Assembly (NCBI GenBank): GCA_964293005.1
Contig: CAXYXW010000020.1
Span: 3,766-67,765 of the forward strand
Length of the DNA stretch: 64,000 nt
Direction: 5' to 3'
Source of the DNA: an uncultured Thiothrix sp.
GTDB lineage: Bacteria; Pseudomonadota; Gammaproteobacteria; Thiotrichales; Thiotrichaceae
Each line of letters starts with the position of its first letter. Positions within the stretch are counted from its first letter, which is position 1. The notes under the pieces are model-generated. The model did no database searches, had not been told where the DNA came from, and worked only from the letters and a program-made list of their open reading frames with translations. Positions 1 to 64,000 of the stretch are shown one piece after another. Made by a program: the position numbers and the translations under genes.

Positions 1-63
1 CAAAAAGGGGTGATTCGGTTATGATAGGGCTTGTGCATGTGAACGGTGGAAGGACGACATGAG

Positions 64-846
64 ATGGGTAAGCTAAAGATAATTCCCCTGCTGCTAGGCA
101 TGGGTTTGCCGCTGGCGGTATCTGCCGGTGAGGTGCAGGTCGCGGTGGCTGCCAATTTTGCCAAGCCTTTGCAGGAAATCGGGATGCAATTTAAGGCGGA
201 AACGGGGCATGAGCTCAAGGTTTCCTCGGGGGCAACCGGCAAGCTGTATGCACAGATTGAGCATGGCGCACCGTTTGAGGTGTTTTTGTCTGCGGATGCG
301 ACCACACCGGGAAAGCTGGTGGAGGCAGGCTTGGCGGAAGCGGATAGCCGCTTTGTGTATGCATTCGGCAAGTTGGCCTTGTGGAGCAGTGACCCGGCGA
401 CGGTTGATGCAGAAGGGGCAGTCTTGCAGGCGAATACCTTCAAGCACCTTGCCATTGCCAACCCCCGGACTGCACCGTATGGCGCGGCTGCCCTCCAGGT
501 TCTGGAAAAGCTCAAGTTGCTGGAGACGCTCAAGCCAAAGTTGGTGCAGGGTGAAAACATTACCCAAGCGTATGATTTTGTCGCCAGCGGCAATGCTGAG
601 TTGGGGTTTGTGGCACTGTCGCAAGTGCAACAGGCGGGCAAGCCTGTCAGCGGCTCATTGTGGCTTGTGCCAGCGGAGTGGTATGCACCGCTGGCGCAAG
701 AGGCTGTCTTGTTGGCGAAAGGCAAGGGCAACCCTGCCGCCCACGCTTTGCTGGACTACCTGAAAACCCCGGCTGCCCAAGCCATGCTGCGTTATAGCTA
801 CGGCTTACCTGACGCGGATACCCCTGCCGCCGTGACCAAGCCTTAA
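64..846 (+). CDS. modA: Molybdate ABC transporter periplasmic substrate-binding protein ModA
   Basis: Signal peptide MGKLKIIPLLLGMGLPLAVSA followed by the typical ModA fold sequence (SSGATGKLYAQIEHGAPFEVFLSAD). It is the first gene of the modABC order. Start could alternatively be the ATG at 46. Confidence 0.85.
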   Translation: MGKLKIIPLLLGMGLPLAVSAGEVQVAVAANFAKPLQEIGMQFKAETGHELKVSSGATGKLYAQIEHGAPFEVFLSADATTPGKLVEAGLAEADSRFVYAFGKLALWSSDPATVDAEGAVLQANTFKHLAIANPRTAPYGAAALQVLEKLKLLETLKPKLVQGENITQAYDFVASGNAELGFVALSQVQQAGKPVSGSLWLVPAEWYAPLAQEAVLLAKGKGNPAAHALLDYLKTPAAQAMLRYSYGLPDADTPAAVTKP

Positions 847-848
847 TC

Positions 849-1517
849 ATGTTCAGCGCCGATGATTGGGCTGCCATTGGGTTGACCTTGAAACTTGCCA
901 GCCTGACCACCTTGATTTTGTTGGTGATCGGTACACCACTGGCCTGGCATTTGGCACATACCCGGCGCTGGTGGAAAGCCCCGATGAATGCCGTGGTCGC
1001 TTTGCCTTTGGTGTTGCCGCCAACGGTCTTGGGCTTCTATCTGCTGGTATTGATGGGGCCAAAAGGCTGGGTCGGGCAATTTACCCAAGCCGTGGGGCTG
1101 GGAACCTTGCCATTTACGTTTACCGGGCTGGTGATTGCCTCCGTCTTGTATTCCCTGCCGTTTGTGGTGCAGCCGATCCAGAACGCGTTTTCCGCACTCG
1201 ACAGCCGTCTGCTGGAAGCCGCCAGTACCCTGCGTGCCAGCCCGCTGGATGCTTTCTTCACTGTTGCCGTGCCGTTGGCTCGTCCCGGTTTTCTGACCGC
1301 GACCATCCTCGGTTTTGCACATACCGTAGGTGAGTTTGGCGTGGTGCTGATGATCGGTGGCAATATTCCGGGGCAAACCCGTGTGGTGTCTGTGCAGATT
1401 TACGACCATGTGGAGGCAATGGATTATGCCGCTGCCCACGGGTTGGCGGGTGGGATGGTGGCATTTGCCTTTGTGGTGCTGCTGTTGATGTATGGGTTGA
1501 ACCGGGGGCGGGGGTAG
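849..1517 (+). CDS. modB: Molybdate ABC transporter permease ModB
   Basis: Multi-TM permease with an ABC transmembrane (EAA-like) region, directly following modA. Confidence 0.85.
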   Translation: MFSADDWAAIGLTLKLASLTTLILLVIGTPLAWHLAHTRRWWKAPMNAVVALPLVLPPTVLGFYLLVLMGPKGWVGQFTQAVGLGTLPFTFTGLVIASVLYSLPFVVQPIQNAFSALDSRLLEAASTLRASPLDAFFTVAVPLARPGFLTATILGFAHTVGEFGVVLMIGGNIPGQTRVVSVQIYDHVEAMDYAAAHGLAGGMVAFAFVVLLLMYGLNRGRG

Positions 1518-1529
1518 TAGGGTGGCTAT

Positions 1530-2633
1530 GTGTTATGCATGGGGGCGCGGCAAATTGTGAGTGCTTTGGTTGCCCGTTTCCGTTTGCCCTTGTCCGGTTT
1601 TGAGCTGGATGTTGACCTGGAGCTGCCTGCCCGTGGCGTGATTGTTCTGTCAGGTGCTTCTGGTTCCGGCAAAACGGTGCTGATGCGCTGCATTGCCGGG
1701 TTGGAGCGTGCCCCGGAGGGGTTTTGTGCAGTCAATGGTGCAGTTTGGCAGGACAGCCGCCAAGGGCAGTTTTTACCGACGCATCAGCGCCCCTTGGGGT
1801 ATGTGTTTCAGGAGTCGCGCCTGTTCCCGCACTTGAGCGTGCGGCGCAATCTGGAGTATGGGCGCAAGCGGGTCAGGACGGGGCTTCCGGCAGATGGCTT
1901 GGGGCAGGCGATTGACTTGCTGGGGATTGGACATTTATTGGAGCGGATGCCGGAGAGGCTGTCAGGTGGGGAGCGGCAACGGGTGGCGATTGCCCGTGCC
2001 TTGGCCTTATCCCCGCAAGTGCTGTTGATGGATGAGCCATTGGCAGCCCTGGATGCCGCCCGTAAACAGGAAATCCTGCCATTCCTGCGCCGTTTGCAGG
2101 CCGAACTGCACATTCCGGTGCTGTATATCACCCATTCACCCCGCGAAGTGACCCAACTCGCTGATTATCTGGTGGTATTGGAGCAGGGCAGGGTGCAGGC
2201 CAGTGGTACGCTGGCGGATGTCTTCACCCGGCTGGATTCACCGTTGGCACAGGGCAACCGGGCTTCGACCGTGCTGAGTGCCGAAGTCTGTGGGCATGAG
2301 CCAGCTTACCAGTTAACCCACCTGCGTTTTGCCGGGGGTGTGCTGAGTGTGCCACATCCACCCTTGCCGCTGGGGATAATGGTGCGCTTGCGCATTTATG
2401 CCCGTGATGTCAGCCTCAGCCGCGAACTACCACCCCTGTCCAGCAATACCAATCTTTTCAGCGCCCAAATCGACGGCATGCGGGATGATACCCAGGGTTA
2501 TACCGCTGTGCGGTTGCAATTCGGTGGGACTGTGGTGTTGGCGCATATCACCCGCAAAGCTGCTGCCGGGTTGGGTTTACAGGTCGGGATGGTGGTCTAT
2601 GCACAGGTGCAGGGGGCGGCGGTTTTGGGGTAG
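1530..2633 (+). CDS. modC: Molybdate ABC transporter ATP-binding protein ModC
   Basis: Walker A GASGSGKT, ABC signature LSGGERQRVAIARAL, and a C-terminal TOBE-like domain. Third gene of modABC. Confidence 0.85.
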   Translation: MLCMGARQIVSALVARFRLPLSGFELDVDLELPARGVIVLSGASGSGKTVLMRCIAGLERAPEGFCAVNGAVWQDSRQGQFLPTHQRPLGYVFQESRLFPHLSVRRNLEYGRKRVRTGLPADGLGQAIDLLGIGHLLERMPERLSGGERQRVAIARALALSPQVLLMDEPLAALDAARKQEILPFLRRLQAELHIPVLYITHSPREVTQLADYLVVLEQGRVQASGTLADVFTRLDSPLAQGNRASTVLSAEVCGHEPAYQLTHLRFAGGVLSVPHPPLPLGIMVRLRIYARDVSLSRELPPLSSNTNLFSAQIDGMRDDTQGYTAVRLQFGGTVVLAHITRKAAAGLGLQVGMVVYAQVQGAAVLG

Positions 2634-2651
2634 TTTTCAGGGGGATATAAT

Positions 2652-3674
2652 TTGACGCAAACTGATAACCAAACCCAAACTGGGGGTCGGCTGGTCTGGA
2701 TAACAAAAACGACAAGGGCGGGTGATACGAATGCGCGTATTGGTATTGCCGAGCATATCGGTGGGGTGTTTTTTGAGCTGGATATTCCCACGGCGTTTTG
2801 TACCTTAGCGCAGGTGAGGGAGCGTTTGTGCCAATCCCATCTTATTACTGCGGAGAATAACCGTTGGCCTGATGTCGTCATTGGCCCATGTTTCCATATA
2901 CCTTACATGCAAATGATCAAGACCCTATCGGGAAATAAAACGCGGGTTGTTGCCTTGCGCCCGCCTGTCCGTGGGTTGACAATAAAAGCCAATCAACATG
3001 ATATTGAAAAAACAGATATTATTGTCAGTTATCCTTATCATGATAATCAGGGTATCCCGAATCTCTTGCTCTGTGAGCTAATCGCAAACCGGGTCACTGC
3101 CAAGCAGTTGCAGGCTGCAAAGCGGCAATGGTCGGCTGTTTTTGCACGGTTTTCCAGACATGCCCCGGTCATTGGTTTGCTGATGGGGGGCGATGTTGGT
3201 GAGCAGCGCCGGATATTCTCTGCGGCTATCGCTCAGGGGCTGGGGGCTATGGTTAATACAATGGCAACACAAATGAATAGTTCGCTGATCATAAGTGTGT
3301 CGGCACGTACTTCGGGTGAGGCTCAGGAGGCATTGTGCTCACAAATGACTGTCCCCTATTATTTATATGACCCAAAGTATACGCCCGGTGATAACCCTTA
3401 TTTTGGCATATTGGCTACGGCTGATTATATTGTGGTGACGGCTGATTCCATTTCCATGTGTTGTGAGGCAGTCGCTAGCGGTAAGCCGGTTTATATATTT
3501 TATGATCCTGATATTGTGGAGGATGCCCACCACGCCATGGTGTCTTGTTTGGTAAAGAAAGGGTATGCCCGTTTACTCAATCAGGCAGCGATGCTGGAAA
3601 GGTTTTCGTATACCCCTGAGAACAGCGCCCGTCTTATTGCCGACAAGGTGCATGCGCTTTTAAGTAGCCGGTGA
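2652..3674 (+). CDS. ELM1/DUF1022-family protein (putative nucleotide-sugar-dependent transferase-like)
   Basis: The N-terminus RLVWITKTTRAGDTNARIGIAEHIGG resembles the ELM1-family signature (DGKAGHENQSLGLAEAL). About 340 aa. Probable TTG start. Local GC is lower than the flanks. Confidence 0.4.
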   Translation: MTQTDNQTQTGGRLVWITKTTRAGDTNARIGIAEHIGGVFFELDIPTAFCTLAQVRERLCQSHLITAENNRWPDVVIGPCFHIPYMQMIKTLSGNKTRVVALRPPVRGLTIKANQHDIEKTDIIVSYPYHDNQGIPNLLLCELIANRVTAKQLQAAKRQWSAVFARFSRHAPVIGLLMGGDVGEQRRIFSAAIAQGLGAMVNTMATQMNSSLIISVSARTSGEAQEALCSQMTVPYYLYDPKYTPGDNPYFGILATADYIVVTADSISMCCEAVASGKPVYIFYDPDIVEDAHHAMVSCLVKKGYARLLNQAAMLERFSYTPENSARLIADKVHALLSSR

Positions 3675-3730
3675 CTTTATAAGCCCACCAGCCCCAACTT
3701 ACTGTTGGAGCCAGTGGGTAATCATGGTTA

Positions 3731-5002
3731 TCAGGCGAAGGTATCCCCAAACAGGCTGCTTGACCATTCAAACATCTTTTTGTAGTTCTTTGAGCTTGCG
3801 CCGTTGGATGCACCATACGATTCCGGCACGAGTTTCATGCTGTTGCTGGCGGCATCATAAGCAAAGACGGCGGTTAGCCAGGAAGCAGTGGTGGAGCTGA
3901 TCGGGCTGTAACAGGCTGAGTTGGTCGTGGGGTTGGCATAGGGCTGCCCACCGGACAAGAGCCGCAAGATCGCATCCGCACAGACTTTGGCTTCTGCATT
4001 GGCGATATGTCCGGCCTTGGGTTGCCCGGTTCCTTGTGAGTCGCCAATGATGTGGATGCCTGCAACTGCGGTTGATTCATAACTGAGCGGGTTCACATTT
4101 GCCCAATCGCCGGTTGTGCTATTAGCCAAGCCGCTAGCGCGGACGATGCTGCCTGCCTGGTGGGGTGGGATGATATTGAGGGTTCCGGCCTGATAATCGC
4201 CGAAGCTGGTCACTGCAATTTTCCGGTTGGAGTCGACGGATTGCAGGATAGCATTGGGCACATATTCAACGACCCCGGCATAGGTGCGGGTGAAGGCGTA
4301 ATTGAAGGTGTCCTTTTCCACGGTAATATCCGGGTTGCCATCCAGCACGATCACCCGTGACCCTGGTTTGTTGCGTTTGAGATAGTCAGCGACGACGCAC
4401 GCCCGTTCATAAGGCCCAGGGGGGCAGCGGTAAGGTGCTTTGGGGATGCTCATGACAAAGTGGCTGCCAGCCCGCATGGTAAGCAATTGCTTGCGTAAGA
4501 TATTGACAGGCGCACCAGATTGCCACGCATGCGGGATTTTGGTGCTGTCCAAACCGGGTACAGCCTTGAAACTGATGCCCGGTGCGAGGATCAGGCGCTC
4601 GTAACCGAGGGTTTTACCGTTGGCGAGTTTGACTGTGCGGCTGGCACTATTGATGGCAGTGACGGTGCTGCGTACCACGGTGATGCCATATTTTTGTGCC
4701 AATGGCGTATAACTGAATTTCAGTTGGTTGAGGGTGCGTTGCCCATTCAATACCAAATTGCTCAGGATCGGTGATGCATAAGTGGCATTTGGCTCCACTA
4801 AGGTGACATCGACGCTGTTGTTTGACCACAGGCGCAGGTATTTGGCAGCAGTTGCCCCGGCAAAGCCGCCCCCGACGACAATCACCCGTGGGCGGGTGAC
4901 GGCGGCATGGGTCAGGCCAGCAGGCAGGGCAAAAGCCCCCACCCCCAGGCCAAGGGTGGTCAGGAAGCTACGGCGGGAAAGGGTCTGTTTGTCTTGGTTC
5001 AT
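3731..5002 (-). CDS. fccB: Flavocytochrome c sulfide dehydrogenase flavoprotein subunit FccB
   Basis: Tat signal SRRSFLTTLGLGVGAFA, an FAD-binding motif VIVVGGGFAGATAAKYL, and overall similarity to FCSD/SoxF flavoproteins. Immediately downstream of a monoheme cytochrome c gene. Confidence 0.8.
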   Translation of the reverse strand: MNQDKQTLSRRSFLTTLGLGVGAFALPAGLTHAAVTRPRVIVVGGGFAGATAAKYLRLWSNNSVDVTLVEPNATYASPILSNLVLNGQRTLNQLKFSYTPLAQKYGITVVRSTVTAINSASRTVKLANGKTLGYERLILAPGISFKAVPGLDSTKIPHAWQSGAPVNILRKQLLTMRAGSHFVMSIPKAPYRCPPGPYERACVVADYLKRNKPGSRVIVLDGNPDITVEKDTFNYAFTRTYAGVVEYVPNAILQSVDSNRKIAVTSFGDYQAGTLNIIPPHQAGSIVRASGLANSTTGDWANVNPLSYESTAVAGIHIIGDSQGTGQPKAGHIANAEAKVCADAILRLLSGGQPYANPTTNSACYSPISSTTASWLTAVFAYDAASNSMKLVPESYGASNGASSKNYKKMFEWSSSLFGDTFA

Positions 5003-5052
5003 GCTAATGTCCTCAGGGTAATGATGATGTGGTTTGTGGAGTGGGATGCCAA

Positions 5053-5469
5053 TTAATCGTCATTCCCGCTGCTCCCATTGCTGCCCCCACCGAGGCTGGC
5101 GATATAGGCTGCAATCATCTGGATTTGCACATCGGTATAACCCCGTGCCTGATAGTGCATCAGGTCATTATCGGCCTCTGCCTTCATTTCACGCATTTCT
5201 TGCAATAGCTCGTTTTCACTTTCCCCGGCAAGGCTATCTATCCCGGTGGTGGATTGCCCATTTGTACCGTGGCATTGGAAGCATTGTGAGGCTAGCAGGC
5301 GTGAGCCATCAGGGATAACCGCACCCGCACGGGTGAAGTTTGTGTTGGCAGAGTCTGTCCCCGTATAATCGGCTGCATAGGCCGTGTTGAAAGCGCCATC
5401 TTCCCCGCAGGCAGACAGCAATAAACCAGCCGCCATCAGCAGCGTGGCCTTGAGGTTCGTTTTCATCAT
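5053..5469 (-). CDS. fccA: c-type cytochrome, probable flavocytochrome c cytochrome subunit FccA
   Basis: Lipoprotein-type signal (LLLSAC) and a single CXXCH motif (CFQCH). Located directly upstream of fccB on the same strand. Confidence 0.6.
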   Translation of the reverse strand: MMKTNLKATLLMAAGLLLSACGEDGAFNTAYAADYTGTDSANTNFTRAGAVIPDGSRLLASQCFQCHGTNGQSTTGIDSLAGESENELLQEMREMKAEADNDLMHYQARGYTDVQIQMIAAYIASLGGGSNGSSGNDD

Positions 5470-5547
5470 ATCGCTCCGTTTTCAAAAGTGCTTGCCCGTC
5501 AGGGCAGGTGAGTCTGCCCGGCAGTACCAATGCCGGGCTTTTTAGCT

Positions 5548-7014
5548 TCAATCGTCGCCGTTTGTGATCTCCAGCTTGTTGGCCTGTAGCCAATTGCTCC
5601 CCAGATCCGTGCCTTCCACCTGGACGATGCTTTGTCCTGCAACGAGTGCAGCAAAAAAGTCATTGCGGCTGAGGCTCACGCCACTAGCCGATTCAAATTC
5701 AGTCTGGTCATTGACCAGAATCGAAATACCCATAATGCTCAAGATGCCATTTGCAGCATCCACCTGGCTGACAACCCCCTGCAATTCGCGCTCGCCACTG
5801 GCATCCGGCGTTTCGCGGTCGATGCGCAGGGCAAGCAATTGACCATTTGCCAATGGCATGGCCTTGACTTCGAGCAGGTCGTTGACGCGCAGGTCAGCAA
5901 AGCGGATGGATACATCCTCATCATTGACCTCCTCCAGCAAGATGGTGCGGGTATCAACCATCAGGGTATTGCCCATCAGGGTCAGGGTTTGGCTGGCTGT
6001 ATCCAGGGAGCTGATCGTGCCTTCCAGTTTAAGGGGGGCTGTGCCGCTGGTTTGACGGATGGATATTTCTTCTGCCACCAGTTCACCGGCTGCATTGGCT
6101 GTACCTTCCACCTCGATATGGGCATTGAGCTTCAGGTCACTCACCGTACCGTGTTCATATTCGGTATTTGCCGTGGTCACAATAGCTTGCCCATTCAGCA
6201 GGAAGCGGGAAGGGTGGGCAAAGGCGGTAATCAACCCTTCCAGCTCAATTTTTGTGCCATTGCTAAAGGCAGGGTAGGCGCTCTCCGCACTGACCAGGCT
6301 GGCTAATAAGTGTTGGTTTTGCACGGCCTGCTGGCTGGTGACTTGCACGTATTGGTTCACTGTGGGCTGTCCGCCGGGTAAGGCGTTGAGCATTGCCTGG
6401 CTGTAATCAATGGTCAGCCCATGCAGGACGAAGGTTTGGTTCATGCTGTCCACCTGGCTGATATAGCCTGCCAACACCTGGCTGGAAACTCCGGGGGTGA
6501 AGCTGCTTGCTCGCCGTGTGATGCTGCTGGCACGGATGACCCCTTGTGCATCCCGTACCCCGGACACTTCCAGCATATTGCCGACTACGACCTCAGTGAG
6601 CAGGGAAAAGCCGTGGAACAAGGTCAGGCTATCGGCATGCACGGTTTGTCCAAGCAGGGTCAGGTTGTTGCCGTTATGGGCAGTGACCATCCCATACAGG
6701 CTCCTGCTGGCCTCAACCTGCTGGGCGACCCCGTTGATGCCATCGCTCTGGATCGTGCCGTAGATGGTGACAATTTCCCCGATCTGGTAGGCATTTTGCC
6801 CGCCCACGAGCGCACCATCACGGTAGAAGTGCGCGGTACTGACATCGTAGCGCACCCCATTCTGGATAATGCTGCCAAAACCCGTAATGGGCCCGAGTGA
6901 AATGCCTGTACCACCGATACCACCCTCTGCCAGTTGGGTATCTGCACAGCCTGCCAGCCATCCCAGCAGGAAGAGGCTGGCAGCGGTGCGTTGCAGGAGG
7001 TGTTTAACGTTCAT
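5548..7014 (-). CDS. Lipoprotein with repeated beta-rich domains (DUF5666-like), unknown function
   Basis: Lipobox LAGCADT. Internal repeats of roughly 100 aa with G-rich motifs (GGIGGTGISLGPITGFGSI...). Overlaps the upstream gene by 4 nt (ATGA). Confidence 0.45.
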   Translation of the reverse strand: MNVKHLLQRTAASLFLLGWLAGCADTQLAEGGIGGTGISLGPITGFGSIIQNGVRYDVSTAHFYRDGALVGGQNAYQIGEIVTIYGTIQSDGINGVAQQVEASRSLYGMVTAHNGNNLTLLGQTVHADSLTLFHGFSLLTEVVVGNMLEVSGVRDAQGVIRASSITRRASSFTPGVSSQVLAGYISQVDSMNQTFVLHGLTIDYSQAMLNALPGGQPTVNQYVQVTSQQAVQNQHLLASLVSAESAYPAFSNGTKIELEGLITAFAHPSRFLLNGQAIVTTANTEYEHGTVSDLKLNAHIEVEGTANAAGELVAEEISIRQTSGTAPLKLEGTISSLDTASQTLTLMGNTLMVDTRTILLEEVNDEDVSIRFADLRVNDLLEVKAMPLANGQLLALRIDRETPDASGERELQGVVSQVDAANGILSIMGISILVNDQTEFESASGVSLSRNDFFAALVAGQSIVQVEGTDLGSNWLQANKLEITNGDD

Positions 7015-7847
7015 GTCCGGTTTCCTTTGTCTTCTGTATCCGCCGGAGGGATAACCGGCTCCTCAAAATAATAAATGCCGACACCTGCCCGCATCCGCCC
7101 CTGCCCACCGGCATCCGGGTTGCGGTCACGGTCATGCTGGGCGAGCCAGTTGTTGAATTTCACCAACAAGGCCATGCCATCCTGATTGACCATCTGCTGG
7201 AACTGATCCAGCACCCCGACCGGCAAGTTGTCATAGCTGACCTTACGCTGGAAACGCCGCTCATGGCTGGCTGCTTGCAGGTTATGGTCAATGGTATTGA
7301 TCAGCAGGCTGACATCGGCTGCGAGGATGGACAGCTTTTCATCCTCATGGCCTTGCGGGATATAAGCATCGGTCAATAACTGCACCTTACCGTCCGGGGT
7401 AGCTGTGACCACACCACTTTGTACCAGCTCCCGCAACATGGCACGGCAGGGCATATCACCACTGTAACGGCAGACCAGTTGTTCAAAACTTTGACCGGGG
7501 CCGTGCAAGGCCAGTTCAGCCGCTTGACCGTCTGCGGTATTGAAGTCCGGGTCATTCAACCAGCCACCAATCACCCGTACCCCCCGGTTGTAACGGGCGG
7601 CAGTTACCACATTGCCTGCTCCCGTGTGGCGCAACTGCGCGACTTCCTTGCGGGTCAGGCCGGTGGTGATGGCAATGCGGGAGCTGGTTGCCTTTTCCCC
7701 ATTGCCCAATAAGGCCTCTTCTGCCATTTCGACATAAACTTTCCGCGCAAGTTGGCTGAACTCGCCGAACGCAATCCCTTTCCGGTGGAGGATGCGGATC
7801 AGTGGGCGCAGGACATGCAGGATGACTTGATGCAAAAGAGTGTTCAT
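7011..7847 (-). CDS. Hypothetical protein with a putative HTH segment (ITTGLTRKEVAQL)
   Basis: ORF 7011..7904; the probable start is the MNTLLHQ ATG at 7845-7847. Upstream of, and overlapping by 4 nt, the lipoprotein gene on the same strand. Confidence 0.4.
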   Translation of the reverse strand: MNTLLHQVILHVLRPLIRILHRKGIAFGEFSQLARKVYVEMAEEALLGNGEKATSSRIAITTGLTRKEVAQLRHTGAGNVVTAARYNRGVRVIGGWLNDPDFNTADGQAAELALHGPGQSFEQLVCRYSGDMPCRAMLRELVQSGVVTATPDGKVQLLTDAYIPQGHEDEKLSILAADVSLLINTIDHNLQAASHERRFQRKVSYDNLPVGVLDQFQQMVNQDGMALLVKFNNWLAQHDRDRNPDAGGQGRMRAGVGIYYFEEPVIPPADTEDKGNRT

Positions 7848-7851
7848 TTGT

Positions 7852-7865
7852 GGGAATTTATTCCC
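7852..7865. promoter_or_regulatory. Perfect 14 bp palindrome GGGAATTTATTCCC in a divergent promoter region
   Basis: Seen directly in the sequence, between the start of the 7011..7847 gene and the start of the LuxR-type gene at 7922. Confidence 0.3.
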
Positions 7866-7921
7866 AAAAACTGCCAAATGCAATAAGATAAATGTCCTAT
7901 ACAAGGATGGAAGGTGAAAAA

Positions 7922-8428
7922 ATGTTCAATTTTCGCGTACAAGAATTGTTTTTTGTGGTTTTGTTGGTGGTGATTACCCTCATGACTACTGCTGATCTGG
8001 TGGCTGATTATGCAGAGGGAACGGATAACTGGCATTTGTTGGTGGAGGCCTTGGTGGTTGTGGTATCGGTTTTTGGCATTGGTTTTCTGTTGCGTGAATA
8101 CATGCGGCGGCAACGTGAGCTGGAAAACCTGAGCATGCAGTTGGAGCAGTCCAATGAAAACCTCTCCGAATCACGCGCCCAACTACAGGCTGCCGGGCGT
8201 GAATACCAGCAGGTTATCCAGAAACAGTTCGATGAGTGGCAGTTTACCCCCAGCGAGAAGGAAGTGGCTGCCTTGCTGCTGAAAGGTTTGAGCTTCGACG
8301 AGATTGCCAGCGTGCGTGACACCAAGGAGAAGACTGTGCGCCAACAGGCCACCGCCATTTACCGCAAGGCGGGGCTAAATGGGCGGCATGAGTTTGCGGC
8401 GTGGTTTTTTGAGGATTTTCTGGGGTAG
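7922..8428 (+). CDS. Membrane-anchored LuxR/GerE-family HTH transcriptional regulator
   Basis: Two N-terminal TM helices and a coiled-coil segment. The C-terminal LuxR-type HTH is EKEVAALLLKGLSFDEIASVRDTKEKTVRQQATAIYRKAGL. An RBS-like ggaaggtg precedes the ATG at 7922. Confidence 0.6.
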   Translation: MFNFRVQELFFVVLLVVITLMTTADLVADYAEGTDNWHLLVEALVVVVSVFGIGFLLREYMRRQRELENLSMQLEQSNENLSESRAQLQAAGREYQQVIQKQFDEWQFTPSEKEVAALLLKGLSFDEIASVRDTKEKTVRQQATAIYRKAGLNGRHEFAAWFFEDFLG

Positions 8429-8492
8429 AGGCTGAGGATCAGCCGGTGTCACTGATCCTCCTGTCAGGCGAGGGATTGCTTTTATGCCTTGC

Positions 8493-9041
8493 TTATTTCG
8501 ACCAGGCCGGAGTCATGCGTTGCAAGGTCTTGTCCTTGACCACGTAATGGTGGAACAGGGCAGCAGCAGCATGCAGGCCAATCAGGAAATAGCCCAAGGT
8601 TCCGCCCGTTTCGTGCAATTCCTCAAAGGTTTCGACCAGTTCGGGGTTGGCACTGACCAAGGCAGGCAGTTCCAGCCCGAAGAAGGGGATCACTTTCCCT
8701 TTGGCGCTCAAATACAACCAGCCCAGTAGTGGCAAGCCAACCATCAGGCCATAGAGTGCCAAATGCATGAATTTGGCAAACCATTTTTGCCAGCCTTGTG
8801 TCGCCGCCGCCGGTGGTGCAGGGTAAATAAAACGGACAGCAATACGGATAAATACCAGCAGCATAATGCTCAAACCCAGCATGAAGTGCCATGCTTTGAG
8901 CATTTCGCGGGGGTCACTGCCTTTCGGGAAAAACACCCGCAGTTCGATGCAGGCATAGACCGCTACCAGCATTAGCAGCATCAGCCAGTGCAGGCCAATT
9001 GACAGGGGGTTATAACGTTCTGGGTTGTTTGTTGTGCTCAT
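8493..9041 (-). CDS. Cytochrome b561 family protein
   Basis: Four-TM protein with conserved His ligands (LSIGLHW..., HFMLG, HLALYGLM, LHAAAALFHH). CybB-like. Confidence 0.8.
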   Translation of the reverse strand: MSTTNNPERYNPLSIGLHWLMLLMLVAVYACIELRVFFPKGSDPREMLKAWHFMLGLSIMLLVFIRIAVRFIYPAPPAAATQGWQKWFAKFMHLALYGLMVGLPLLGWLYLSAKGKVIPFFGLELPALVSANPELVETFEELHETGGTLGYFLIGLHAAAALFHHYVVKDKTLQRMTPAWSK

Positions 9042-9242
9042 CGGGTTCTACTTCGGTTGATAATGTTTGCGAAGGGGCACTATGCCGCCGATACCGGACG
9101 AATACCATTGGGCAGATGGCCTATCTCCAAAGCTGTTGGGATGCCGAAGCATGCTATCCGACAAATATCCAATGCATGTAAATACGTGTAAATATGCGTA
9201 TCTAATGCGCAATTTTATGGCTGTCTGGGTGGGGAATGGGAG

Positions 9243-10859
9243 TCAGAAACCTGTTTGTGTACCGATAACAAGCTGGTAATCATCGGTTTTACCTTGGGTA
9301 TTGACCGGCAGTGCCAGATCGATGTGTAGCACCTTGCCGCTGCTGGAGCGGGTAGAGACGACCCGCAAGCCCACCCCTATATCCCCCAGCCATTCTGCAG
9401 GTTTGCCCTGTCCCCATGCTGTCCCCGCATCGGCGAAGGCGACAGCCCCGACTTTGGCTACATGGAAAGGATAGCCATTGAAGTAAAAGCGCTTCTCCAT
9501 TTTTAGCACAATGGATTTATCGCCCGTTTGGTAGCCGGTCGGATAGCCACGCAAACCTTCTGTGCCCCCCAGGAGGATTTGCTCCCCGAGCACTAGGTTA
9601 TCAGCGGCTTTGGCAATACCCGAGACATGCCAACTGCTGTTGGGGGTGTTGAAATAATTCCACTCACCTTTGAGGGTGGTGCGCCCGCCACGGTGCAGGC
9701 CGTTGCCCAGCCAGGTGGTGTTTTCCAGTGAAACCAAACCCAGTTGTTGCGGGCTTAAGCTAAAACCTTTGCTGTAGCTGGCATTGAGCTTCAGGTAGGT
9801 GGCATCTGCCCCCAACTGCGGGTGCAGCAAACCGGCACTGACTGCCCCTTGATGCCCCAAGGCGATGTCTTCGGTATTGCCCATGGTGTGGAAGTTTTCG
9901 CGCTGGGTGTATTTATCCTGGACATATTCGTAACCCAGCCACGGATAGGATTGCACCTCGGGTGGTGGGTAATCGGTGTTGCTGGGGGTTGTGAAATAGC
10001 CTTTCCGCGCATATTGCCAGCCAATCAGGTAGCGCTCAGTACGGTCTTGGCGGCGGCCTTCTGACCAGCCATAGAAAAAATTGGCTGCCAAGTTATCTTC
10101 GCCGATTTTGTGCAGAACTTGGCCTTGTCCATAAATAGGCGTTTCCTGTTCAAGGTGCTGGGCGCTGATACCCCATGCCCGCTTGCTGTCAAATTGGTAA
10201 AAGGGCAGGGTGAGGTTGAATTGGTAGCCATTACCATCGCTATTGTCCTGGGCGGCAGCGGTTAGCTGGTAGTGTGTGCCGAACAGGTTGGGGTCATGGT
10301 AGCCCAGATGTATCTGGTTGCGGTCATTGTCTTGTTTATACCCCAGGGTGAGTGATTTGCCCATGCCCAGAAGGTTGTGCTCATCGATTTCGATGCCGCT
10401 ATTACTGTTACCCCCGGCTTGCCCGAAGGAAACACCCGTTGTCAGTGTCCAATTGTCGCGGGTATGCACCGTCACCTGAATGTGCTTGCCACACACCTTT
10501 TCGGCAACGATCCTGGCCTCTTTGAGGTAGCGCTGCGCCCGTAACAGCCGTTCGGATTCAGCCAGTTTTGCCGCCACATACGGGTCGCCCGGTTTGAACA
10601 GCAATTGGTGGATGATGACGTTTTTATCCGTTTGGATGTGCAGCCGGTTGGCTGTCCGGTTGTACCAGTGGCTCTCCTTAGGGTCGTTCAGGTCGAAAAT
10701 ATCCTGGCTTTGTACGGTAATCGTACCGATCCGTAGCGCCGTATTTTGCGCATCACTGCTCTGCCAAGGTCGGCAGGATTCGGCTTGCACGTTGCTTAAG
10801 GTGCAGCCAAGCAGTGACAGACTGGCGATGAAGCGCCCTGTGGTTGGCTTATTTGCCAT
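9243..10859 (-). CDS. Omp85-superfamily outer-membrane beta-barrel protein (TamA/ShlB-like, POTRA plus barrel)
   Basis: Signal-like N-terminus. A long beta-rich C-terminal domain ends in an aromatic residue (...GTQTGF). Overlaps the upstream sulfatase-family gene by 11 nt. Confidence 0.5.
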   Translation of the reverse strand: MANKPTTGRFIASLSLLGCTLSNVQAESCRPWQSSDAQNTALRIGTITVQSQDIFDLNDPKESHWYNRTANRLHIQTDKNVIIHQLLFKPGDPYVAAKLAESERLLRAQRYLKEARIVAEKVCGKHIQVTVHTRDNWTLTTGVSFGQAGGNSNSGIEIDEHNLLGMGKSLTLGYKQDNDRNQIHLGYHDPNLFGTHYQLTAAAQDNSDGNGYQFNLTLPFYQFDSKRAWGISAQHLEQETPIYGQGQVLHKIGEDNLAANFFYGWSEGRRQDRTERYLIGWQYARKGYFTTPSNTDYPPPEVQSYPWLGYEYVQDKYTQRENFHTMGNTEDIALGHQGAVSAGLLHPQLGADATYLKLNASYSKGFSLSPQQLGLVSLENTTWLGNGLHRGGRTTLKGEWNYFNTPNSSWHVSGIAKAADNLVLGEQILLGGTEGLRGYPTGYQTGDKSIVLKMEKRFYFNGYPFHVAKVGAVAFADAGTAWGQGKPAEWLGDIGVGLRVVSTRSSSGKVLHIDLALPVNTQGKTDDYQLVIGTQTGF

Positions 10860-12771
10860 GCTGCCCGCCCAAACGCCGCAATTCGGCAGCCGCTGTCTGG
10901 TAATAGGCCACGACTGCATCGATCAATTCGGCATTGGCTTCGCGCTTGTCCCCGGTTTTGGCATCCACGGTGTTGATGGTTTGTTTCGGCATTAACTCCA
11001 CCACCTTGTCCCCTTCCAGATAGCCGACGGTCAGGTAGTTTGCCATGAATGCACGCGGATGGGTGCGGGCTGCCAGACGGATGTCCTGCCCAAAAAATTC
11101 TGAGGTATAAGGGATATTCAGCAAGCCAAGCAGGGTCGGGGCGACATCAATCTGTGAGGCAAGGTCGGTGATGGCTTGGGCTGGAATGAAACCGGGTGAA
11201 TAAATCACCAGCGGGATATGGTAATGCTCCGGTGGCAAATCGGTTCTGCCCCGACCGTGTGAGGTATGGTCAGCGACAAAGACAAACACGGTATCGGCAA
11301 ACCACGGTTGCTGGCGGGCTTCCTGCATGAAGTTGCCAATCGCCCAGTCGGTGTATTTCACTGCACCATCACGCCCCGTACCGGAAGGGATGTCAATGCG
11401 TCCATTCGGGTAAGTGTAAGGGCGGTGGTTGGAGGTGGTCATGACATGCGCAAACACTTTCTGCCCTTGACTGGCCTGCTCCGTGATGACCTTGAGGGCA
11501 TGGTGCAGGATGTCCTCATCGGCAATCCCCCAGATGGTTTCATGGTGGATGTCGGCTTCAGCGACGGCGGTACGGTCAACCACGGTATAACCATTGCCGC
11601 TAAAAAAGTTTTCCATATTGTCGAAATAGCTATAGCCACCATAGATATAAAACGGTTGGTAGCCGTTATCTTTCAGCACCCCGCCCAATGTTTGCAGGCC
11701 GGTGTTGTGTTTGCGCACCGGCACGGCATGCCCCGGTGTGGGCGGGATTGACAGGGTGAGGGCTTCCAGCCCCCGTACCGTGCGTAAGCCCGTAGCATAC
11801 AGTTGGGTGAACATCATACCTTCTTTTGCCAGTTGGTCGAGGTTCGGGGTCAAGCCCGGTTTGCCACCGAAAGCGCCGACATAATCTGCCCCGAGACTTT
11901 CAATCGACACCATCACCACATGCTTGTTGGCAGGGGGGGCAGCCGGTTTGACTTCGTGTCGGATCGGTAAGCCTTCACCAATAAAACTCAGATCCGGCTG
12001 GCCTTTGCGGAATGCCTGCTGCAAGGCGGTGTGTGCCTGTTGTTCCGGCAAGGTCTTGTAAAAGCTGAAGTAATCGAGGTCATTGGCGCGGAACGCCCGC
12101 ATGAACTCGTAATAGCCATTACTGGACAGTTCACGGGCGGCGGGTTGCCCGAAACTTTCACGCGGCTGATCATTCACCAGCAGGAAGCTGCTGACGGGCA
12201 GGCCAAGCAAGAGCAGGGTCATCAACAGGCGCTTGGGCAAGGAACCACCATCGGCATTGACCGCATTCCAAAACGGGCGATAAACCAGCCACAACAACAG
12301 CAAGGCCAGCATGCCTATTCCGGTCAGCAACCAGGCAACCGGGTAGGATTGCCAGATATTGCCCAATACTTCGCGAGTGTAAATCAGGTAATCGACAGCA
12401 ATGAAGTTGAAGCGTGAGGAAAACTCATTCCAGAACGTACCCTCTGCCAAACCGGTAAACAGGAAGCCAAAGGTCATGCTTGCCAAGAGCAGCAAGGCCA
12501 GCAGTGCGTGCAGCCGTTTGCGTTTCGGGCCATTGCCAAAAACCAATGCCAACAAGGTAAACGGGATCAGGACATAACAGGCGGCTGCCAAGTCATAGAG
12601 CACGCCGACCAGCATGATCTTCGGCAGTTGCAGGAGGGGCAGTGGGTTGCCCATCCCTTCAAAGAACCACAAGCCCAGCCGTGTCAGGGTATTGGTGAGC
12701 AGGAAAAGCAGGGCAACCCATAGTAAGGCATGGTAGCGCGGCGGAATCAGGGGGGGACGTTGGTTGATCAT
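10849..12771 (-). CDS. LTA synthase / phosphoglycerol-phosphoethanolamine transferase family protein (sulfatase superfamily, membrane)
   Basis: N-terminal multi-TM region followed by a sulfatase-like periplasmic domain (VVMVSIESLGADYVG, TSNHRPYTYP, DHTSHGRG). Probable start at MINQRPPL. Confidence 0.7.
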   Translation of the reverse strand: MINQRPPLIPPRYHALLWVALLFLLTNTLTRLGLWFFEGMGNPLPLLQLPKIMLVGVLYDLAAACYVLIPFTLLALVFGNGPKRKRLHALLALLLLASMTFGFLFTGLAEGTFWNEFSSRFNFIAVDYLIYTREVLGNIWQSYPVAWLLTGIGMLALLLLWLVYRPFWNAVNADGGSLPKRLLMTLLLLGLPVSSFLLVNDQPRESFGQPAARELSSNGYYEFMRAFRANDLDYFSFYKTLPEQQAHTALQQAFRKGQPDLSFIGEGLPIRHEVKPAAPPANKHVVMVSIESLGADYVGAFGGKPGLTPNLDQLAKEGMMFTQLYATGLRTVRGLEALTLSIPPTPGHAVPVRKHNTGLQTLGGVLKDNGYQPFYIYGGYSYFDNMENFFSGNGYTVVDRTAVAEADIHHETIWGIADEDILHHALKVITEQASQGQKVFAHVMTTSNHRPYTYPNGRIDIPSGTGRDGAVKYTDWAIGNFMQEARQQPWFADTVFVFVADHTSHGRGRTDLPPEHYHIPLVIYSPGFIPAQAITDLASQIDVAPTLLGLLNIPYTSEFFGQDIRLAARTHPRAFMANYLTVGYLEGDKVVELMPKQTINTVDAKTGDKREANAELIDAVVAYYQTAAAELRRLGGQHGK

Positions 12772-12978
12772 GATGTGGGCAGCCCGGATATTTTGTGGTC
12801 GGTATCTTACGCAGGCGTTGGGCGTTGGCACAGTAGGCAAAGGTGGGTTTTATGGTGTATAAGTGAAAAAACACCCTATAGGACATATGCCGGATGGACT
12901 TTGGGCTGCCCATTGCTTATAAAATTGCCCCGGCTTTTATTTCCAACACTTTTTCAATTTAACTCCAATACAGTAGCC

Positions 12979-13479
12979 ATGAAAAAAATATTATCCCTGT
13001 CTTTCCTGCTCGCCTTTACCTTGGCGGCATGCAGTGCCAATGAGCATAAACACCACGAGGCCGCAGGTGCAGGCCATGAAAGCGGTAAGGCTGGTGCGGC
13101 TGATCCCGCAGCGGCAATCGCTGCCATGAGCCATCCCGGTGCAAAGGTGTACCAGTCTGCCTGCATGAAGTGCCATGCGGTGGGGGGTGGTGAAGAAGGT
13201 GTTGCCCCACCAATTTTTGGGGTGAAAGACCATGTAATAAAGGCTTATCCAGAAAAGGCGGCCTTTGTCGCACGGGTGACAGCATGGGTGAAAGCCCCGA
13301 ATGCCAATGATGTGTTGATGCCCGGAGCCGTTGGCAAGTTTGGCCTGATGCCTGCCATGCCACAAATCAGCGATGCTGATTTGCAAGCAGTCGCTGAGTT
13401 CCTGTATGACACGGATTTGGGTCAACCTGAATGGTATAAGGCGCATTACGAGGCGGAACACGGCAAGAAGCCCCATTGA
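12979..13479 (+). CDS. c-type cytochrome lipoprotein (monoheme)
   Basis: Signal plus lipobox LAACS, and a CXXCH motif (CMKCH). Confidence 0.7.
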   Translation: MKKILSLSFLLAFTLAACSANEHKHHEAAGAGHESGKAGAADPAAAIAAMSHPGAKVYQSACMKCHAVGGGEEGVAPPIFGVKDHVIKAYPEKAAFVARVTAWVKAPNANDVLMPGAVGKFGLMPAMPQISDADLQAVAEFLYDTDLGQPEWYKAHYEAEHGKKPH

Positions 13480-13552
13480 GTGGGGTTTAAACTGGTTTTT
13501 TGAGGGTGTTTTCAGGAAAGGGGGTATATCACTACGCCCCTGCCATTAGGGT

Positions 13553-14128
13553 TCATGACTGTTCGTGTGATGGGGTGGTGTTGTTTTTCGGCCATCCCAT
13601 GCGGGTCAAGGTATTGTCGCCGCGCCCAACATGGTGGATCAGTGCAAAACCGGCATGCAGCACAATCAATACATAACCGATGGAGCCTGCCAGGGCATGG
13701 TAGTGTTTCAGGTCTTTGCCCAGTGCTTTGTCTTCCATGATCAGGGCAGGTAACTCCAGCCCGAAAAAGGATAAGGTCTTGCCTTCGGCACTCAACAGCA
13801 GCCAGCCCAGGATGGGCATGCCGATCATCAGCGCATACAGTATGTAATGCATCAGCGTGGACATAAGCCGTTGCCAGGCTGGCGGGCTAGGCTGGATGCG
13901 TGGTGTTGGGCTGGTGAGGCGCACGCCCAGGCGCACGATTGCCAAGATCAGCACCGCGAAGCCCAGCAGGTAATGCCATGTCTTCAGCATTTCGCGGGGG
14001 TCGCTGCCTTTGGGGAACAGTACCCGCAACTCAATGCAGGCATAAACGGCAATCAGCAGGATTAGCATGATCCAATGCAGGCCAATGGACAGTGAACCGT
14101 AGCGTTCTTGGTTGTTTCGCCAGCTCAT
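13553..14128 (-). CDS. Cytochrome b561 family protein (paralog of 8493..9041)
   Basis: About 65% identical by eye to the other b561 over the TM core (LSIGLHWIMLILLIAVYACIELRV...). Confidence 0.8.
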   Translation of the reverse strand: MSWRNNQERYGSLSIGLHWIMLILLIAVYACIELRVLFPKGSDPREMLKTWHYLLGFAVLILAIVRLGVRLTSPTPRIQPSPPAWQRLMSTLMHYILYALMIGMPILGWLLLSAEGKTLSFFGLELPALIMEDKALGKDLKHYHALAGSIGYVLIVLHAGFALIHHVGRGDNTLTRMGWPKNNTTPSHEQS

Positions 14129-14280
14129 CGGGGGTCTCCGCGTTATTCAGGTTAGGCAGGTTTTTGGGTACTGTATTTTTCAGTACCCATGCTGTCGTGC
14201 TTATCTGTTACAAAGCGCGGCATAAGCCGGATGGATGGCAAGATTAAGTGGTGTGCTGATGCAACATCTGTAACATTTGC

Positions 14281-15411
14281 TCAACACAATAACTGTCTGG
14301 CGGCTGCTTGCATGGGGTTTAGTAATGGCTCCAGCCGTTTGCGCATCACTGAACCAACCGCATCATTGCCCCCAAAAGCGGTATTGAGGCTGTCTTCGCC
14401 CAACTGTGCCAGCAACAGCATAGCCTTGAAATGTGGCAAATGCGCCTGATCCAGTGTTCCTGCCACCGTTTGCACAGCTTCTGCACCCACTTCGCCCTGG
14501 CAGAACTGCTCCGCCCTGGATTGGGCTTGCTGGATGTCACGCACACCGTGGGCTTCGGGAAACGGCAGATTGAAGCGTTTTTGCACCGCCTTGAACAGGG
14601 AAATCACCACCTCTTGGTCAACTGGTTTTTCCAACGCCAACAACAGGGCATGCAGCCATTTTTGCCCGGCAGCGGACAGCGCAAGGTGGAAAGCATGGGC
14701 AAACGGGTTATTGGCGGCTTGGGCGGCTGCCAAGCGTTGCCCGATGTCGGCATGGAAACGGTGGTCGGCCTGTTCCAGCGGGATGCAGGCGGCATCGGCA
14801 TGCAGGAAGCCAATATAAAACGGGTTTTTGCGTTTGGCGCGGCTCCAGAGCTTGTCCCGCTCCGGTGCTGAAACCAGCTCACCTTGCAGGCAAAGGCGCA
14901 CGCTATCCACCACATCCAGGGGGATTTCTTCAAACGGCAGGAATTCCAACAAATAGCGAGCCAATTCCTTGCCCAAGGCTCCTGCCACCACCTCCGGCTT
15001 TTCCAACAGGCGGCGGGCGGTGTCGGCAGACGGGTAAGCCCACCATGCCCGCCGCGCCAGTTCATGGCTGAGGTCGGGGGCGTGTACCACGGCAACCACT
15101 GCTTCCGGTTCGCCGAGCAACAGCATTTGCACCAGGTTATTGCGGGCATGTCCGGTACGTGTCCAGCGTTGCAGGAAAACCGGGTAGCCTCCGGGTGAAC
15201 CCGTTACTTTCAGTGATAGCAGTTCACGCACCCAGCGTAAGTACTGTTCATCACGCACGGTCGGGTTGAGCCGCACTTTGGCCTCACCTTTTTCGGTCAG
15301 GGCATGTACCGTCATGGTGGCCTCATTGATGCGGATGGCGTGCAGGGGTTGGGCTAACAGCACATTCAGGCGCAGGTTGTCTTCATTGGAGAGTTGCATG
15401 CCAGTTTCCAT
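14281..15411 (-). CDS. Conserved hypothetical protein (376 aa), no recognisable motif
   Basis: Long ORF with good codon structure, divergent from the SWIM-module operon. Confidence 0.4.
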   Translation of the reverse strand: METGMQLSNEDNLRLNVLLAQPLHAIRINEATMTVHALTEKGEAKVRLNPTVRDEQYLRWVRELLSLKVTGSPGGYPVFLQRWTRTGHARNNLVQMLLLGEPEAVVAVVHAPDLSHELARRAWWAYPSADTARRLLEKPEVVAGALGKELARYLLEFLPFEEIPLDVVDSVRLCLQGELVSAPERDKLWSRAKRKNPFYIGFLHADAACIPLEQADHRFHADIGQRLAAAQAANNPFAHAFHLALSAAGQKWLHALLLALEKPVDQEVVISLFKAVQKRFNLPFPEAHGVRDIQQAQSRAEQFCQGEVGAEAVQTVAGTLDQAHLPHFKAMLLLAQLGEDSLNTAFGGNDAVGSVMRKRLEPLLNPMQAAARQLLC

Positions 15412-15571
15412 CGTGGGGTCAAGCGCTGATTATCCGTGGGATGCAGCATGACTCCAATAGCCCCGGTGGACAAAAGGGCATGGATTCGCTGAATCGGGTT
15501 TGTAAATGCTGGAAAGTTTTCCTACATTTTTCTACACTGCACCCACATCATTTATAAAATAACGAAAACAC

Positions 15572-16915
15572 ATGACGACCCATCCTCATACCATCCGTTG
15601 GACGACCCAACATGTTGCTGCCCTCGCACCTGATGCGGCTTCCTTGAAAGCAGGGGAAAAACTCAGTCAGGCTCACCAATGGCTCACGCTCGGGCGTGCC
15701 GGTGAAATCCTGTGGGGAGAAATCAAAGGCAGCGGCAAAAATCCCTATCAGACCGCGATTGCCTTGGCAGAACCAGCTTTCAAATGTTCCTGCCCCAGCC
15801 GTAAATTTCCCTGTAAGCACGGATTGGGGCTGGCACTGGTGTTTGCCGCCAGTGCGGATGCCTTGGTGGAAGCTGAGCCACCAGCCTGGTTACAGGAGTG
15901 GCTGGACAAGCGTGGGCAACGCGCCCAAAAACAGGCGGAAAAAGCTGCTAGTGCTGCTGAGCCAGTGGACGAGGCCACGGTGCAGAAACGGGCGGCTGCC
16001 CAGCAAAAGCGTAACCATGCGCGTGATGAAAAAGTCAGTGCTGGGGTGACAGAGCTGCAACGCTGGCTATTTGACCTGATCCGTCAGGGCTTGGCACACG
16101 CTGATGATACCCAGTGGCAGCACATGGCAGCCCGCATGGTCGATGCCCAAGCCCCTGGTCTTGCCCGCCGTTTGCAAAATGCGGGCAACTTGCGTTATCA
16201 GGGTAGTGCCTGGCAGGAAAAACTTCTGCTGGAGATGGCTCGCCTTCATCTGTTACTGGAGGCATGGCAACGCCGCGACAGCCTGCCTGCCGCTGTGCAG
16301 GCGGATGTGTTGGCGCAGATCGGCTTTAACCTCAATAAAGAGGAGGTGCAGGCAACGGAGGGTATCCCAGACCTTTGGCAGGTTGTCGGGCAACGGCAGG
16401 AAGATGATGGGCAAATGCGCACGCAACGCACTTGGCTATATGGCTTGCACTCCCGGCGCTATGCCTTGCTGCTGGATTTTGCCGTGCAGAACCAGACGAT
16501 GGCATTGCGCCCCGGTATCGGCGGGCGCATCGAGGGGCTGTTGGCCTATTACCCATCGGCTGTCCCCTTGCGGGCATTAGCCCCTGTCCCCAGTGCCGTT
16601 CCTGTCAGTGGGGAGGACAACGGGCTGTTGTTTTTGCCACTAACCGACAACTTCAGCGCTTATGGACTTGCCTTGGCACAATGCCCGTGGTTGGGCATGT
16701 TTCCGTTTGCCATCGCTGATGTGGTTCCGGTGCAGCATGAGGGTGAATGGTTATTGGTCGATGCCCATCAACAGGCTATTCCGCTGCGCATCAGTGACGC
16801 GGAAGGATGGGGTCTGCTAGCGGAGAGTGGCGGGCATCCCTTGGCAGTGTTTGGTGAATGGGATGGCAGCATCCTGCATATCTGCGGCACATTCCAAGCC
16901 CAAGGGGGGCGATAG
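15572..16915 (+). CDS. SWIM zinc finger domain protein (first gene of the MoxR/VWA-associated module)
   Basis: SWIM-type CxC...CxH motif (FKCSCPSRKFPCKHG) near the N-terminus, followed by a long helical region. The stop lies 2 nt before the next start. Confidence 0.7.
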   Translation: MTTHPHTIRWTTQHVAALAPDAASLKAGEKLSQAHQWLTLGRAGEILWGEIKGSGKNPYQTAIALAEPAFKCSCPSRKFPCKHGLGLALVFAASADALVEAEPPAWLQEWLDKRGQRAQKQAEKAASAAEPVDEATVQKRAAAQQKRNHARDEKVSAGVTELQRWLFDLIRQGLAHADDTQWQHMAARMVDAQAPGLARRLQNAGNLRYQGSAWQEKLLLEMARLHLLLEAWQRRDSLPAAVQADVLAQIGFNLNKEEVQATEGIPDLWQVVGQRQEDDGQMRTQRTWLYGLHSRRYALLLDFAVQNQTMALRPGIGGRIEGLLAYYPSAVPLRALAPVPSAVPVSGEDNGLLFLPLTDNFSAYGLALAQCPWLGMFPFAIADVVPVQHEGEWLLVDAHQQAIPLRISDAEGWGLLAESGGHPLAVFGEWDGSILHICGTFQAQGGR

Positions 16916-16917
16916 TC

Positions 16918-18486
16918 ATGCAATTACAACCATTACCACAGGATTTGCTCAAAACTGCCCTGTTGGGAACCGAGCGCCAAACACAAGCTCCGCATGGCAA
17001 TAGCGCGTTGCAGCCTTATTTGGCGCAACTTTACCCGCAAGGGCAAGTACCTGCCGGTAGCAACCGTGAGTCTGCGTTTCTTGGGGCGGTTGCGTTGGCT
17101 TTGCACTACCGGGCGGCGGGTGCTGTACCCACCCCTTTTACCGGCACACTGCCACCCCCCGATCAGGGAGCTGATTTGCCCCTGATTCCCCCGGCTGCGG
17201 AACTGCATTTGCGGCGTATGTTGGTGGATAACAGCCTGCGCCCCTTGCTGGATGGCTGGTTGGAAACCGTTGCTACCCGGCGTTTACGGGTTCCGGCTGG
17301 TTTTATCCCGACCTTGCTGGAGCTGGCACAGCAAAGCCGCCGTATCCGCCCAGCGCTCAGTGTTGTGATTGGGCAGCGTGGGCATTGGCTCGCCAAGCAG
17401 CGGCAGGAGTGGCAGCGCTTGCTGGTGCTTGCGCCTGAGCCTGAGCAGGGGGCTGACTCGGCAATACCGCATCCTGCCATTTGGGACGAGGGCAATACCG
17501 ATCAGCGTAGCGAATATTTACGCCAGGTACGGGCTCAAGACCCCGTTGCCGCGCGTGGCTTATTGCAGGCGGTCTGGAAACAGGAGTCGGCAGCCGTCAG
17601 GCAGGATTTGTTGGCAACATTGACCGTGGGTTTAAGCCTTGCCGATGAAGCGTGGCTGGAAAGCTGTCTGGATGACCGCAGCAAAGGGGTACGCCAGTTG
17701 GCAGCCTCCTTATTGGGTGGCCTGACCGGTTCGGCATTCAGCCAGCGTGCCCAAGCCCGCTTGCTCGGATGGTTGGCGGTGCAGGGCAGTGGTGGCTTGC
17801 TGGGCAAATTGACTGGCAAGAAAACCTTGCAAGTGAACCTGCCCGAAGCGTGGGACAAGGCGTGGCTACGTGATGGCATCGAAGAGAAGCCACCGCAAGG
17901 GACAGGTGCAAAGGCATGGTGGTTGGAGCAAGCCCTGTCGTATGTGCCCCCGGCGGTCTGGACACAGCATTGGCAGGTGGAGCCTGCTGAGATGTTGGCC
18001 TATGCGACAAAAAGTGACTGGAAAGCGCCGTTGCTGTCCGGTTGGCAAGCGGCATTGGGGCGTTATCCCGATAGCCGCTGGGCGCAAGTCTGGTTATTGC
18101 AAACCGATGCCCGCGCTTCATCCTTATGGCAGGTATTAAGCGTGGCTGAGGCGGAGCAATCGGCCTGTGAGTTGCTGGGGCGTGCCAAAAAACTGGAGCA
18201 CTGTGAGTTTCTGACCCAGCTTGGGCATGAGTGGAGCCAGCCGTTTTCCATGCAGGTGCTGCTAGCCGTGGCATCGCATATCGACCGCAAGCAAACCTAT
18301 GTGTATAGCATCTATAGCCTGTTCCGTCATCTGGCGGTGCATCTGGATGCAAGCTGCGTGGACGCACTGGCTGACAGTTGGCAGCAGCCCTTGCAGGCAG
18401 AAGATCACCCCTTCCATTCCCTTTTGACTGAAACCTTATTCACGGTGCGTTTCCGGGCAGACATGCTCGCCGCACTCCATGTATGA
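16918..18486 (+). CDS. DUF5691-like protein (second gene of the module)
   Basis: Large Ala/Leu-rich helical protein immediately after the SWIM gene. Its position matches the conserved SWIM-DUFx-MoxR-DUFy-VWA neighbourhood. The DUF number is from memory. Confidence 0.5.
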   Translation: MQLQPLPQDLLKTALLGTERQTQAPHGNSALQPYLAQLYPQGQVPAGSNRESAFLGAVALALHYRAAGAVPTPFTGTLPPPDQGADLPLIPPAAELHLRRMLVDNSLRPLLDGWLETVATRRLRVPAGFIPTLLELAQQSRRIRPALSVVIGQRGHWLAKQRQEWQRLLVLAPEPEQGADSAIPHPAIWDEGNTDQRSEYLRQVRAQDPVAARGLLQAVWKQESAAVRQDLLATLTVGLSLADEAWLESCLDDRSKGVRQLAASLLGGLTGSAFSQRAQARLLGWLAVQGSGGLLGKLTGKKTLQVNLPEAWDKAWLRDGIEEKPPQGTGAKAWWLEQALSYVPPAVWTQHWQVEPAEMLAYATKSDWKAPLLSGWQAALGRYPDSRWAQVWLLQTDARASSLWQVLSVAEAEQSACELLGRAKKLEHCEFLTQLGHEWSQPFSMQVLLAVASHIDRKQTYVYSIYSLFRHLAVHLDASCVDALADSWQQPLQAEDHPFHSLLTETLFTVRFRADMLAALHV

Positions 18487-18526
18487 CAACATGACAATCT
18501 TCAAGGCATAACAACAAGGATCAACC

Positions 18527-19633
18527 ATGAGCGACACCAACAGCGGTACTATTATCCAGAACGTCCTGCGCCAGCACGCGGAAACGGAATTTGCCCACGA
18601 ACTGGCAGCCCTGCGTGAATATGATACTCAACCCCGCCCCCCACGCTGGCAATTGTCGCCGTGGGCAGTGCGTACTTATTTGCTGGGGGGGGAGCTGCCC
18701 GGTGGCATTGTCATTAGCCCCAAATACATCGGCAGTTCGCGCCTGATGGAGATTGCCATTTCCACGCTGGCAACCGACCGTGCCTTGCTGCTGTATGGTT
18801 TGCCCGGTACGGCAAAGTCGTGGGTTTCCGAACACTTGGCCGCCGCCATTTCGGGGCGCTCGACCCTGATTGTGCAGGGGACAGCAGGCACGGGCGAGGA
18901 AACCCTGCGTTATAACTGGAACTATGCGCAACTGATTGCCAAAGGCCCTTCTGAAGCGGCGTTGATTGAAAGCCCGGTGATGCATGCCATGCGTAATGGC
19001 CTGATTGCGCGGGTGGAGGAGCTGACCCGCATCCCGGCAGATGTGCAGGATACGCTGATCACCATCTTGTCGGAAAAGATGCTGCCAATCCCGGAGTTGA
19101 ATAGTGAATGTCAGGCACAAAAGGGCTTTAACCTGATTGCCACCGCCAATAACCGTGATAAGGGTGTCAATGAGCTGTCAAGTGCTTTGAAGCGGCGTTT
19201 TAATACGGTGATTTTACCCATCCCGGAAACGCTGGATGAGGAAGCCAGCATTGTCGATCGTCGGGTGGGCAGTTTGGGGCGTGCGCTTGAATTACCGGCA
19301 GAAAAACCGGCCTTGGCTGAAATCCGCCGAATTGTCACGATTTTCCGGGAGTTGCGCAGTGGTGTAACCGAAGATGGTAAAACCAAACTGAAAATCCCGA
19401 CCGGTACACTCAGCACTGCCGAAGCAATCTCCGTGGTGGGCAGCGGCATGGCTTTGGCAGCCCATTTCGGCGATGGCAGCCTGACGGCGCGTGATTTTGC
19501 GGCAGGTTTGATCGGGGCAGTGGTGAAGGATCCGGTGCAGGATAGTGTGGTCTGGAAAGAATACCTGGAAACTGTGGTTAAGGAACGTTCAGACTGGAAA
19601 GATTTATATCGTGCCTGCCGTGAGGTCATTTGA
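18527..19633 (+). CDS. MoxR-family AAA+ ATPase
   Basis: Walker A LLYGLPGTAKS, Walker B and sensor regions typical of MoxR/CbbQ-like ATPases. About 368 aa. Confidence 0.8.
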   Translation: MSDTNSGTIIQNVLRQHAETEFAHELAALREYDTQPRPPRWQLSPWAVRTYLLGGELPGGIVISPKYIGSSRLMEIAISTLATDRALLLYGLPGTAKSWVSEHLAAAISGRSTLIVQGTAGTGEETLRYNWNYAQLIAKGPSEAALIESPVMHAMRNGLIARVEELTRIPADVQDTLITILSEKMLPIPELNSECQAQKGFNLIATANNRDKGVNELSSALKRRFNTVILPIPETLDEEASIVDRRVGSLGRALELPAEKPALAEIRRIVTIFRELRSGVTEDGKTKLKIPTGTLSTAEAISVVGSGMALAAHFGDGSLTARDFAAGLIGAVVKDPVQDSVVWKEYLETVVKERSDWKDLYRACREVI

Positions 19634-19690
19634 GAATTTCTGAGTATTTAAACAGCGGATCGACTTGAATTGCCTATTTAATCGGCGCTG

Positions 19691-19724
19691 GGCAAGGCTG
19701 TACCTTTATCGGAAAAGCCTTGCC
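19691..19724 (+). terminator. Candidate intrinsic terminator/hairpin after the ATPase gene
   Basis: Perfect 9 bp stem GGCAAGGCT ... AGCCTTGCC with a 16 nt loop, followed by a T-rich tract. A TATAAT lies at about 19734. Confidence 0.3.
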
Positions 19725-19881
19725 ATTCATCTATAATATTTATACTGTTAGCTTATTCGCGCCCGTATTCACCCACAAACCATATAAAAAATTAATAAGG
19801 TGGCGTTTTGATAACGGGTCTTTTGCCGATTATTATGGCTTAAACAGCCTTTAACTCGGTTCCTGATTTCAGGTTGATCGG

Positions 19882-22260
19882 ATGAGCACACAAAATTATA
19901 CCAAGCTGAAATTATTACAAGCACTCGACGGCGCATTGCTGGTGGTGATGTTGTTGACGTTTGCAACACTGACATGGCTGAGCTTGAGTGATCTTTCAGC
20001 AAAAGCCCAGCATAACCTGTTGGAGTCGACTGCCGTGCTGGAGCAGGTGGAAAAAGACTTCATCGGGCAGCTCAGCAGGGAAGCGCATATTGATGAAAAC
20101 CGCAAAACCCTTGAGCAATTGAATGATGCTTTTTTCAAGCTGGCCTTTGATCCGGGCAGCATTGAGGAGAGCTTGCCACACCTGCGGACATTGGGTGAAA
20201 CATTCGATGCCCAGCGCCAAGTGTTGTTGCAGGAATGGCCGGGTAATTTCAGACCCTTGCTGCGTGACTCTTATGAGCTTGTCAGCGATAAGCTGGTTGC
20301 AAGCCTTGTGCAAAGCCAAACCTTAGCTTCGGATCAATGGACGGTATTTGCGGCGGATATTCGTACCCAGTTGTTGGCAACCCGTGAAGTGGTGGAGGAA
20401 ATCGACAGTATTGGTAATAGCCTCGGCGTATTGGTGAGTGACAGTATCCAGCTTTCGATCAATAGTGCCAACCGCAGTGTGGGGCAAATGAAAAGCCAGA
20501 TTGTGCAAATCCGCGAGAATGCGGTTTGGGCGATGCTGGGTTTGATGATCCTGCTGCTGTTGAGCCGGATTTATTTCTCCCACCGTTTCGGCATGCTGAC
20601 CCGCGATGCCCAGCAGGCACAGCAGCAGGCAGAAAATGCAGTCAAGACCAAGACCCGTTTCCTGGCGACCATGAGCCATGAAATCCGTACCCCGATGAAT
20701 GGGGTGATTGGTATGACCCGCTTACTGATGGATACCCCTTTGAACCAGCGGCAAGCTGATTTTGTCGAGAGTATCCGCCTGAGTGGTGAACATTTGTTGA
20801 CCGTGATTAATGATGTGCTGGATTTTTCACGGATTGAGGCAGGCAGGTTTGAACTCAAACAGGAGGCTTTTGAGCTGCGTTCCTGCGTTGAGGAAATCCT
20901 GAGCCTGCTGCATGCCAAGGCGGTGGAGAAAAACCTGGAGTTGACCTATGCAGTGCACACCGCCGTGCCACTCTTTATTGTCGGCGATCAGGTGCGTTTG
21001 CGGCAGATACTCACCAACCTGATTGGTAATGCCATCAAGTTTACGGAAAGTGGCGAAGTGACAGTATTCGTGAACCAGAAATCCGAGGCTAAATCAATGC
21101 GTGATCTGGTTGGCGTATCAGTTCATGAGCTGGAGTTTGAGATCCGTGATACCGGCCCTGGTATCCGTGCCAGCCGTTTGGGTAGTATTTTTGAGCAATT
21201 CAGCCGTGCCGATGAAACCTTGGTCAGGCAGCACGAAGGTACTGGGTTGGGCTTGAGCATTTCCCGCCATTTGGTGGGAATGATGGGCGGGTCTATCTGG
21301 GTGGAAAGCCGGGTTGGGGTTGGCAGCCGCTTTTTCTTTACCCTACAGGCACGGCAAGGAACAGGCGCATTGCAGGCTATCCATCAGGCCTCTATTCCCG
21401 CCATCAGTGGCAAACGCATCCTGGTTATTGAAAACAATCCTGCCAATAGCCAGGCCTTGCGTGATTATTGCTTGGGTTGGGGGGCAGAGGTTGAGCTTGC
21501 CAGTTCGGTTGCGGAAGCGGTCAGTTGGTTGGCATCCGGCAAAACGTATGGGTTAGCCTTGCTGGATGGGCATGTGGCAGAAACCGCTGCCATGGATTTT
21601 GCCCAGTATGTGCGCCAGCGTTCCCAACAGAAAGCATTGCCGCTGGTGCTGATGATCCAGCCCAATGATCGGCAGGAGGCGGTGCATGTCCTGTATAATG
21701 CCCTCCTGACCAAGCCGATGACCCGCAGCCGCTTGCTGGACAGTTTGCTGGCAGCTCTGGGTGGGCAAGCCGCCCTGCCTGAGTCGAAGGTGGTTGTGGA
21801 GGGCCAGAAATTAGGGGAGAGTTTGCCGCTGAGTGTTTTGCTGGTGGAGGATAACCGCATTAACCAGATCGTTGCCACGGCTATCCTCAAGCAGTTGGGC
21901 TATCAGGCTGACCTGGCGGAAAATGGCTTGGTCGCGGTCGCTGCCATGCACAAGAAAGCTTACGATGTTGTCTTTATGGATATGCAAATGCCAGAAATGG
22001 ATGGCGTGCAGGCCACCCGCTGTATCCGTGCCGAATTGCCGCCTGAGCGCCAGCCGGTAATTATTGCCATGACAGCGAATGCCCTAGAAAGTGACCGGCA
22101 GGAGTGTGTGGCAGCAGGCATGAATGATTACACCAGCAAGCCGGTTTTGCCGGAAACGGTTAAAGCCCTGCTGGAAAAGTGGGGGGCGGGTAGGGTTGCC
22201 CATACCCGTACAGCCCCGTCTGGCTCAGGTTTGCCTAACGCTTACCTGCCTGTTGCGTAA
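19882..22260 (+). CDS. Hybrid sensor histidine kinase / response regulator (periplasmic sensor, HisKA, HATPase_c, two receiver domains)
   Basis: Two TM helices flank a ~170 aa extracytoplasmic domain. H-box MSHEIRTPMNGVIGM, N/G boxes, then a degenerate REC (VIENN...LLDGH...LTKP) and a canonical REC (LLVEDNRINQ...VFMDMQMPEMDG...YTSKP). Confidence 0.85.
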   Translation: MSTQNYTKLKLLQALDGALLVVMLLTFATLTWLSLSDLSAKAQHNLLESTAVLEQVEKDFIGQLSREAHIDENRKTLEQLNDAFFKLAFDPGSIEESLPHLRTLGETFDAQRQVLLQEWPGNFRPLLRDSYELVSDKLVASLVQSQTLASDQWTVFAADIRTQLLATREVVEEIDSIGNSLGVLVSDSIQLSINSANRSVGQMKSQIVQIRENAVWAMLGLMILLLLSRIYFSHRFGMLTRDAQQAQQQAENAVKTKTRFLATMSHEIRTPMNGVIGMTRLLMDTPLNQRQADFVESIRLSGEHLLTVINDVLDFSRIEAGRFELKQEAFELRSCVEEILSLLHAKAVEKNLELTYAVHTAVPLFIVGDQVRLRQILTNLIGNAIKFTESGEVTVFVNQKSEAKSMRDLVGVSVHELEFEIRDTGPGIRASRLGSIFEQFSRADETLVRQHEGTGLGLSISRHLVGMMGGSIWVESRVGVGSRFFFTLQARQGTGALQAIHQASIPAISGKRILVIENNPANSQALRDYCLGWGAEVELASSVAEAVSWLASGKTYGLALLDGHVAETAAMDFAQYVRQRSQQKALPLVLMIQPNDRQEAVHVLYNALLTKPMTRSRLLDSLLAALGGQAALPESKVVVEGQKLGESLPLSVLLVEDNRINQIVATAILKQLGYQADLAENGLVAVAAMHKKAYDVVFMDMQMPEMDGVQATRCIRAELPPERQPVIIAMTANALESDRQECVAAGMNDYTSKPVLPETVKALLEKWGAGRVAHTRTAPSGSGLPNAYLPVA

Positions 22261-23407
22261 CAATTCCAGCCTTGGCAGCCCAGATACCCAAATCCTGTTT
22301 GCTTAAGGCATTCGCCATCAGCTCCGGGAACTGGTCGGGGGTACAAGCAAACGTCGGGATGCCCAAGGCGGCAAATTGTGCCGCCATGTCATGGTCATAA
22401 AACGGCGCACCTTCATCGCTTAAAGCCAGCAATGAAATCACCTGTACGCCAGAGGCCACCAGACTTGCCACCCGTTTGAGCATTTCCTTGCCATTTCCCC
22501 CCTCGTACAAATCGCTGATGAGGATAAAAACCGTGTCTTCCGGGCGTGAAATCAGTCCTTGGCAATAGCCGACTGCCCGGTTGATGTCGGTCCCCCCGCC
22601 CAGTTGCAAGCCAAACAGCAAATCCACCGGGTCATCATGCAACTCAGCGGTGAGGTCAACAATCGAGGTATCGAATACCACCATGCGTGTACTTAACGCC
22701 GGGATGGAGGCCATCACTGCCGCAAAAATGCTGGAATAAACGACCGATGGGGCCATCGAGCCACTTTGGTCAATGCACAGTACCACCTCTTTCAGGGCAG
22801 AGCGCTTGCGTCCGTAGCCGATACGGATTTCCGGCACAATCGCATTGTATTCCGGCAAGTAGTTCTTGATATTGGCGCGGATGGTACGGTTCCAGTCGAT
22901 TTCTTGCAGACGCGGACGGCGGTTGCGGATGGAGCGGTTGAGTGCGCCTTTGACGGCCTGTTGCATCGGTTGTTGCAAACGGCGCAGCAATTCATCAACC
23001 ACCTTGGCAACCACCAGCCGCGCAGTTGACTTGGTTTTGCCAGGAATCACATTTTTCAGGGAAATCAGCGTGGCAACCAGGTGGATGTCGGCTTCTACCG
23101 CTTGCAGCACTTCGGGTTCCAGCAACAATTGGCGTAAACCCAGCCGCTCAATCGCATCTTGCTGGATCACACGCACGACCGAAGAAGGGAAATATTGGCG
23201 GATGTCGCCCAGCCAGCGGGTGACATTGGGCGCAGAAGCGTTGAGGCTACCCCGTTTGCCCCCGCCATTGTTTGCCCCATCGCCATACACAGCAGACAGG
23301 CAATTGTCCATGCCCTGCTCTAAGCCACTGAGTGAGCAGCCAATGCCATCGGCATCCCCACCACCGAGGATCAAGCGCCAGCGTTTTTGGTGTTGTTCGT
23401 TGTTCAT
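22235..23407 (-). CDS. VWA domain protein (MIDAS motif DxSGS)
   Basis: VLCIDQSGSM is a MIDAS-like motif. Overlaps the upstream DUF5682-like gene by 4 nt (ATGA). Confidence 0.75.
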   Translation of the reverse strand: MNNEQHQKRWRLILGGGDADGIGCSLSGLEQGMDNCLSAVYGDGANNGGGKRGSLNASAPNVTRWLGDIRQYFPSSVVRVIQQDAIERLGLRQLLLEPEVLQAVEADIHLVATLISLKNVIPGKTKSTARLVVAKVVDELLRRLQQPMQQAVKGALNRSIRNRRPRLQEIDWNRTIRANIKNYLPEYNAIVPEIRIGYGRKRSALKEVVLCIDQSGSMAPSVVYSSIFAAVMASIPALSTRMVVFDTSIVDLTAELHDDPVDLLFGLQLGGGTDINRAVGYCQGLISRPEDTVFILISDLYEGGNGKEMLKRVASLVASGVQVISLLALSDEGAPFYDHDMAAQFAALGIPTFACTPDQFPELMANALSKQDLGIWAAKAGIVTQQAGKR

Positions 23408-25710
23408 GCTGCTAACCCCAATAGCATCGCCAGCAATGGCAAGGCCGTTTGTGCCCGTTCCTCATCTACATCAGTATTGGCTGCCACTACCACTGGCAAG
23501 GCTGCTTGCCCTTGTTTGACCCGCTCACCCATTTGCCGCCGTTCGGGGGCTTCAAAGGTGGAGAAGGTACGGCGTAGAACGGGCAACAGCGCTTGGAAAG
23601 CTTCATCCGTGAGGCTGGCTACCCAGCGGTCGATCAGGTTCCAGAGGGTTTCATCATAGATCAGCAGTTGCCCGCTGCCACGCAGGAAACCATCTACCCA
23701 AGCGGCGGCATGGGCAGGCTCATTGGCAGCGGATAAGGCCAGGCCGAAACGACGGGCGCTGGCTTCCCCGTCCAGCAGACCCGATTGCAGCAGCAGGCGG
23801 CAACAACGCCCTGCCAACAGCGGATGCAGGCCGTACTGATCCAGCAGGGTTTCCAGGGTGCGTGTCCATTGCCCGCTGAAATCGGCATCATCCAGCAGGT
23901 GGATGGCTTCCTGCACCGCCTGGATTTGCGTGAACATGGCTTCAGCCGCCTCTTCATTCAGCGCACTGCACGCATTCGGCAAGCCAATACAGATGCGTGT
24001 AACCATGCCATTGACCACATGACTGACTTGTCCGGCAGCGGTTTTACGCACATCGCCATAACGCAGCAATTGCGCCAGCTCAGGCAATGCCCGCATCAGG
24101 TGCAGGATGTCACTGCTGATCGCCGCTTCGGTTTGCAGGCGTTGCATCAGTATATGAACGGCGCTGGGCAGATTGGCATAAAGTGCGGCATGCGCCATCT
24201 GGGCAAGCTGCTCCAGGGCGGTGGTATCGCGTGCTTGGCTGGTCAGTTTGTGGCTGGCAGCGGTTTCCAGCGTATTGCCCCAAAAACCTGCCTCAATCAG
24301 GCGGATGGCAAATTCCGGTTGCCAGAGGATACGCCAGTTTTCCTTGAATGTGCCTTTGCCACTGGCACGCTTGCCACCCTTGCCCCAATCAATGCTGAGG
24401 ATTTGCAGGCGGCGCAGCAGGTAACTGCGTTCGAGGTCGGTCGGTTTGCGCAAGTCCAGCAGCAATTCAGCATCGCTGGCACTGGGTTTGAGGCGCAGGC
24501 GTTTTTGTTCCTGAGCCAAATCTTGCTGGAGTGGAGTTTGTGGGGTTTCATCCGGCACATTGCCCAAGGATTCACCGATCAACAAACGCCGGTGCAGGAG
24601 CTGCATCGGGGTGGCATCGCCAAACAGCATGACGCTTTGTACAGATTCATTCAGCTCTGCCAATCCGGGTAAGGGCCGCCCGCGCATCGCTGCCAAGGTT
24701 TCTGCCAGCCGCACGGTTTCGATAATGTGCGCCGATGAGATGTCGATGCCTTGGGTGCGGAAGGTGTGCGCCACTTGGGTTAGCCAGCGTGAAGTCAGGG
24801 TACTGGCAGCATGCCCCAGTGGGAATTTCAGGTTGTGGTTCCAGATATGCGCATACCATCCGGGCGCATCGACACCTGCCCCGTAGCCGCTGGCTTGGCT
24901 CAGGCGGTCATACGTCCAGGGAACCCAGGTGGCAGTTGTCTTGAGTTTGGGCAGCCCTTTGAGCAGGGCATCATCGGCTTTGGCGACTGGCATGTCCTGC
25001 AAGGCCGGGACGTGCCATGCACCGCAGACCACCGCAATGGTTTGGAAGCCGTCCTTCTGGGCTTGGCGGATAGTTTTACGCATGTGGGCTTCACGCCATT
25101 GCTCATGCATCTGTTCGGCTGGGTCGCGGGGGCTATCGGTCTGATCGGCATCGACGGCAGTCCGCAAGGCGGTCATGGCTTCGGCAATCGCCTGAAATAA
25201 TTCCGCAGAATCTTGCCGCTCCTCAACCATGTGTTCCCACCAACGTTCACTATCAGCGTAACCGGCAGCCTCTGCCAGTAAAGCCAGTGGGTCGTGGCGG
25301 ATGTTGCGCTTGTCACTGGCATCATTTAGCGGAGCTTGTCCGCTTTCGGCCTCTGGCGCTGGGGTGGCGGGTGTTGCTTCCAATGCCTTGTCGTGGGCAA
25401 AGCGGATGGCAACCGGCAAATCCATAAAACGTACCGGAATCCCCCGTTGCAGGGCATGGCGAATCGCTTGCCATTCGGGGGAAAAGTCCGCGAAGGGGTA
25501 GTAAACGGCACGTTGTGGTTCATCAGGGGCATATAACAGCAAGGCAACCGGTGCTTGCATTTGGGCGTGCAATACCAAGGGCAGGATGTTATCGGCTTCG
25601 GGTGGGCCTTCGACCAGAATGCAGTCCGGCTGCAAGTTGTCCAATGCGTGGGCAAGGCTGCGGGCAGAGCCGGGGCCGTGGTGACGGATACCGAACAGGT
25701 GGTATGGCAT
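23404..25710 (-). CDS. DUF5682-like large protein (module partner of MoxR and VWA)
   Basis: About 770 aa helical protein, translationally coupled to the VWA gene. Probable start MPYHLFGIRHHGPGS. The DUF number is from memory. Confidence 0.5.
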   Translation of the reverse strand: MPYHLFGIRHHGPGSARSLAHALDNLQPDCILVEGPPEADNILPLVLHAQMQAPVALLLYAPDEPQRAVYYPFADFSPEWQAIRHALQRGIPVRFMDLPVAIRFAHDKALEATPATPAPEAESGQAPLNDASDKRNIRHDPLALLAEAAGYADSERWWEHMVEERQDSAELFQAIAEAMTALRTAVDADQTDSPRDPAEQMHEQWREAHMRKTIRQAQKDGFQTIAVVCGAWHVPALQDMPVAKADDALLKGLPKLKTTATWVPWTYDRLSQASGYGAGVDAPGWYAHIWNHNLKFPLGHAASTLTSRWLTQVAHTFRTQGIDISSAHIIETVRLAETLAAMRGRPLPGLAELNESVQSVMLFGDATPMQLLHRRLLIGESLGNVPDETPQTPLQQDLAQEQKRLRLKPSASDAELLLDLRKPTDLERSYLLRRLQILSIDWGKGGKRASGKGTFKENWRILWQPEFAIRLIEAGFWGNTLETAASHKLTSQARDTTALEQLAQMAHAALYANLPSAVHILMQRLQTEAAISSDILHLMRALPELAQLLRYGDVRKTAAGQVSHVVNGMVTRICIGLPNACSALNEEAAEAMFTQIQAVQEAIHLLDDADFSGQWTRTLETLLDQYGLHPLLAGRCCRLLLQSGLLDGEASARRFGLALSAANEPAHAAAWVDGFLRGSGQLLIYDETLWNLIDRWVASLTDEAFQALLPVLRRTFSTFEAPERRQMGERVKQGQAALPVVVAANTDVDEERAQTALPLLAMLLGLAA

Positions 25711-25913
25711 ACAGGTTGTCCTTTTGGAGCGCATATTGTTGGTTATTGCTGGGGATTGTAGCAGGATTTTTACAGCTTATCCCCCATTCACCCCCGCCTA
25801 TCTTCCATTTTCCACACTTTATGAGCTGATCCCATGCCCCGTTACATTTGCGTCCTATGCTCAGGGAAGTAGAAGAACCTATTTATCCACCAAAAAACGC
25901 ATAGGTGAACGGC

Positions 25914-26462
25914 ATGGTGTTGAAAACAAGATCATTTTTATTGCTTTTTTTGTTGATGTTTGGCCCGAACCTGTCACATGCAGCTGATTCGCGTGAAAAG
26001 GAGGAGGCATTTATTCGCATCGTACTGGAAAACAAACGGCAGCCAATTATTGATATGTTGGAAAAAGGCGCTAATGTCAACCAGATCACGGGTACAGGCC
26101 AGACTATTTTATGTGCTGCCAGTATGCTGGGTAAGGCGGTGGCGGTGAAGGTGCTGATGGATCACGGTGCAAAGTTGCTGGATGATTGTTTGGTGACAGC
26201 CGTTGCCAATGGACAGGTGGAGATTACCGCCTTGTTCCTCGACCGTGGCAAAAAGCCCGATACGGTGGCAGATGAGAATGGCGACCGGCTGTTGCATATG
26301 GCGGTGCGTAATGGCGATGTTGCCGTGACCGGGTTGTTGCTGGAGCGGGGGGCGGATGTGAGCCTGAAAAATGCCGCCGGGGAAACACCCCATGACATTC
26401 TCGTCAAGGGGCGTGAGCTGATTGATGCGCTGGAGCACCTGTTGAAAAATGCCAGCCGTTAA
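25914..26462 (+). CDS. Secreted ankyrin-repeat protein
   Basis: Signal peptide, then 3-4 ankyrin repeats (GQTILCAASMLGKAVAVKVLMDHGA..., GDRLLHMAVRNGDVAVTGLLLERGADV). Confidence 0.7.
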   Translation: MVLKTRSFLLLFLLMFGPNLSHAADSREKEEAFIRIVLENKRQPIIDMLEKGANVNQITGTGQTILCAASMLGKAVAVKVLMDHGAKLLDDCLVTAVANGQVEITALFLDRGKKPDTVADENGDRLLHMAVRNGDVAVTGLLLERGADVSLKNAAGETPHDILVKGRELIDALEHLLKNASR

Positions 26463-27175
26463 GCCGCCTGTCCGCTATCCCATCCTTCCAGGGCAAATGC
26501 CACCGCCTGCGCTGCATGGATGGTGGTGGTGTCCAGCAGGGGTACGCCAGTATCGGCCTGTTTCACCAGCAGGCCAATTTCGGTACAACCCAGAATCACG
26601 GCTTCTGCCCCGCGTGCTGCCAGTTCATCCAGGATGCGCAGGTAATCTGCCCTGGATGCGTCCCGTGTTTTGCCCAGGCACAGCTCCTGATAAATCACCT
26701 GATGTACCCGTTGGCGGTCAGCCGCCTCAGGAACCAAGACCTCCAACCCATACTGCTGGCTGAGCCTGCCCTTGTAAAAATCCTGCTCCATCGTGAAGGC
26801 AGTCCCGAGCAGGCCAACCGTCTTGATACCGCGTTGTACCACCACTTCAGCAGTGGCATCGGCGATGTGCAGCAGGGGAATGCCTATCCGCGCCTGGATG
26901 TCGGGGGCAACCTTGTGCATGGTGTTGGTGCAGACCAAGAGGCAATCGGCTGCCGCCTGTTCAAGGCATTGGGCAGCCGTTGCCAGTATGTCAGCCGTGG
27001 CTTGCCAGTCCCCGGCATGCTGGAGGCGTTCGATTTCGGCGAAATCCACACTGTAGAGGACAATTTTTGCAGAATGTAATCCACCCAGTTTCTCCTTCAC
27101 ACCTTGGTTGATCATGCGGTAATAGTCGAGGGTGCTTTCCCAACTCATGCCGCCCAGCAAGCCAATCGTCTTCAT
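26459..27175 (-). CDS. Aspartate/glutamate racemase family protein
   Basis: MKTIGLLGGMSWEST and the two catalytic Cys regions (LLVCTNTMH, ILGCTEI). Confidence 0.8.
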   Translation of the reverse strand: MKTIGLLGGMSWESTLDYYRMINQGVKEKLGGLHSAKIVLYSVDFAEIERLQHAGDWQATADILATAAQCLEQAAADCLLVCTNTMHKVAPDIQARIGIPLLHIADATAEVVVQRGIKTVGLLGTAFTMEQDFYKGRLSQQYGLEVLVPEAADRQRVHQVIYQELCLGKTRDASRADYLRILDELAARGAEAVILGCTEIGLLVKQADTGVPLLDTTTIHAAQAVAFALEGWDSGQAA

Positions 27176-27178
27176 GCC

Positions 27179-28006
27179 TTATGCACCCAGGTTGGCCTTC
27201 AGGAAGGCGGTGGTACGCTCCCATGCCTGCTTGGCATTGGCTTCGTCATAGCGTGCGCCCGTCGGGTTGGCAAAGGCATGGTCAGCCTCATACCAATGGA
27301 CGGTCAGGCTGTCTTTTTTGCCTGCCTTTTCCATTTCACTTTCAAAGCCGGACACCATTTCCTGATTGATGTTTTTGTCGAGCTTGCCAAAATGCCCCAG
27401 CACGGGGCCTTTCAGGGCTTTCAACTCATCTGCCGGGTTGGTGACACGCCCGTAATAAATGATGGTGGCATCCACCGGGGTGGCGACCGAAGTGTTCAGT
27501 GACCAGCCGCCGCCAAAACACCAGCCCATTGTGGCTACCTTGCCATTACCCTTGGCATGGTTTTTCAGGAAATCGACCCAGCCTACCATCGTTTCTTTGG
27601 CGACTGCCGCATCCAGCCCACCCATCAGTGCCTTCGCCTCATCCGGGGAGGCCGCGACTTTACCGCCGTAGAGGTCAACTGCCAAGGCCACATAACCCAT
27701 GCTGGCAAGCTCAGCCGCCACCGCCTTGATCTGGTCATTCAAGCCCCACCATTCATGGATGAGGATTACCGTCGGGGCTTTTTCTGCGGCTGGCAAGGCC
27801 AATGCTGCCTTGACCTTTGCGCCGCTTTTCAGGTCAAGCGAGACATCTTCCAGCGTGGTTGCCGCTGCTTGTGCCAATTCCGGGAAGGCCAGCACGGTTG
27901 CCAATGGCAAGCAGGCCAAGCCTTGCAGGAACAGGCGGCGTTGTTCTGAGTCAAGCGGGATGGGGGGCAGGGTGGTTTGGGTTCCACAACCGTGTAAATC
28001 ACACAT
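27179..28006 (-). CDS. Dienelactone hydrolase family protein (secreted)
   Basis: Tat/Sec-like leader and an alpha/beta hydrolase nucleophile elbow GWCFGG. Confidence 0.7.
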   Translation of the reverse strand: MCDLHGCGTQTTLPPIPLDSEQRRLFLQGLACLPLATVLAFPELAQAAATTLEDVSLDLKSGAKVKAALALPAAEKAPTVILIHEWWGLNDQIKAVAAELASMGYVALAVDLYGGKVAASPDEAKALMGGLDAAVAKETMVGWVDFLKNHAKGNGKVATMGWCFGGGWSLNTSVATPVDATIIYYGRVTNPADELKALKGPVLGHFGKLDKNINQEMVSGFESEMEKAGKKDSLTVHWYEADHAFANPTGARYDEANAKQAWERTTAFLKANLGA

Positions 28007-28138
28007 GTTTGTTCTCCTCTTCATTGGCAGCAGTGGTTACAAGAACCCCGGCTTGGTCGGGGCTTGTGTATGCTACACCATTTAGGGCGTGACGGGTTTT
28101 ATCCTTGAAAATGCTGCCTGTTTATGCGGCTGGACAAC

Positions 28139-28831
28139 TTAAACTTCTTGCATGATCCGCACCACCCGCGCATCCAGACACGAGCGCAGGAAGGCATTCA
28201 TCGCGGTTTCATCGCCCGACGTATAAAACGCCAGCATCAAGGTGTTGAATTCCAGTTGGCGTTTGGCGGGCAGGTTGATGGCGGGGTAGCCATGCTGGAG
28301 CAAATGCCCATTCATCATGAAACGCCCCATGCGCTTGTTCACGTCGTAGAAAAACTGGCAACGTGCCATCGTCAGAAACAGATGGATGGCTTGGTCGTAA
28401 ATGTCGTCGATGTGGGCAAGGTCGGCAACCATTGCCTGGAAACGGGCAGGCAATTCGGCAACCGGCGGTGGCATATAATCCGTTCCGGCGATGAGTACGC
28501 CACCTGTGCGGAAACAGCCCCATTCCAGTGCTTCCTCTTTGCCTGCGACGGCGTGGAGTGCGCAGGCTGTTGCGGCGGAAACGCTGAATTCACCGCGCTC
28601 AAGCCAGCCAAACAATAACCGCCATGCGTTGCCTTGATTGACCGTGATTTGCTGGTCGGACAGTTTGTGTCCACCGACGGTGATGCCATCCAGCAGGGTT
28701 TGGACTTCCGGCAGGGTCATGTTGATGCCTTCCAGATTGACGGCATCGCAAACGAATTCGCTGAGTTGGCGTTTTGCCAGCATCAGGGCTTTGGCGGGGT
28801 TGGGGGGGATTTGCCAGTGGGTGTCTTGCAT
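28139..28831 (-). CDS. Fic/Doc-fold protein with a degenerate active-site motif
   Basis: QFFYDVNKRMGRFMMN aligns to the Fic motif HPFxDGNGRxxRLLxN. His->Gln and Gly->Val/Lys substitutions are seen directly. Confidence 0.6.
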   Translation of the reverse strand: MQDTHWQIPPNPAKALMLAKRQLSEFVCDAVNLEGINMTLPEVQTLLDGITVGGHKLSDQQITVNQGNAWRLLFGWLERGEFSVSAATACALHAVAGKEEALEWGCFRTGGVLIAGTDYMPPPVAELPARFQAMVADLAHIDDIYDQAIHLFLTMARCQFFYDVNKRMGRFMMNGHLLQHGYPAINLPAKRQLEFNTLMLAFYTSGDETAMNAFLRSCLDARVVRIMQEV

Positions 28832-28897
28832 GAAGCGATTCCGTTATTGCGTTGGGTAACAGGATTTTACCCCAACTCACCCAGCCGACAACGGCTA

Positions 28898-29407
28898 TTA
28901 CTTCATCCGCGCTCTTGCTACATCTTTCCAAAGTCTTGCACCTCTTGGTGCATGGGCATCTACACAAACTGAGGGAAAGTCCATAACTTCGCTCCGAACC
29001 TCCCCCCTCCCCAACCCTCCCCCCGCAAGGGGTGGAGGGGGCAAGAGGTGTTGGGATTGTTGGTGCAAGGCGTGACGAATTTGTTGTAAAACGGCTTCCT
29101 GATTGTTCAGGAGTTCATCATTCCAGAAACGCAGCAGTCTGAATTGTTGTTGCTGCATCCAGTTGTCGCGCTCACGGTCATACGCTTGTTGGTGGCGGTG
29201 TGGGTTGCCGTCCAGCTCAATTACCAACCGCGCATCCAGACAAACAAAATCAACGATATAGCGCCCCAATGGGGCTTGATGGCGGAAACGGTAGCCATCC
29301 AATTGGCGTTTCCTCAACAGCGCCCATAACGTCTGCTCTGGTATTGTCATGTTCTTACGCAGATTGCGGGCAAGGTCACGGTGAGTTTTGTTGTATTGCC
29401 TTTCCAT
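28898..29407 (-). CDS. DUF559 (Vsr-like very-short-patch-repair endonuclease fold) protein
   Basis: MERQYNKTHRDLARNLRKNMTIPEQTLWALLRKRQLDGYRFRHQAPLGRYIVDFVCLDARLVIELDG is typical DUF559. The C-terminal tail is encoded by read-through into the left inverted repeat. Confidence 0.65.
   Translation of the reverse strand: MERQYNKTHRDLARNLRKNMTIPEQTLWALLRKRQLDGYRFRHQAPLGRYIVDFVCLDARLVIELDGNPHRHQQAYDRERDNWMQQQQFRLLRFWNDELLNNQEAVLQQIRHALHQQSQHLLPPPPLAGGGLGRGEVRSEVMDFPSVCVDAHAPRGARLWKDVARARMK
28958..29045. repeat. Left arm of the inverted repeat
   Basis: See the mobile_element entry. Confidence 0.8.
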
Positions 29408-29463
29408 CGTTCGAGTGTCGGGGATACCATCCAACCCCGCAACAAATGCCGATAACCAGAACA

Positions 29464-29552
29464 TCTTACCCCCTCCACCCCTTGCGGGGGGAGGGTTGGG
29501 GAGGGGGGAGGTTCGGAGCGAAGTTATGGATTTTCTCTCAGTTTGTGTAGAT
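29464..29552. repeat. Right arm of the inverted repeat
   Basis: See the mobile_element entry. Confidence 0.8.
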
Positions 29553-29604
29553 ACTCATGCCGTTTGATGGCAGATTTCATGTAAGATATTGAAAGGGTAA
29601 ACAC

Positions 29605-29982
29605 ATGAGCAACCGCATCCTAACCATCAAAGTCGGTACAAGTATCCAGCCCTCGCTGGCACTCGCCCAGCAGATGCTGGAACAGCTAGAAACCGGCGAA
29701 GAGCCTACCCCCTATTTCGGCGTAGGCTTCAAAAATGTCAGCCAGATGCTCGGTGTTTTCACGCCCAAACGCTGGGATTTGTTGGCAACCTTACGCGAAC
29801 ATGGCGCGATGAGTGTTGCCGAACTCGCCCGCACCCTGCAACGCGACTACAAAAACGTCCACAACGACGTGGAGCGCCTGATGGAATGGCTGGCTATCGA
29901 GCGCGATGCACAGGGCAGGGTGTTTACGCCCTACGCGGAAATTGTGGTGGATGTGCATTTGCCGCAACAAAAAGCGGCGTAG
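29605..29982 (+). CDS. Small winged-helix/HTH DNA-binding protein
   Basis: About 125 aa. HTH-like segment MSVAELARTLQRDYKNVHNDVERL. Confidence 0.45.
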   Translation: MSNRILTIKVGTSIQPSLALAQQMLEQLETGEEPTPYFGVGFKNVSQMLGVFTPKRWDLLATLREHGAMSVAELARTLQRDYKNVHNDVERLMEWLAIERDAQGRVFTPYAEIVVDVHLPQQKAA

Positions 29983-30059
29983 ATAAGCGGGATAAGCACC
30001 TTGCCCAAAACGCATCCTGATCCTTAAAGTCGGCGCGTTTTCTGCCTATACCAAGTATA

Positions 30060-30857
30060 ATGGACGATATGCCTGCTTATACCCTGAACCCCAGTTTGAT
30101 CCAGTCCTACTTGCCTGCCCATGCAGCGGCGGCCTTGCGCCATATCCATGTGTTCCCGACCTTGCCGTCCACCAATGCCTGGCTGTTGGAGCAGGCCGAT
30201 GCCTGTGCCTGCGTCTGTCTGGCGGAGCAGCAGACGGCGGGGCGTGGGCGGCGTGGGCGGGTGTGGGAGTCACCGGATAGCCAGAATATCTATATGTCCT
30301 TGCGTTGGTGCTTTGCTGATGTGCCGCCGCACTATGGCTGGCTGGGGCTGGTGATGGGGGTGGCGGTGGCAAAAGGCTTGGCGGAGTATGGTTTGCAGGG
30401 GCATGCCTTGAAATGGCCGAATGACCTGTATTGCGGGGGGCGCAAGCTGGGGGGCATCCTGTTGCAAACCGCCCAGCCCCTGCAACAGGTGGTGATCGGC
30501 ATTGGCATCAATACCGGCATGCAGCCGGGTTTGGCGCAGAATATCAGCCAGCCGTGGTGTGATTTGGCTGACCTCTTGGGGGAAAAAGTTGACCGTAACC
30601 GCTTGGTAGCCGTTATACTGGGGCATCTGGTTCCTGCCCTGCAAACGTTCTTGGCCTTTGATAAGGCAGCGTTTATGGGTGAGTGGGCGCATTGGGATTG
30701 GCTATATGGTCAGCCGGTGCGCGTCGAGACTGGCGCAGAAAGCTTGTTTGGCACGGCTGGTGGGTTGGATGCCCAAGGGCAATTGGTGCTGGCGCTGGCA
30801 GATGGGAGCCGTCAGGCATTTTCCTCGGCAGATGTATCAGTAAGGCAAGCACAGTGA
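30060..30857 (+). CDS. birA: Biotin--[acetyl-CoA-carboxylase] ligase BirA (no N-terminal DNA-binding domain)
   Basis: GRGRRGRVWESP biotin-ligase motif. About 265 aa. Confidence 0.8.
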   Translation: MDDMPAYTLNPSLIQSYLPAHAAAALRHIHVFPTLPSTNAWLLEQADACACVCLAEQQTAGRGRRGRVWESPDSQNIYMSLRWCFADVPPHYGWLGLVMGVAVAKGLAEYGLQGHALKWPNDLYCGGRKLGGILLQTAQPLQQVVIGIGINTGMQPGLAQNISQPWCDLADLLGEKVDRNRLVAVILGHLVPALQTFLAFDKAAFMGEWAHWDWLYGQPVRVETGAESLFGTAGGLDAQGQLVLALADGSRQAFSSADVSVRQAQ

Positions 30858-31627
30858 CAACGATTCTGATTGATGCAGGCAACTCGCGCCTGAAATGGGC
30901 GCTGTTGACCGCAGGGGAGCGTAGCCCCCAACAGGCCTTGGCGTATGGTGGGCACTCCCCTCAGGCAGGTGCTTTGCAGCATTTGCAGGCATTGTTGGCG
31001 CACTATCCGGCGGTCACGCGGGTAGTGCTGGTGCATGTGCTGGGTGAGGCGTTTGCCCATGAAGCCCAAGCCTGCTGCGGTTTGGCGGGCAGGGATTTAT
31101 TGCTGGTCAAGTCCGGGGATGCTTATGGCGTGCGGGTCGCTTACCCCAACCCTGCGCATTTGGGCGCTGACCGCTTTGTTGGCTTATTGGCGGCACGGCG
31201 GCTGGTTCCGGGGCAGGCTGCTCTGGTCATTGATGCCGGTACAGCCGTGACCGTGGACGGTTTGTATGCTGATGGCACGCATTTGGGCGGTTTGATCCTG
31301 CCCGGCCTGCAATTGTTGGGTGATGTGCTGATCAGCCGTACCCAAGCCAAGCATATGGATGCAGCCTTGTTTGATAACCCGGTTGTGTTTGCCAATAACA
31401 CCCCGCAAGCGATGGGCAGTGGCTGTTTGTTTGCGTTGGTGGGGGCGCTGGAAGGGATTTGCCAGCGCATGCAGCAACAGATGCAGGAACCTGCTGGTAT
31501 TATCTTGTGTGGTGGTGATGCTGCCCTGCTGCATGCACACGTCGGTTTTAATGCCCTGTTGCACCCGGATGCACTGATGGATGGTTTGCACTATCTGGCG
31601 GAGCAAGCAGCATGTACGCCCTGCTGA
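30854..31627 (+). CDS. coaX: Type III pantothenate kinase CoaX
   Basis: GTG start overlaps the birA stop (GTGA). ILIDAGNSRLKWAL N-terminal motif and an ASKHA-fold signature. Confidence 0.8.
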   Translation: MTTILIDAGNSRLKWALLTAGERSPQQALAYGGHSPQAGALQHLQALLAHYPAVTRVVLVHVLGEAFAHEAQACCGLAGRDLLLVKSGDAYGVRVAYPNPAHLGADRFVGLLAARRLVPGQAALVIDAGTAVTVDGLYADGTHLGGLILPGLQLLGDVLISRTQAKHMDAALFDNPVVFANNTPQAMGSGCLFALVGALEGICQRMQQQMQEPAGIILCGGDAALLHAHVGFNALLHPDALMDGLHYLAEQAACTPC

Positions 31628-32259
31628 TCCTGTTGGTCATTCTGAATTTGTCGGTGATGGCGGTGACAGTGCTTGTCCCGGCGCGTGTGGCAAAGGACAT
31701 TCCCCTGACTGATCCGGGCATTCCGACCTTGGAGTTGGTCAATGATGTGGCTCCTGCCGTCTATAGCAGTGCTGCGGGGATTTCTGCCAGCAGTTGTTAT
31801 ACCCTGGGGCCTTATTCCAGTGAGCGGGCTGCCCAGTTGGTCATGGCAAAAATCCGCAATTACGGGTTGGCGGTGGAAATGCGCTCCCTGCAAACCATGG
31901 AAACCCTCAATTATCTGGTTTATATCCCGCCTTTGCCAAGCCGTGCCGAAGCAGAAAGTGTAATCCGCGATATGGGGCGTTTTGATGTGCAGGAACATTT
32001 GGTGATTGATGCCGGGCCTTACCAGAATGCCATTTCGCTGGGTTTTTTTGATGACCTGAACAAGGCGATCCGCCACGCCGAATATATCCGTTATCTGGGT
32101 TACGATGCCCGTTACACCGAGCAAAAAGCCCCCCGTGGTGTGTTCTGGCTGGATTATGACGAGCCGTTTGGCAGCAATACCCCGGTGAAGCTGTGGAGTG
32201 AATCCATTGATGCCACATCACGGGTGCAGTTGATCCCGCGAGCCTGCCAAGGCGCTTAA
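31612..32259 (+). CDS. Membrane-anchored protein with two SPOR-like repeats
   Basis: N-terminal TM helix. Two repeats of the SPOR pattern (CYTLGPYSSERAAQLVMAKIRNYGL, AISLGFFDDLNKAIRHAEYIRYLGY). Confidence 0.45.
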   Translation: MYALLILLVILNLSVMAVTVLVPARVAKDIPLTDPGIPTLELVNDVAPAVYSSAAGISASSCYTLGPYSSERAAQLVMAKIRNYGLAVEMRSLQTMETLNYLVYIPPLPSRAEAESVIRDMGRFDVQEHLVIDAGPYQNAISLGFFDDLNKAIRHAEYIRYLGYDARYTEQKAPRGVFWLDYDEPFGSNTPVKLWSESIDATSRVQLIPRACQGA

Positions 32260-32351
32260 GGGGCTTTAATCCAGCGGTGTGTCCAATGCTGGCGGGGCGA
32301 CGAGCAGTGGTATAAACTCAAGGTGAATCAATACCCTTGAGGAGGGGATTC

Positions 32352-33305
32352 ATGAAACCTTATCGCCATTCCTGCTGGATTGCTCTGCTGGTCTCAAGCG
32401 CTTGCTGCTTACTGCTGCATCCGGTGCATGCTGAGGTTGTGGCTGCCAAACTACAGCAATCCCCAGCCTCTTTTGCCCAGTTTGGTGGGGCTTATACGCA
32501 GGAAGACAGCCACGAGATGTGGTTGCCGTTGCGGGCAAAGTACTTTGCTGACCGCCCCATTATTGAAGGCATCGGGAGCCGTGTGACCTTGACCACCCCG
32601 GAGCGGGCAGAAAATGATGCGGCTGTCCCGGTCAGCATCCAGTTGCAAACCGACCCATCCACCACCGTTCAGCCAGTCAGTCAGGGCAATGCTGCACCTG
32701 CGTCTGGGGTGGGGCTGGCAGATAAGGATCCATTCAAAAAGGTCTACCTGATTGTGGATGTCAACCCTGCACCAGTCGGTGGTATTTTCACCTTGGCAGA
32801 CAAGCGGGCAATGACTGAAATCACCACCCATGTGCGGGTCAATGGTTACACCTACATCCGTGTTGTGGCAGAAACGGCGGCTGGCAAGCTGTATATGGAC
32901 AAGCGTTGGGTCAAGTCAACGGGGGCAGGTTGTTCTGCCCCGCCCAATATTGACCAGGAGGAACATAAAAAACGTCTGGGCAAAATGCGCTTTACCTTGC
33001 CGGACAATACGGCGGTGCTGGAGCCGCGTGTTTTGCGCCTGATGATTTCCCACCCCAACAATACCGGCATGCAGCGCGACCAGCTTTCTACCCTGTTTAT
33101 CCCTGAGCATTACGTCAAGCAGATCAAGGTGTCTTTCAACCAGCAACCGCTGCTGGAGGCGGAAACCAGCTTTACCCTGAGCGAAAACCCTGGGTTTGGC
33201 TTCAATTTCGCCCCGGATGAGTCGGGTATCCTGCGGGCAGACATGACCGACAGTGAGAACAAGACCTTCAGTACCGAAACCTCCATTCACGGGGTCGAGC
33301 GTTAG
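32352..33305 (+). CDS. Fused SoxY-like / SoxZ-like sulfur-carrier-family protein (secreted)
   Basis: Signal peptide. The N-terminal half is SoxY-like (AENDAAVPVSIQ). The C-terminal half strongly resembles SoxZ (ISHPNNTGMQRDQLSTLFIPEHYVKQIKVSFNQQPLLEAETSFTLSENPGFGFNF). No C-terminal GGCGG carrier motif. Confidence 0.55.
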   Translation: MKPYRHSCWIALLVSSACCLLLHPVHAEVVAAKLQQSPASFAQFGGAYTQEDSHEMWLPLRAKYFADRPIIEGIGSRVTLTTPERAENDAAVPVSIQLQTDPSTTVQPVSQGNAAPASGVGLADKDPFKKVYLIVDVNPAPVGGIFTLADKRAMTEITTHVRVNGYTYIRVVAETAAGKLYMDKRWVKSTGAGCSAPPNIDQEEHKKRLGKMRFTLPDNTAVLEPRVLRLMISHPNNTGMQRDQLSTLFIPEHYVKQIKVSFNQQPLLEAETSFTLSENPGFGFNFAPDESGILRADMTDSENKTFSTETSIHGVER

Positions 33306-33409
33306 CGCACATCTGCGTATCGAGGTACGTTCAGGCACGGGATATTTGTCGGCAAGTGCCGCACAGTCGGATACAATCGCGTTTTTGTTGAATATAGCCA
33401 CCGAACCTG

Positions 33410-35008
33410 ATGATACGTCTGACCGAATTGCGCCTGCCGCTTGACCATAGCCCGGATGCCCTGCCTGCTGCCATTGTGCGGCGTTTGGGGTTGGCTCCGG
33501 CTGATTTGCTGGAGTTCCATGTTTTCAAGCGCGGTTATGATGCCCGCAAGCGTGATGCCGTGGTGCTGGTGTATACCCTGGATGTGCAGCTTGCCGATGA
33601 GGGGGCGGTGCTTGCCCGGTTTGCGGCGGATGCGCAGGTATCACCCAGCCCGGATACCCGCTACCGTTTTGTTGCCCAAGCCCCGGAAGGCTTGCCATTG
33701 CGTCCGGTGGTGGTGGGCTTTGGCCCGTGTGGGATCATGGCGGCACTGGTATTGGCGCAGATGGGCTTCCGCCCGCTGGTGCTGGAGCGGGGTAAGCCGG
33801 TGCGTGAGCGTACCAAGGATACATGGGGTCTGTGGCGTAAGCATGTGCTGAACCCGGAGTCGAATGTGCAGTTTGGCGAGGGTGGGGCAGGGACGTTCTC
33901 CGATGGCAAGCTCTATAGCCAAATCAAGGACACCAAGCATTATGGGCGCAAGGTATTGGCTGAATTTGTCAAAGCCGGTGCGCCGGAAGAAATCCTGTAT
34001 GTCAGCAAGCCCCACATTGGCACTTTCCGGCTGGTGAAGATGGTTGAAAACATCCGGGCGCAAATTGAGGCGTTGGGTGGGGAAATCCGTTTCCAGCAAC
34101 AAGTGACGGATGTGCTGGTCGAGGAGGGGCATATCCGGGGACTGACCTTGGCGAGCGGTGAACAAATCCGTGCTGACCGGGTGGTTCTGGCGTTGGGGCA
34201 TAGTGCGCGGGATACCTGCGAAATGCTGTTTGGGCGCGGGGTTTTTATGGAGCAAAAGCCTTTCTCCGTCGGGTTCCGTGTCGAGCATCCGCAAAGCCTG
34301 ATTGACCAGGCACGGTTTGGCAAATTTGCAGGCAACCCCTTGTTGGGGGCGGCTGACTACAAGATTGTGCACCATGCCAAGAATGGGCGTTCGGTTTACA
34401 GTTTCTGCATGTGTCCGGGCGGGCAGGTGGTGGCAGCAGCTTCTGAACCGGGGAGGGTCGTCACCAACGGCATGAGCCAGTATTCACGCGCTGAACGCAA
34501 TGCCAATGCCGGAATTGTGGTGGGCATCACCCCGGAAGACTATCCGGGGAACCCCTTGGCGGGGATTGAGTTCCAGCGCCATTGGGAAGCACGTGCCTAC
34601 GAGCTGGGCGGTCGTGATTATTCAGCCCCGGCGCAATTGGTTGGTGATTTCATCAAAGGTATCCCCTCGCGGCAATTGGGGACAGTGGAGCCATCCTACC
34701 AGCCGGGCGTGCGCCTGACTGACCTCGCCAGTAGTCTGCCCGCTTATGCGATTGAGGCGATCCGTGAAGCTCTGCCTGCGTTCGAGCGCCAAATCAAGGG
34801 TTTTTCCATGTACGATGCGGTACTGACCGGTGTGGAAACCCGAACCTCCTCACCCTTGCGCATTACCCGTGGGCAGGATTTGCAAAGCCTGAATGTGCGT
34901 GGCCTGTATCCGGCAGGGGAAGGGGCAGGCTATGCCGGTGGGATTTTATCCGCCGGGGTTGATGGTATCCGCGTGGCAGAGGCGTTGGCATTGGCGACGG
35001 TGGGGTAA
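33410..35008 (+). CDS. FAD-dependent protein of the COG2509 family (NAD(FAD)-utilising dehydrogenase-like)
   Basis: Dinucleotide-binding VVVGFGPCGIMAALVLAQMG, GGAGTFSDGKL, and a C-terminal FAD-dependent domain. Confidence 0.7.
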   Translation: MIRLTELRLPLDHSPDALPAAIVRRLGLAPADLLEFHVFKRGYDARKRDAVVLVYTLDVQLADEGAVLARFAADAQVSPSPDTRYRFVAQAPEGLPLRPVVVGFGPCGIMAALVLAQMGFRPLVLERGKPVRERTKDTWGLWRKHVLNPESNVQFGEGGAGTFSDGKLYSQIKDTKHYGRKVLAEFVKAGAPEEILYVSKPHIGTFRLVKMVENIRAQIEALGGEIRFQQQVTDVLVEEGHIRGLTLASGEQIRADRVVLALGHSARDTCEMLFGRGVFMEQKPFSVGFRVEHPQSLIDQARFGKFAGNPLLGAADYKIVHHAKNGRSVYSFCMCPGGQVVAAASEPGRVVTNGMSQYSRAERNANAGIVVGITPEDYPGNPLAGIEFQRHWEARAYELGGRDYSAPAQLVGDFIKGIPSRQLGTVEPSYQPGVRLTDLASSLPAYAIEAIREALPAFERQIKGFSMYDAVLTGVETRTSSPLRITRGQDLQSLNVRGLYPAGEGAGYAGGILSAGVDGIRVAEALALATVG

Positions 35009-35245
35009 GCTTGTACTCGTGGTATCTGAGTTTTCATGCAGATCATCCCGATTAAATTTCCAAGTGTTGGCATTACCTTGTCCTGAGAGGGATAAAAACT
35101 CATCAAAACTGGCATTCGCTTGCTGCTGGCGGGTGAGTTGTTCCAAGTACTCGCGCACCATTTGGTTAAGGCTTTTGCCCATATCCTGCGCAATTTTGCG
35201 GGCATCATGGACAACTTTATCGTCTATTGATAGGGTGATATTCAT
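34946..35245 (-). CDS. Ribbon-helix-helix (VapB/CopG-like) antitoxin-type small protein, apparently without a cognate toxin gene
   Basis: MNITLSIDDKVVHDARKIAQDMGKSLNQMVREYLEQL is typical of RHH antitoxins. The 3' end overlaps the end of the FAD-dependent gene. Confidence 0.35.
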   Translation of the reverse strand: MNITLSIDDKVVHDARKIAQDMGKSLNQMVREYLEQLTRQQQANASFDEFLSLSGQGNANTWKFNRDDLHENSDTTSTSLPHRRQCQRLCHADTINPGG

Positions 35246-35277
35246 TACACAGTCTCCGTGTCCACGTAATAAATGCA

Positions 35278-36519
35278 TTATGGTATCAGACCTGACACGC
35301 AACGCTGGTAGCGCCCATTCACCGTGGTGGCAAATTTTTCGGTGGTAAGGATGCGAGATGCTTTTTCACTGCGCAGGGTGATGCCCGGAATGATGGCATA
35401 CGGGGCGGTTTGCCGGGTTTGTTTGCGGTAGGCTGCCATGATCGCCTTGTAGGTGCGGGTGTCGTTGAAGGCCAGTGTTTTTTCCTGTGCAAAATCCTTG
35501 CGGATGTCGCTGGCCTTTAAGGGCAGGCCGAGTTGCCCAGCCACGGCAAGGGTGGCTTTTTCTGTGCCACTGGTGCTGGCTGCCACTGCCCCGTCTTCTT
35601 GGTAAATCAACAGGTCGCCATCGGTGGCAAGCCCTTTGCCCTGCAAGGCACTGACGGCGGCTTGGAAGGCAGCATTGCGGCTGCTATAGCGCCCCGCATT
35701 AAAATCAGCAAAGCGGTAGATTTTCTTGTCATAGCCGGTTTTATACCCCAGCAATAACAGCGTGCCATAATATAAACTGCCCTTGCGGGTATATAACTTA
35801 TCCCTGACTCCATAAACCTCCTCCAGCGACAAGGCTTTACCGTTACGCTGTTCGGTTTCATATTGCACCGCAAAACTGACCGCCACTTGCATGGAGCCGA
35901 TGGTGTCGATTTCATTATTGCCCTCAATTAAATCGCGTGCAAAGCCATTATCCAGCAACAGGCCGAGTTTATATTGGCGGGCATATTGCCCCAAGCCCGT
36001 GATCAGGTCGCGGTAGGCCAGGTCAAGGTCACGTTCGGTTTTGGCCTTGCGGATACGCTGCATGAAACTGTTGCCCTTATCCGGGAATTGGTTAAGGAAT
36101 AAGGCTGCCCCATCCCCCAGCATGGGTATTTTGTTGAGTTTCTGCAAAACCGCCTGTTCAGAAAGCTTGCCCAGGTTTGGTACAGCGGGGTTGGCAACAA
36201 AGCCAGACTCCTGGTCGGTGATGGCAATCACGGCACACACATTTTCCAAGGATTGCGGCAAGCCATGCAAGCGCAGCGCCTCCAACAGGTCGAGCGCCCA
36301 ACCGCGTGGGTCGCGGGCGTTGGGTTCGGCGGCTTTGATCAGGCGTGCTGTTTGTTCAAGCGGAATGGCAGGTGCAGTCGGCTCATCGCTTGTTTGGATT
36401 TGCACATCCGTGAGCTGTTCCTTAATACTCGGATAAGCCCAAATACCCAGCGCAACCAGCAGAAAACCCAATAGCCACATCAGCAGTGACTGCACCTTTT
36501 CCCAGAGCCAATCCATCAT
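35278..36519 (-). CDS. Membrane-anchored hypothetical protein (possibly DUF1615-like)
   Basis: N-terminal TM helix followed by a ~380 aa domain. No catalytic motif recognised. Confidence 0.4.
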   Translation of the reverse strand: MMDWLWEKVQSLLMWLLGFLLVALGIWAYPSIKEQLTDVQIQTSDEPTAPAIPLEQTARLIKAAEPNARDPRGWALDLLEALRLHGLPQSLENVCAVIAITDQESGFVANPAVPNLGKLSEQAVLQKLNKIPMLGDGAALFLNQFPDKGNSFMQRIRKAKTERDLDLAYRDLITGLGQYARQYKLGLLLDNGFARDLIEGNNEIDTIGSMQVAVSFAVQYETEQRNGKALSLEEVYGVRDKLYTRKGSLYYGTLLLLGYKTGYDKKIYRFADFNAGRYSSRNAAFQAAVSALQGKGLATDGDLLIYQEDGAVAASTSGTEKATLAVAGQLGLPLKASDIRKDFAQEKTLAFNDTRTYKAIMAAYRKQTRQTAPYAIIPGITLRSEKASRILTTEKFATTVNGRYQRCVSGLIP

Positions 36520-36576
36520 TTTGCTGAAAACCTGTATACTGACAAGACCGCAAGTTTAACCGACAGGAGGCTTCTG

Positions 36577-37185
36577 ATGGCAATTAACCACCCCATTTCC
36601 CGTCGTCAATGGTTGCAGTATAGCGCAGCCGGTACACTGGGTTTACTGTTGCCTGTTTTTCCGATCCAGGCGGGGGCGCTGGATACCGGGGCAATCCTGC
36701 GCCTGCATCCGGTGCGTTATATCGGCGGTTTGATTTTCAATACCGTCGTGGCGGTTATCACCAAATTGGCGGAGGAGGAAATGGTGCAGGCGCTGCAAAC
36801 CGGCAAGCCCTTACCACCCTACCAGCGGCAAACCCGTTGCCAAGTGGCTTGTGATGACAGCCAGTTCCACCCTCCGCATTATAAGGCAGCGGTGGTTTTG
36901 TCAGGTTTGGCGGGTTATCAGGCTCACCGCCAGCGCCGTCTGGAGCTGCTGCTGCAAGACCCGGCACAGGTGGCACGTTTCAAGGATATGCTGCAATACC
37001 TGCGGGATGAGCGCCTGCGGGTGCGCCTGGTCGGGATGGAATACCCGCAATTGGTGGGCAAGGACATGATCCCGGATGATTTTTTCACTTTGGATCACTA
37101 CGGGTTGACCCCACACAAGGCCGAGCATGTGCAGGCCTTGGTGGAGCTGACGGGGACAGGGGCTTTTACGGATTGGAGCGTGTGA
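36577..37185 (+). CDS. Tat-signal hypothetical protein
   Basis: Twin-arginine motif SRRQWLQYSAAGTLGLLL. Its stop overlaps the start of the next gene (TGATG). Confidence 0.45.
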   Translation: MAINHPISRRQWLQYSAAGTLGLLLPVFPIQAGALDTGAILRLHPVRYIGGLIFNTVVAVITKLAEEEMVQALQTGKPLPPYQRQTRCQVACDDSQFHPPHYKAAVVLSGLAGYQAHRQRRLELLLQDPAQVARFKDMLQYLRDERLRVRLVGMEYPQLVGKDMIPDDFFTLDHYGLTPHKAEHVQALVELTGTGAFTDWSV

Positions 37186-39056
37186 TGCGGTTGTGGGTAG
37201 GGGTGATGGTGTGGTGCTTGGCAAGCACTGTGCAGGCGGATACCTTGACGCGGCGTGAGGTGCAGATCATGCACGATGCAGGTATCCGCATGGCCTTGAT
37301 GCGGGCGGATGGCACGAGTGAAAAGCCGTATGTGATCCCGGTGGAGATCAGGCCAGAGGTGTTGTTGCAAACCGAGTTACTGGATTTCTCCGGGCAACCG
37401 TTGAGCCAAGTGCCGGGTTGGTTGGTGAAGTTCAAAAACCTGCGCAAGCTGGATTTGTCCAATACCGGCCTGCGGGTGGATGGCAACCTGTTGGCAGCGT
37501 TGGGGAATATGCCGGAATTGAGTGTGCTGAACCTGTCCGGCAACCCCTTGTTCCCGGAGAATGACTGCCTGTTCTTTTGTGATCCGGTGGTGACATTGAA
37601 CGGCGTTTGGCAGAAGCTGACGCAACTCACCGAGCTGCGTTTGACCAATACGGGCGCAACGGCTGAGAACCTGGGCAGCTTTGCCCCTTTGGAAAACCTC
37701 ACCCATTTGTATCTGGGCGGCAATCGAATTGGCGATGGGATAACCAAGCTGGGCTTGGCGAACCCCTCCAACCTGAAGAAGCTCAATTTGGATAATAATG
37801 GCATCAGCCAAGACCCCTTGCCGGATTTGCCCACCCAAAGCCTCGTGGAGTTGAGTCTTGCCGAGAATGACCTGCGGGAACTGGCGTTTGTGGATATGCC
37901 GAATCTGGAGCAGTGGGATGTGAGCCGTAATCCCAACCTGAAACTGGCAACGGGGTTTGGGGATATGTTTGCTTTGGGGGCGTTGCAGGTGTTGGGGTAT
38001 GACCAACCGTACCACTTGCCCGCCCCACTGCTGAAGCGGATGCAGGCTAAGATGGAGCAGGCAAAGGCAGCGATAGCAAAGGCTGAACAGCTTGAACAGG
38101 AGCGCAAGAAAGCAGCGTTGCACGCTGAACAGGAACGGCAAGCAGCCATAGCAAAGGCTGAAGAGGAGCGTAAGAAAGCGGCAGAGCAAGCTGAACAGGA
38201 ACGGCAAGCAGCAGCCCGCCGTCAAGCGGAAGAGAAAGAAAGGGCAGCGATAGTAAAGGCTGAGCAGCTTGAGCAGGAACGCAAGAAAGCGGCGGCAAAA
38301 GCAGCCACCCGCCAGCCTTTCGAGCCGGAGATGGTATCAATCCCCGCTGGGAAATTCACGATGGGTTGTGACGGCAAGCGCGATGATGTGGAAGGCGGTT
38401 GTTTTGACAATGAAAAACCTGCCCACACAGTTACCCTCAATGCATTCGAAATGGGCAAATATGAGGTGACGTTTGATGAATGGGATGCCTGCGAACAGGC
38501 AAATGTCTGCCCCCATGCGGATGATTACGGTTGGGGTCGTGGCAAGCGCCCGGTGATCAATGTCAGTTGGAATGATATTACCCAAAAGTACCTCCCGTGG
38601 TTGAACCGGGAAACGGGTAAGCTCTACCGTTTACCGACCGAAGCGGAATGGGAGTATGCAGCGCGGGGTGGTCAGGGTGGGGCGTATCCTTGGGGGCAAG
38701 AGGCCAGCCATGAATATGCCAACTATGGTAAGGATACATGTTGCGGTGGTTTGGCTTCTGGCAAAGACCAGTGGGAGTACACTGCCCCTGTTGGCAGTTT
38801 TGCTGTAAATGGTTATGGCCTGCACGATATGCACGGCAACGTGTGGGAGTGGGTGGAAGATTGTTGGCAGGGTGATTACAAAGATGCCCCGGTGGATGGT
38901 AGCGCCCGTCAGGGTTGCGGCGCGGATGCGTCGCGTGTGTTGCGCGGCGGGTCGTGGTACGGCACTCCTCTGTGGTTGCGTTCCGCCTACCGCGACTACT
39001 ACACGCCCACGTACCGTACCTCCGGTGTGGGTTTTCGTGCTGCCAGGACTAATTGA
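37185..39056 (+). CDS. Secreted LRR / coiled-coil / formylglycine-generating-enzyme (FGE-sulfatase) domain fusion protein
   Basis: Signal peptide. LRRs (LRKLDLSNTGL, LSVLNLSGNPL, LTHLYLGGNRI, LKKLNLDNNGI). Repetitive KAEQLEQERKKAA coiled coil. C-terminal FGE domain (PAGKFTMG...YRLPTEAEWEYAARGG...LHDMHGNVWEWVEDCW...RVLRGGSWY). Confidence 0.7.
   Translation: MRLWVGVMVWCLASTVQADTLTRREVQIMHDAGIRMALMRADGTSEKPYVIPVEIRPEVLLQTELLDFSGQPLSQVPGWLVKFKNLRKLDLSNTGLRVDGNLLAALGNMPELSVLNLSGNPLFPENDCLFFCDPVVTLNGVWQKLTQLTELRLTNTGATAENLGSFAPLENLTHLYLGGNRIGDGITKLGLANPSNLKKLNLDNNGISQDPLPDLPTQSLVELSLAENDLRELAFVDMPNLEQWDVSRNPNLKLATGFGDMFALGALQVLGYDQPYHLPAPLLKRMQAKMEQAKAAIAKAEQLEQERKKAALHAEQERQAAIAKAEEERKKAAEQAEQERQAAARRQAEEKERAAIVKAEQLEQERKKAAAKAATRQPFEPEMVSIPAGKFTMGCDGKRDDVEGGCFDNEKPAHTVTLNAFEMGKYEVTFDEWDACEQANVCPHADDYGWGRGKRPVINVSWNDITQKYLPWLNRETGKLYRLPTEAEWEYAARGGQGGAYPWGQEASHEYANYGKDTCCGGLASGKDQWEYTAPVGSFAVNGYGLHDMHGNVWEWVEDCWQGDYKDAPVDGSARQGCGADASRVLRGGSWYGTPLWLRSAYRDYYTPTYRTSGVGFRAARTN
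38061..38306 (+). repeat. Imperfect tandem repeats (~60-70 nt units) encoding the coiled-coil linker
   Basis: Repeated ...gcgatagcaaaggctgaacagcttgaacaggagcgcaagaaagc... units. Confidence 0.5.
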
Positions 39057-39180
39057 CCTTTTCCCTTTACCGTCAGTGCCACCCAAACCAAGGCTTTAGG
39101 TAGGCTTTACCGGGTGGGCGGGCGGTGGGGCGGCCTTCATACCGCGCTTGGCGCGGTCGATTTTTGGGTGGGCGGGCTTT

Positions 39181-39206
39181 TGTAGGCTGGGCTTCAGCCC
39201 GACAGG
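39181..39206. repeat. Short REP-like palindromic element (copy 1)
   Basis: tgtaggctgggcttcagcccgacagg. Its reverse complement matches 55046-55069 with 2 mismatches. Confidence 0.3.
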
Positions 39207-39664
39207 TTTGTGAATGTGTGTAAACCCAAATCCCCCAACGCCTCCGCCGCCACTTCCTGCACGGCGGCATCCTGATCCTGCAAGCGGGCTTGCAGATAAG
39301 GCCGGGCGCTGTCTGCCCCGCTTAATCCGAGGTAATAACAGGCATCTGCCCGTACCCGTGCATCAGGATGTTGGCTGATTTTGCCCAGGGCATCCACCTG
39401 CTGTTGCAAGATGGCAGAGCCTGCCAAATCTTCCATCACTACCCCAATCCCGACGCGCCCGCTCAAGGGTGTGCGGGCATTCGCCAGCAATTCCAGCACT
39501 GCCTGCAAGGTCGCTGGTTCACGCTGGATGCGTGCTGTTACTTCGCCCGCCTTACCGCTCGATAATAGCGCATTGAAGTGGCTGCTCAGGTCATGTTCTT
39601 CCATCAGCCAGCGTGGGAAGTGGTGCAGTGGGGTGGTTTTGTCCATCCGTGGTTCCATGGTCAA
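39194..39664 (-). CDS. HEAT-repeat protein
   Basis: ARVRADACYYLGLSGADSARPYLQARLQDQDAAVQEVAAEALGDLG is a HEAT/PBS lyase-like repeat. Confidence 0.5.
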   Translation of the reverse strand: MTMEPRMDKTTPLHHFPRWLMEEHDLSSHFNALLSSGKAGEVTARIQREPATLQAVLELLANARTPLSGRVGIGVVMEDLAGSAILQQQVDALGKISQHPDARVRADACYYLGLSGADSARPYLQARLQDQDAAVQEVAAEALGDLGLHTFTNLSG

Positions 39665-39667
39665 GCC

Positions 39668-40417
39668 TTACGCCCAGCGATACCAGTGGTCAATGCCCAG
39701 TGTCCTGCCCCATGCGTCAATCAGTTCGCGGTCAAGGGTTTCATCAAACACCTGATGCAAGCAGGCTTCCAGCAGCAAGGCCGCCGCCGCTTCCATGCCG
39801 ACGCTGCGGTAAGGCGCGAACAGGTTGGGTTGCCCAAACAGTTCTGCCACCATCAGGGCTTGGGCGGCATTCATGACCTGGTTGGCACGCAATAAGGTAC
39901 GCGGGAACATGTCCGGGGTCATTTGCAAGCAGGCAATATGTTCAACCACTTGCTGGATTAGTGATTGTTGCTGGGTGGCATGCAGCTCCGGGTATTCGCG
40001 GTGCAGGGCAATATCAATCAGCATCCCGACCGGCACGGAACGCAACTGGGTGAGCACACCGCCGATGACATGCTCACTGAAGTTTTCGCGTTGGGCAATC
40101 GGTACGGACGGGTGCAGTTGCAGCAGCTCATTTTTAATGGGAGCCAAGGCAGATGGTTCCGGCTTCAGGTTGGCGCGTTCGGTTTCCGGCATCTGGTATT
40201 GGTGCAGGACAAAAGCGGCCTGCCATGCAATCAGGTAGTTGTTCTCATCGCTGGGCAGGCGCAGGACGATTTCATGCCGTTCTCGGCCTTCCCGACCCGC
40301 AATGCGTACACTGGAGGCGATGGGCAAGCTGGGGTCATAGATAATGTCAAAGCCCGCCCCGCTTAAATGGGTGGCCTTGTCGAGCAGCGTCTGGGTACTG
40401 GCTGGGTAAGGGGTCAT
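39668..40417 (-). CDS. Hypothetical protein (249 aa)
   Basis: ORF between argB and the HEAT-repeat gene on the same strand with short gaps, suggesting an operon. Confidence 0.4.
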   Translation of the reverse strand: MTPYPASTQTLLDKATHLSGAGFDIIYDPSLPIASSVRIAGREGRERHEIVLRLPSDENNYLIAWQAAFVLHQYQMPETERANLKPEPSALAPIKNELLQLHPSVPIAQRENFSEHVIGGVLTQLRSVPVGMLIDIALHREYPELHATQQQSLIQQVVEHIACLQMTPDMFPRTLLRANQVMNAAQALMVAELFGQPNLFAPYRSVGMEAAAALLLEACLHQVFDETLDRELIDAWGRTLGIDHWYRWA

Positions 40418-40427
40418 TAGAGGTTCC

Positions 40428-41330
<903 letters not shown>

Positions 41331-41448
41331 TCAGGAAACGAAGTCAGAAAATGGCGGCAAGTATAGCGGCTTTGTGCGGCGTGGAGAATGTATCGGTGGT
41401 GCTTATTCCTGCTATATTAGCAGCTCATGATGCCGTGGAGTGGCTTAG

Positions 41449-42618
41449 ATGGACTATGAGGTAATAATCGCAGGCGGTGGGATGGTCGGCTCGGCCTTGG
41501 CTTGCTTGTTGGGGCAGGCTGGCAAGCGGGTGGCAGTGCTGGAAGCGGCTGCTCCGGCTGCTTTTTCCGCTGCCGACCCTTTTGATGTGCGTGTGTCGGC
41601 ACTGAGCCGTGCTTCCCAGCGGATGTTGCTGGGGGCTGGGGCATGGGGGCGGGTGCTGGCGATGCGGGCAGCACCGTATGAGCGCATGCAGGTTTGGGAT
41701 GCGACTGGCTCCGGGCAAATCCGTTTTGATGCTGCCGATCTAGGGGAGCCTGATTTGGGGCATATTGTCGAAAACCGTGTCCTGCAATTGGCGTTGCTGG
41801 CTACTTTGGCGGATTACCCGACGGTTGATGTGTTTTGTCCGGCGCGGTTGGAGTCGTTTGCCTGTGAATCCACTGGTGTCACGGTGTTGTTGCAGGATGG
41901 CAGGCAATTGCAGGCGCAGTTGTTGGTGGGGGCGGATGGTGCACAGTCGGTGGTGCGTCACCTTGCCCAAGTGCCGGTCAGTGTTGAGGATTATGGGCAA
42001 AAAGGTTTGGTGTGTACCGTGCAGACGGCATTGCCGCATGCAGATACGGCATGGCAGCGCTTCCTTCCTGGCGGGCCATTGGCCTTTTTGCCCTTGCCGG
42101 AAGCCCATCATTGCTCGATTGTCTGGACATTACCGGCTGACCGGGCGGATGCCATGCTTGCCCTCGATGAGCCCCGCTTCTGCATCGAACTGGCACAAGC
42201 ATTGGAGGGGCGCTTGGGTGCGGTGATAGCAGTCGGGGAGCGGGCGGCTTTCCCCTTGCGCGGCATGCATGCGGGTGCTTATGTGCAGGAGCGGATAGCC
42301 TTGCTGGGGGATGCAGCCCATACCATCCATCCTTTGGCGGGGCAGGGGGTAAACCTGGGTTTTAAGGATGCCGCTGAGTTGGCAAGCCAGCTATTGGCAG
42401 CCCAGCGTGCTGATTGGGGCTCATTAAAAGTGTTACGCCGCTATGAACGCGCCCGGCGTGGTGATAACCTGTTGACACAAAAAGCAATGGAAGGTTTTCG
42501 CCTCCTGTTTGGCAATACGGTATTGCCTTTACAGGTGATGCGCAATATTGGGCTGGATCGGGTTAACCATTTTCCCCTCCTCAAATACCCACTGGTACGG
42601 CAGGCCATGGGCGTGTAG
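41449..42618 (+). CDS. UbiH/UbiF/VisC/COQ6-family FAD-dependent ubiquinone biosynthesis hydroxylase
   Basis: VIIAGGGMVGSALACLL FAD motif and DAAHTIHPLAGQGVNLG. Confidence 0.8.
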   Translation: MDYEVIIAGGGMVGSALACLLGQAGKRVAVLEAAAPAAFSAADPFDVRVSALSRASQRMLLGAGAWGRVLAMRAAPYERMQVWDATGSGQIRFDAADLGEPDLGHIVENRVLQLALLATLADYPTVDVFCPARLESFACESTGVTVLLQDGRQLQAQLLVGADGAQSVVRHLAQVPVSVEDYGQKGLVCTVQTALPHADTAWQRFLPGGPLAFLPLPEAHHCSIVWTLPADRADAMLALDEPRFCIELAQALEGRLGAVIAVGERAAFPLRGMHAGAYVQERIALLGDAAHTIHPLAGQGVNLGFKDAAELASQLLAAQRADWGSLKVLRRYERARRGDNLLTQKAMEGFRLLFGNTVLPLQVMRNIGLDRVNHFPLLKYPLVRQAMGV

Positions 42619-42631
42619 CACGCCCTGCATG

Positions 42632-43117
42632 TCAGTGTGTGCGGTTTGTTGGGGCTTGTTCGCGGATCAGTTGGCTGAGTGTTTGCACAAACTGTTCGAC
42701 CTGTTCGTGCCTGGGTTTGCTGCGCCAGAGGTAGAGAAAGTTTTCATTGCTGAGGGCGTGGCGGAAAATAATGAGGCGCGTGGTATACAGGAAAAAGCGG
42801 TAAGCCAGTACCAGGGTTGTCCCTGCCAGAATGGCAGCCAGCACATAAAGGATCATGATCGATTTCTGGTGTGCCCAGTAAAACAGCAGCCCACTGATCG
42901 AACCCATGAACAGGCTGTGTAGCAGCCATTTGACTGAAAACGATGAGGAATAGGTTGGGCTTGGGTGCAGCAGGCTGAGTGGAATCAGGGTCTCATGGCG
43001 GCGTGACAGTGATTGCTCACGTACCAGCAGGGCATCAGTGCCCTTGATGATGAATTCACGGCTGCCAAACAGGAAATGGCGTTGCTTGAGGTAGGTCTGG
43101 GTTGGCTGAGTCTGCAT
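42632..43117 (-). CDS. Hypothetical membrane protein
   Basis: Two to three TM helices. Lower-GC neighbourhood. Confidence 0.3.
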   Translation of the reverse strand: MQTQPTQTYLKQRHFLFGSREFIIKGTDALLVREQSLSRRHETLIPLSLLHPSPTYSSSFSVKWLLHSLFMGSISGLLFYWAHQKSIMILYVLAAILAGTTLVLAYRFFLYTTRLIIFRHALSNENFLYLWRSKPRHEQVEQFVQTLSQLIREQAPTNRTH

Positions 43118-43398
43118 TGTTATGATTTTATTCAGGTGAAGTTTTCACAATTGCCTACAGTATAGGCTGCTGAGTTGGATTCATGACACGATTTTCCGAC
43201 AGCCTGCGGTATTGGGTGTTTGCTGCTGACGGTGGTGGGTTGTCAGCATGCGCCTCCTATCTGTTTTTAATATCGTTGATAACGTTTTAGATGGAAAATT
43301 ATCCAGATCGAATGTGGTATAATCTGTTTAAATAAGTGTCAAACCATGGGCAAAAACAAAAAGAATCCCAGGTTTTCCTAACTATGGAGGTGTTGCAT

Positions 43399-43752
43399 AT
43401 GTATAAGGGAATCAAAAAAAATAGCAAGCCTTGGCTTGCACGGGGGCTGGTAGGGGTATGGCTTGCTTACGCTTCCTTGGCTGTTGCTGAGCCGGTGGTG
43501 CTGGAAGAGGAGGGGGTTGTCAAGTTGGTCGCCACCTTGCAGAACAACCCGGCCTTTACCAATGTCGTCTGGCGTGTTTACCGGCTGGATGATAGCCATG
43601 CACCTGTACAGATCATCCCCCGGCATACCGCCACCCTGAACCTCAGTCCCGGTAGTTATCGTGCGGTCGCTTACTTGAATAATAAGGAACGTGGGCGCTC
43701 ATTTCAGTTAAAATCCAACGGTGCGGAAAACATTGTCATTTCCATGGATTAA
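43399..43752 (+). CDS. Small secreted hypothetical protein
   Basis: RBS GGAGG precedes the ATG at 43399. Signal peptide-like N-terminus. Confidence 0.35.
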   Translation: MYKGIKKNSKPWLARGLVGVWLAYASLAVAEPVVLEEEGVVKLVATLQNNPAFTNVVWRVYRLDDSHAPVQIIPRHTATLNLSPGSYRAVAYLNNKERGRSFQLKSNGAENIVISMD

Positions 43753-43778
43753 CCTGAAAGAAAGATAAAGGATTGAGT

Positions 43779-44606
43779 ATGCCTTTGCAGCTTGACCGGT
43801 ACGCGGTCTTTGGCAACCCTGTTGCCCACAGCAAGTCCCCTGCTATCCATACCTTGTTTGCTGGGCAGACCCGGCAAGCACTGGAGTATGGTGCAATCCT
43901 GGCTCCCTTGGATGGTTTTACCCCGGCAGCCCGTGCCTTTTTTGCTGCGGGGGGACGTGGCTGCAATATCACTGTGCCATTCAAGCAGGAAGCCTGGGCA
44001 TTAGCGGACGAGCGTAGCGCTTATGCGGAGCGGGCAGGGGCACTAAATACCCTGATGCTGCGGGCAGATGGCAGCCTGTATGGGTACAATACGGATGGTT
44101 TGGGGTTGTTGCGTGATTTGCAGGCCAATCATGGGGTCAGCTTGCGTGGCAAACGTGTCCTGTTGCTGGGTGCGGGCGGGGCAGTGCGTGGGGTTTTGCA
44201 ACCGTTGCTGGAGGCTAACCTGGCTGAATTGTTTGTTGCCAACCGTACTGCTGCCACGGCAGAAGCGTTGGCGGATGACTTTGCAGGCTTGGGTCGGGTA
44301 AGTGGTGGTGGGTTCGCGGATGTTGACGGTGGGTTTGATGTCATCATCAACGGCACGGCTGCCAGTTTGCAAGGCGATTTGCCACCCCTGCCTGAGGGTT
44401 GCCTGCGGGCAGGTGGGGTCTGTTACGACATGATGTATGCCGCCGAGCCGACAGCCTTTGTGCGTTGGGGCTGGGAACAGGGCGCTGGGCAGTCACTGGA
44501 CGGTTTGGGGATGCTGGTTGAGCAGGCGGCTGAGTCATTTGCACTGTGGCGCGGGGTCAGGCCGGAAACCTCAGCGGTATTGGCGGCGGTGCGTCCACGT
44601 CCGTGA
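43779..44606 (+). CDS. aroE: Shikimate dehydrogenase
   Basis: [22 protein letters not shown] and GAGGA motifs. Confidence 0.85.
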
Positions 44607-44667
44607 GTGGTGCTTGTGTCAGAGTCCGCTACTCCGTCCTATCAGCTAAACAACCACGGGAGTTCCC

Positions 44668-45057
44668 ATGCGTCAATCTTTAACCCTGCTTACCTTGGTC
44701 GTCCGGGATTATGATGAGGCGATCACTTTTTATGTCAACACACTCGGATTTGAGCTGGAAGAAGATAGGCCTGTCCCTGAGCAAGCTAAACGTTGGGTGG
44801 TTGTGCGTCCACCGGGATCGCCTGTTGCTCTTTTGCTGGCTCGTGCAGCTACGCCAGAACAACAGGCACGGGTCGGCGACCAAACGGGAGGCAGGGTTTT
44901 CCTGTTCCTGCATACAGATGATTTTGCACGTGATTATCAGCGTTATACCACTGCCGGAGTACACTTCATCCGTGGCCCGGAGGAGCAGCCTTACGGCACG
45001 GTCGGGGTGTTCAGGGATTTATATGGCAATCTATGGGATTTAATCCAGCCGAATTAA
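44668..45057 (+). CDS. VOC (glyoxalase/bleomycin-resistance) family protein
   Basis: About 129 aa with a glyoxalase-fold pattern. Confidence 0.65.
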   Translation: MRQSLTLLTLVVRDYDEAITFYVNTLGFELEEDRPVPEQAKRWVVVRPPGSPVALLLARAATPEQQARVGDQTGGRVFLFLHTDDFARDYQRYTTAGVHFIRGPEEQPYGTVGVFRDLYGNLWDLIQPN

Positions 45058-45097
45058 ATGGGCGAGAGTAATGAAGTGGTGAATGCCCGTCAAAAAG

Positions 45098-45763
45098 TCA
45101 ATCCTTTAGGTTGAGCTTAACCACCGGCAAGCCCAACCGCCAGTAAATCGCCGCCAGCCGAATCAGAAACACCACTGCCATACCGATCAGGATGGCAGGC
45201 ACTTCTGGCAATACCTGATCCAGCAGGGTGTAAACGACTGCCCCGCTGATGGCGGCAGAGGCATAGAGTTCACTGCGCATCACGGCAGGTGTGGTGGCGG
45301 TAAGCATGTCGCGGATCATGCCGCCCGCAATGCCAGTAATTACCCCCATCACCACCGCTACCGGTGCGGACAAACCCAATTGCAGGGTTTTTTGTGCACC
45401 CAGAATGGCAAATAGCGCCAAACCAGCCGCATCAGCAATATCCAGCAGGCGTAACCGGATACCGCGTCCGGGTGGGATGAGCCGTACCAGCAGGATACTG
45501 AGCAAGGTGGTCGGGATAATGATATTGAGGTAAAGCAGGTTGGTTGCCCAAAAGACCGGGGTTGCGCCAATCAACAAATCACGCAGTGTCCCCCCGCCCA
45601 AGGCACAGACACAAGCCAGCACCAATGCGCCAAAAAAGTCGAGCTGATGCCGCGCCGCCTGCAATACCCCACTGACCGCCAAGGTGACGGTTGCCAAAAT
45701 ATTGAGGGTTTGAATAAAGCCCTCAAAGGATAGCCAAGATAAAATAGCCTGCATTAGCCCCAT
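45098..45763 (-). CDS. TRIC-type cation channel / UPF0126 (YadS-YicG) family membrane protein
   Basis: Two Gly-rich repeats (GGGTLRD, GGMIRD) in a 7-TM protein. Confidence 0.65.
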   Translation of the reverse strand: MGLMQAILSWLSFEGFIQTLNILATVTLAVSGVLQAARHQLDFFGALVLACVCALGGGTLRDLLIGATPVFWATNLLYLNIIIPTTLLSILLVRLIPPGRGIRLRLLDIADAAGLALFAILGAQKTLQLGLSAPVAVVMGVITGIAGGMIRDMLTATTPAVMRSELYASAAISGAVVYTLLDQVLPEVPAILIGMAVVFLIRLAAIYWRLGLPVVKLNLKD

Positions 45764-45782
45764 CCCCTGATACCAGATGTAT

Positions 45783-46370
45783 TTATACCCCTGGAATAAC
45801 CAGGCCATGCAGCCGCAGCATTTCCATCAGACGGATCAGGGGCAAACCAACCAGTGCGCTCGGGTCGTCGCCATGCATGCGTTTGAACAGGCTGATGCCC
45901 AAGCCTTCTGATTTGAAGCTGCCTGCACAGTTATAAGGTTGTTCGTGGCGCAGGTAGTTGTCGATTTCAGCCGCTGTCAGCACCCGAAAGTCGACGCTAA
46001 AAGGAATCATGTCCAGTTGCAGGCTACCATCACGGCTATCCAGCAAGCACAGGCCGGTGAGGAATTGCACACGGCTGCCGGAAGAAGCCTGCAATTGTTC
46101 GGTGGCTTTGGCATGGGTTCCCGGTTTCCCCAGTACTTGCTCCCCCAAGACGGCACACTGGTCAGAACCGATAATCAGCGCGTCCGGGTAGCGGGCAGCA
46201 ACCGCTTCCGCTTTCTGTTGTGACAGGCGCAACACCATATCTTGGGCGCTTTCATCAGGCAGGCGGGTTTCATCAATATCCGGTGCAGCCGTCAGGAACG
46301 GGATGTGCAAACGTTCCAGCAGTTCACGCCGGTAGGCTGACGTGGAGCCGAGCACCAAAGTACGGGACAT
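45783..46370 (-). CDS. maf: Maf-like nucleoside triphosphate pyrophosphatase
   Basis: LVLGSTSAYRRELLERL and the Maf fold. Confidence 0.85.
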   Translation of the reverse strand: MSRTLVLGSTSAYRRELLERLHIPFLTAAPDIDETRLPDESAQDMVLRLSQQKAEAVAARYPDALIIGSDQCAVLGEQVLGKPGTHAKATEQLQASSGSRVQFLTGLCLLDSRDGSLQLDMIPFSVDFRVLTAAEIDNYLRHEQPYNCAGSFKSEGLGISLFKRMHGDDPSALVGLPLIRLMEMLRLHGLVIPGV

Positions 46371-46542
46371 GGCATTTCCTTTTTGGGGGAGTCTTGGACA
46401 GCTTCTTGGGTAATCTTAAGATAGCAGGGGCGCTTTTCGGGCAGCATCATACCTTATATGCCGGGGGCAGGCCATGTTTCAGCAACCGGCGATGCGATTT
46501 TTCTTTACACTGTAGGGGCTTGGTTCATATAATCCCGCGCTT

Positions 46543-47076
46543 ATGTCGAACAGGTTGCCCATTGAAGTTAATCCATTCCGTCTGATTGAGCAGCGCCGGT
46601 CGTTGTCCGGTGGTGTTTCCTTGCAGCATTTGCCGCGTTTGCGTGAGCTGGTGCTGGGGGCAGAAGGGGCGTTCGCCGTGGAAATGGATTTCACCCATTC
46701 AGCGAGTGGTTTGCCAATGATTGCAGGCCGAGTGCAGGGTGGGGTTACGTTGGCATGCCAACGTTGCCTTGAACCCGTGAGGGTGGGGGTTGATACACGG
46801 TTAAATGTCGTGTTGACAACTTCACAAACCGACCGCGAGCCTGAAGAAGAAGGCTACGAAATTTACATCGTTGACGATGAACGCTTGTTTTTACAGGATT
46901 TTATTGAAGATGAAATCCTGTTGGCCTTGCCGGTTGTACCCCGGCACGACAGTTGCCAACCTGTCCGGCCCTTGCATGAAGCATCGCCCGATGATGTTGA
47001 TGAACATGAAGACCCAGCACAGGGGGGGCGGCAAAACCCCTTCGCTGCATTAAAAGATTGGAAGAAAACGGAGTAA
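46543..47076 (+). CDS. yceD: YceD/DUF177 family protein
   Basis: Conserved position upstream of rpmF. CQRCLEP motif. Confidence 0.8.
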   Translation: MSNRLPIEVNPFRLIEQRRSLSGGVSLQHLPRLRELVLGAEGAFAVEMDFTHSASGLPMIAGRVQGGVTLACQRCLEPVRVGVDTRLNVVLTTSQTDREPEEEGYEIYIVDDERLFLQDFIEDEILLALPVVPRHDSCQPVRPLHEASPDDVDEHEDPAQGGRQNPFAALKDWKKTE

Positions 47077-47082
47077 ATTGCC

Positions 47083-47286
47083 ATGGCAGTTCAACAAAAT
47101 CGTAAATCACGTGCCAAGCGTGGCATGCGTCGTGCCCACGATGCACTGAGCAACCCAACCACTTCAGTGGATCAAGTATCGGGTGAAACCCATTTGCGTC
47201 ATCACATGACTCCAGACGGGTTCTATCGCGGTCGTCAGCTCATCAAGTCTGCCGTTGAAGTTGATGCAGACGACCAAGACCAGTAA
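47083..47286 (+). CDS. rpmF: 50S ribosomal protein L32
   Basis: [22 protein letters not shown]. Confidence 0.9.
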
Positions 47287-47374
47287 TGGGATGGTGGCGA
47301 GGGTTTTACCTTGCCTTGATGTCAAGAATAAAAATCGCGGGCTTTGACCCGCGATTTTTTTGCAGGAGATGTGC

Positions 47375-48403
47375 ATGGGTACAATGTACCGCATTGCCTT
47401 GGATGCAATGGGTGGCGATCATGGGCTGAGCGTTATTGTGCCTGCCGCGTTGAAGGCGTTGGAACAGTACCAGGATGTTGCCCTTATATTGGTTGGGGAC
47501 GAGCAACAAGTGCGGGCTGCTTTGGCTGCTCAGAGTGCTGTCGTCAGTGACCGTTTGCAGGTCAAGCATGCATCCCAAGTGGTTGCGATGGATGAGTCCC
47601 CTGCGTTGGCGTTGAAAAACAAGAAAGATTCCTCGATGCGGGTGGCAATCAACCTGGTCAAGGAAGGTGAGTCGGATGCTGTGGTCAGTGCCGGGAATAC
47701 CGGTGCACTGATGGCAACCGCCCGTTTTGTCCTGAAGATGTTGCCCGGTATTGACCGGCCTGCTATCTGTACGGTGATGCCCTCCCTCAATGGTCATACC
47801 CATATGCTGGATCTGGGGGCGAATGTCGATTCTTCCGCCGAACACCTCTACCAGTTTGCCCTGATGGGTTCCGAGCTGTGCAAAGCCATTGATGAAATCC
47901 CCAACCCCAGGGTCGGCCTGTTGAATATCGGGCAGGAAGCAATCAAGGGCAATGAGCAGGTCAAGGCGGCGAATGCCTTGCTGGAAACGTCTCCCCTCAA
48001 TTACATTGGCTATGTCGAAGGTGATGACATTTACCTGGGTGAGGTCGATGTGATTGTGTGTGACGGCTTTGTGGGCAATGTTGCCCTCAAGACCAGCGAA
48101 GGTTTGGCGAAAATGATTTCCACCAAGCTCAAGGGCAGCTTTGGCAAGTCGCTATTTAGTCGTTTGGCGGGTCTTATATCCCTTCCGGTTTTGCGTGGTT
48201 TCCGCCACGAGGTCGATCCAAGGCGCTATAATGGAGCCAGCCTATTGGGCTTGCAGGGCATTGCCATTAAAAGCCACGGTGGGGCAGACAGCTTGGCCTT
48301 TGCCAATGCCATTGGGATTGCCCGGACGGAAATTATTAAAAAAGTACCGCAACGTATTGATAAACAAATTGCGGGACTACTGGCGCAGGGACAAACGGCA
48401 TGA
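47375..48403 (+). CDS. plsX: Phosphate acyltransferase PlsX
   Basis: [12 protein letters not shown]-terminus. Overlaps fabH by 4 nt. Confidence 0.9.
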
Positions 48404-49365
48404 CATATGCACGAATTATCGGTACAGGCAGTTACCTGCCTCCCAAGGTGGTGACTAACCGCGATCTGGAGCAGGCAGTGGATACCACTGACGCATGGAT
48501 TGTGGAGCGTACCGGTATTCGCCAACGCCATGTTGCTGATCAGGAAACGACATGCGATTTGGCTGAGGTTGCTGCCCGGCGTGCGTTGGAAATGGCAGGC
48601 AAGCGCCCGGAAGATATTGACCTGATCGTGTTGGGCACATCCACCCCTGATTTGGTATTCCCCAGTACGGCGTGCTTGTTGCAGGGGCGTTTGGGTATAC
48701 AGGGCTGCCCGGCTTTTGATGTCAATGCCGCCTGTTCTGGCTTTATTTATGCCCTGGGCGTAGCAGATAACTTTGTCCGTGCTGGAACCAGCAAATGCGC
48801 CCTGGTGGTCGGCAGTGAGGTGATGACCCGCATCCTCGATTGGAATGACCGCACGACCTGCGTGTTGTTTGGTGACGGGGCAGGGGCGATGGTGTTGGAG
48901 GCCGGTGACGAACCGGGTATCCTTTCTACCCATTTACATGCCGATGGCAAATACGACCATTTATTGAATGTCTCAGCGGGCATTTCCCGCAACCATCATT
49001 TGCTGCGTGAAAGCGGTGCTTTCCTGCAAATGAAGGGCAATGAAGTGTTCCGTATGGCGGTCAACACCTTGGGTCGGATCGTTGATGAAACCCTGGAAGC
49101 CAACCAGATGACCAAGGAGCAGGTCGATTGGCTGGTTCCCCATCAGGCCAATATCCGTATTATCCAGGCGACTGCCAAGAAATTGGGCATGCCGATGGAG
49201 CGGGTGGTGGTGACGGTGGGTGAGCATGGCAATACCTCGTCTGCGTCCATCCCGCTGGCTTTGGATGCCGCTATCCGTGACGGGCGCATCCAGCGCGGTG
49301 AAACCATCCTGCTGGAAGCTTTCGGCGGCGGTTTCACCTGGGGATCGGCGTTGGTACGTTACTGA
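48400..49365 (+). CDS. fabH: Beta-ketoacyl-ACP synthase III
   Basis: Active-site Cys context AACSGF, plus His/Asn regions. Confidence 0.9.
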
Positions 49366-49387
49366 TCATCGATAAGGGGAGGGGGCG

Positions 49388-49885
49388 ATGGCAACTGAAA
49401 TTGAGCACAAATTCTTAATCGTTTCTGATGCATGGCGCACGCAAACCAGCCGTTCCGAACTATTCCGCCAAGGCTACCTGAGTAATAACCCGGCAGCCTC
49501 GGTGCGTGTCCGCATCGCTGGTGATCAGGCAACCCTGAATATCAAGGGCATGACGGTTGGCACACACCGCCCGGAATACGAATACAGCATCCCCTTGGCT
49601 GATGCTGCTGAACTGCTGGATACCCTCTGTACCCGCCCCATCATTGAAAAGACCCGCCATTTTGTCGAATTTGCTGGTAAAACGTGGGAAATTGACGAGT
49701 TTGCCGGGGAAAATGCGGGTCTGGTGGTGGCTGAAGTGGAGCTGGATGCGGTCGGTGAAGCGTTTCAGTGTCCTGCGTGGGCAGGGCAGGATGTGTCCGG
49801 GATTGTGCGCTATTACAATGTCAGCCTGCTGAATTACCCTTATTGCCGCTGGACGGCAGAGGAGCAAGCCGGTGCAAGCGCTTAA
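49388..49885 (+). CDS. CYTH-domain protein (CyaB/thiamine-triphosphatase-like)
   Basis: The EIEHKFL N-terminal motif is characteristic of CYTH. Confidence 0.6.
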   Translation: MATEIEHKFLIVSDAWRTQTSRSELFRQGYLSNNPAASVRVRIAGDQATLNIKGMTVGTHRPEYEYSIPLADAAELLDTLCTRPIIEKTRHFVEFAGKTWEIDEFAGENAGLVVAEVELDAVGEAFQCPAWAGQDVSGIVRYYNVSLLNYPYCRWTAEEQAGASA

Positions 49886-50534
49886 GGCCATCCTGTTTGA
49901 CCATGATGGTACCTTGGTTGATTCGGAAGCGGTGCATTGCCAGTTGTGGCTGGATGTACTGAAGCCGTATGGGGTCAGTTTCAGCGAGGATGACTACATC
50001 CGCCGTTATTCCGGGATGCCAACCATTGCCAATGCCCGCGACTTGGTGGCGCGTTTTGCTTTGCCGGTGAGTGCGGAGGATTTGTCTGCCCGCAAGATTG
50101 CCGTTGCTGCTGAATTCCTGACACACAATGCCTTCCCCCTGATGCCACAGGCGCGGGCAATACTCGACCATTTTGCCGCCCAAGGCCTGGTGTTGGCGGT
50201 GGTGACAGGTGCAGGACATGATGCCGTGCGTGCCAGCCTCCGGGCGCATGGCTTGCTGGAGCGGTTTGCAACCGTGGTATCCTGCGATGATGTTGCACAT
50301 AGCAAACCTGCCCCGGATTGCTACCTGCTGGCGGCGCAGCGGTTGGGCTTGTCTCCGGCGGAGTGCATCGCCATTGAGGACACCGAACATGGCCTGGTGG
50401 CAGCGGCAGATGCCGGAGTCCCCTGTATCGCCATCCCGAATGCCATGTCCGCCCATCATGACTTTTCCCGTGCCACCGTGATATTGCCGGATTTGCAGGC
50501 GGCTAGGGCGTGGGTGGAGGAGCGGTTTTTTTAG
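49872..50534 (+). CDS. HAD-superfamily hydrolase (beta-phosphoglucomutase-like subfamily)
   Basis: GTG start. DxDGT motif (LFDHDGTLVDSE). Confidence 0.75.
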   Translation: MQALKAILFDHDGTLVDSEAVHCQLWLDVLKPYGVSFSEDDYIRRYSGMPTIANARDLVARFALPVSAEDLSARKIAVAAEFLTHNAFPLMPQARAILDHFAAQGLVLAVVTGAGHDAVRASLRAHGLLERFATVVSCDDVAHSKPAPDCYLLAAQRLGLSPAECIAIEDTEHGLVAAADAGVPCIAIPNAMSAHHDFSRATVILPDLQAARAWVEERFF

Positions 50535-50592
50535 AGCATTCGTATGGATACTTATAGGTGGACAACCTCAGCAGTAATGCAACCCACCCCCA

Positions 50593-52206
50593 TCACTGCA
50601 ACCCCGCCTTCAGTTCAGCAGCAAGCTTGCTGTCCAATACCCCATTCAGGTACATGCCAAAATGGGGGGATGCCAAGTCACGGTAAGCCCACAATCCCCA
50701 ATGTAGCCCAGCTTCGTTCATGATGCTGATTTTGTCGCGCACCAAGTTATGGCGGGTGTTTTTGGGTGCAGAGGAAATGACCCCGAACTCACCGACATAC
50801 AAAGGCACATGGTTTGTTTTTGCCCAATCCGTATATTTTTTTATATCCAGCCTGAGCTGTTTCTTATTGTATGGGGTATAAATACCCCGCAAATAGTCGG
50901 CACTGATGCTGATCTCGCCCTTGTTGTCCGGGGCAAGCACCCATCCATCTACCCGAATGCGTTCACCCGCTTTCACTTTGACCAGTGGATTGGTGTAGAA
51001 GTTGTACTGTTGGTTCCAGACCCCAAAACCATCGCTGCTGTTGCCGGTGATTTTCAGGCTATATTGCCCTCCGGTGGCAAGGCGGTTTTTTTTGTCCCAT
51101 TTGCCCGTGAAGCCTGTTTCGCTCCAGAAATACCAGTTGGCGGGTAGGCTTTTGTCCAAGATGGCGGATTTTTCCATCGAGGCATTGAACATATTGAACA
51201 GCTTCCCTTGATGTGTGACGCTGACATCATCAAACCAAACGGAACCAGTATTGCCGCTGGCTGCCAGTTTAACGGTGGCAAACTCCACGCCAGTAGGTAC
51301 AGTCAGCCAACCGCTGCTGACCTTTTGCCAAGTGCTGGCTTTTTGCCGAAACCCTTGGGCATCCTGCGCCCAGTCAGCCCACTCCGTGTTGACCAATGCC
51401 TTACCGGGGTAGGCATACTGGTTCGGGACAGGGGAGTCCCATGCCCAGGCATAACCGGCGTGGGTCATGACAAAAGGGGTATAATCATGGTAGGAGTAAA
51501 CCACGTTGCTGTCTTCCACACGCTCCAGCCGTTCGTCTCCCACCAAGGGAGGCTCAACGAACAGGATATGTCGTTTGTCCACGGCACGGATGGTGCGGAT
51601 GGTATCCGCTACCAATTCCCACCAATCGGCTGCTTGGGGAGGGATTGGCTCATTGTAGAGGTCATAACCTGCGATGATGGTCTTGCTGGCATAACGGGTG
51701 GCGATGCTTTGCCACAAGTTAAGGAATGCCTGCTTGGACTCCGGGTCATCCCACAGGAGGCGGTCGCTTGGCTCCTCATCGGGTGGTGCAATGTGCATGT
51801 CCAGGATCAAGTAAATCCCCGCCTGCTCACACCAGCGGATGTAGGTGTCGATCAGCTGGAAGCCCAGGTCGGTGTCGAAGTAGCGCCAGTGTAACGCCAA
51901 GCGGATGGCAGTCACACCCAATGATTTCAGGTAGCGGATGTCCTGCTGGGTGGCGTTTTGCCACGGTGAATTTTCATCCCACTGGTATTGGTAGTAATAA
52001 GTGTGGAGGTTGATCCCGCGCAGGAATATCGGCTCCCCTGCGCCGTTGAGGATATTGCGCCCACTGGTCTTGAGGAAGCCAACCGGGGCAGCCCGGTGTT
52101 GTACCGTTGGGTCAGGCTCTGCCGCCATTATTGGAGTGGCAAAGCCAAGGTTCAGTGTGACGAGGGAAAGAACGAGGTATCGGCGTAGTGATATGTCGGG
52201 CAGCAC
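50593..52206 (-). CDS. Glycoside hydrolase family 5 (cellulase-family) protein with an additional beta-sandwich region, secreted
   Basis: Signal peptide. GH5 catalytic acid context DLYNEP and nucleophile context VGEFGV. Confidence 0.6.
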   Translation of the reverse strand: MLPDISLRRYLVLSLVTLNLGFATPIMAAEPDPTVQHRAAPVGFLKTSGRNILNGAGEPIFLRGINLHTYYYQYQWDENSPWQNATQQDIRYLKSLGVTAIRLALHWRYFDTDLGFQLIDTYIRWCEQAGIYLILDMHIAPPDEEPSDRLLWDDPESKQAFLNLWQSIATRYASKTIIAGYDLYNEPIPPQAADWWELVADTIRTIRAVDKRHILFVEPPLVGDERLERVEDSNVVYSYHDYTPFVMTHAGYAWAWDSPVPNQYAYPGKALVNTEWADWAQDAQGFRQKASTWQKVSSGWLTVPTGVEFATVKLAASGNTGSVWFDDVSVTHQGKLFNMFNASMEKSAILDKSLPANWYFWSETGFTGKWDKKNRLATGGQYSLKITGNSSDGFGVWNQQYNFYTNPLVKVKAGERIRVDGWVLAPDNKGEISISADYLRGIYTPYNKKQLRLDIKKYTDWAKTNHVPLYVGEFGVISSAPKNTRHNLVRDKISIMNEAGLHWGLWAYRDLASPHFGMYLNGVLDSKLAAELKAGLQ

Positions 52207-52294
52207 GAAGGCTTTACCTCATGGTTGTGGCGTTATTGTCCCCATTATGTAACAACGGCTAATCGCACTCAATGATTTGAGTGATACTGTTGGC

Positions 52295-53146
52295 CTATTT
52301 CCCCTCAAGCAACCACTCCACCCGCCAGTTGGCTTGCGAGTCGGTTGCTAGTGCCTTGCACAGGCGTGACAGCAGGGTTTTCAGTTGCGTATCCAGTTGC
52401 CACGGGGCATTGATGATGGCAAGCCCGGAGCCATGCATGCCGAAGTCCATGTGCTGTTCCGCCACACTGAGTTCGGCGACCAGCAGGCTTTTGCAATCAC
52501 TCTTGCGCAAGTCTTGCAGCAGTTTGCGGCTGCCGTCGCGCCCTTTTGCCAGCAGCGGATACCAGATCACATACGTGCCGGTCGCCCAGCGCTGGATGGC
52601 TTTCTGGAGGCTTTGGGTAACGAGGGTGTAGTCTTCGCGGCGTTCATAGGGCGGGTCAATCAGTACCAGTCCGCGCCGTGGGGTGGGTGGAAGCAGGGCA
52701 GCCAAGCCTTCAAAACCGTCGCGGTGGTGCAGGGTAATGCGCCGGTCGCGCCCGAAGTTTATGCTTAGGTTTTCAGCCTCTTGGGGGTGCAGCTCCAGCA
52801 GGGTGAGTTTGTCTTGGGCACGGGTCAGTTGGCGGGCTATGTCCGGTGAGCCAGGGTAGTAACGCAGGCCACCTGCATTATTGTGGCTGGCAATGCTCTG
52901 GAAATAGTCTGCCAGTTCAGGCCAGTCCTTTTGCGTGTCCCACAGACGGGCAATGCCGCCTGCCGATTCACCCGTTTTCTTTGCCCAGTCGCTGCGCAGG
53001 TCATACAAGCCGCCGCCTGCGTGGGTATCGAGGTAAATGAACGGCTTGTCTTTCTGGCGGAAGCTGGCAAGCAGCAGGCTTAAGGTGGCGTGCTTGAGGA
53101 CATCGGCATGGTTGCCTGCATGGAAAGCGTGGCGGTAACTAAGCAA
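52295..53146 (-). CDS. rlmJ: 23S rRNA (adenine2030-N6)-methyltransferase RlmJ
   Basis: LSYRHAFHAGNHADVLKH matches the RlmJ N-terminus. Probable TTG start at 53144-53146. The longer ORF to 53383 is an upstream extension. Confidence 0.8.
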   Translation of the reverse strand: MLSYRHAFHAGNHADVLKHATLSLLLASFRQKDKPFIYLDTHAGGGLYDLRSDWAKKTGESAGGIARLWDTQKDWPELADYFQSIASHNNAGGLRYYPGSPDIARQLTRAQDKLTLLELHPQEAENLSINFGRDRRITLHHRDGFEGLAALLPPTPRRGLVLIDPPYERREDYTLVTQSLQKAIQRWATGTYVIWYPLLAKGRDGSRKLLQDLRKSDCKSLLVAELSVAEQHMDFGMHGSGLAIINAPWQLDTQLKTLLSRLCKALATDSQANWRVEWLLEGK

Positions 53147-53174
53147 AAGTATTCTCCAATCAGGGCAAAAGGGG

Positions 53175-53726
53175 TCAGTCGCGGTGGCGGTAATCCCACG
53201 GGGCTTGTGGTTTTTTATCATGCCACAGGCCTGCTTTGGCGCGGCGGGCTTGCTGTTCGGCGGCGGCGTAGGCGGCCTGGTCAGTGTGGCTTTGTTCTTT
53301 GGCATAGGCGGCATAATGCCAGCCGCAACCGTTACGGATTTGCTCCAGCGCAACATCCTTGCCATTGATGCTGACCTTGGCAACCACCCGCCCGTAGCGG
53401 TCTTTCTTGTAGGCTTCCACGGTGGCGGGCAGGTTGGCGGTGAGCATCATCAGGGATTCTTTGCACTTCTGCCCATAAGGTTGTTTTTTCTCAGGGGCAT
53501 CAATCCCTTGCAGGCGGATTTTGTAGGTTTTTTTATCAGGCCCCAGGACGGTCAGGGTATCGCCATCACTGACCCGGATAATGCGGGCTTCCGCCAATAG
53601 TGTCCCGGCTGCGGTGATTTCAGCCCCCTTGGGCAGTTTCTGGTAAGAGCCAGGTTTGATGTCCAGTGTGCCAAGGCAGCCCGCCAACAGGCTGATGGGC
53701 AAGCATAAAACGAGAAATGGTTTCAC
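53175..53726 (-). CDS. Thermonuclease (SNase-like) family lipoprotein
   Basis: Lipobox LLAGC. SNase motifs (RVSDGDTLTV, RLQGIDAPE). Probable GTG start. Confidence 0.6.
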   Translation of the reverse strand: MKPFLVLCLPISLLAGCLGTLDIKPGSYQKLPKGAEITAAGTLLAEARIIRVSDGDTLTVLGPDKKTYKIRLQGIDAPEKKQPYGQKCKESLMMLTANLPATVEAYKKDRYGRVVAKVSINGKDVALEQIRNGCGWHYAAYAKEQSHTDQAAYAAAEQQARRAKAGLWHDKKPQAPWDYRHRD

Positions 53727-53727
53727 C

Positions 53728-54393
53728 TTATTGCCCTGTTGTAGCTGGTTTGAGGGCAGGTTCGAGTGTTTTCCAGACATGCTCCAGAATCAGTGGCTGT
53801 GCTTCTGCGGTCGGGTGTAGGCCATCTTCCTGCATCAGTTTGTAATCGAGTGCCACCCCTTCCAGCAGGAATGGGATTAGTGGCAAGCTGTATTGGGAGG
53901 CAAGGTCGGTATATGCCTTGTCAAACTGCTCGGTATAGGCCATGCCATAATTGGGTGGCAGTTTGATGCCAATTAGCACGGTTTTGGCCTTGGCCTCACC
54001 CACCAGCTTGATCATTTTATCGAGGTTGTCCTGCATGTGCGCTACTGGCAAGCCGCGCAAGCCATCGTTTGCGCCCAGTTCAATGAGCACGAACTGTGGC
54101 TGATGGGTTCTGAGTGCATCCGGCAGTCGGGTCAGGCCGCCATCGGTGGTTTCACCACTGATACTGCCATTGATGACTTTATAGGAGTCACCCAGTTTGG
54201 CTTGCAGCAAGCTAACCCAGCCTTTTTCAACCGGAATGCCATAAGCGGCACTGAGGCTGTCCCCCCAAACCAATACCGTTTGTGGGAGTGGCTCAGGGGT
54301 TGCCGCTGCACTGCTGCTGGTGGCATGGAGCGGTGTGGCTGCCAGGCAAAACAAACCCAGCAGCACAGAAAATAAACGGTTCAAATAATGCAT
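53728..54393 (-). CDS. SGNH/GDSL arylesterase-lysophospholipase (TesA-like), secreted
   Basis: GDSLS block I, GANDG block III and a DGLHP block V. Confidence 0.75.
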   Translation of the reverse strand: MHYLNRLFSVLLGLFCLAATPLHATSSSAAATPEPLPQTVLVWGDSLSAAYGIPVEKGWVSLLQAKLGDSYKVINGSISGETTDGGLTRLPDALRTHQPQFVLIELGANDGLRGLPVAHMQDNLDKMIKLVGEAKAKTVLIGIKLPPNYGMAYTEQFDKAYTDLASQYSLPLIPFLLEGVALDYKLMQEDGLHPTAEAQPLILEHVWKTLEPALKPATTGQ

Positions 54394-54456
54394 GGCTTAT
54401 CCTGAAATCAAACAGGGAAAGGGGCATAGCCTACCTGAAGCCGCTCCCGGACGCAC

Positions 54457-54924
54457 TTATTCCAGCATGCTGCGTAACATCCATGCATTCTTTTCATGCA
54501 ATTGCATACGCTGGGTGAGCAAGTCGGCTGTCGGTTCGTCGCTGGCCGCATCCACGATGGGGAAGAGGCTACGGGCAGTACGTACCACTGCTTCTTGGCC
54601 TGCAACCAGGTTGCGCAGCATGTCGGTTGCGTTCGGCACGCCTTCCTCTTCCTGAATGGAAGACAAGCGGTTGTAAGCGGCATATGTGCCCGGTGCAGGG
54701 TAGCCAAGGGCGCGGATACGCTCAGCAATCAGGTCAACTGCCAATGACAGCTCGGTATATTGTGTCTCAAACATGAGGTGCAGGGTATTGAACATCGGCC
54801 CAGTCACATTCCAGTGGTAGTTATGGGTTTTGAGGTACAGGGTATACGTGTCTGCCAACAAACGGGAAAGGCCATCAGCGATAGCCTTGCGCTGGTCGTT
54901 GGGGATGCCGATATTGATGTCCAT
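54457..54924 (-). CDS. dps: Dps (DNA starvation/stationary-phase protection) ferritin-like protein
   Basis: [16 protein letters not shown] ferroxidase-site region. Confidence 0.85.
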
Positions 54925-55045
54925 TTTACTTGTCTCCGTGCGTGTATGGTTGTTTCGATAGGGGACAGTATAGGCGGGGTATGATTTTTATTAAAATCGA
55001 GTGTTTTGAATGTTTCGATCTGTTTTTTGATATTTTCTGGTTTTA

Positions 55046-55069
55046 GTGTCGGGCTAAAGCCCAACCTAC
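55046..55069. repeat. Short REP-like palindromic element (copy 2)
   Basis: gtgtcgggctaaagcccaacctac. Compare 39181-39206. Confidence 0.3.
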
Positions 55070-55121
55070 GCAACTATTGACGTGAATAGTCTGGTAGGTC
55101 AGGCTTCAGTTTGACACAGGG

Positions 55122-56285
55122 TTATGATGCTTTCGGCTTATCGGTCAAGCGTACCAAATCGTTCATCACACCCTCCAGACCGCCGTAGACGTTCAAGGTG
55201 CTGATGTGGGCAGTGACCCGTTCCAGCACTTCCAGCTCTTTCAGGCGCAGCAACACCGGGTTGCCTTCCATGACTTTGGCGGTGTTGTGCATGGAGCGGG
55301 TTTCCTGTGTTTCTTCGCGGCGGCGGATTTGGTTGGCTTCGGCCTTTTTCTCGGCTTCGACCACTTGCGCCAAAATCGCTTTCATTTCACCGGGCAACAC
55401 AATGTCACGCGCCCCGACGGTTTTCAGGTCGATGCCGTAAGTCGCCGCCTTTTCTGCCACGGTTTGCTGGATGGTTTGGTTGAGCAGGTTTTTGTCTGCC
55501 AGCAATTCGTCCAGCGTTTGCGTGGAAACCACCGCCCGCAATGCGAGTTGCAGTTCGCGGTACAGGTAGTCCTTGTGGTCTGCCAGCGCCGTTTTTACTT
55601 GTTGCGGATCAATAATCTGCCACATGGCGGACAGGTTGATGCGCAAGCCTACGCGGTCTTTGGTGAGGATTTCCTGACCATTAACCTCCATATTTTGCAG
55701 GCGGCAATCCAGTTGCGTGACCTTGATGATACGGTTGAACGCCCACCAAACGTGTTGCCCGGTGCTCAGGGTGGCTTGCTGCTCGCCGTTTACTTCCAGA
55801 AAGCCGGTGTGACCTTCGGGGATATGGGCGATCACCAGGGCGTTCAAGGCGGCAGAGCGCAGCAATGTTTCCTTGGTGGCCAGCAATTGACTTGCCAAGG
55901 CTTGTGGCAACTTGAAATCGTTACCGATGTCGAGTTTGCGCACTTCGATGACCCGCTGACCTTGCCAGCATGCACCCCGTTGGGCAGGCGGCTTGATGTC
56001 TTTCAACACTTTGTCCTGGTAGAGCAAACCGACTTCCTGTTCACCCGTTTCCCAGCGTAATAGGTGCGCCGCAAACTTGTCCGGGTGCAAGTCGGCAAGG
56101 CTGACCACTTCATCCGGCACGAAGGTTTGCGCACTGCCGGTGACAGCGAATTGCTGCACGCGGTATTGGTTTTTCCAGCCATGAAAGGTGTGGACACCCG
56201 CAGGCAGTACTTGCACGAACTGTTCGTCTTTGAACAACAGCCCGCGATGTGTTTCTGGAACAATAATCTTGGTTTTGAATAACAT
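55122..56285 (-). CDS. SPFH/band-7 (slipin/stomatin-like) domain protein
   Basis: Start MLFKTKIIVPETHRGLLFKDEQ. SPFH core, then a C-terminal coiled coil (AEKKAEANQIRRREETQE). The ORF-track extension to 56720 runs through the tRNA-like sequences and is rejected. Confidence 0.75.
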   Translation of the reverse strand: MLFKTKIIVPETHRGLLFKDEQFVQVLPAGVHTFHGWKNQYRVQQFAVTGSAQTFVPDEVVSLADLHPDKFAAHLLRWETGEQEVGLLYQDKVLKDIKPPAQRGACWQGQRVIEVRKLDIGNDFKLPQALASQLLATKETLLRSAALNALVIAHIPEGHTGFLEVNGEQQATLSTGQHVWWAFNRIIKVTQLDCRLQNMEVNGQEILTKDRVGLRINLSAMWQIIDPQQVKTALADHKDYLYRELQLALRAVVSTQTLDELLADKNLLNQTIQQTVAEKAATYGIDLKTVGARDIVLPGEMKAILAQVVEAEKKAEANQIRRREETQETRSMHNTAKVMEGNPVLLRLKELEVLERVTAHISTLNVYGGLEGVMNDLVRLTDKPKAS

Positions 56286-56516
56286 GGCGTTGTCCTTTAA
56301 AAATAAGGTGGCATTCCCCCACACCCTTGCAGGCTTGGCGGTTTGTGTTGGATGGGAATGCCGCATGAGCCGGAGCTGTAGCGGTTTCGCATCCACCAAA
56401 CCCACCGTCAAGGCAGCGCGGGTGCTGGTCGTAGCCTTTTTGCACGAATGCAGTCGGGCATTGACCGTAGGGGATTGCCGTTTGTTTGCCCTTGCGGGCC
56501 AAGCTACCATTAGGGT

Positions 56517-56587
56517 AGTTACCAGTTGGAGTCGAACCAACGACAGCTTGATCAAGTCAAGTGCTCTACCGATTGAGCTATGGTAAG
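56517..56587 (-). tRNA. tRNA-like sequence 2 (canonical D- and T-arms, atypical anticodon arm)
   Basis: Reverse complement reads CTTACCA-TA-GCTC-AATCGGTA-GAGC-A-CTTGA-CTTGA-TCAAG-CTGTC-GTTGG-TTCGACT-CCAAC-TGGTAAC-T. The T-loop TTCGA is present. The anticodon loop appears to be 5 nt. Confidence 0.4.
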
Positions 56588-56588
56588 G

Positions 56589-56656
56589 AGCAGCTAATGG
56601 GGGTCGAACCCATGACCACCGCTTGTGCGGTTGCTCTACCACTGAGCTATAGCCGC
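56589..56656 (-). tRNA. tRNA-like sequence 1 (canonical D- and T-arms, atypical anticodon arm)
   Basis: Reverse complement reads GCGGCTA-TA-GCTC-AGTGGTA-GAGC-A-ACCGC-ACAA-GCGGT-GGTC-ATGGG-TTCGACC-CCCAT-TAGCTGC-T. It is 68 nt, about 3-5 nt short of a standard tRNA. Separated from tRNA-like 2 by 1 nt. Confidence 0.4.
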
Positions 56657-57041
56657 ATGTCTGGCGTTCTGTTAACCGATACACATACTTGCCAGTGGCA
56701 GTTGTGTCAGGCAGGCACACAGAACCTGCTCCACGGGTTAGACAGTTAGTCCAGACAGGATTAGGTATAGCAAAGGTCGTGCCAATGAAGGGTTTTGTTT
56801 TTAGTATTTTGATTTTTATTGTTTTTTTATTTTAGACTGTTGCGGGTGGAGAGTAGGGATTTTGGTAAAATTATCCTTATAGATATATTTCTATCTGTCA
56901 CTGCTGGTCTTATCAATTGTTTCCTTTCTTATTTTATTCCTTTGCAATAACCCCACCCCCGCCCCTGTAAATTACCCAGCAGACGGGTATCCGATAATCT
57001 GCTAAGGTATCTGTGCGTCATGCATTGAGAGGAGCCTGCCG

Positions 57042-58100
57042 ATGAAAACAGCTTATTTCCTGTCTATCCACCGCTATGCAGTGGTTTTTTCATTGATTTT
57101 GTCTTTATGCAGCCTGGGGAATGCCTTTGCTGAAACCCCAGCCCCTGAAACCCCAAAGACCCAACGTGGCACACTCGCGGGTGGTGTGCAATATGAAACC
57201 CCCGCTTGGTTTAAGGACAGTTTCCTCGACATCCAGGATGATGTGGATGAGGCCAAAGCCGCAGGCAAGCATGTTTTGCTGTTTTTCCATCTGAATGATT
57301 GCCCCTATTGTGAACGCATGTTGCGGGAAAGCTTCTCCCAGGAACCGCTGCAAGGTTTTATCCAGCAGCATTTTGATGTGATCGGCATTAATATCAAGGG
57401 CGACCGCGAGATTGCTTTTGATAAAGAAACTTCCCTGCTGGAGAAAGAGCTGGCGGAGAAGATCAAGGTCGAATATACCCCGACCATCCTGTTTCTTGAT
57501 GGCAAAAACGATGCCGTGGCACGGCTGAATGGCTACCGCTCCCCGGCACGCTTCAAGACTATTCTCGAATACGTACAAAGCAATGCCTACGAAAAGGGCA
57601 CATTGGCGGATTATGTTGCCACCCATCAGCCCAAGGATGTTTACACTTTGCGCGATAACCCGCTGTTTAAAACCATCACGGATTTTTCTGCCATCAAGAC
57701 ACCGCTGGCGGTGATTTTTGAGGACACTTCCTGCGATGAGTGCAGCCATTTCCATGACAAGCTCCTGTCGCGCCCGGATGTGCAAACGGAGCTGAAGGCG
57801 CTGACGGTCGTGCGCCTGGATGCCAATTCCACCGATGCCATCACCGACACTGATGGCAAGCAGACCACCGCCAAGGATTGGGCAAAAACACTCGATATGC
57901 TTTATCGCCCCGGTTCGGTGCTGTTTGATGGCGGCAAAGAGGTTCAGCGTATTGACGGCATGCTCTACAGTTTCCATTTCAAGGAGCTTATCCGTTATGT
58001 TGGCGGGGGATTCCATAAAACAGCTACCATGCGGGATTATATGCGGGCGCGGCAGGAAGAGCTGTTGGCGGCGGGCATAAACATTAACCTTGCGGAATAA
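57042..58100 (+). CDS. Periplasmic thioredoxin-fold protein with two Trx-like domains
   Basis: Signal peptide. CPYC redox motif (NDCPYCERM) and a second CDEC motif. Immediately upstream of dsbD. Confidence 0.65.
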   Translation: MKTAYFLSIHRYAVVFSLILSLCSLGNAFAETPAPETPKTQRGTLAGGVQYETPAWFKDSFLDIQDDVDEAKAAGKHVLLFFHLNDCPYCERMLRESFSQEPLQGFIQQHFDVIGINIKGDREIAFDKETSLLEKELAEKIKVEYTPTILFLDGKNDAVARLNGYRSPARFKTILEYVQSNAYEKGTLADYVATHQPKDVYTLRDNPLFKTITDFSAIKTPLAVIFEDTSCDECSHFHDKLLSRPDVQTELKALTVVRLDANSTDAITDTDGKQTTAKDWAKTLDMLYRPGSVLFDGGKEVQRIDGMLYSFHFKELIRYVGGGFHKTATMRDYMRARQEELLAAGININLAE

Positions 58101-58104
58101 GGGC

Positions 58105-60018
58105 ATGCGTATCCATTTCAAGAACCATCTGACCACACTGTTCTTTGCTCTGCTGTTTGGCCTGCTGCTGTTGCCATTGACGGTATCCGCTGAAAAGCTG
58201 TTCCCGATCGGCAACCTCGACATCAAGGGCGTGGATGCAGCCGCCGTGGATGAGGGCGAACCCCTGCCGCCTGAGCAGGCTTTTGCCCTCACCCCGCCCT
58301 TGTATGATGGTAAGCAGATCCTGTTCCGCTGGGATATTGCCCCGCACTATTACTTGTACCGTGATAAATTGAAGGTGCGGGTACTGAGTCCGGGAATGCA
58401 GGCTGGGGAGCTGCAATTGCCTGCTGGGGAAACCAAACAGGATGAATTTTTTGGCACGATCCAGGCCATGCACAATACTGTCGATGCCCAGTTGCCCCTC
58501 GATCTGGGTGGCAAAACCGGCGGCTCGGTACAACTGGAAATCGGTTGGCAGGGTTGTGCTGAGGATCTGGGCGTGTGCTACCCGCCAGAACTGAAATACT
58601 ACAGTGCCACCTTGCCAGAGGATGCGGCGAAACTGGCAGCCGGGGTCACACTCGAGCCAACCGCCGCACCGGCTGCCGGGACAGCCGCCAACCCCAGTGC
58701 CTTAGCGCCCAGCGATACCCCGCCCGTGTTCAAGTCGGAGCAGGATACCATCGCCGATACCTTGGCGAGTGGCAATATCCCCTTGACCCTGCTCAGTTTT
58801 CTTGGTTTTGGTTTGATCCTGGCCTTTACCCCCTGTGTATTCCCCATGATCCCGATCCTGTCGGGGATTATTGCCGGACAAAAGAACCTCAGCACCCGCA
58901 AGGCCTTCACCCTCTCATTGGTCTATGTGCTGGCAATGGCACTCACCTACACCGTTGCCGGTGTGTTGGCGGGGCTATTTGGCAGCAATTTACAGGCGAT
59001 TTTCCAGAATCCGTGGATATTGGGGGCATTCAGCGCCATTTTTGTGCTGCTGGCCTTGCCCATGTTTGGCTTCTATGAACTGCAAATGCCTGCCAGCATC
59101 CAGAGCCGCCTCACCGAACTCAGCAACAAACAATCGGGTGGCACATTAACTGGGGTTGCCATTATGGGCATGCTCTCCGCCCTCATTGTCGGCCCCTGTG
59201 TCGCGGCTCCCTTGGCAGGTGCACTAATTTACATCGGGCAAAGCGGCAATGCCTTCTTGGGCGGGGCTGCCCTGTTTGCCCTCAGCCTTGGCATGGGGCT
59301 GCCGCTGCTCCTGATTGGCACATCCGCAGGCAAGTTGCTACCGCGTGCCGGGGCTTGGATGGAAGCAGTCAAAGCCGTTTTTGGTGTGCTGCTGCTGGGT
59401 GTGGCGATCTGGATGCTGGAACGTGTCCTGCCTGCCCCTGTGACCCTGTTGCTTTGGGCGGCCTTGCTGGTGGTTTCCGCCATCTTCATGGGCGCTTTGG
59501 CAAACCTGCCGGATGGCAGCAACGGCTGGCGCAAACTCTGGAAAGGTTTGGGTATCCTGATGCTGGTTTATGGCATTGCGCTGGTGGTGGGGGCAGTGGC
59601 GGGCAGCAAAGATGTCTTCCAGCCCCTGAAAGGGGTGTTTGCGGGCAAGGTGGAACAGCACCTCAACTTCCGGCAGGTATCCGGCGTGCAAAATTTGGCT
59701 GAGGCTTTGGCTCAAGCCAAGGGCAAACCGGTGATGCTGGATTTCTATGCTGACTGGTGTGTGAGCTGCAAGGAAATGGAGGCTTACACCTTCCCTGACC
59801 CTGCCGTGCAAGCGGCACTGAAGGGCTTTGTGTTGCTCCAAACCGATGTCACTGCCAACACCGCAGACGACAAGGCACTCCTGAAGCAGTTCGGGCTGGT
59901 CGGCCCGCCTGCCATGTTGTTCTTTGATGCGAGCGGTGAAGAGCGCAAAAACCTGCGGCTGGTCGGTTATGTACCTGCCGCGCCTTTTGCTGCCCACGTG
60001 GGAAAGGTTGGCAAGTAA
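58105..60018 (+). CDS. dsbD: Thiol:disulfide interchange protein DsbD (protein-disulfide reductase)
   Basis: N-terminal periplasmic domain, central multi-TM region with conserved Cys (TPCVFPMIP, GPCVAAP), and a C-terminal thioredoxin domain with WCVSC. Confidence 0.85.
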   Translation: MRIHFKNHLTTLFFALLFGLLLLPLTVSAEKLFPIGNLDIKGVDAAAVDEGEPLPPEQAFALTPPLYDGKQILFRWDIAPHYYLYRDKLKVRVLSPGMQAGELQLPAGETKQDEFFGTIQAMHNTVDAQLPLDLGGKTGGSVQLEIGWQGCAEDLGVCYPPELKYYSATLPEDAAKLAAGVTLEPTAAPAAGTAANPSALAPSDTPPVFKSEQDTIADTLASGNIPLTLLSFLGFGLILAFTPCVFPMIPILSGIIAGQKNLSTRKAFTLSLVYVLAMALTYTVAGVLAGLFGSNLQAIFQNPWILGAFSAIFVLLALPMFGFYELQMPASIQSRLTELSNKQSGGTLTGVAIMGMLSALIVGPCVAAPLAGALIYIGQSGNAFLGGAALFALSLGMGLPLLLIGTSAGKLLPRAGAWMEAVKAVFGVLLLGVAIWMLERVLPAPVTLLLWAALLVVSAIFMGALANLPDGSNGWRKLWKGLGILMLVYGIALVVGAVAGSKDVFQPLKGVFAGKVEQHLNFRQVSGVQNLAEALAQAKGKPVMLDFYADWCVSCKEMEAYTFPDPAVQAALKGFVLLQTDVTANTADDKALLKQFGLVGPPAMLFFDASGEERKNLRLVGYVPAAPFAAHVGKVGK

Positions 60019-60059
60019 GCGGCAACCGGCAACTGCTACTTACCAACACCGTACCCCGC

Positions 60060-60785
60060 TTACCAGCGGTACGCCAGCCCCACCTGACCACCCCAAAGGG
60101 TGCTGCGTTCGATAATGGGGCTGTCACGCACCTCACTGCCATACGCCGTCACATCGACACCGCCGACCAAGGTCAGGGCAGGGCTTAGCGGCTGCTCCAG
60201 GTTGACACCCGCCTTCAGCGCAAAGGTGGCATCTGCCTGGTAAGCCGGGCGGCCTGCCTTGGCCTCATCCGCATCAACCCCAACATAGTAGTCCGTGACA
60301 TCTGCCGACAGCCACTGCACTTCCGCATACGGGCGCATCCGGGCTTGGTGTGGGGCAGGGTTCAAGGTATAACGCAGCTTGGCCTGTGTGCCTTTGTGGG
60401 CAGTCATATCCTGCGCCAAGTCCGCCATGACCACGCCCGCAGGCAGTTTCCAGGCCGCCCCAACCCGCACATTAATGGCACGATCCAGCTCGTGCATATC
60501 ACTCAATGCGGCACTATCCCCGCGCTGGTGATCCCAGTCATCCAGGCTTGCCCCCACATACAGCTCGTGGGCAGGCGCTTTCTTGAACGACCACGACAAA
60601 CCGGGAATGTCAAAGCCACTGCGATCCAATATCACCGGCTTGCCACCGATCTCGGTATCCCCCTGTACAAACGGGGACTGCTTGACCGTCACCACCACAC
60701 CAATATCACGGGGCGGGGCAGCGCTTTCTGCTTGGGCAAGGAGCGGCATAGCCAGCAACAAAAACGGGATGAGCTTGTTTTGCAT
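60060..60785 (-). CDS. MipA/OmpV-family outer-membrane protein
   Basis: Signal peptide. Beta-barrel pattern ending ...GLAYRW. Confidence 0.65.
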   Translation of the reverse strand: MQNKLIPFLLLAMPLLAQAESAAPPRDIGVVVTVKQSPFVQGDTEIGGKPVILDRSGFDIPGLSWSFKKAPAHELYVGASLDDWDHQRGDSAALSDMHELDRAINVRVGAAWKLPAGVVMADLAQDMTAHKGTQAKLRYTLNPAPHQARMRPYAEVQWLSADVTDYYVGVDADEAKAGRPAYQADATFALKAGVNLEQPLSPALTLVGGVDVTAYGSEVRDSPIIERSTLWGGQVGLAYRW

Positions 60786-60998
60786 ACAAAATTACCCTGT
60801 GTTAAGAATCTTGACCGGATTCTAACATCGATTGGTGCAATACGCTGAAATCATCCGCTAGCCTGATGGTTGTTGATCCGTCATGCTGTCATGGAAAAAG
60901 ATAATCTGCTATCTATAAAGATAAACCTTCTGTAAGGCAAGATTTTTAAAAACAAGGCTTTAAGAAATTAAACTTAGTATTTTCAATACCATAAAAAC

Positions 60999-61016
60999 CT
61001 AAAGCATACTTGGCAC
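60999..61016 (+). promoter_or_regulatory. Sigma-54-type (-24/-12) promoter upstream of rtcB
   Basis: cTTGGCACagccaTTGCAat has GG and GC elements with the canonical spacing (TGGCAC-N5-TTGCA). It lies about 55 nt upstream of the rtcB ATG. Confidence 0.5.
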
Positions 61017-61072
61017 AGCCATTGCAATACTTTAAGCACAATACAACGGCAATGAGCCAAGGAGAACCTACC

Positions 61073-62305
61073 ATGACAACCACATCCCAATACGAAGTAC
61101 TGCATCAGGCCGGACATGCGCCGGTGAAATCGTGGACACGCGGTGTCGTCTTTGATGACAACTCCAAACAGCAATTGCTGAACATTGCGCAAATGCCATT
61201 CATTCACCAATGGGTCGCCGCGATGCCAGATGTGCATTTGGGGAAGGGGGCAACCATTGGCAGTGTGATTCCGACCATTGGTGCAATCATCCCGGCTGCG
61301 GTGGGGGTGGATTTGGGCTGCGGGATGATGGCGGCAAAAACCACGCTCAAGGCCAGCGACCTGCCCGACTCGCTGGAAGCGTTGCGTCACGCGATTGAAA
61401 AGGCCGTCCCTCATGGGCGCAGTGCGGATTTTCGAAGTAAGCGCGATGTCGGTAGCTGGGGTGAGCCGCCTGAAGACGTGCTGGAAAAGTGGCTGCAACT
61501 GAGTGAAGGCTTCCAGCGCCTGTGCGAAAAGCATCCCTTCCTGAAAAACACCAATAACCTGAAGCACTTGGGGACGCTGGGAACAGGCAACCATTTCATC
61601 GAGGTATGCCTGGATGAAACGCAAGCCGTGTGGGTGATGCTGCATAGCGGTTCACGCGGGGTGGGGAATGCCATCGGTACACACTTTATCGAGCAGGCAA
61701 AAAAGGACATGACACGCTGGTTTATCAGCCTGCCCGACAAAGACTTGGCCTACATCCCTGAAGGCAGCGAGCATTTCCGTGATTACGTGCGGGCAGTGGC
61801 ATGGGCGCAGGATTTCGCGCAAGCCAACCGTGAAGTGATGATGGCACGCACCCTGCAAGCGATGCGTGAGGTATTGCCCATGCCCTTCACGGCGGATGTG
61901 GAGGCGGTAAATTGCCACCACAACTACATCAGCCGCGAACACCACTACGGTAAGGATGTGTGGGTAACGCGCAAAGGTGCGGTGAGTGCGCAAAAAGGCC
62001 AGCTTGGGATTATTCCGGGCAGCATGGGGGCGAAATCCTTCATCGTGCGCGGTTTAGGGAACGAGGAAAGCTTTTGCAGTTGCAGCCACGGTGCGGGGCG
62101 CGTGATGTCGCGTACTGAAGCGAAACGCCGCGTGTCGCTGGATGAGCATAAACGCGCTGTCGCCGGGGTGGAATGCCGCGTGGATGAGGCGGTGATTGAC
62201 GAAACACCGTCCGCTTACAAACCGATTGAAAAGGTGATGGCAGCGCAGAGCGATTTGGTGGAGATTATGCATACCTTGAAACAGGTGGTTTGTGTGAAGG
62301 GGTAA
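61073..62305 (+). CDS. rtcB: RNA-splicing ligase RtcB
   Basis: Near full-length collinearity with E. coli RtcB (MPDVHLGKGATIGSVIPT, GTLGTGNHFIE, NCHHNY, SFCSCSHGAGR, VVCVKG C-terminus). RBS AAGGAG. Confidence 0.9.
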   Translation: MTTTSQYEVLHQAGHAPVKSWTRGVVFDDNSKQQLLNIAQMPFIHQWVAAMPDVHLGKGATIGSVIPTIGAIIPAAVGVDLGCGMMAAKTTLKASDLPDSLEALRHAIEKAVPHGRSADFRSKRDVGSWGEPPEDVLEKWLQLSEGFQRLCEKHPFLKNTNNLKHLGTLGTGNHFIEVCLDETQAVWVMLHSGSRGVGNAIGTHFIEQAKKDMTRWFISLPDKDLAYIPEGSEHFRDYVRAVAWAQDFAQANREVMMARTLQAMREVLPMPFTADVEAVNCHHNYISREHHYGKDVWVTRKGAVSAQKGQLGIIPGSMGAKSFIVRGLGNEESFCSCSHGAGRVMSRTEAKRRVSLDEHKRAVAGVECRVDEAVIDETPSAYKPIEKVMAAQSDLVEIMHTLKQVVCVKG

Positions 62306-62334
62306 CGTTCCAGCGCGATTTCAAAGAGTTTATC

Positions 62335-62367
62335 GAGATACTCAACAATCACTCGGTTGAGTATCTT
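62335..62367. other. Strong hairpin at the GC/AT composition boundary after rtcB
   Basis: GAGATACTCAAC - 9 nt loop - GTTGAGTATCTT. No clear U-tract. Confidence 0.35.
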
Positions 62368-62434
62368 GCCAAGTTCCGATAGATTACATACTCTGTTTTG
62401 AACGAAATATCTTCGCGGGGCTTGATTTTAACGC

Positions 62435-63142
62435 ATGAAAATTATCACATGGAATTGCAATGGAGCATTCAGGAAGAAATACAGCTTACTTGAAGCATTT
62501 GACGCTGATCTGCTTATTATTCAAGAATGTGAAGACCCAGCACAATCAACTGCTGAATATAAAAACTGGGCAAGAGAATATTTATGGATAGGTGATAATA
62601 AAAATAAAGGTCTTGGCGTATTTTCAAGAAAAGGACATAAGCTCGTAAAGCTTAATTGGGATTGCGGTCGTCTGCAACTATTCCTGCCATTTCAGTTTGA
62701 TAGTAAAACGACCATTGTAGCAATATGGACAAAGCAAGCAGGGTCAAAGCATTTTGGGTACATAGGCCAGCTTTGGAAGTATCTTCAACTGCACAAATCA
62801 AAATTAACTCAGGGAAATACCATTTTGTGTGGTGACTGGAATAGCAATGCTATTTGGCATGATCATGAGGCGTGGTGGAATCATTTGGATGTAGTACGTG
62901 AGTTGGAGGAGCTTGATATATGCAGCTTGTATCATAGACTATATAATCGGCAGCAAGGTCAAGAAATACATCCAACGCTATATATGTACCGTAAGCGCGA
63001 ACGTCCGTTTCACATTGATTACATTTTTATGCATCAGAAAATTTTTGACAATGAAACCTCACTGGATATAGGGAAAGCAGATGAATGGCTTGCGCACAGT
63101 GATCACATGCCAATCATGGCAACCATTAGTCTTGGAAAATAA
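62435..63142 (+). CDS. Endonuclease/exonuclease/phosphatase (EEP) family protein
   Basis: MKIITWNCNG N-terminus and the EEP pattern (GDWNS, SDHMP). GC is markedly lower than the flanks. Confidence 0.6.
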   Translation: MKIITWNCNGAFRKKYSLLEAFDADLLIIQECEDPAQSTAEYKNWAREYLWIGDNKNKGLGVFSRKGHKLVKLNWDCGRLQLFLPFQFDSKTTIVAIWTKQAGSKHFGYIGQLWKYLQLHKSKLTQGNTILCGDWNSNAIWHDHEAWWNHLDVVRELEELDICSLYHRLYNRQQGQEIHPTLYMYRKRERPFHIDYIFMHQKIFDNETSLDIGKADEWLAHSDHMPIMATISLGK

Positions 63143-63144
63143 AC

Positions 63145-63771
63145 ATGGAAAAACAAATGCTTCCAGATTTTTTTAGTTTCAATAGATCAAGCGATCATGC
63201 GCTAATAACAACAGAGGAGCTTAATTGGGAAGGGCCTTTCTCTTGGAATGGCTATGGCAAATGTGACCATCTCGATGATGTTCATGACATTGCTGGTGTG
63301 TATTTATTTACTTTTGAGTACCAGGATGGTTATATTCTACGATCAGTGGGGGTAAGTAACTCGATAAAGAAGAGGATAAGCCAGCATACTCGTGAATATA
63401 AAAAAGGTAATTATACAATACTGAATGTAGAATCTGCAAAAGAAGGCATAAGAAAGGAGATATGGCACGGATGGAGTTATGCCAAGAAAAACATTGATCA
63501 GTTTAATCTGCATAAAGACGATATGCTGTTGGCAGTTGACAAAGAGTTGGCAGCATATCGTTTATTTACTGCTAGTGTTTCGGATAAAAGGAAGCGGGAA
63601 AGAATCGAATTTTCTATCATGCACCATGTATATGGATCAAAAGAACCTTGGTCTGACTTGGTTGATGGAGGAATGTATTTAATAGGAAGATCGAACTATG
63701 ATATTCCTGTTATCATCAATAACAAATGCATGCATAAAATATATGGACTTGCTGAATCTTTAGAGGTGTAA
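63145..63771 (+). CDS. Hypothetical protein with a GIY-YIG-like nuclease motif
   Basis: GVYLFTFEYQDGYILRSVGVSNSIKKRISQH resembles GIY-x(9)-YIG-x(n)-R-x2-QH. Starts 3 nt after the EEP gene. AT-rich. Confidence 0.35.
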   Translation: MEKQMLPDFFSFNRSSDHALITTEELNWEGPFSWNGYGKCDHLDDVHDIAGVYLFTFEYQDGYILRSVGVSNSIKKRISQHTREYKKGNYTILNVESAKEGIRKEIWHGWSYAKKNIDQFNLHKDDMLLAVDKELAAYRLFTASVSDKRKRERIEFSIMHHVYGSKEPWSDLVDGGMYLIGRSNYDIPVIINNKCMHKIYGLAESLEV

Positions 63772-63782
63772 GCCTGCAATAA

Positions 63783-63986
63783 TCATAAACTGCGCAACGC
63801 CTTTAACTCCGCTTCGAGTTCACCGGGTTCGTAGTTGGTGACGGGGATTTTGTATTTAGCGCATTCTTCGTAAAAGCGGTAGCGAGCTACATCTGCAAAC
63901 TCACAAGCAAAACCAGCGGAGTGAAACCAGCGGAGTGGTTGATGCCATACGCGCCAACTTAAGCCCCTATCCTCTTGATTAAACAC
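63783..63986 (-). CDS. Small ORF at the window edge (possibly the C-terminal part of a longer gene)
   Basis: ORF track only. Contains a direct repeat accagcggagtg. Cannot be resolved within the window. Confidence 0.15.
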   Translation of the reverse strand: MFNQEDRGLSWRVWHQPLRWFHSAGFACEFADVARYRFYEECAKYKIPVTNYEPGELEAELKALRSL

Positions 63987-64000
63987 GGCTCATCCCCATT

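What the first reader, a model, noticed from the sequence alone, without database searches (positions are those of the whole stretch)
62335..63771. AT-rich two-gene islet (EEP-family nuclease plus GIY-YIG-like protein) after rtcB, demarcated by a strong hairpin
GC drops sharply (to roughly 40% by eye) from about 62400 to 63780. The islet carries two tightly spaced genes. One is an endonuclease/exonuclease/phosphatase-fold protein (MKIITWNCNG...). The other is a 208 aa protein with a GIY-YIG-like signature (GVYLF...YILRSVG...RISQH). A 12 bp-stem hairpin (62335-62367) sits exactly at the composition boundary. The composition and the nuclease pairing suggest a horizontally acquired toxin/defence-like module. 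RtcB loci are frequent neighbours of such cargo.
Basis: partly seen in the sequence, partly recalled or inferred. Interest (0 to 1): 0.6.

Follow-up and report, generated by a model that had tools for sequence, protein, structure and literature searches.

The report
Horizontally acquired two-nuclease gene islet
A 1.4-kb AT-rich insert after rtcB carries two intact DNA-nuclease genes, one ExoIII/LINE-1-like and one from an uncharacterised GIY-YIG family; both move between distant microbes and pair up repeatedly, but their function (defence-like or selfish) is untested.

Summary
Window 62344-63786 is the most AT-rich 1.4 kb of the 64 kb (GC 0.38 against 0.55, about 6 sd). It holds two coupled genes.

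A close relative (L094) lacks exactly this segment. None of the 79 other rtcB loci fetched carries it.

The GIY-YIG gene occurs in 74 genome loci across bacteria and archaea, mostly as a single-gene AT-rich islet between housekeeping genes. Its DNA is 76-90% identical across orders. It was not found in phage, viral or plasmid collections.

Its only recurrent partners are:
- an EEP homologue (10 of about 72 loci, both gene orders, polyphyletic EEPs);
- a 93-aa mini GIY-YIG-like protein, sometimes fused to it;
- DUF6994.

Both genes are under purifying selection here.

The hairpin is real, but it lies in a pseudogene remnant and is not a terminator. The link to RtcB is incidental.

My reading is a methylase-less, restriction-like mobile two-nuclease unit. 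Whether it serves defence or is selfish remains unproven.

The parts
62344..63786 (.). AT-rich islet: the segment that is present here and in L001, L007 and L023 but absent from the close relative L094. Its boundaries are ambiguous within the 9-bp repeats.
   Evidence: A blastn comparison of L094 with L023 and with the window defines the segment. L023 5185-6646 (1462 bp) is missing in L094, and the window equivalent runs from about 62347-62352 to about 63777-63782. GC is 0.38.
62435..63142 (+). EEP-fold nuclease gene (235 aa) of the ExoIII/APE1/LINE-1-endonuclease branch, with its catalytic residues intact.
63145..63771 (+). Gene for a 208-aa stand-alone GIY-YIG-fold protein, the founding member here of an unannotated family. 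It is translationally coupled to the EEP gene (2-nt spacer).
62334..62368 (+). Hairpin (11 perfect bp, 13 with flanking pairs, 9-nt loop). It straddles the left indel breakpoint and is not a canonical terminator.
   Evidence: It is conserved in L007 and L001, with one arm mismatch in L023.
62308..62382 (+). Remnant ORF 'FQRDFKEFIEILNNHSVEYLAKFR*', together with the overlapping tail '...RFQRVYRDTQQSLG*' of an upstream 74-aa ORF that is complete in L023 and L094. Both are pseudogene debris between rtcB and the islet.
   Evidence: Three-frame translations of the window, L007, L001 and L023. tblastn of the peptide across the loci.
62344..62352 (+). Left copy of an imperfect 9-bp direct repeat, AACAATCAC. 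The right copy, AATAATCAT, is at 63778-63786. The empty site in L094 has one copy, GGTAATCAT.
   Evidence: Read directly. The match is 7 of 9, which I estimate is only marginally above chance.
63783..63986 (-). Right flank: a degraded UPF0175-family (antitoxin-like) gene. It converges on the GIY-YIG gene with 11 nt between the two stop codons, and it carries a 14-bp tandem duplication at 63910-63937.
   Evidence: Pfam UPF0175 scores 26.8 bits here, just under the cut-off. The intact L007 orthologue scores 57.8 bits. The duplication was found and is seen in the alignment.
61073..62305 (+). Left flank: rtcB (RNA ligase). It is a host gene and not part of the islet.
   Evidence: PF01139, E 5.6e-131. 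Homology to other rtcB loci ends at its stop codon.

Best explanation
The islet is a horizontally acquired, self-contained two-gene operon of DNA nucleases with no methyltransferase, recombinase or immunity gene. I read it as a restriction-like mobile nuclease unit.

Shown:
- Both proteins have complete catalytic sets and are under purifying selection.
- The segment is an indel polymorphism between close relatives.
- The GIY-YIG family spreads between orders, and between Bacteria and Archaea, as a tiny AT-rich unit.
- It repeatedly acquires a second-nuclease-type partner: an EEP, a 93-aa GIY-YIG-like mini-protein that is sometimes fused to it, or DUF6994.

Inferred mechanism:
- The 208-aa GIY-YIG protein is the primary, target-selecting endonuclease. 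It has one active site, so by itself it nicks or needs to dimerise.
- The EEP partner, which is structurally closest to the nicking LINE-1 endonuclease and to ExoIII, either cuts the second strand or enlarges the nick by 3'-5' exonuclease or AP-endonuclease action. A repairable nick then becomes a lethal gap or break in the target DNA.
- Because no protecting methylase exists, the target is most likely DNA that the host does not have: incoming, modified or otherwise non-self DNA. This is type-IV-like innate defence.
- The unit's own spread benefits from the same activity, as with selfish restriction genes.
- Transcription is probably by read-through from rtcB or from weak AT-rich promoters. 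No promoter or terminator above chance separates the islet from rtcB.
For: Nuclease identity.

The genes are functional here: dN/dS is 0.09 (EEP) and 0.16 (GIY), against 0.08 for rtcB.

Accessory and horizontally transferred:
- L094 lacks the segment, yet is 98.5% identical to L023 on the left flank and 92.3% on the right.
- None of the 79 other rtcB loci has it.
- GC3 is 0.33-0.35.
- In 63 of 72 loci the GIY gene has lower GC than its flanks, for example 0.35 against 0.58 in L018.
- GIY DNA is 82-90% identical across Clostridia families and 76-78% identical to a Methanobacteriota MAG.
- An identical protein (P0101) sits in two different contexts, inside a segment of at least 2.6 kb that is 99% identical and abuts an IS.

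Partnership:
- An EEP is adjacent, on the same strand and within about 100 bp, in 10 of about 72 loci, in both gene orders.
- The paired EEPs are polyphyletic among solitary EEPs.
- A 93-aa GIY-YIG-like partner is adjacent in 7 loci and fused in P0085 and P0100.

Weak defence colouring:
- A bona fide Uzume gene lies directly upstream in L032.
- Some neighbours hit PADLOC models.
- Single-gene GIY-YIG defence systems exist: Uzume, PD-T4-3 and PD-lambda-1 (bioRxiv 10.1101/2024.10.26.620412; PDB 9u75).
- Decay is frequent: frameshifted or truncated copies in L023, L051, L052, L058, L060 and L076-L078.
- The local neighbourhood here is toxin-antitoxin debris: UPF0175, and RelB/PIN in L001.
Against: - No experiment supports the function, and there is no hit to any complete known defence system. 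PADLOC gives only a 43-residue UzuA motif match at E 7e-4.
- In the other lineages the pair, and most solitary copies, lie between housekeeping genes (NhaA, TrkH, PNPase, recR, the suf operon) rather than in defence islands.
- I could not build a valid background for defence enrichment.
- About 85% of GIY genes and most EEP genes have no such partner, so the two need not act together.
- The protein has no recognisable modification-sensing domain.
- The division of labour (nick plus second cut or resection) is pure inference.
- A physical interaction was not tested.
Confidence: 0.4

Rival explanations
1. Selfish homing-type nuclease genes. The GIY-YIG protein, with or without a helper nuclease, cuts a long rare site in genomes that lack the gene. 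Repair from a gene-bearing copy then spreads the unit. No host benefit is needed.
For: - No immunity gene or methylase is present.
- The islets are single genes with sharp GC edges between conserved housekeeping genes.
- In Heliorestis and Desulforamulus the same unit (85% DNA identity) sits directly after rlmD-like genes that are only 38% identical to each other. Copies in L012, L014 and L016 carry only fragments of that rlmD 3' end, as if flanking DNA had been co-transferred.
- There is a recombination discontinuity at the islet: 98.5% against 92.3% flank identity.
- In L001 the islet is younger than its flank: dS 0.6-0.7 against 1.65 for rtcB.
- Pseudogenisation is frequent.
- The fold is related to I-TevI.
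Against: - The family was not found in 2.9 million viral contigs, GenBank phages or plasmids, the places where free-standing GIY-YIG homing genes live.
- It has no C-terminal DNA-binding module of the I-TevI/Seg type, and there is no intron or intein context.
- Insertion sites are very diverse: 129 Pfam families among 137 neighbours.
- Purifying selection is strong (dN/dS 0.16), and dS is similar to that of rtcB in L007 and L023. This suggests long vertical maintenance in this lineage.
- Homing between different cellular species needs a delivery route that is not evident.
Confidence: 0.27
2. An accessory DNA-repair pair. The GIY-YIG enzyme incises next to a lesion or mismatch, like UvrC-N, and the ExoIII-like EEP cleans the 3' end or AP site. 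This would be an alternative incision-repair route gained by horizontal transfer.
For: - The EEP is closest to the AP endonucleases ExoIII, NApe and ExoA.
- Fpg-type glycosylase domains occur in 2 of 137 neighbours, and a UDG gene lies about 2.3 kb downstream in one lineage.
- Purifying selection is strong.
Against: - The EEP fails the Xth equivalog cut-offs by a wide margin: 42 bits against 99, and 31 against 182.
- The distribution is extremely patchy, transfer between phyla is recent, the genes decay often, and the composition has not ameliorated. All of this is atypical for repair genes.
- The partner is interchangeable with a second GIY-YIG-like protein or with DUF6994, which makes no sense for an AP-site clean-up role.
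Confidence: 0.13
3. Two unrelated hitch-hiking orphan genes that merely share an insertion hotspot, with no joint function and possibly none at all in this host.
For: - Each family is mostly solitary.
- The site downstream of rtcB is a junkyard of gene remnants.
- No promoter was detected.
Against: - Adjacency recurs in at least 6 lineages, on the same strand, tightly spaced and in both orders, even though both families are very rare.
- The spacer here is 2 nt.
- dN/dS is 0.09-0.16 across four lineages.
Confidence: 0.1

Closest known systems
Single-gene GIY-YIG anti-phage systems (Uzume/UzuA, PD-T4-3, PD-lambda-1)
   Same: All are stand-alone, methylase-less GIY-YIG nucleases that are patchily distributed. 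PD-T4-3 is a solved 5hmC-specific restriction endonuclease (9u75, listed). A real UzuA gene sits next to a family member in L032.
   Different: - The protein is smaller (about 200 aa) and has no separate sensor domain.
- It recurrently teams up with a second nuclease.
Eco29kI-type GIY-YIG type II restriction endonucleases
   Different: - No cognate methyltransferase is present in the islet or recurrently near family members.
- There is no detectable sequence similarity to any PDB chain.
Free-standing GIY-YIG homing endonucleases (I-TevI, Seg proteins of T-even phages)
   Different: - No phage, intron or organelle context: no match in the viral contig, phage or plasmid searches.
- No linker plus DNA-binding domain.
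- The hosts are cellular chromosomes across many phyla.
ExoIII/APE1 AP endonucleases and LINE-1/R1/TRAS retrotransposon endonucleases (EEP fold)
   Different: - It is far below the Xth/ExoIII equivalog cut-offs.
- No reverse transcriptase is present.
- It belongs to its own clade of about 2400 clusters of 230-250-aa proteins that are themselves scattered as solitary AT-poor-host islets, for example inside a suf operon.
Mobile restriction-modification gene units without transposase (insertion with short target duplication, substitution next to rearrangements). This comparison is recalled from the literature of the Kobayashi group and was not re-read here.
   Same: Both are nuclease gene units with sharp boundaries and a short flanking direct repeat (9 bp, 7 of 9 identical), a presence/absence polymorphism between relatives, and an adjacent genome rearrangement.
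   Different: There is no modification gene. The direct repeat is only marginally significant. The direction of the event (insertion or deletion) is unresolved.

Membership tests
GIY-YIG nuclease superfamily | The core alpha/beta fold of the GIY-YIG domain | tested here: met
   [not shown]
GIY-YIG nuclease superfamily | The catalytic set: Tyr of GIY, Tyr/Gly of YIG, Arg, His/Tyr four residues later, Glu, Asn | tested here: met
   Y53, G69, R77 and E155 are invariant. H81 and N184 are at least 90% conserved. The second Tyr is Y or F. hhalign places VG...R...H on the I-TevI VG..R27..H31, but weakly (E 0.11). The residue mapping is otherwise by motif order, not by superposition.
GIY-YIG nuclease superfamily | Pfam PF01541 gathering threshold | tested here: not met
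   16.8 bits against a cut-off of 22.6, E 0.008. None of the family members listed carries a precomputed Pfam domain.
EEP (endonuclease/exonuclease/phosphatase) superfamily | The Pfam PF03372 threshold and the conserved N/E/D/N/D/D-H catalytic residues | tested here: met
   [not shown]
Exodeoxyribonuclease III (Xth) orthologue | NCBIfam equivalog cut-off (TIGR00633 / TIGR00195) | tested here: not met
   42.2 bits against 99.05, and 31.3 against 182.55.
Uzume (UzuA) defence system | Full-length match to a UzuA model | tested here: not met
   Only residues 41-86 match profile positions 148-190 of 277, at E 7e-4. By contrast, a true UzuA neighbour in L032 scores E 9e-62.
Type II restriction-modification system (Eco29kI-like) | A cognate DNA methyltransferase gene adjacent to the endonuclease | tested here: not met
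   There is no methyltransferase ORF in 62306-64000. DNA methyltransferases are rare among the 137 neighbours of family members.
Free-standing GIY-YIG homing endonuclease | Residence in phage, intron or organelle genomes, and a separate C-terminal DNA-binding domain | tested here: not met
   No relative in IMG/VR, GenBank phages or PLSDB. The family is a single compact domain of about 200 aa.
Free-standing GIY-YIG homing endonuclease | Cleavage of the gene-less allele and gene conversion into it | not testable with these tools
   This needs enzyme assays on the L094-type junction and on the rlmD 3' end.
Integron gene cassette | An attC recombination site after the ORF | tested here: not met
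   Only 11 nt separate the GIY stop codon (63769-63771) from the converging UPF0175 stop codon (63783-63785), and only 2 nt lie between the two islet genes. There is no room for an attC site.
Transposon / IS | A transposase gene and terminal inverted repeats | tested here: not met
   There is no such ORF, and no terminal inverted repeat pairs the islet ends. An rve-type IS abuts the unit in one Clostridia lineage only.
Known anti-phage system (PADLOC 2.0 models) | A significant hit of the components to a system's models | tested here: not met
   The EEP has no hit. The GIY protein has only weak motif hits. The EEP with a C-terminal extension (L047) and the fusion P0085 have no hit.
Intrinsic terminator (for the hairpin) | A GC-rich stem followed by a U-tract | tested here: not met
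   The terminator scan does not call it. The stem is AT-rich and is followed by GCCAAGTTCC.

The most novel reading that the evidence does not exclude
The 208-aa protein defines a previously undescribed class of minimal, recombinase-less mobile nuclease cassettes in cellular chromosomes of Bacteria and Archaea. In this reading it has a modular two-nuclease design: a GIY-YIG 'core' that plugs in interchangeable second partners (an ExoIII/LINE-1-like EEP, a 93-aa GIY-YIG-like mini-protein, or DUF6994). It would function either as a new methylase-less anti-phage/anti-plasmid system or as the first chromosomal, cross-phylum homing-like element of this fold.
Probability: 0.3. Interest if true: 0.75.

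Novelty: new variant of a known kind. Interest (0 to 1): 0.55.

Why it matters
If the pair is a defence module, it adds a compact two-nuclease architecture with a swappable partner to the catalogue of bacterial immunity. It would also give a function to an unannotated protein family found from Thiothrix-like Gammaproteobacteria to methanogens. The family has no Pfam, NCBIfam or PHROG model.

If the unit is selfish, it shows that homing-like nuclease genes circulate among cellular chromosomes without phages, introns or transposases.

Either way, it is a clean case of a roughly 1-kb gene unit crossing phylum and domain borders with 76-90% DNA identity. It also keeps a foreign base composition after about 0.6-0.7 synonymous substitutions per site. 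Current amelioration models do not predict that.

Small site- or structure-specific nickases of both folds are also of practical interest as enzymes.

Tried and rejected
- **RtcB-linked function (RNA repair cargo): rejected.** None of the 79 other rtcB loci carries either gene. Homology to the 88-90% rtcB relatives ends at the rtcB stop codon. Both nucleases belong to DNA-acting branches.
- **Hairpin as terminator or element end: rejected**.
- **Structured RNA in or around the islet:** no Rfam hit at E up to 1.
- **Phage or plasmid vehicle:** no GIY relative in IMG/VR, GenBank phages or PLSDB. The EEP occurs in 34 mostly non-mobilisable megaplasmids and in 4 viral contigs only.
- **Integron cassette, IS or transposon:** no attC space, no transposase and no terminal inverted repeats.
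- **EEP-GIY fusion proteins as Rosetta-stone evidence:** none found. The longer GIY homologues are fusions to the 93-aa mini-protein or have unrelated N-terminal extensions. The longer EEP homologues carry unrelated C-terminal tails.
- **Defence-island enrichment:** PADLOC on 137 immediate neighbours gave scattered hits (mad2 x4, UzuA, type I MTase and several PDC candidates). I could not build a fair background. The rtcB neighbours are a conserved operon, so I dropped that control. I do not count this result as evidence.
- **Apparent multi-copy genomes:** L021/L022 and L074/L075 turned out to be large duplicated or strain-variant regions, not independent insertions.
- **AFDB50 fold search:** unavailable.
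- **Literature:** full-text searches found no paper on this family or on an EEP plus GIY-YIG pair. The END-nuclease paper (PMC12191111) concerns a different fold.
- **Nucleotidyltransferase identity of the remnant ORF:** this rests on my memory of N-termini of that family and was not confirmed. No full-length paralogue is present in the data fetched.
Full report

Yes. GC in 300-bp windows drops from 0.55-0.60 within rtcB to 0.36-0.41 between about 62250 and 63900. The lowest 1400-bp window of the whole 64 kb starts at 62351, with GC 0.38 against a mean of 0.550 and sd of 0.029. No other 500-bp window of the 64 kb is below 0.43.

Two ORFs fill the stretch: 62435-63142 (235 aa) and 63145-63771 (208 aa). 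They are 2 nt apart on the + strand.

The hairpin exists. Its arms, 62336-62346 and 62356-62366, are 11 perfect pairs, and RNAfold extends the stem to 13 pairs. It has no T-run and is not called as a terminator.

**2. What are the two proteins?**

*Gene 1* is a bona fide EEP-fold enzyme.
- PF03372 scores 37.7 bits against a 24.5 cut-off.
- The catalytic residues N7, E33, D134, N136, D195, D223 and H224 are invariant across 30 homologues.
- A profile search of PDB sequences puts Neisseria ExoIII/NExo and the LINE-1 endonuclease first.
- It therefore belongs to the DNA-incising branch of the fold.
- It is not an Xth orthologue: it scores 42 bits against the 99-bit equivalog cut-off.

*Gene 2* has no Pfam, NCBIfam or PHROG assignment. 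Its GIY-YIG hit is sub-threshold at 16.8 bits against 22.6.
- In 30 family members Y53, G69, R77 and E155 are invariant. H81 and N184 are nearly so.
- This is the GIY...YIG...R-x3-H...E...N order of the superfamily. The mapping is by motif order, and hhalign to I-TevI is only weakly supportive.
- Beyond the core there are a strongly conserved N-terminal segment, a roughly 50-residue insertion (REY.KGNYT.LD...R.E.WHGW.YAK) and a C-terminal beta-hairpin.
- An exhaustive profile search of 1.84 billion cluster representatives finds 647 clusters at E up to 1e-3. Nearly all full-length proteins among the best 150 are stand-alone proteins of about 180-220 aa.

**3. Is the islet foreign, and where are its edges?**

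Four related contigs carry the same rtcB-EEP-GIY-UPF0175 layout with conserved junctions:
- L003, identical to the window;
- L007, an uncultured gammaproteobacterium;
- L001/L002;
- L023, a Thiolinea sp.

A metagenomic contig, L094, lacks the islet.
- It is 98.5% identical to L023 over the 2 kb to the left.
- It goes straight from the remnant ORF into the UPF0175 stop codon.
- L023 5185-6646 (1462 bp) is missing from it.
- In window coordinates the missing segment is about 62344-63786.
- The segment is bounded by an imperfect 9-bp direct repeat: AACAATCAC at 62344-62352 and AATAATCAT at 63778-63786.
- The empty site has one copy, GGTAATCAT.
- A 7-of-9 match at the junction is only marginally significant by my estimate.

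The direction of the event is unresolved.
- The remnant reading frame (FQRDFKEFIEILNNHSVEYL) continues 8 codons into the islet. This argues that L094 is a secondary deletion.
- L094 is only 92.3% identical to L023 on the right side. This points to a recombination breakpoint at the islet.

The other 79 rtcB loci fetched have neither gene. Homology to the 88-90% rtcB relatives (L089, L103) stops at the rtcB stop codon. The RtcB association is lineage-specific.

**4. The hairpin.**

The hairpin lies inside pseudogene debris. This debris is the tail of a 74-aa ORF that is complete in L023 and L094, plus the first 20 codons of a second ORF. The hairpin is conserved in L007 and L001 and has one arm mismatch in L023. 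The indel breakpoint falls at the end of its 5' arm. It marks the boundary by position, but nothing indicates that it is a functional signal.

**5. Selection and composition.**

Between the window and L007, L001 and L023, dN/dS is 0.09 for the EEP, 0.16 for the GIY gene and 0.08 for rtcB. Both genes are therefore maintained by selection here, although the L023 GIY copy is frameshifted.

dS of the islet genes is 0.59-0.75. This equals that of rtcB against L007 and L023, but it is much lower than rtcB against L001 (1.65). The islet seems to have been exchanged among relatives.

Despite that divergence, GC3 stays at 0.32-0.36 in all four lineages, against 0.52-0.72 for rtcB. I cannot explain this lack of amelioration.

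**6. The wider family: a mobile mini-gene.**

A scan of one genome per species found 74 loci. They come from Gammaproteobacteria, Betaproteobacteria, Bacillota, Bacteroidota, Chloroflexota, Cyanobacteria, Armatimonadota, Nitrospirota, Verrucomicrobiota and several methanogen lineages.

Composition:
- In 63 of 72 loci the gene has lower GC than its flanks.
- The close clade stays at GC 0.31-0.40 whatever the host. In L018 it is 0.35 against 0.58, as an islet of about 0.9 kb; in L020 it is 0.34 against 0.53.

DNA identity across hosts:
- It is 82-90% among Lachnoclostridium, Heliorestis, Desulforamulus, Desulfosporosinus, Christensenellales and 'Clostridiales mt11'.
- It is 76-78% to a Methanobacteriota MAG.

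Insertion sites:
- In Heliorestis and Desulforamulus the unit follows rlmD-like methyltransferase genes that are only 38% identical to each other.
- In L012, L014 and L016 only a 10-28-codon fragment of that gene's 3' end travels with the unit.
- An identical protein (P0101) occurs after recR in one context and after an acetyltransferase in another. In both it sits within a segment of at least 2.6 kb that is 99% identical and abuts an rve-type IS.

Vehicles: no relative was found in 2.9 million viral contigs, in GenBank phages or in 72,556 plasmids.

Neighbours:
- They are extremely heterogeneous: 129 Pfam families among 137 immediate neighbours, many of them housekeeping.
- A few hit PADLOC models, including a bona fide Uzume gene directly upstream in L032.
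- I could not construct a fair background, so I do not claim enrichment.

**7. Is the pairing meaningful?**

Yes. An EEP homologue lies immediately next to the GIY gene, on the same strand and at most about 100 bp away, in 10 of about 72 loci.
- The order is EEP-GIY in the window lineage and in L011, L028 and L058.
- The order is GIY-EEP in L033, L046, L047, L048 and L057.

In a tree of EEPs the paired ones are scattered among solitary ones. The window's EEP is nearest to the solitary EEPs of L169 and L170, at 65-66% identity. So either pairs formed several times or the partner was lost many times.

Both families are otherwise mostly solitary. Examples are an EEP inside a suf operon in Methyloprofundus, in Parvibaculaceae, and in 34 megaplasmids.

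Two other recurrent partners exist:
- a 93-aa protein with a classic GIY...YIG N-terminus, adjacent in 7 loci and in the L172-L183 series, fused N-terminally in P0085 and P0100, and with only a weak homing-endonuclease model hit;
- DUF6994, in 3 loci.

In other lineages the EEP-GIY pair is itself a two-gene islet between housekeeping genes: NhaA, DJ-1, a TonB receptor, TrkH, PNPase and a Cache sensor.

**8. Interpretation.**

What is shown:
- The segment is an accessory, horizontally transferred, self-contained operon of two catalytically complete DNA-type nucleases.
- There is no methylase, recombinase or immunity gene.
- The family behaves as a minimal mobile unit.
- Its association with a second nuclease-type partner is recurrent and re-assorted.

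What is inferred:
- The GIY-YIG protein selects and nicks the target.
- The EEP, which resembles the nicking LINE-1 EN and ExoIII, supplies the second cut or the resection.
- The target is non-self DNA.

I give the restriction-like defence/selfish-unit reading 0.40. A pure homing-type selfish element gets 0.27, an accessory repair pair 0.13, and chance co-residence 0.10. The rest is unassigned.

**9. Comparison with known systems.**

It works most like the single-gene GIY-YIG defence nucleases: Uzume, PD-T4-3 and PD-lambda-1 (bioRxiv 10.1101/2024.10.26.620412). It is not a member of any of them.

It resembles R.Eco29kI in size and build but has no methylase. It resembles free-standing homing endonucleases in genomic behaviour, but it lacks their hosts and their DNA-binding module.

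I found no literature on the family or on the pairing.

I rate it a new variant of a known kind (stand-alone mobile nuclease genes), with interest 0.55. It is solidly real and uncharacterised. Its cross-domain mobility and its swappable two-nuclease design are notable, but its function is untested.

Noticed in passing
window 63910-63937 (within 63783-63986, - strand): An exact 14-bp tandem duplication (AAACCAGCGGAGTG x2), together with a deletion relative to L007 and L023, disrupts the UPF0175-family gene. That gene is intact (90 aa, 57.8 bits) in L007. The window copy is a pseudogene.
   Followed up: partly
L023 4112-4937 and L094 1097-1922: The last ~110 bp of rtcB are duplicated as a direct repeat (87-89% identical). 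The two copies flank a ~0.6-kb AT-rich insert that holds a small signal-peptide/lipoprotein-like ORF on the minus strand. This is a second small insertion at the rtcB 3' end. The window, L007 and L001 lack it.
   Followed up: partly
window 55122-56720 (-) versus L007 7954-8703 and L001 8694-9854: The Band_7/SPFH gene lies ~1.2-2 kb downstream of the islet in the relatives. In the window it is ~5.6 kb upstream of the islet and inverted, with thioredoxin-like and DsbD-like ORFs in between. A rearrangement has an endpoint near this locus.
   Followed up: partly
window 62435-63771; L007, L001, L023 orthologues: GC3 of both islet genes is 0.32-0.36 in four lineages that differ by dS 0.6-0.75, while rtcB GC3 is 0.52-0.72. 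There has been no compositional amelioration. In L001 the islet is much less diverged from the window (dS 0.59-0.73) than rtcB is (dS 1.65).
   Followed up: partly
L012, L013, L014, L015, L016 about 5720-7000: In Clostridia a ~1.25-kb unit is 85-90% identical across families. It consists of a ~215-bp leader, the GIY gene and the 93-aa GIY-YIG-like gene. It begins within or at the last codons of an rlmD-like RNA methyltransferase gene. Three genomes carry only a fragment of that gene's 3' end.
   Followed up: partly
L178 4387-7020 and L179 4378-7020; L179 6775-7845: An identical 207-aa protein lies in two unrelated contexts, inside a 99%-identical segment of at least 2.6 kb. The segment also encodes the 94-aa partner and a 70-aa Cys-rich ORF. 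It runs into an rve-family IS with 30-nt imperfect terminal inverted repeats. The right end is masked by N in L178.
   Followed up: partly
L019 5147-5845, L079 5082-5792, L054 1685-2296: A DUF6994 protein (233 aa, E 1e-85) is a third recurrent neighbour of the GIY-YIG family, in three unrelated phyla. It sits immediately upstream on the same strand in two of them. Its function is unknown.
   Followed up: no
L032 5145-5972: A bona fide Uzume (UzuA, E 9e-62) gene sits 28 bp upstream of the GIY-YIG family gene, on the same strand, in a Bacteroidia MAG. These are two different stand-alone GIY-YIG nucleases in tandem.
   Followed up: partly
L047 6606-7553 and L048 6628-7575: In two Bacteroidota the paired EEP carries an extra C-terminal tail of roughly 80 residues, rich in charged residues (my impression only: it may be helical). 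Solitary homologues lack this tail. It has no Pfam or PADLOC hit.
   Followed up: no
window 60790-61060 and the rtcB loci L090-L168: rtcB here is preceded by a 270-bp AT-rich spacer (GC 0.37-0.41) and a divergent MipA gene. Most other rtcB loci fetched instead have a divergent ORF of about 530 aa upstream (possibly the regulator; not annotated here). The operon context of rtcB differs in this lineage.
   Followed up: no
L088 7610-8509 (Bacillus thuringiensis plasmid pSCG364): On Bacillus megaplasmids the distant EEP homologue (about 35% identity) lies two genes from an annotated 'GIY-YIG nuclease family protein' on the opposite strand. This is not the 208-aa family: tblastn found no match in plasmids. 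It may be coincidental.
   Followed up: no
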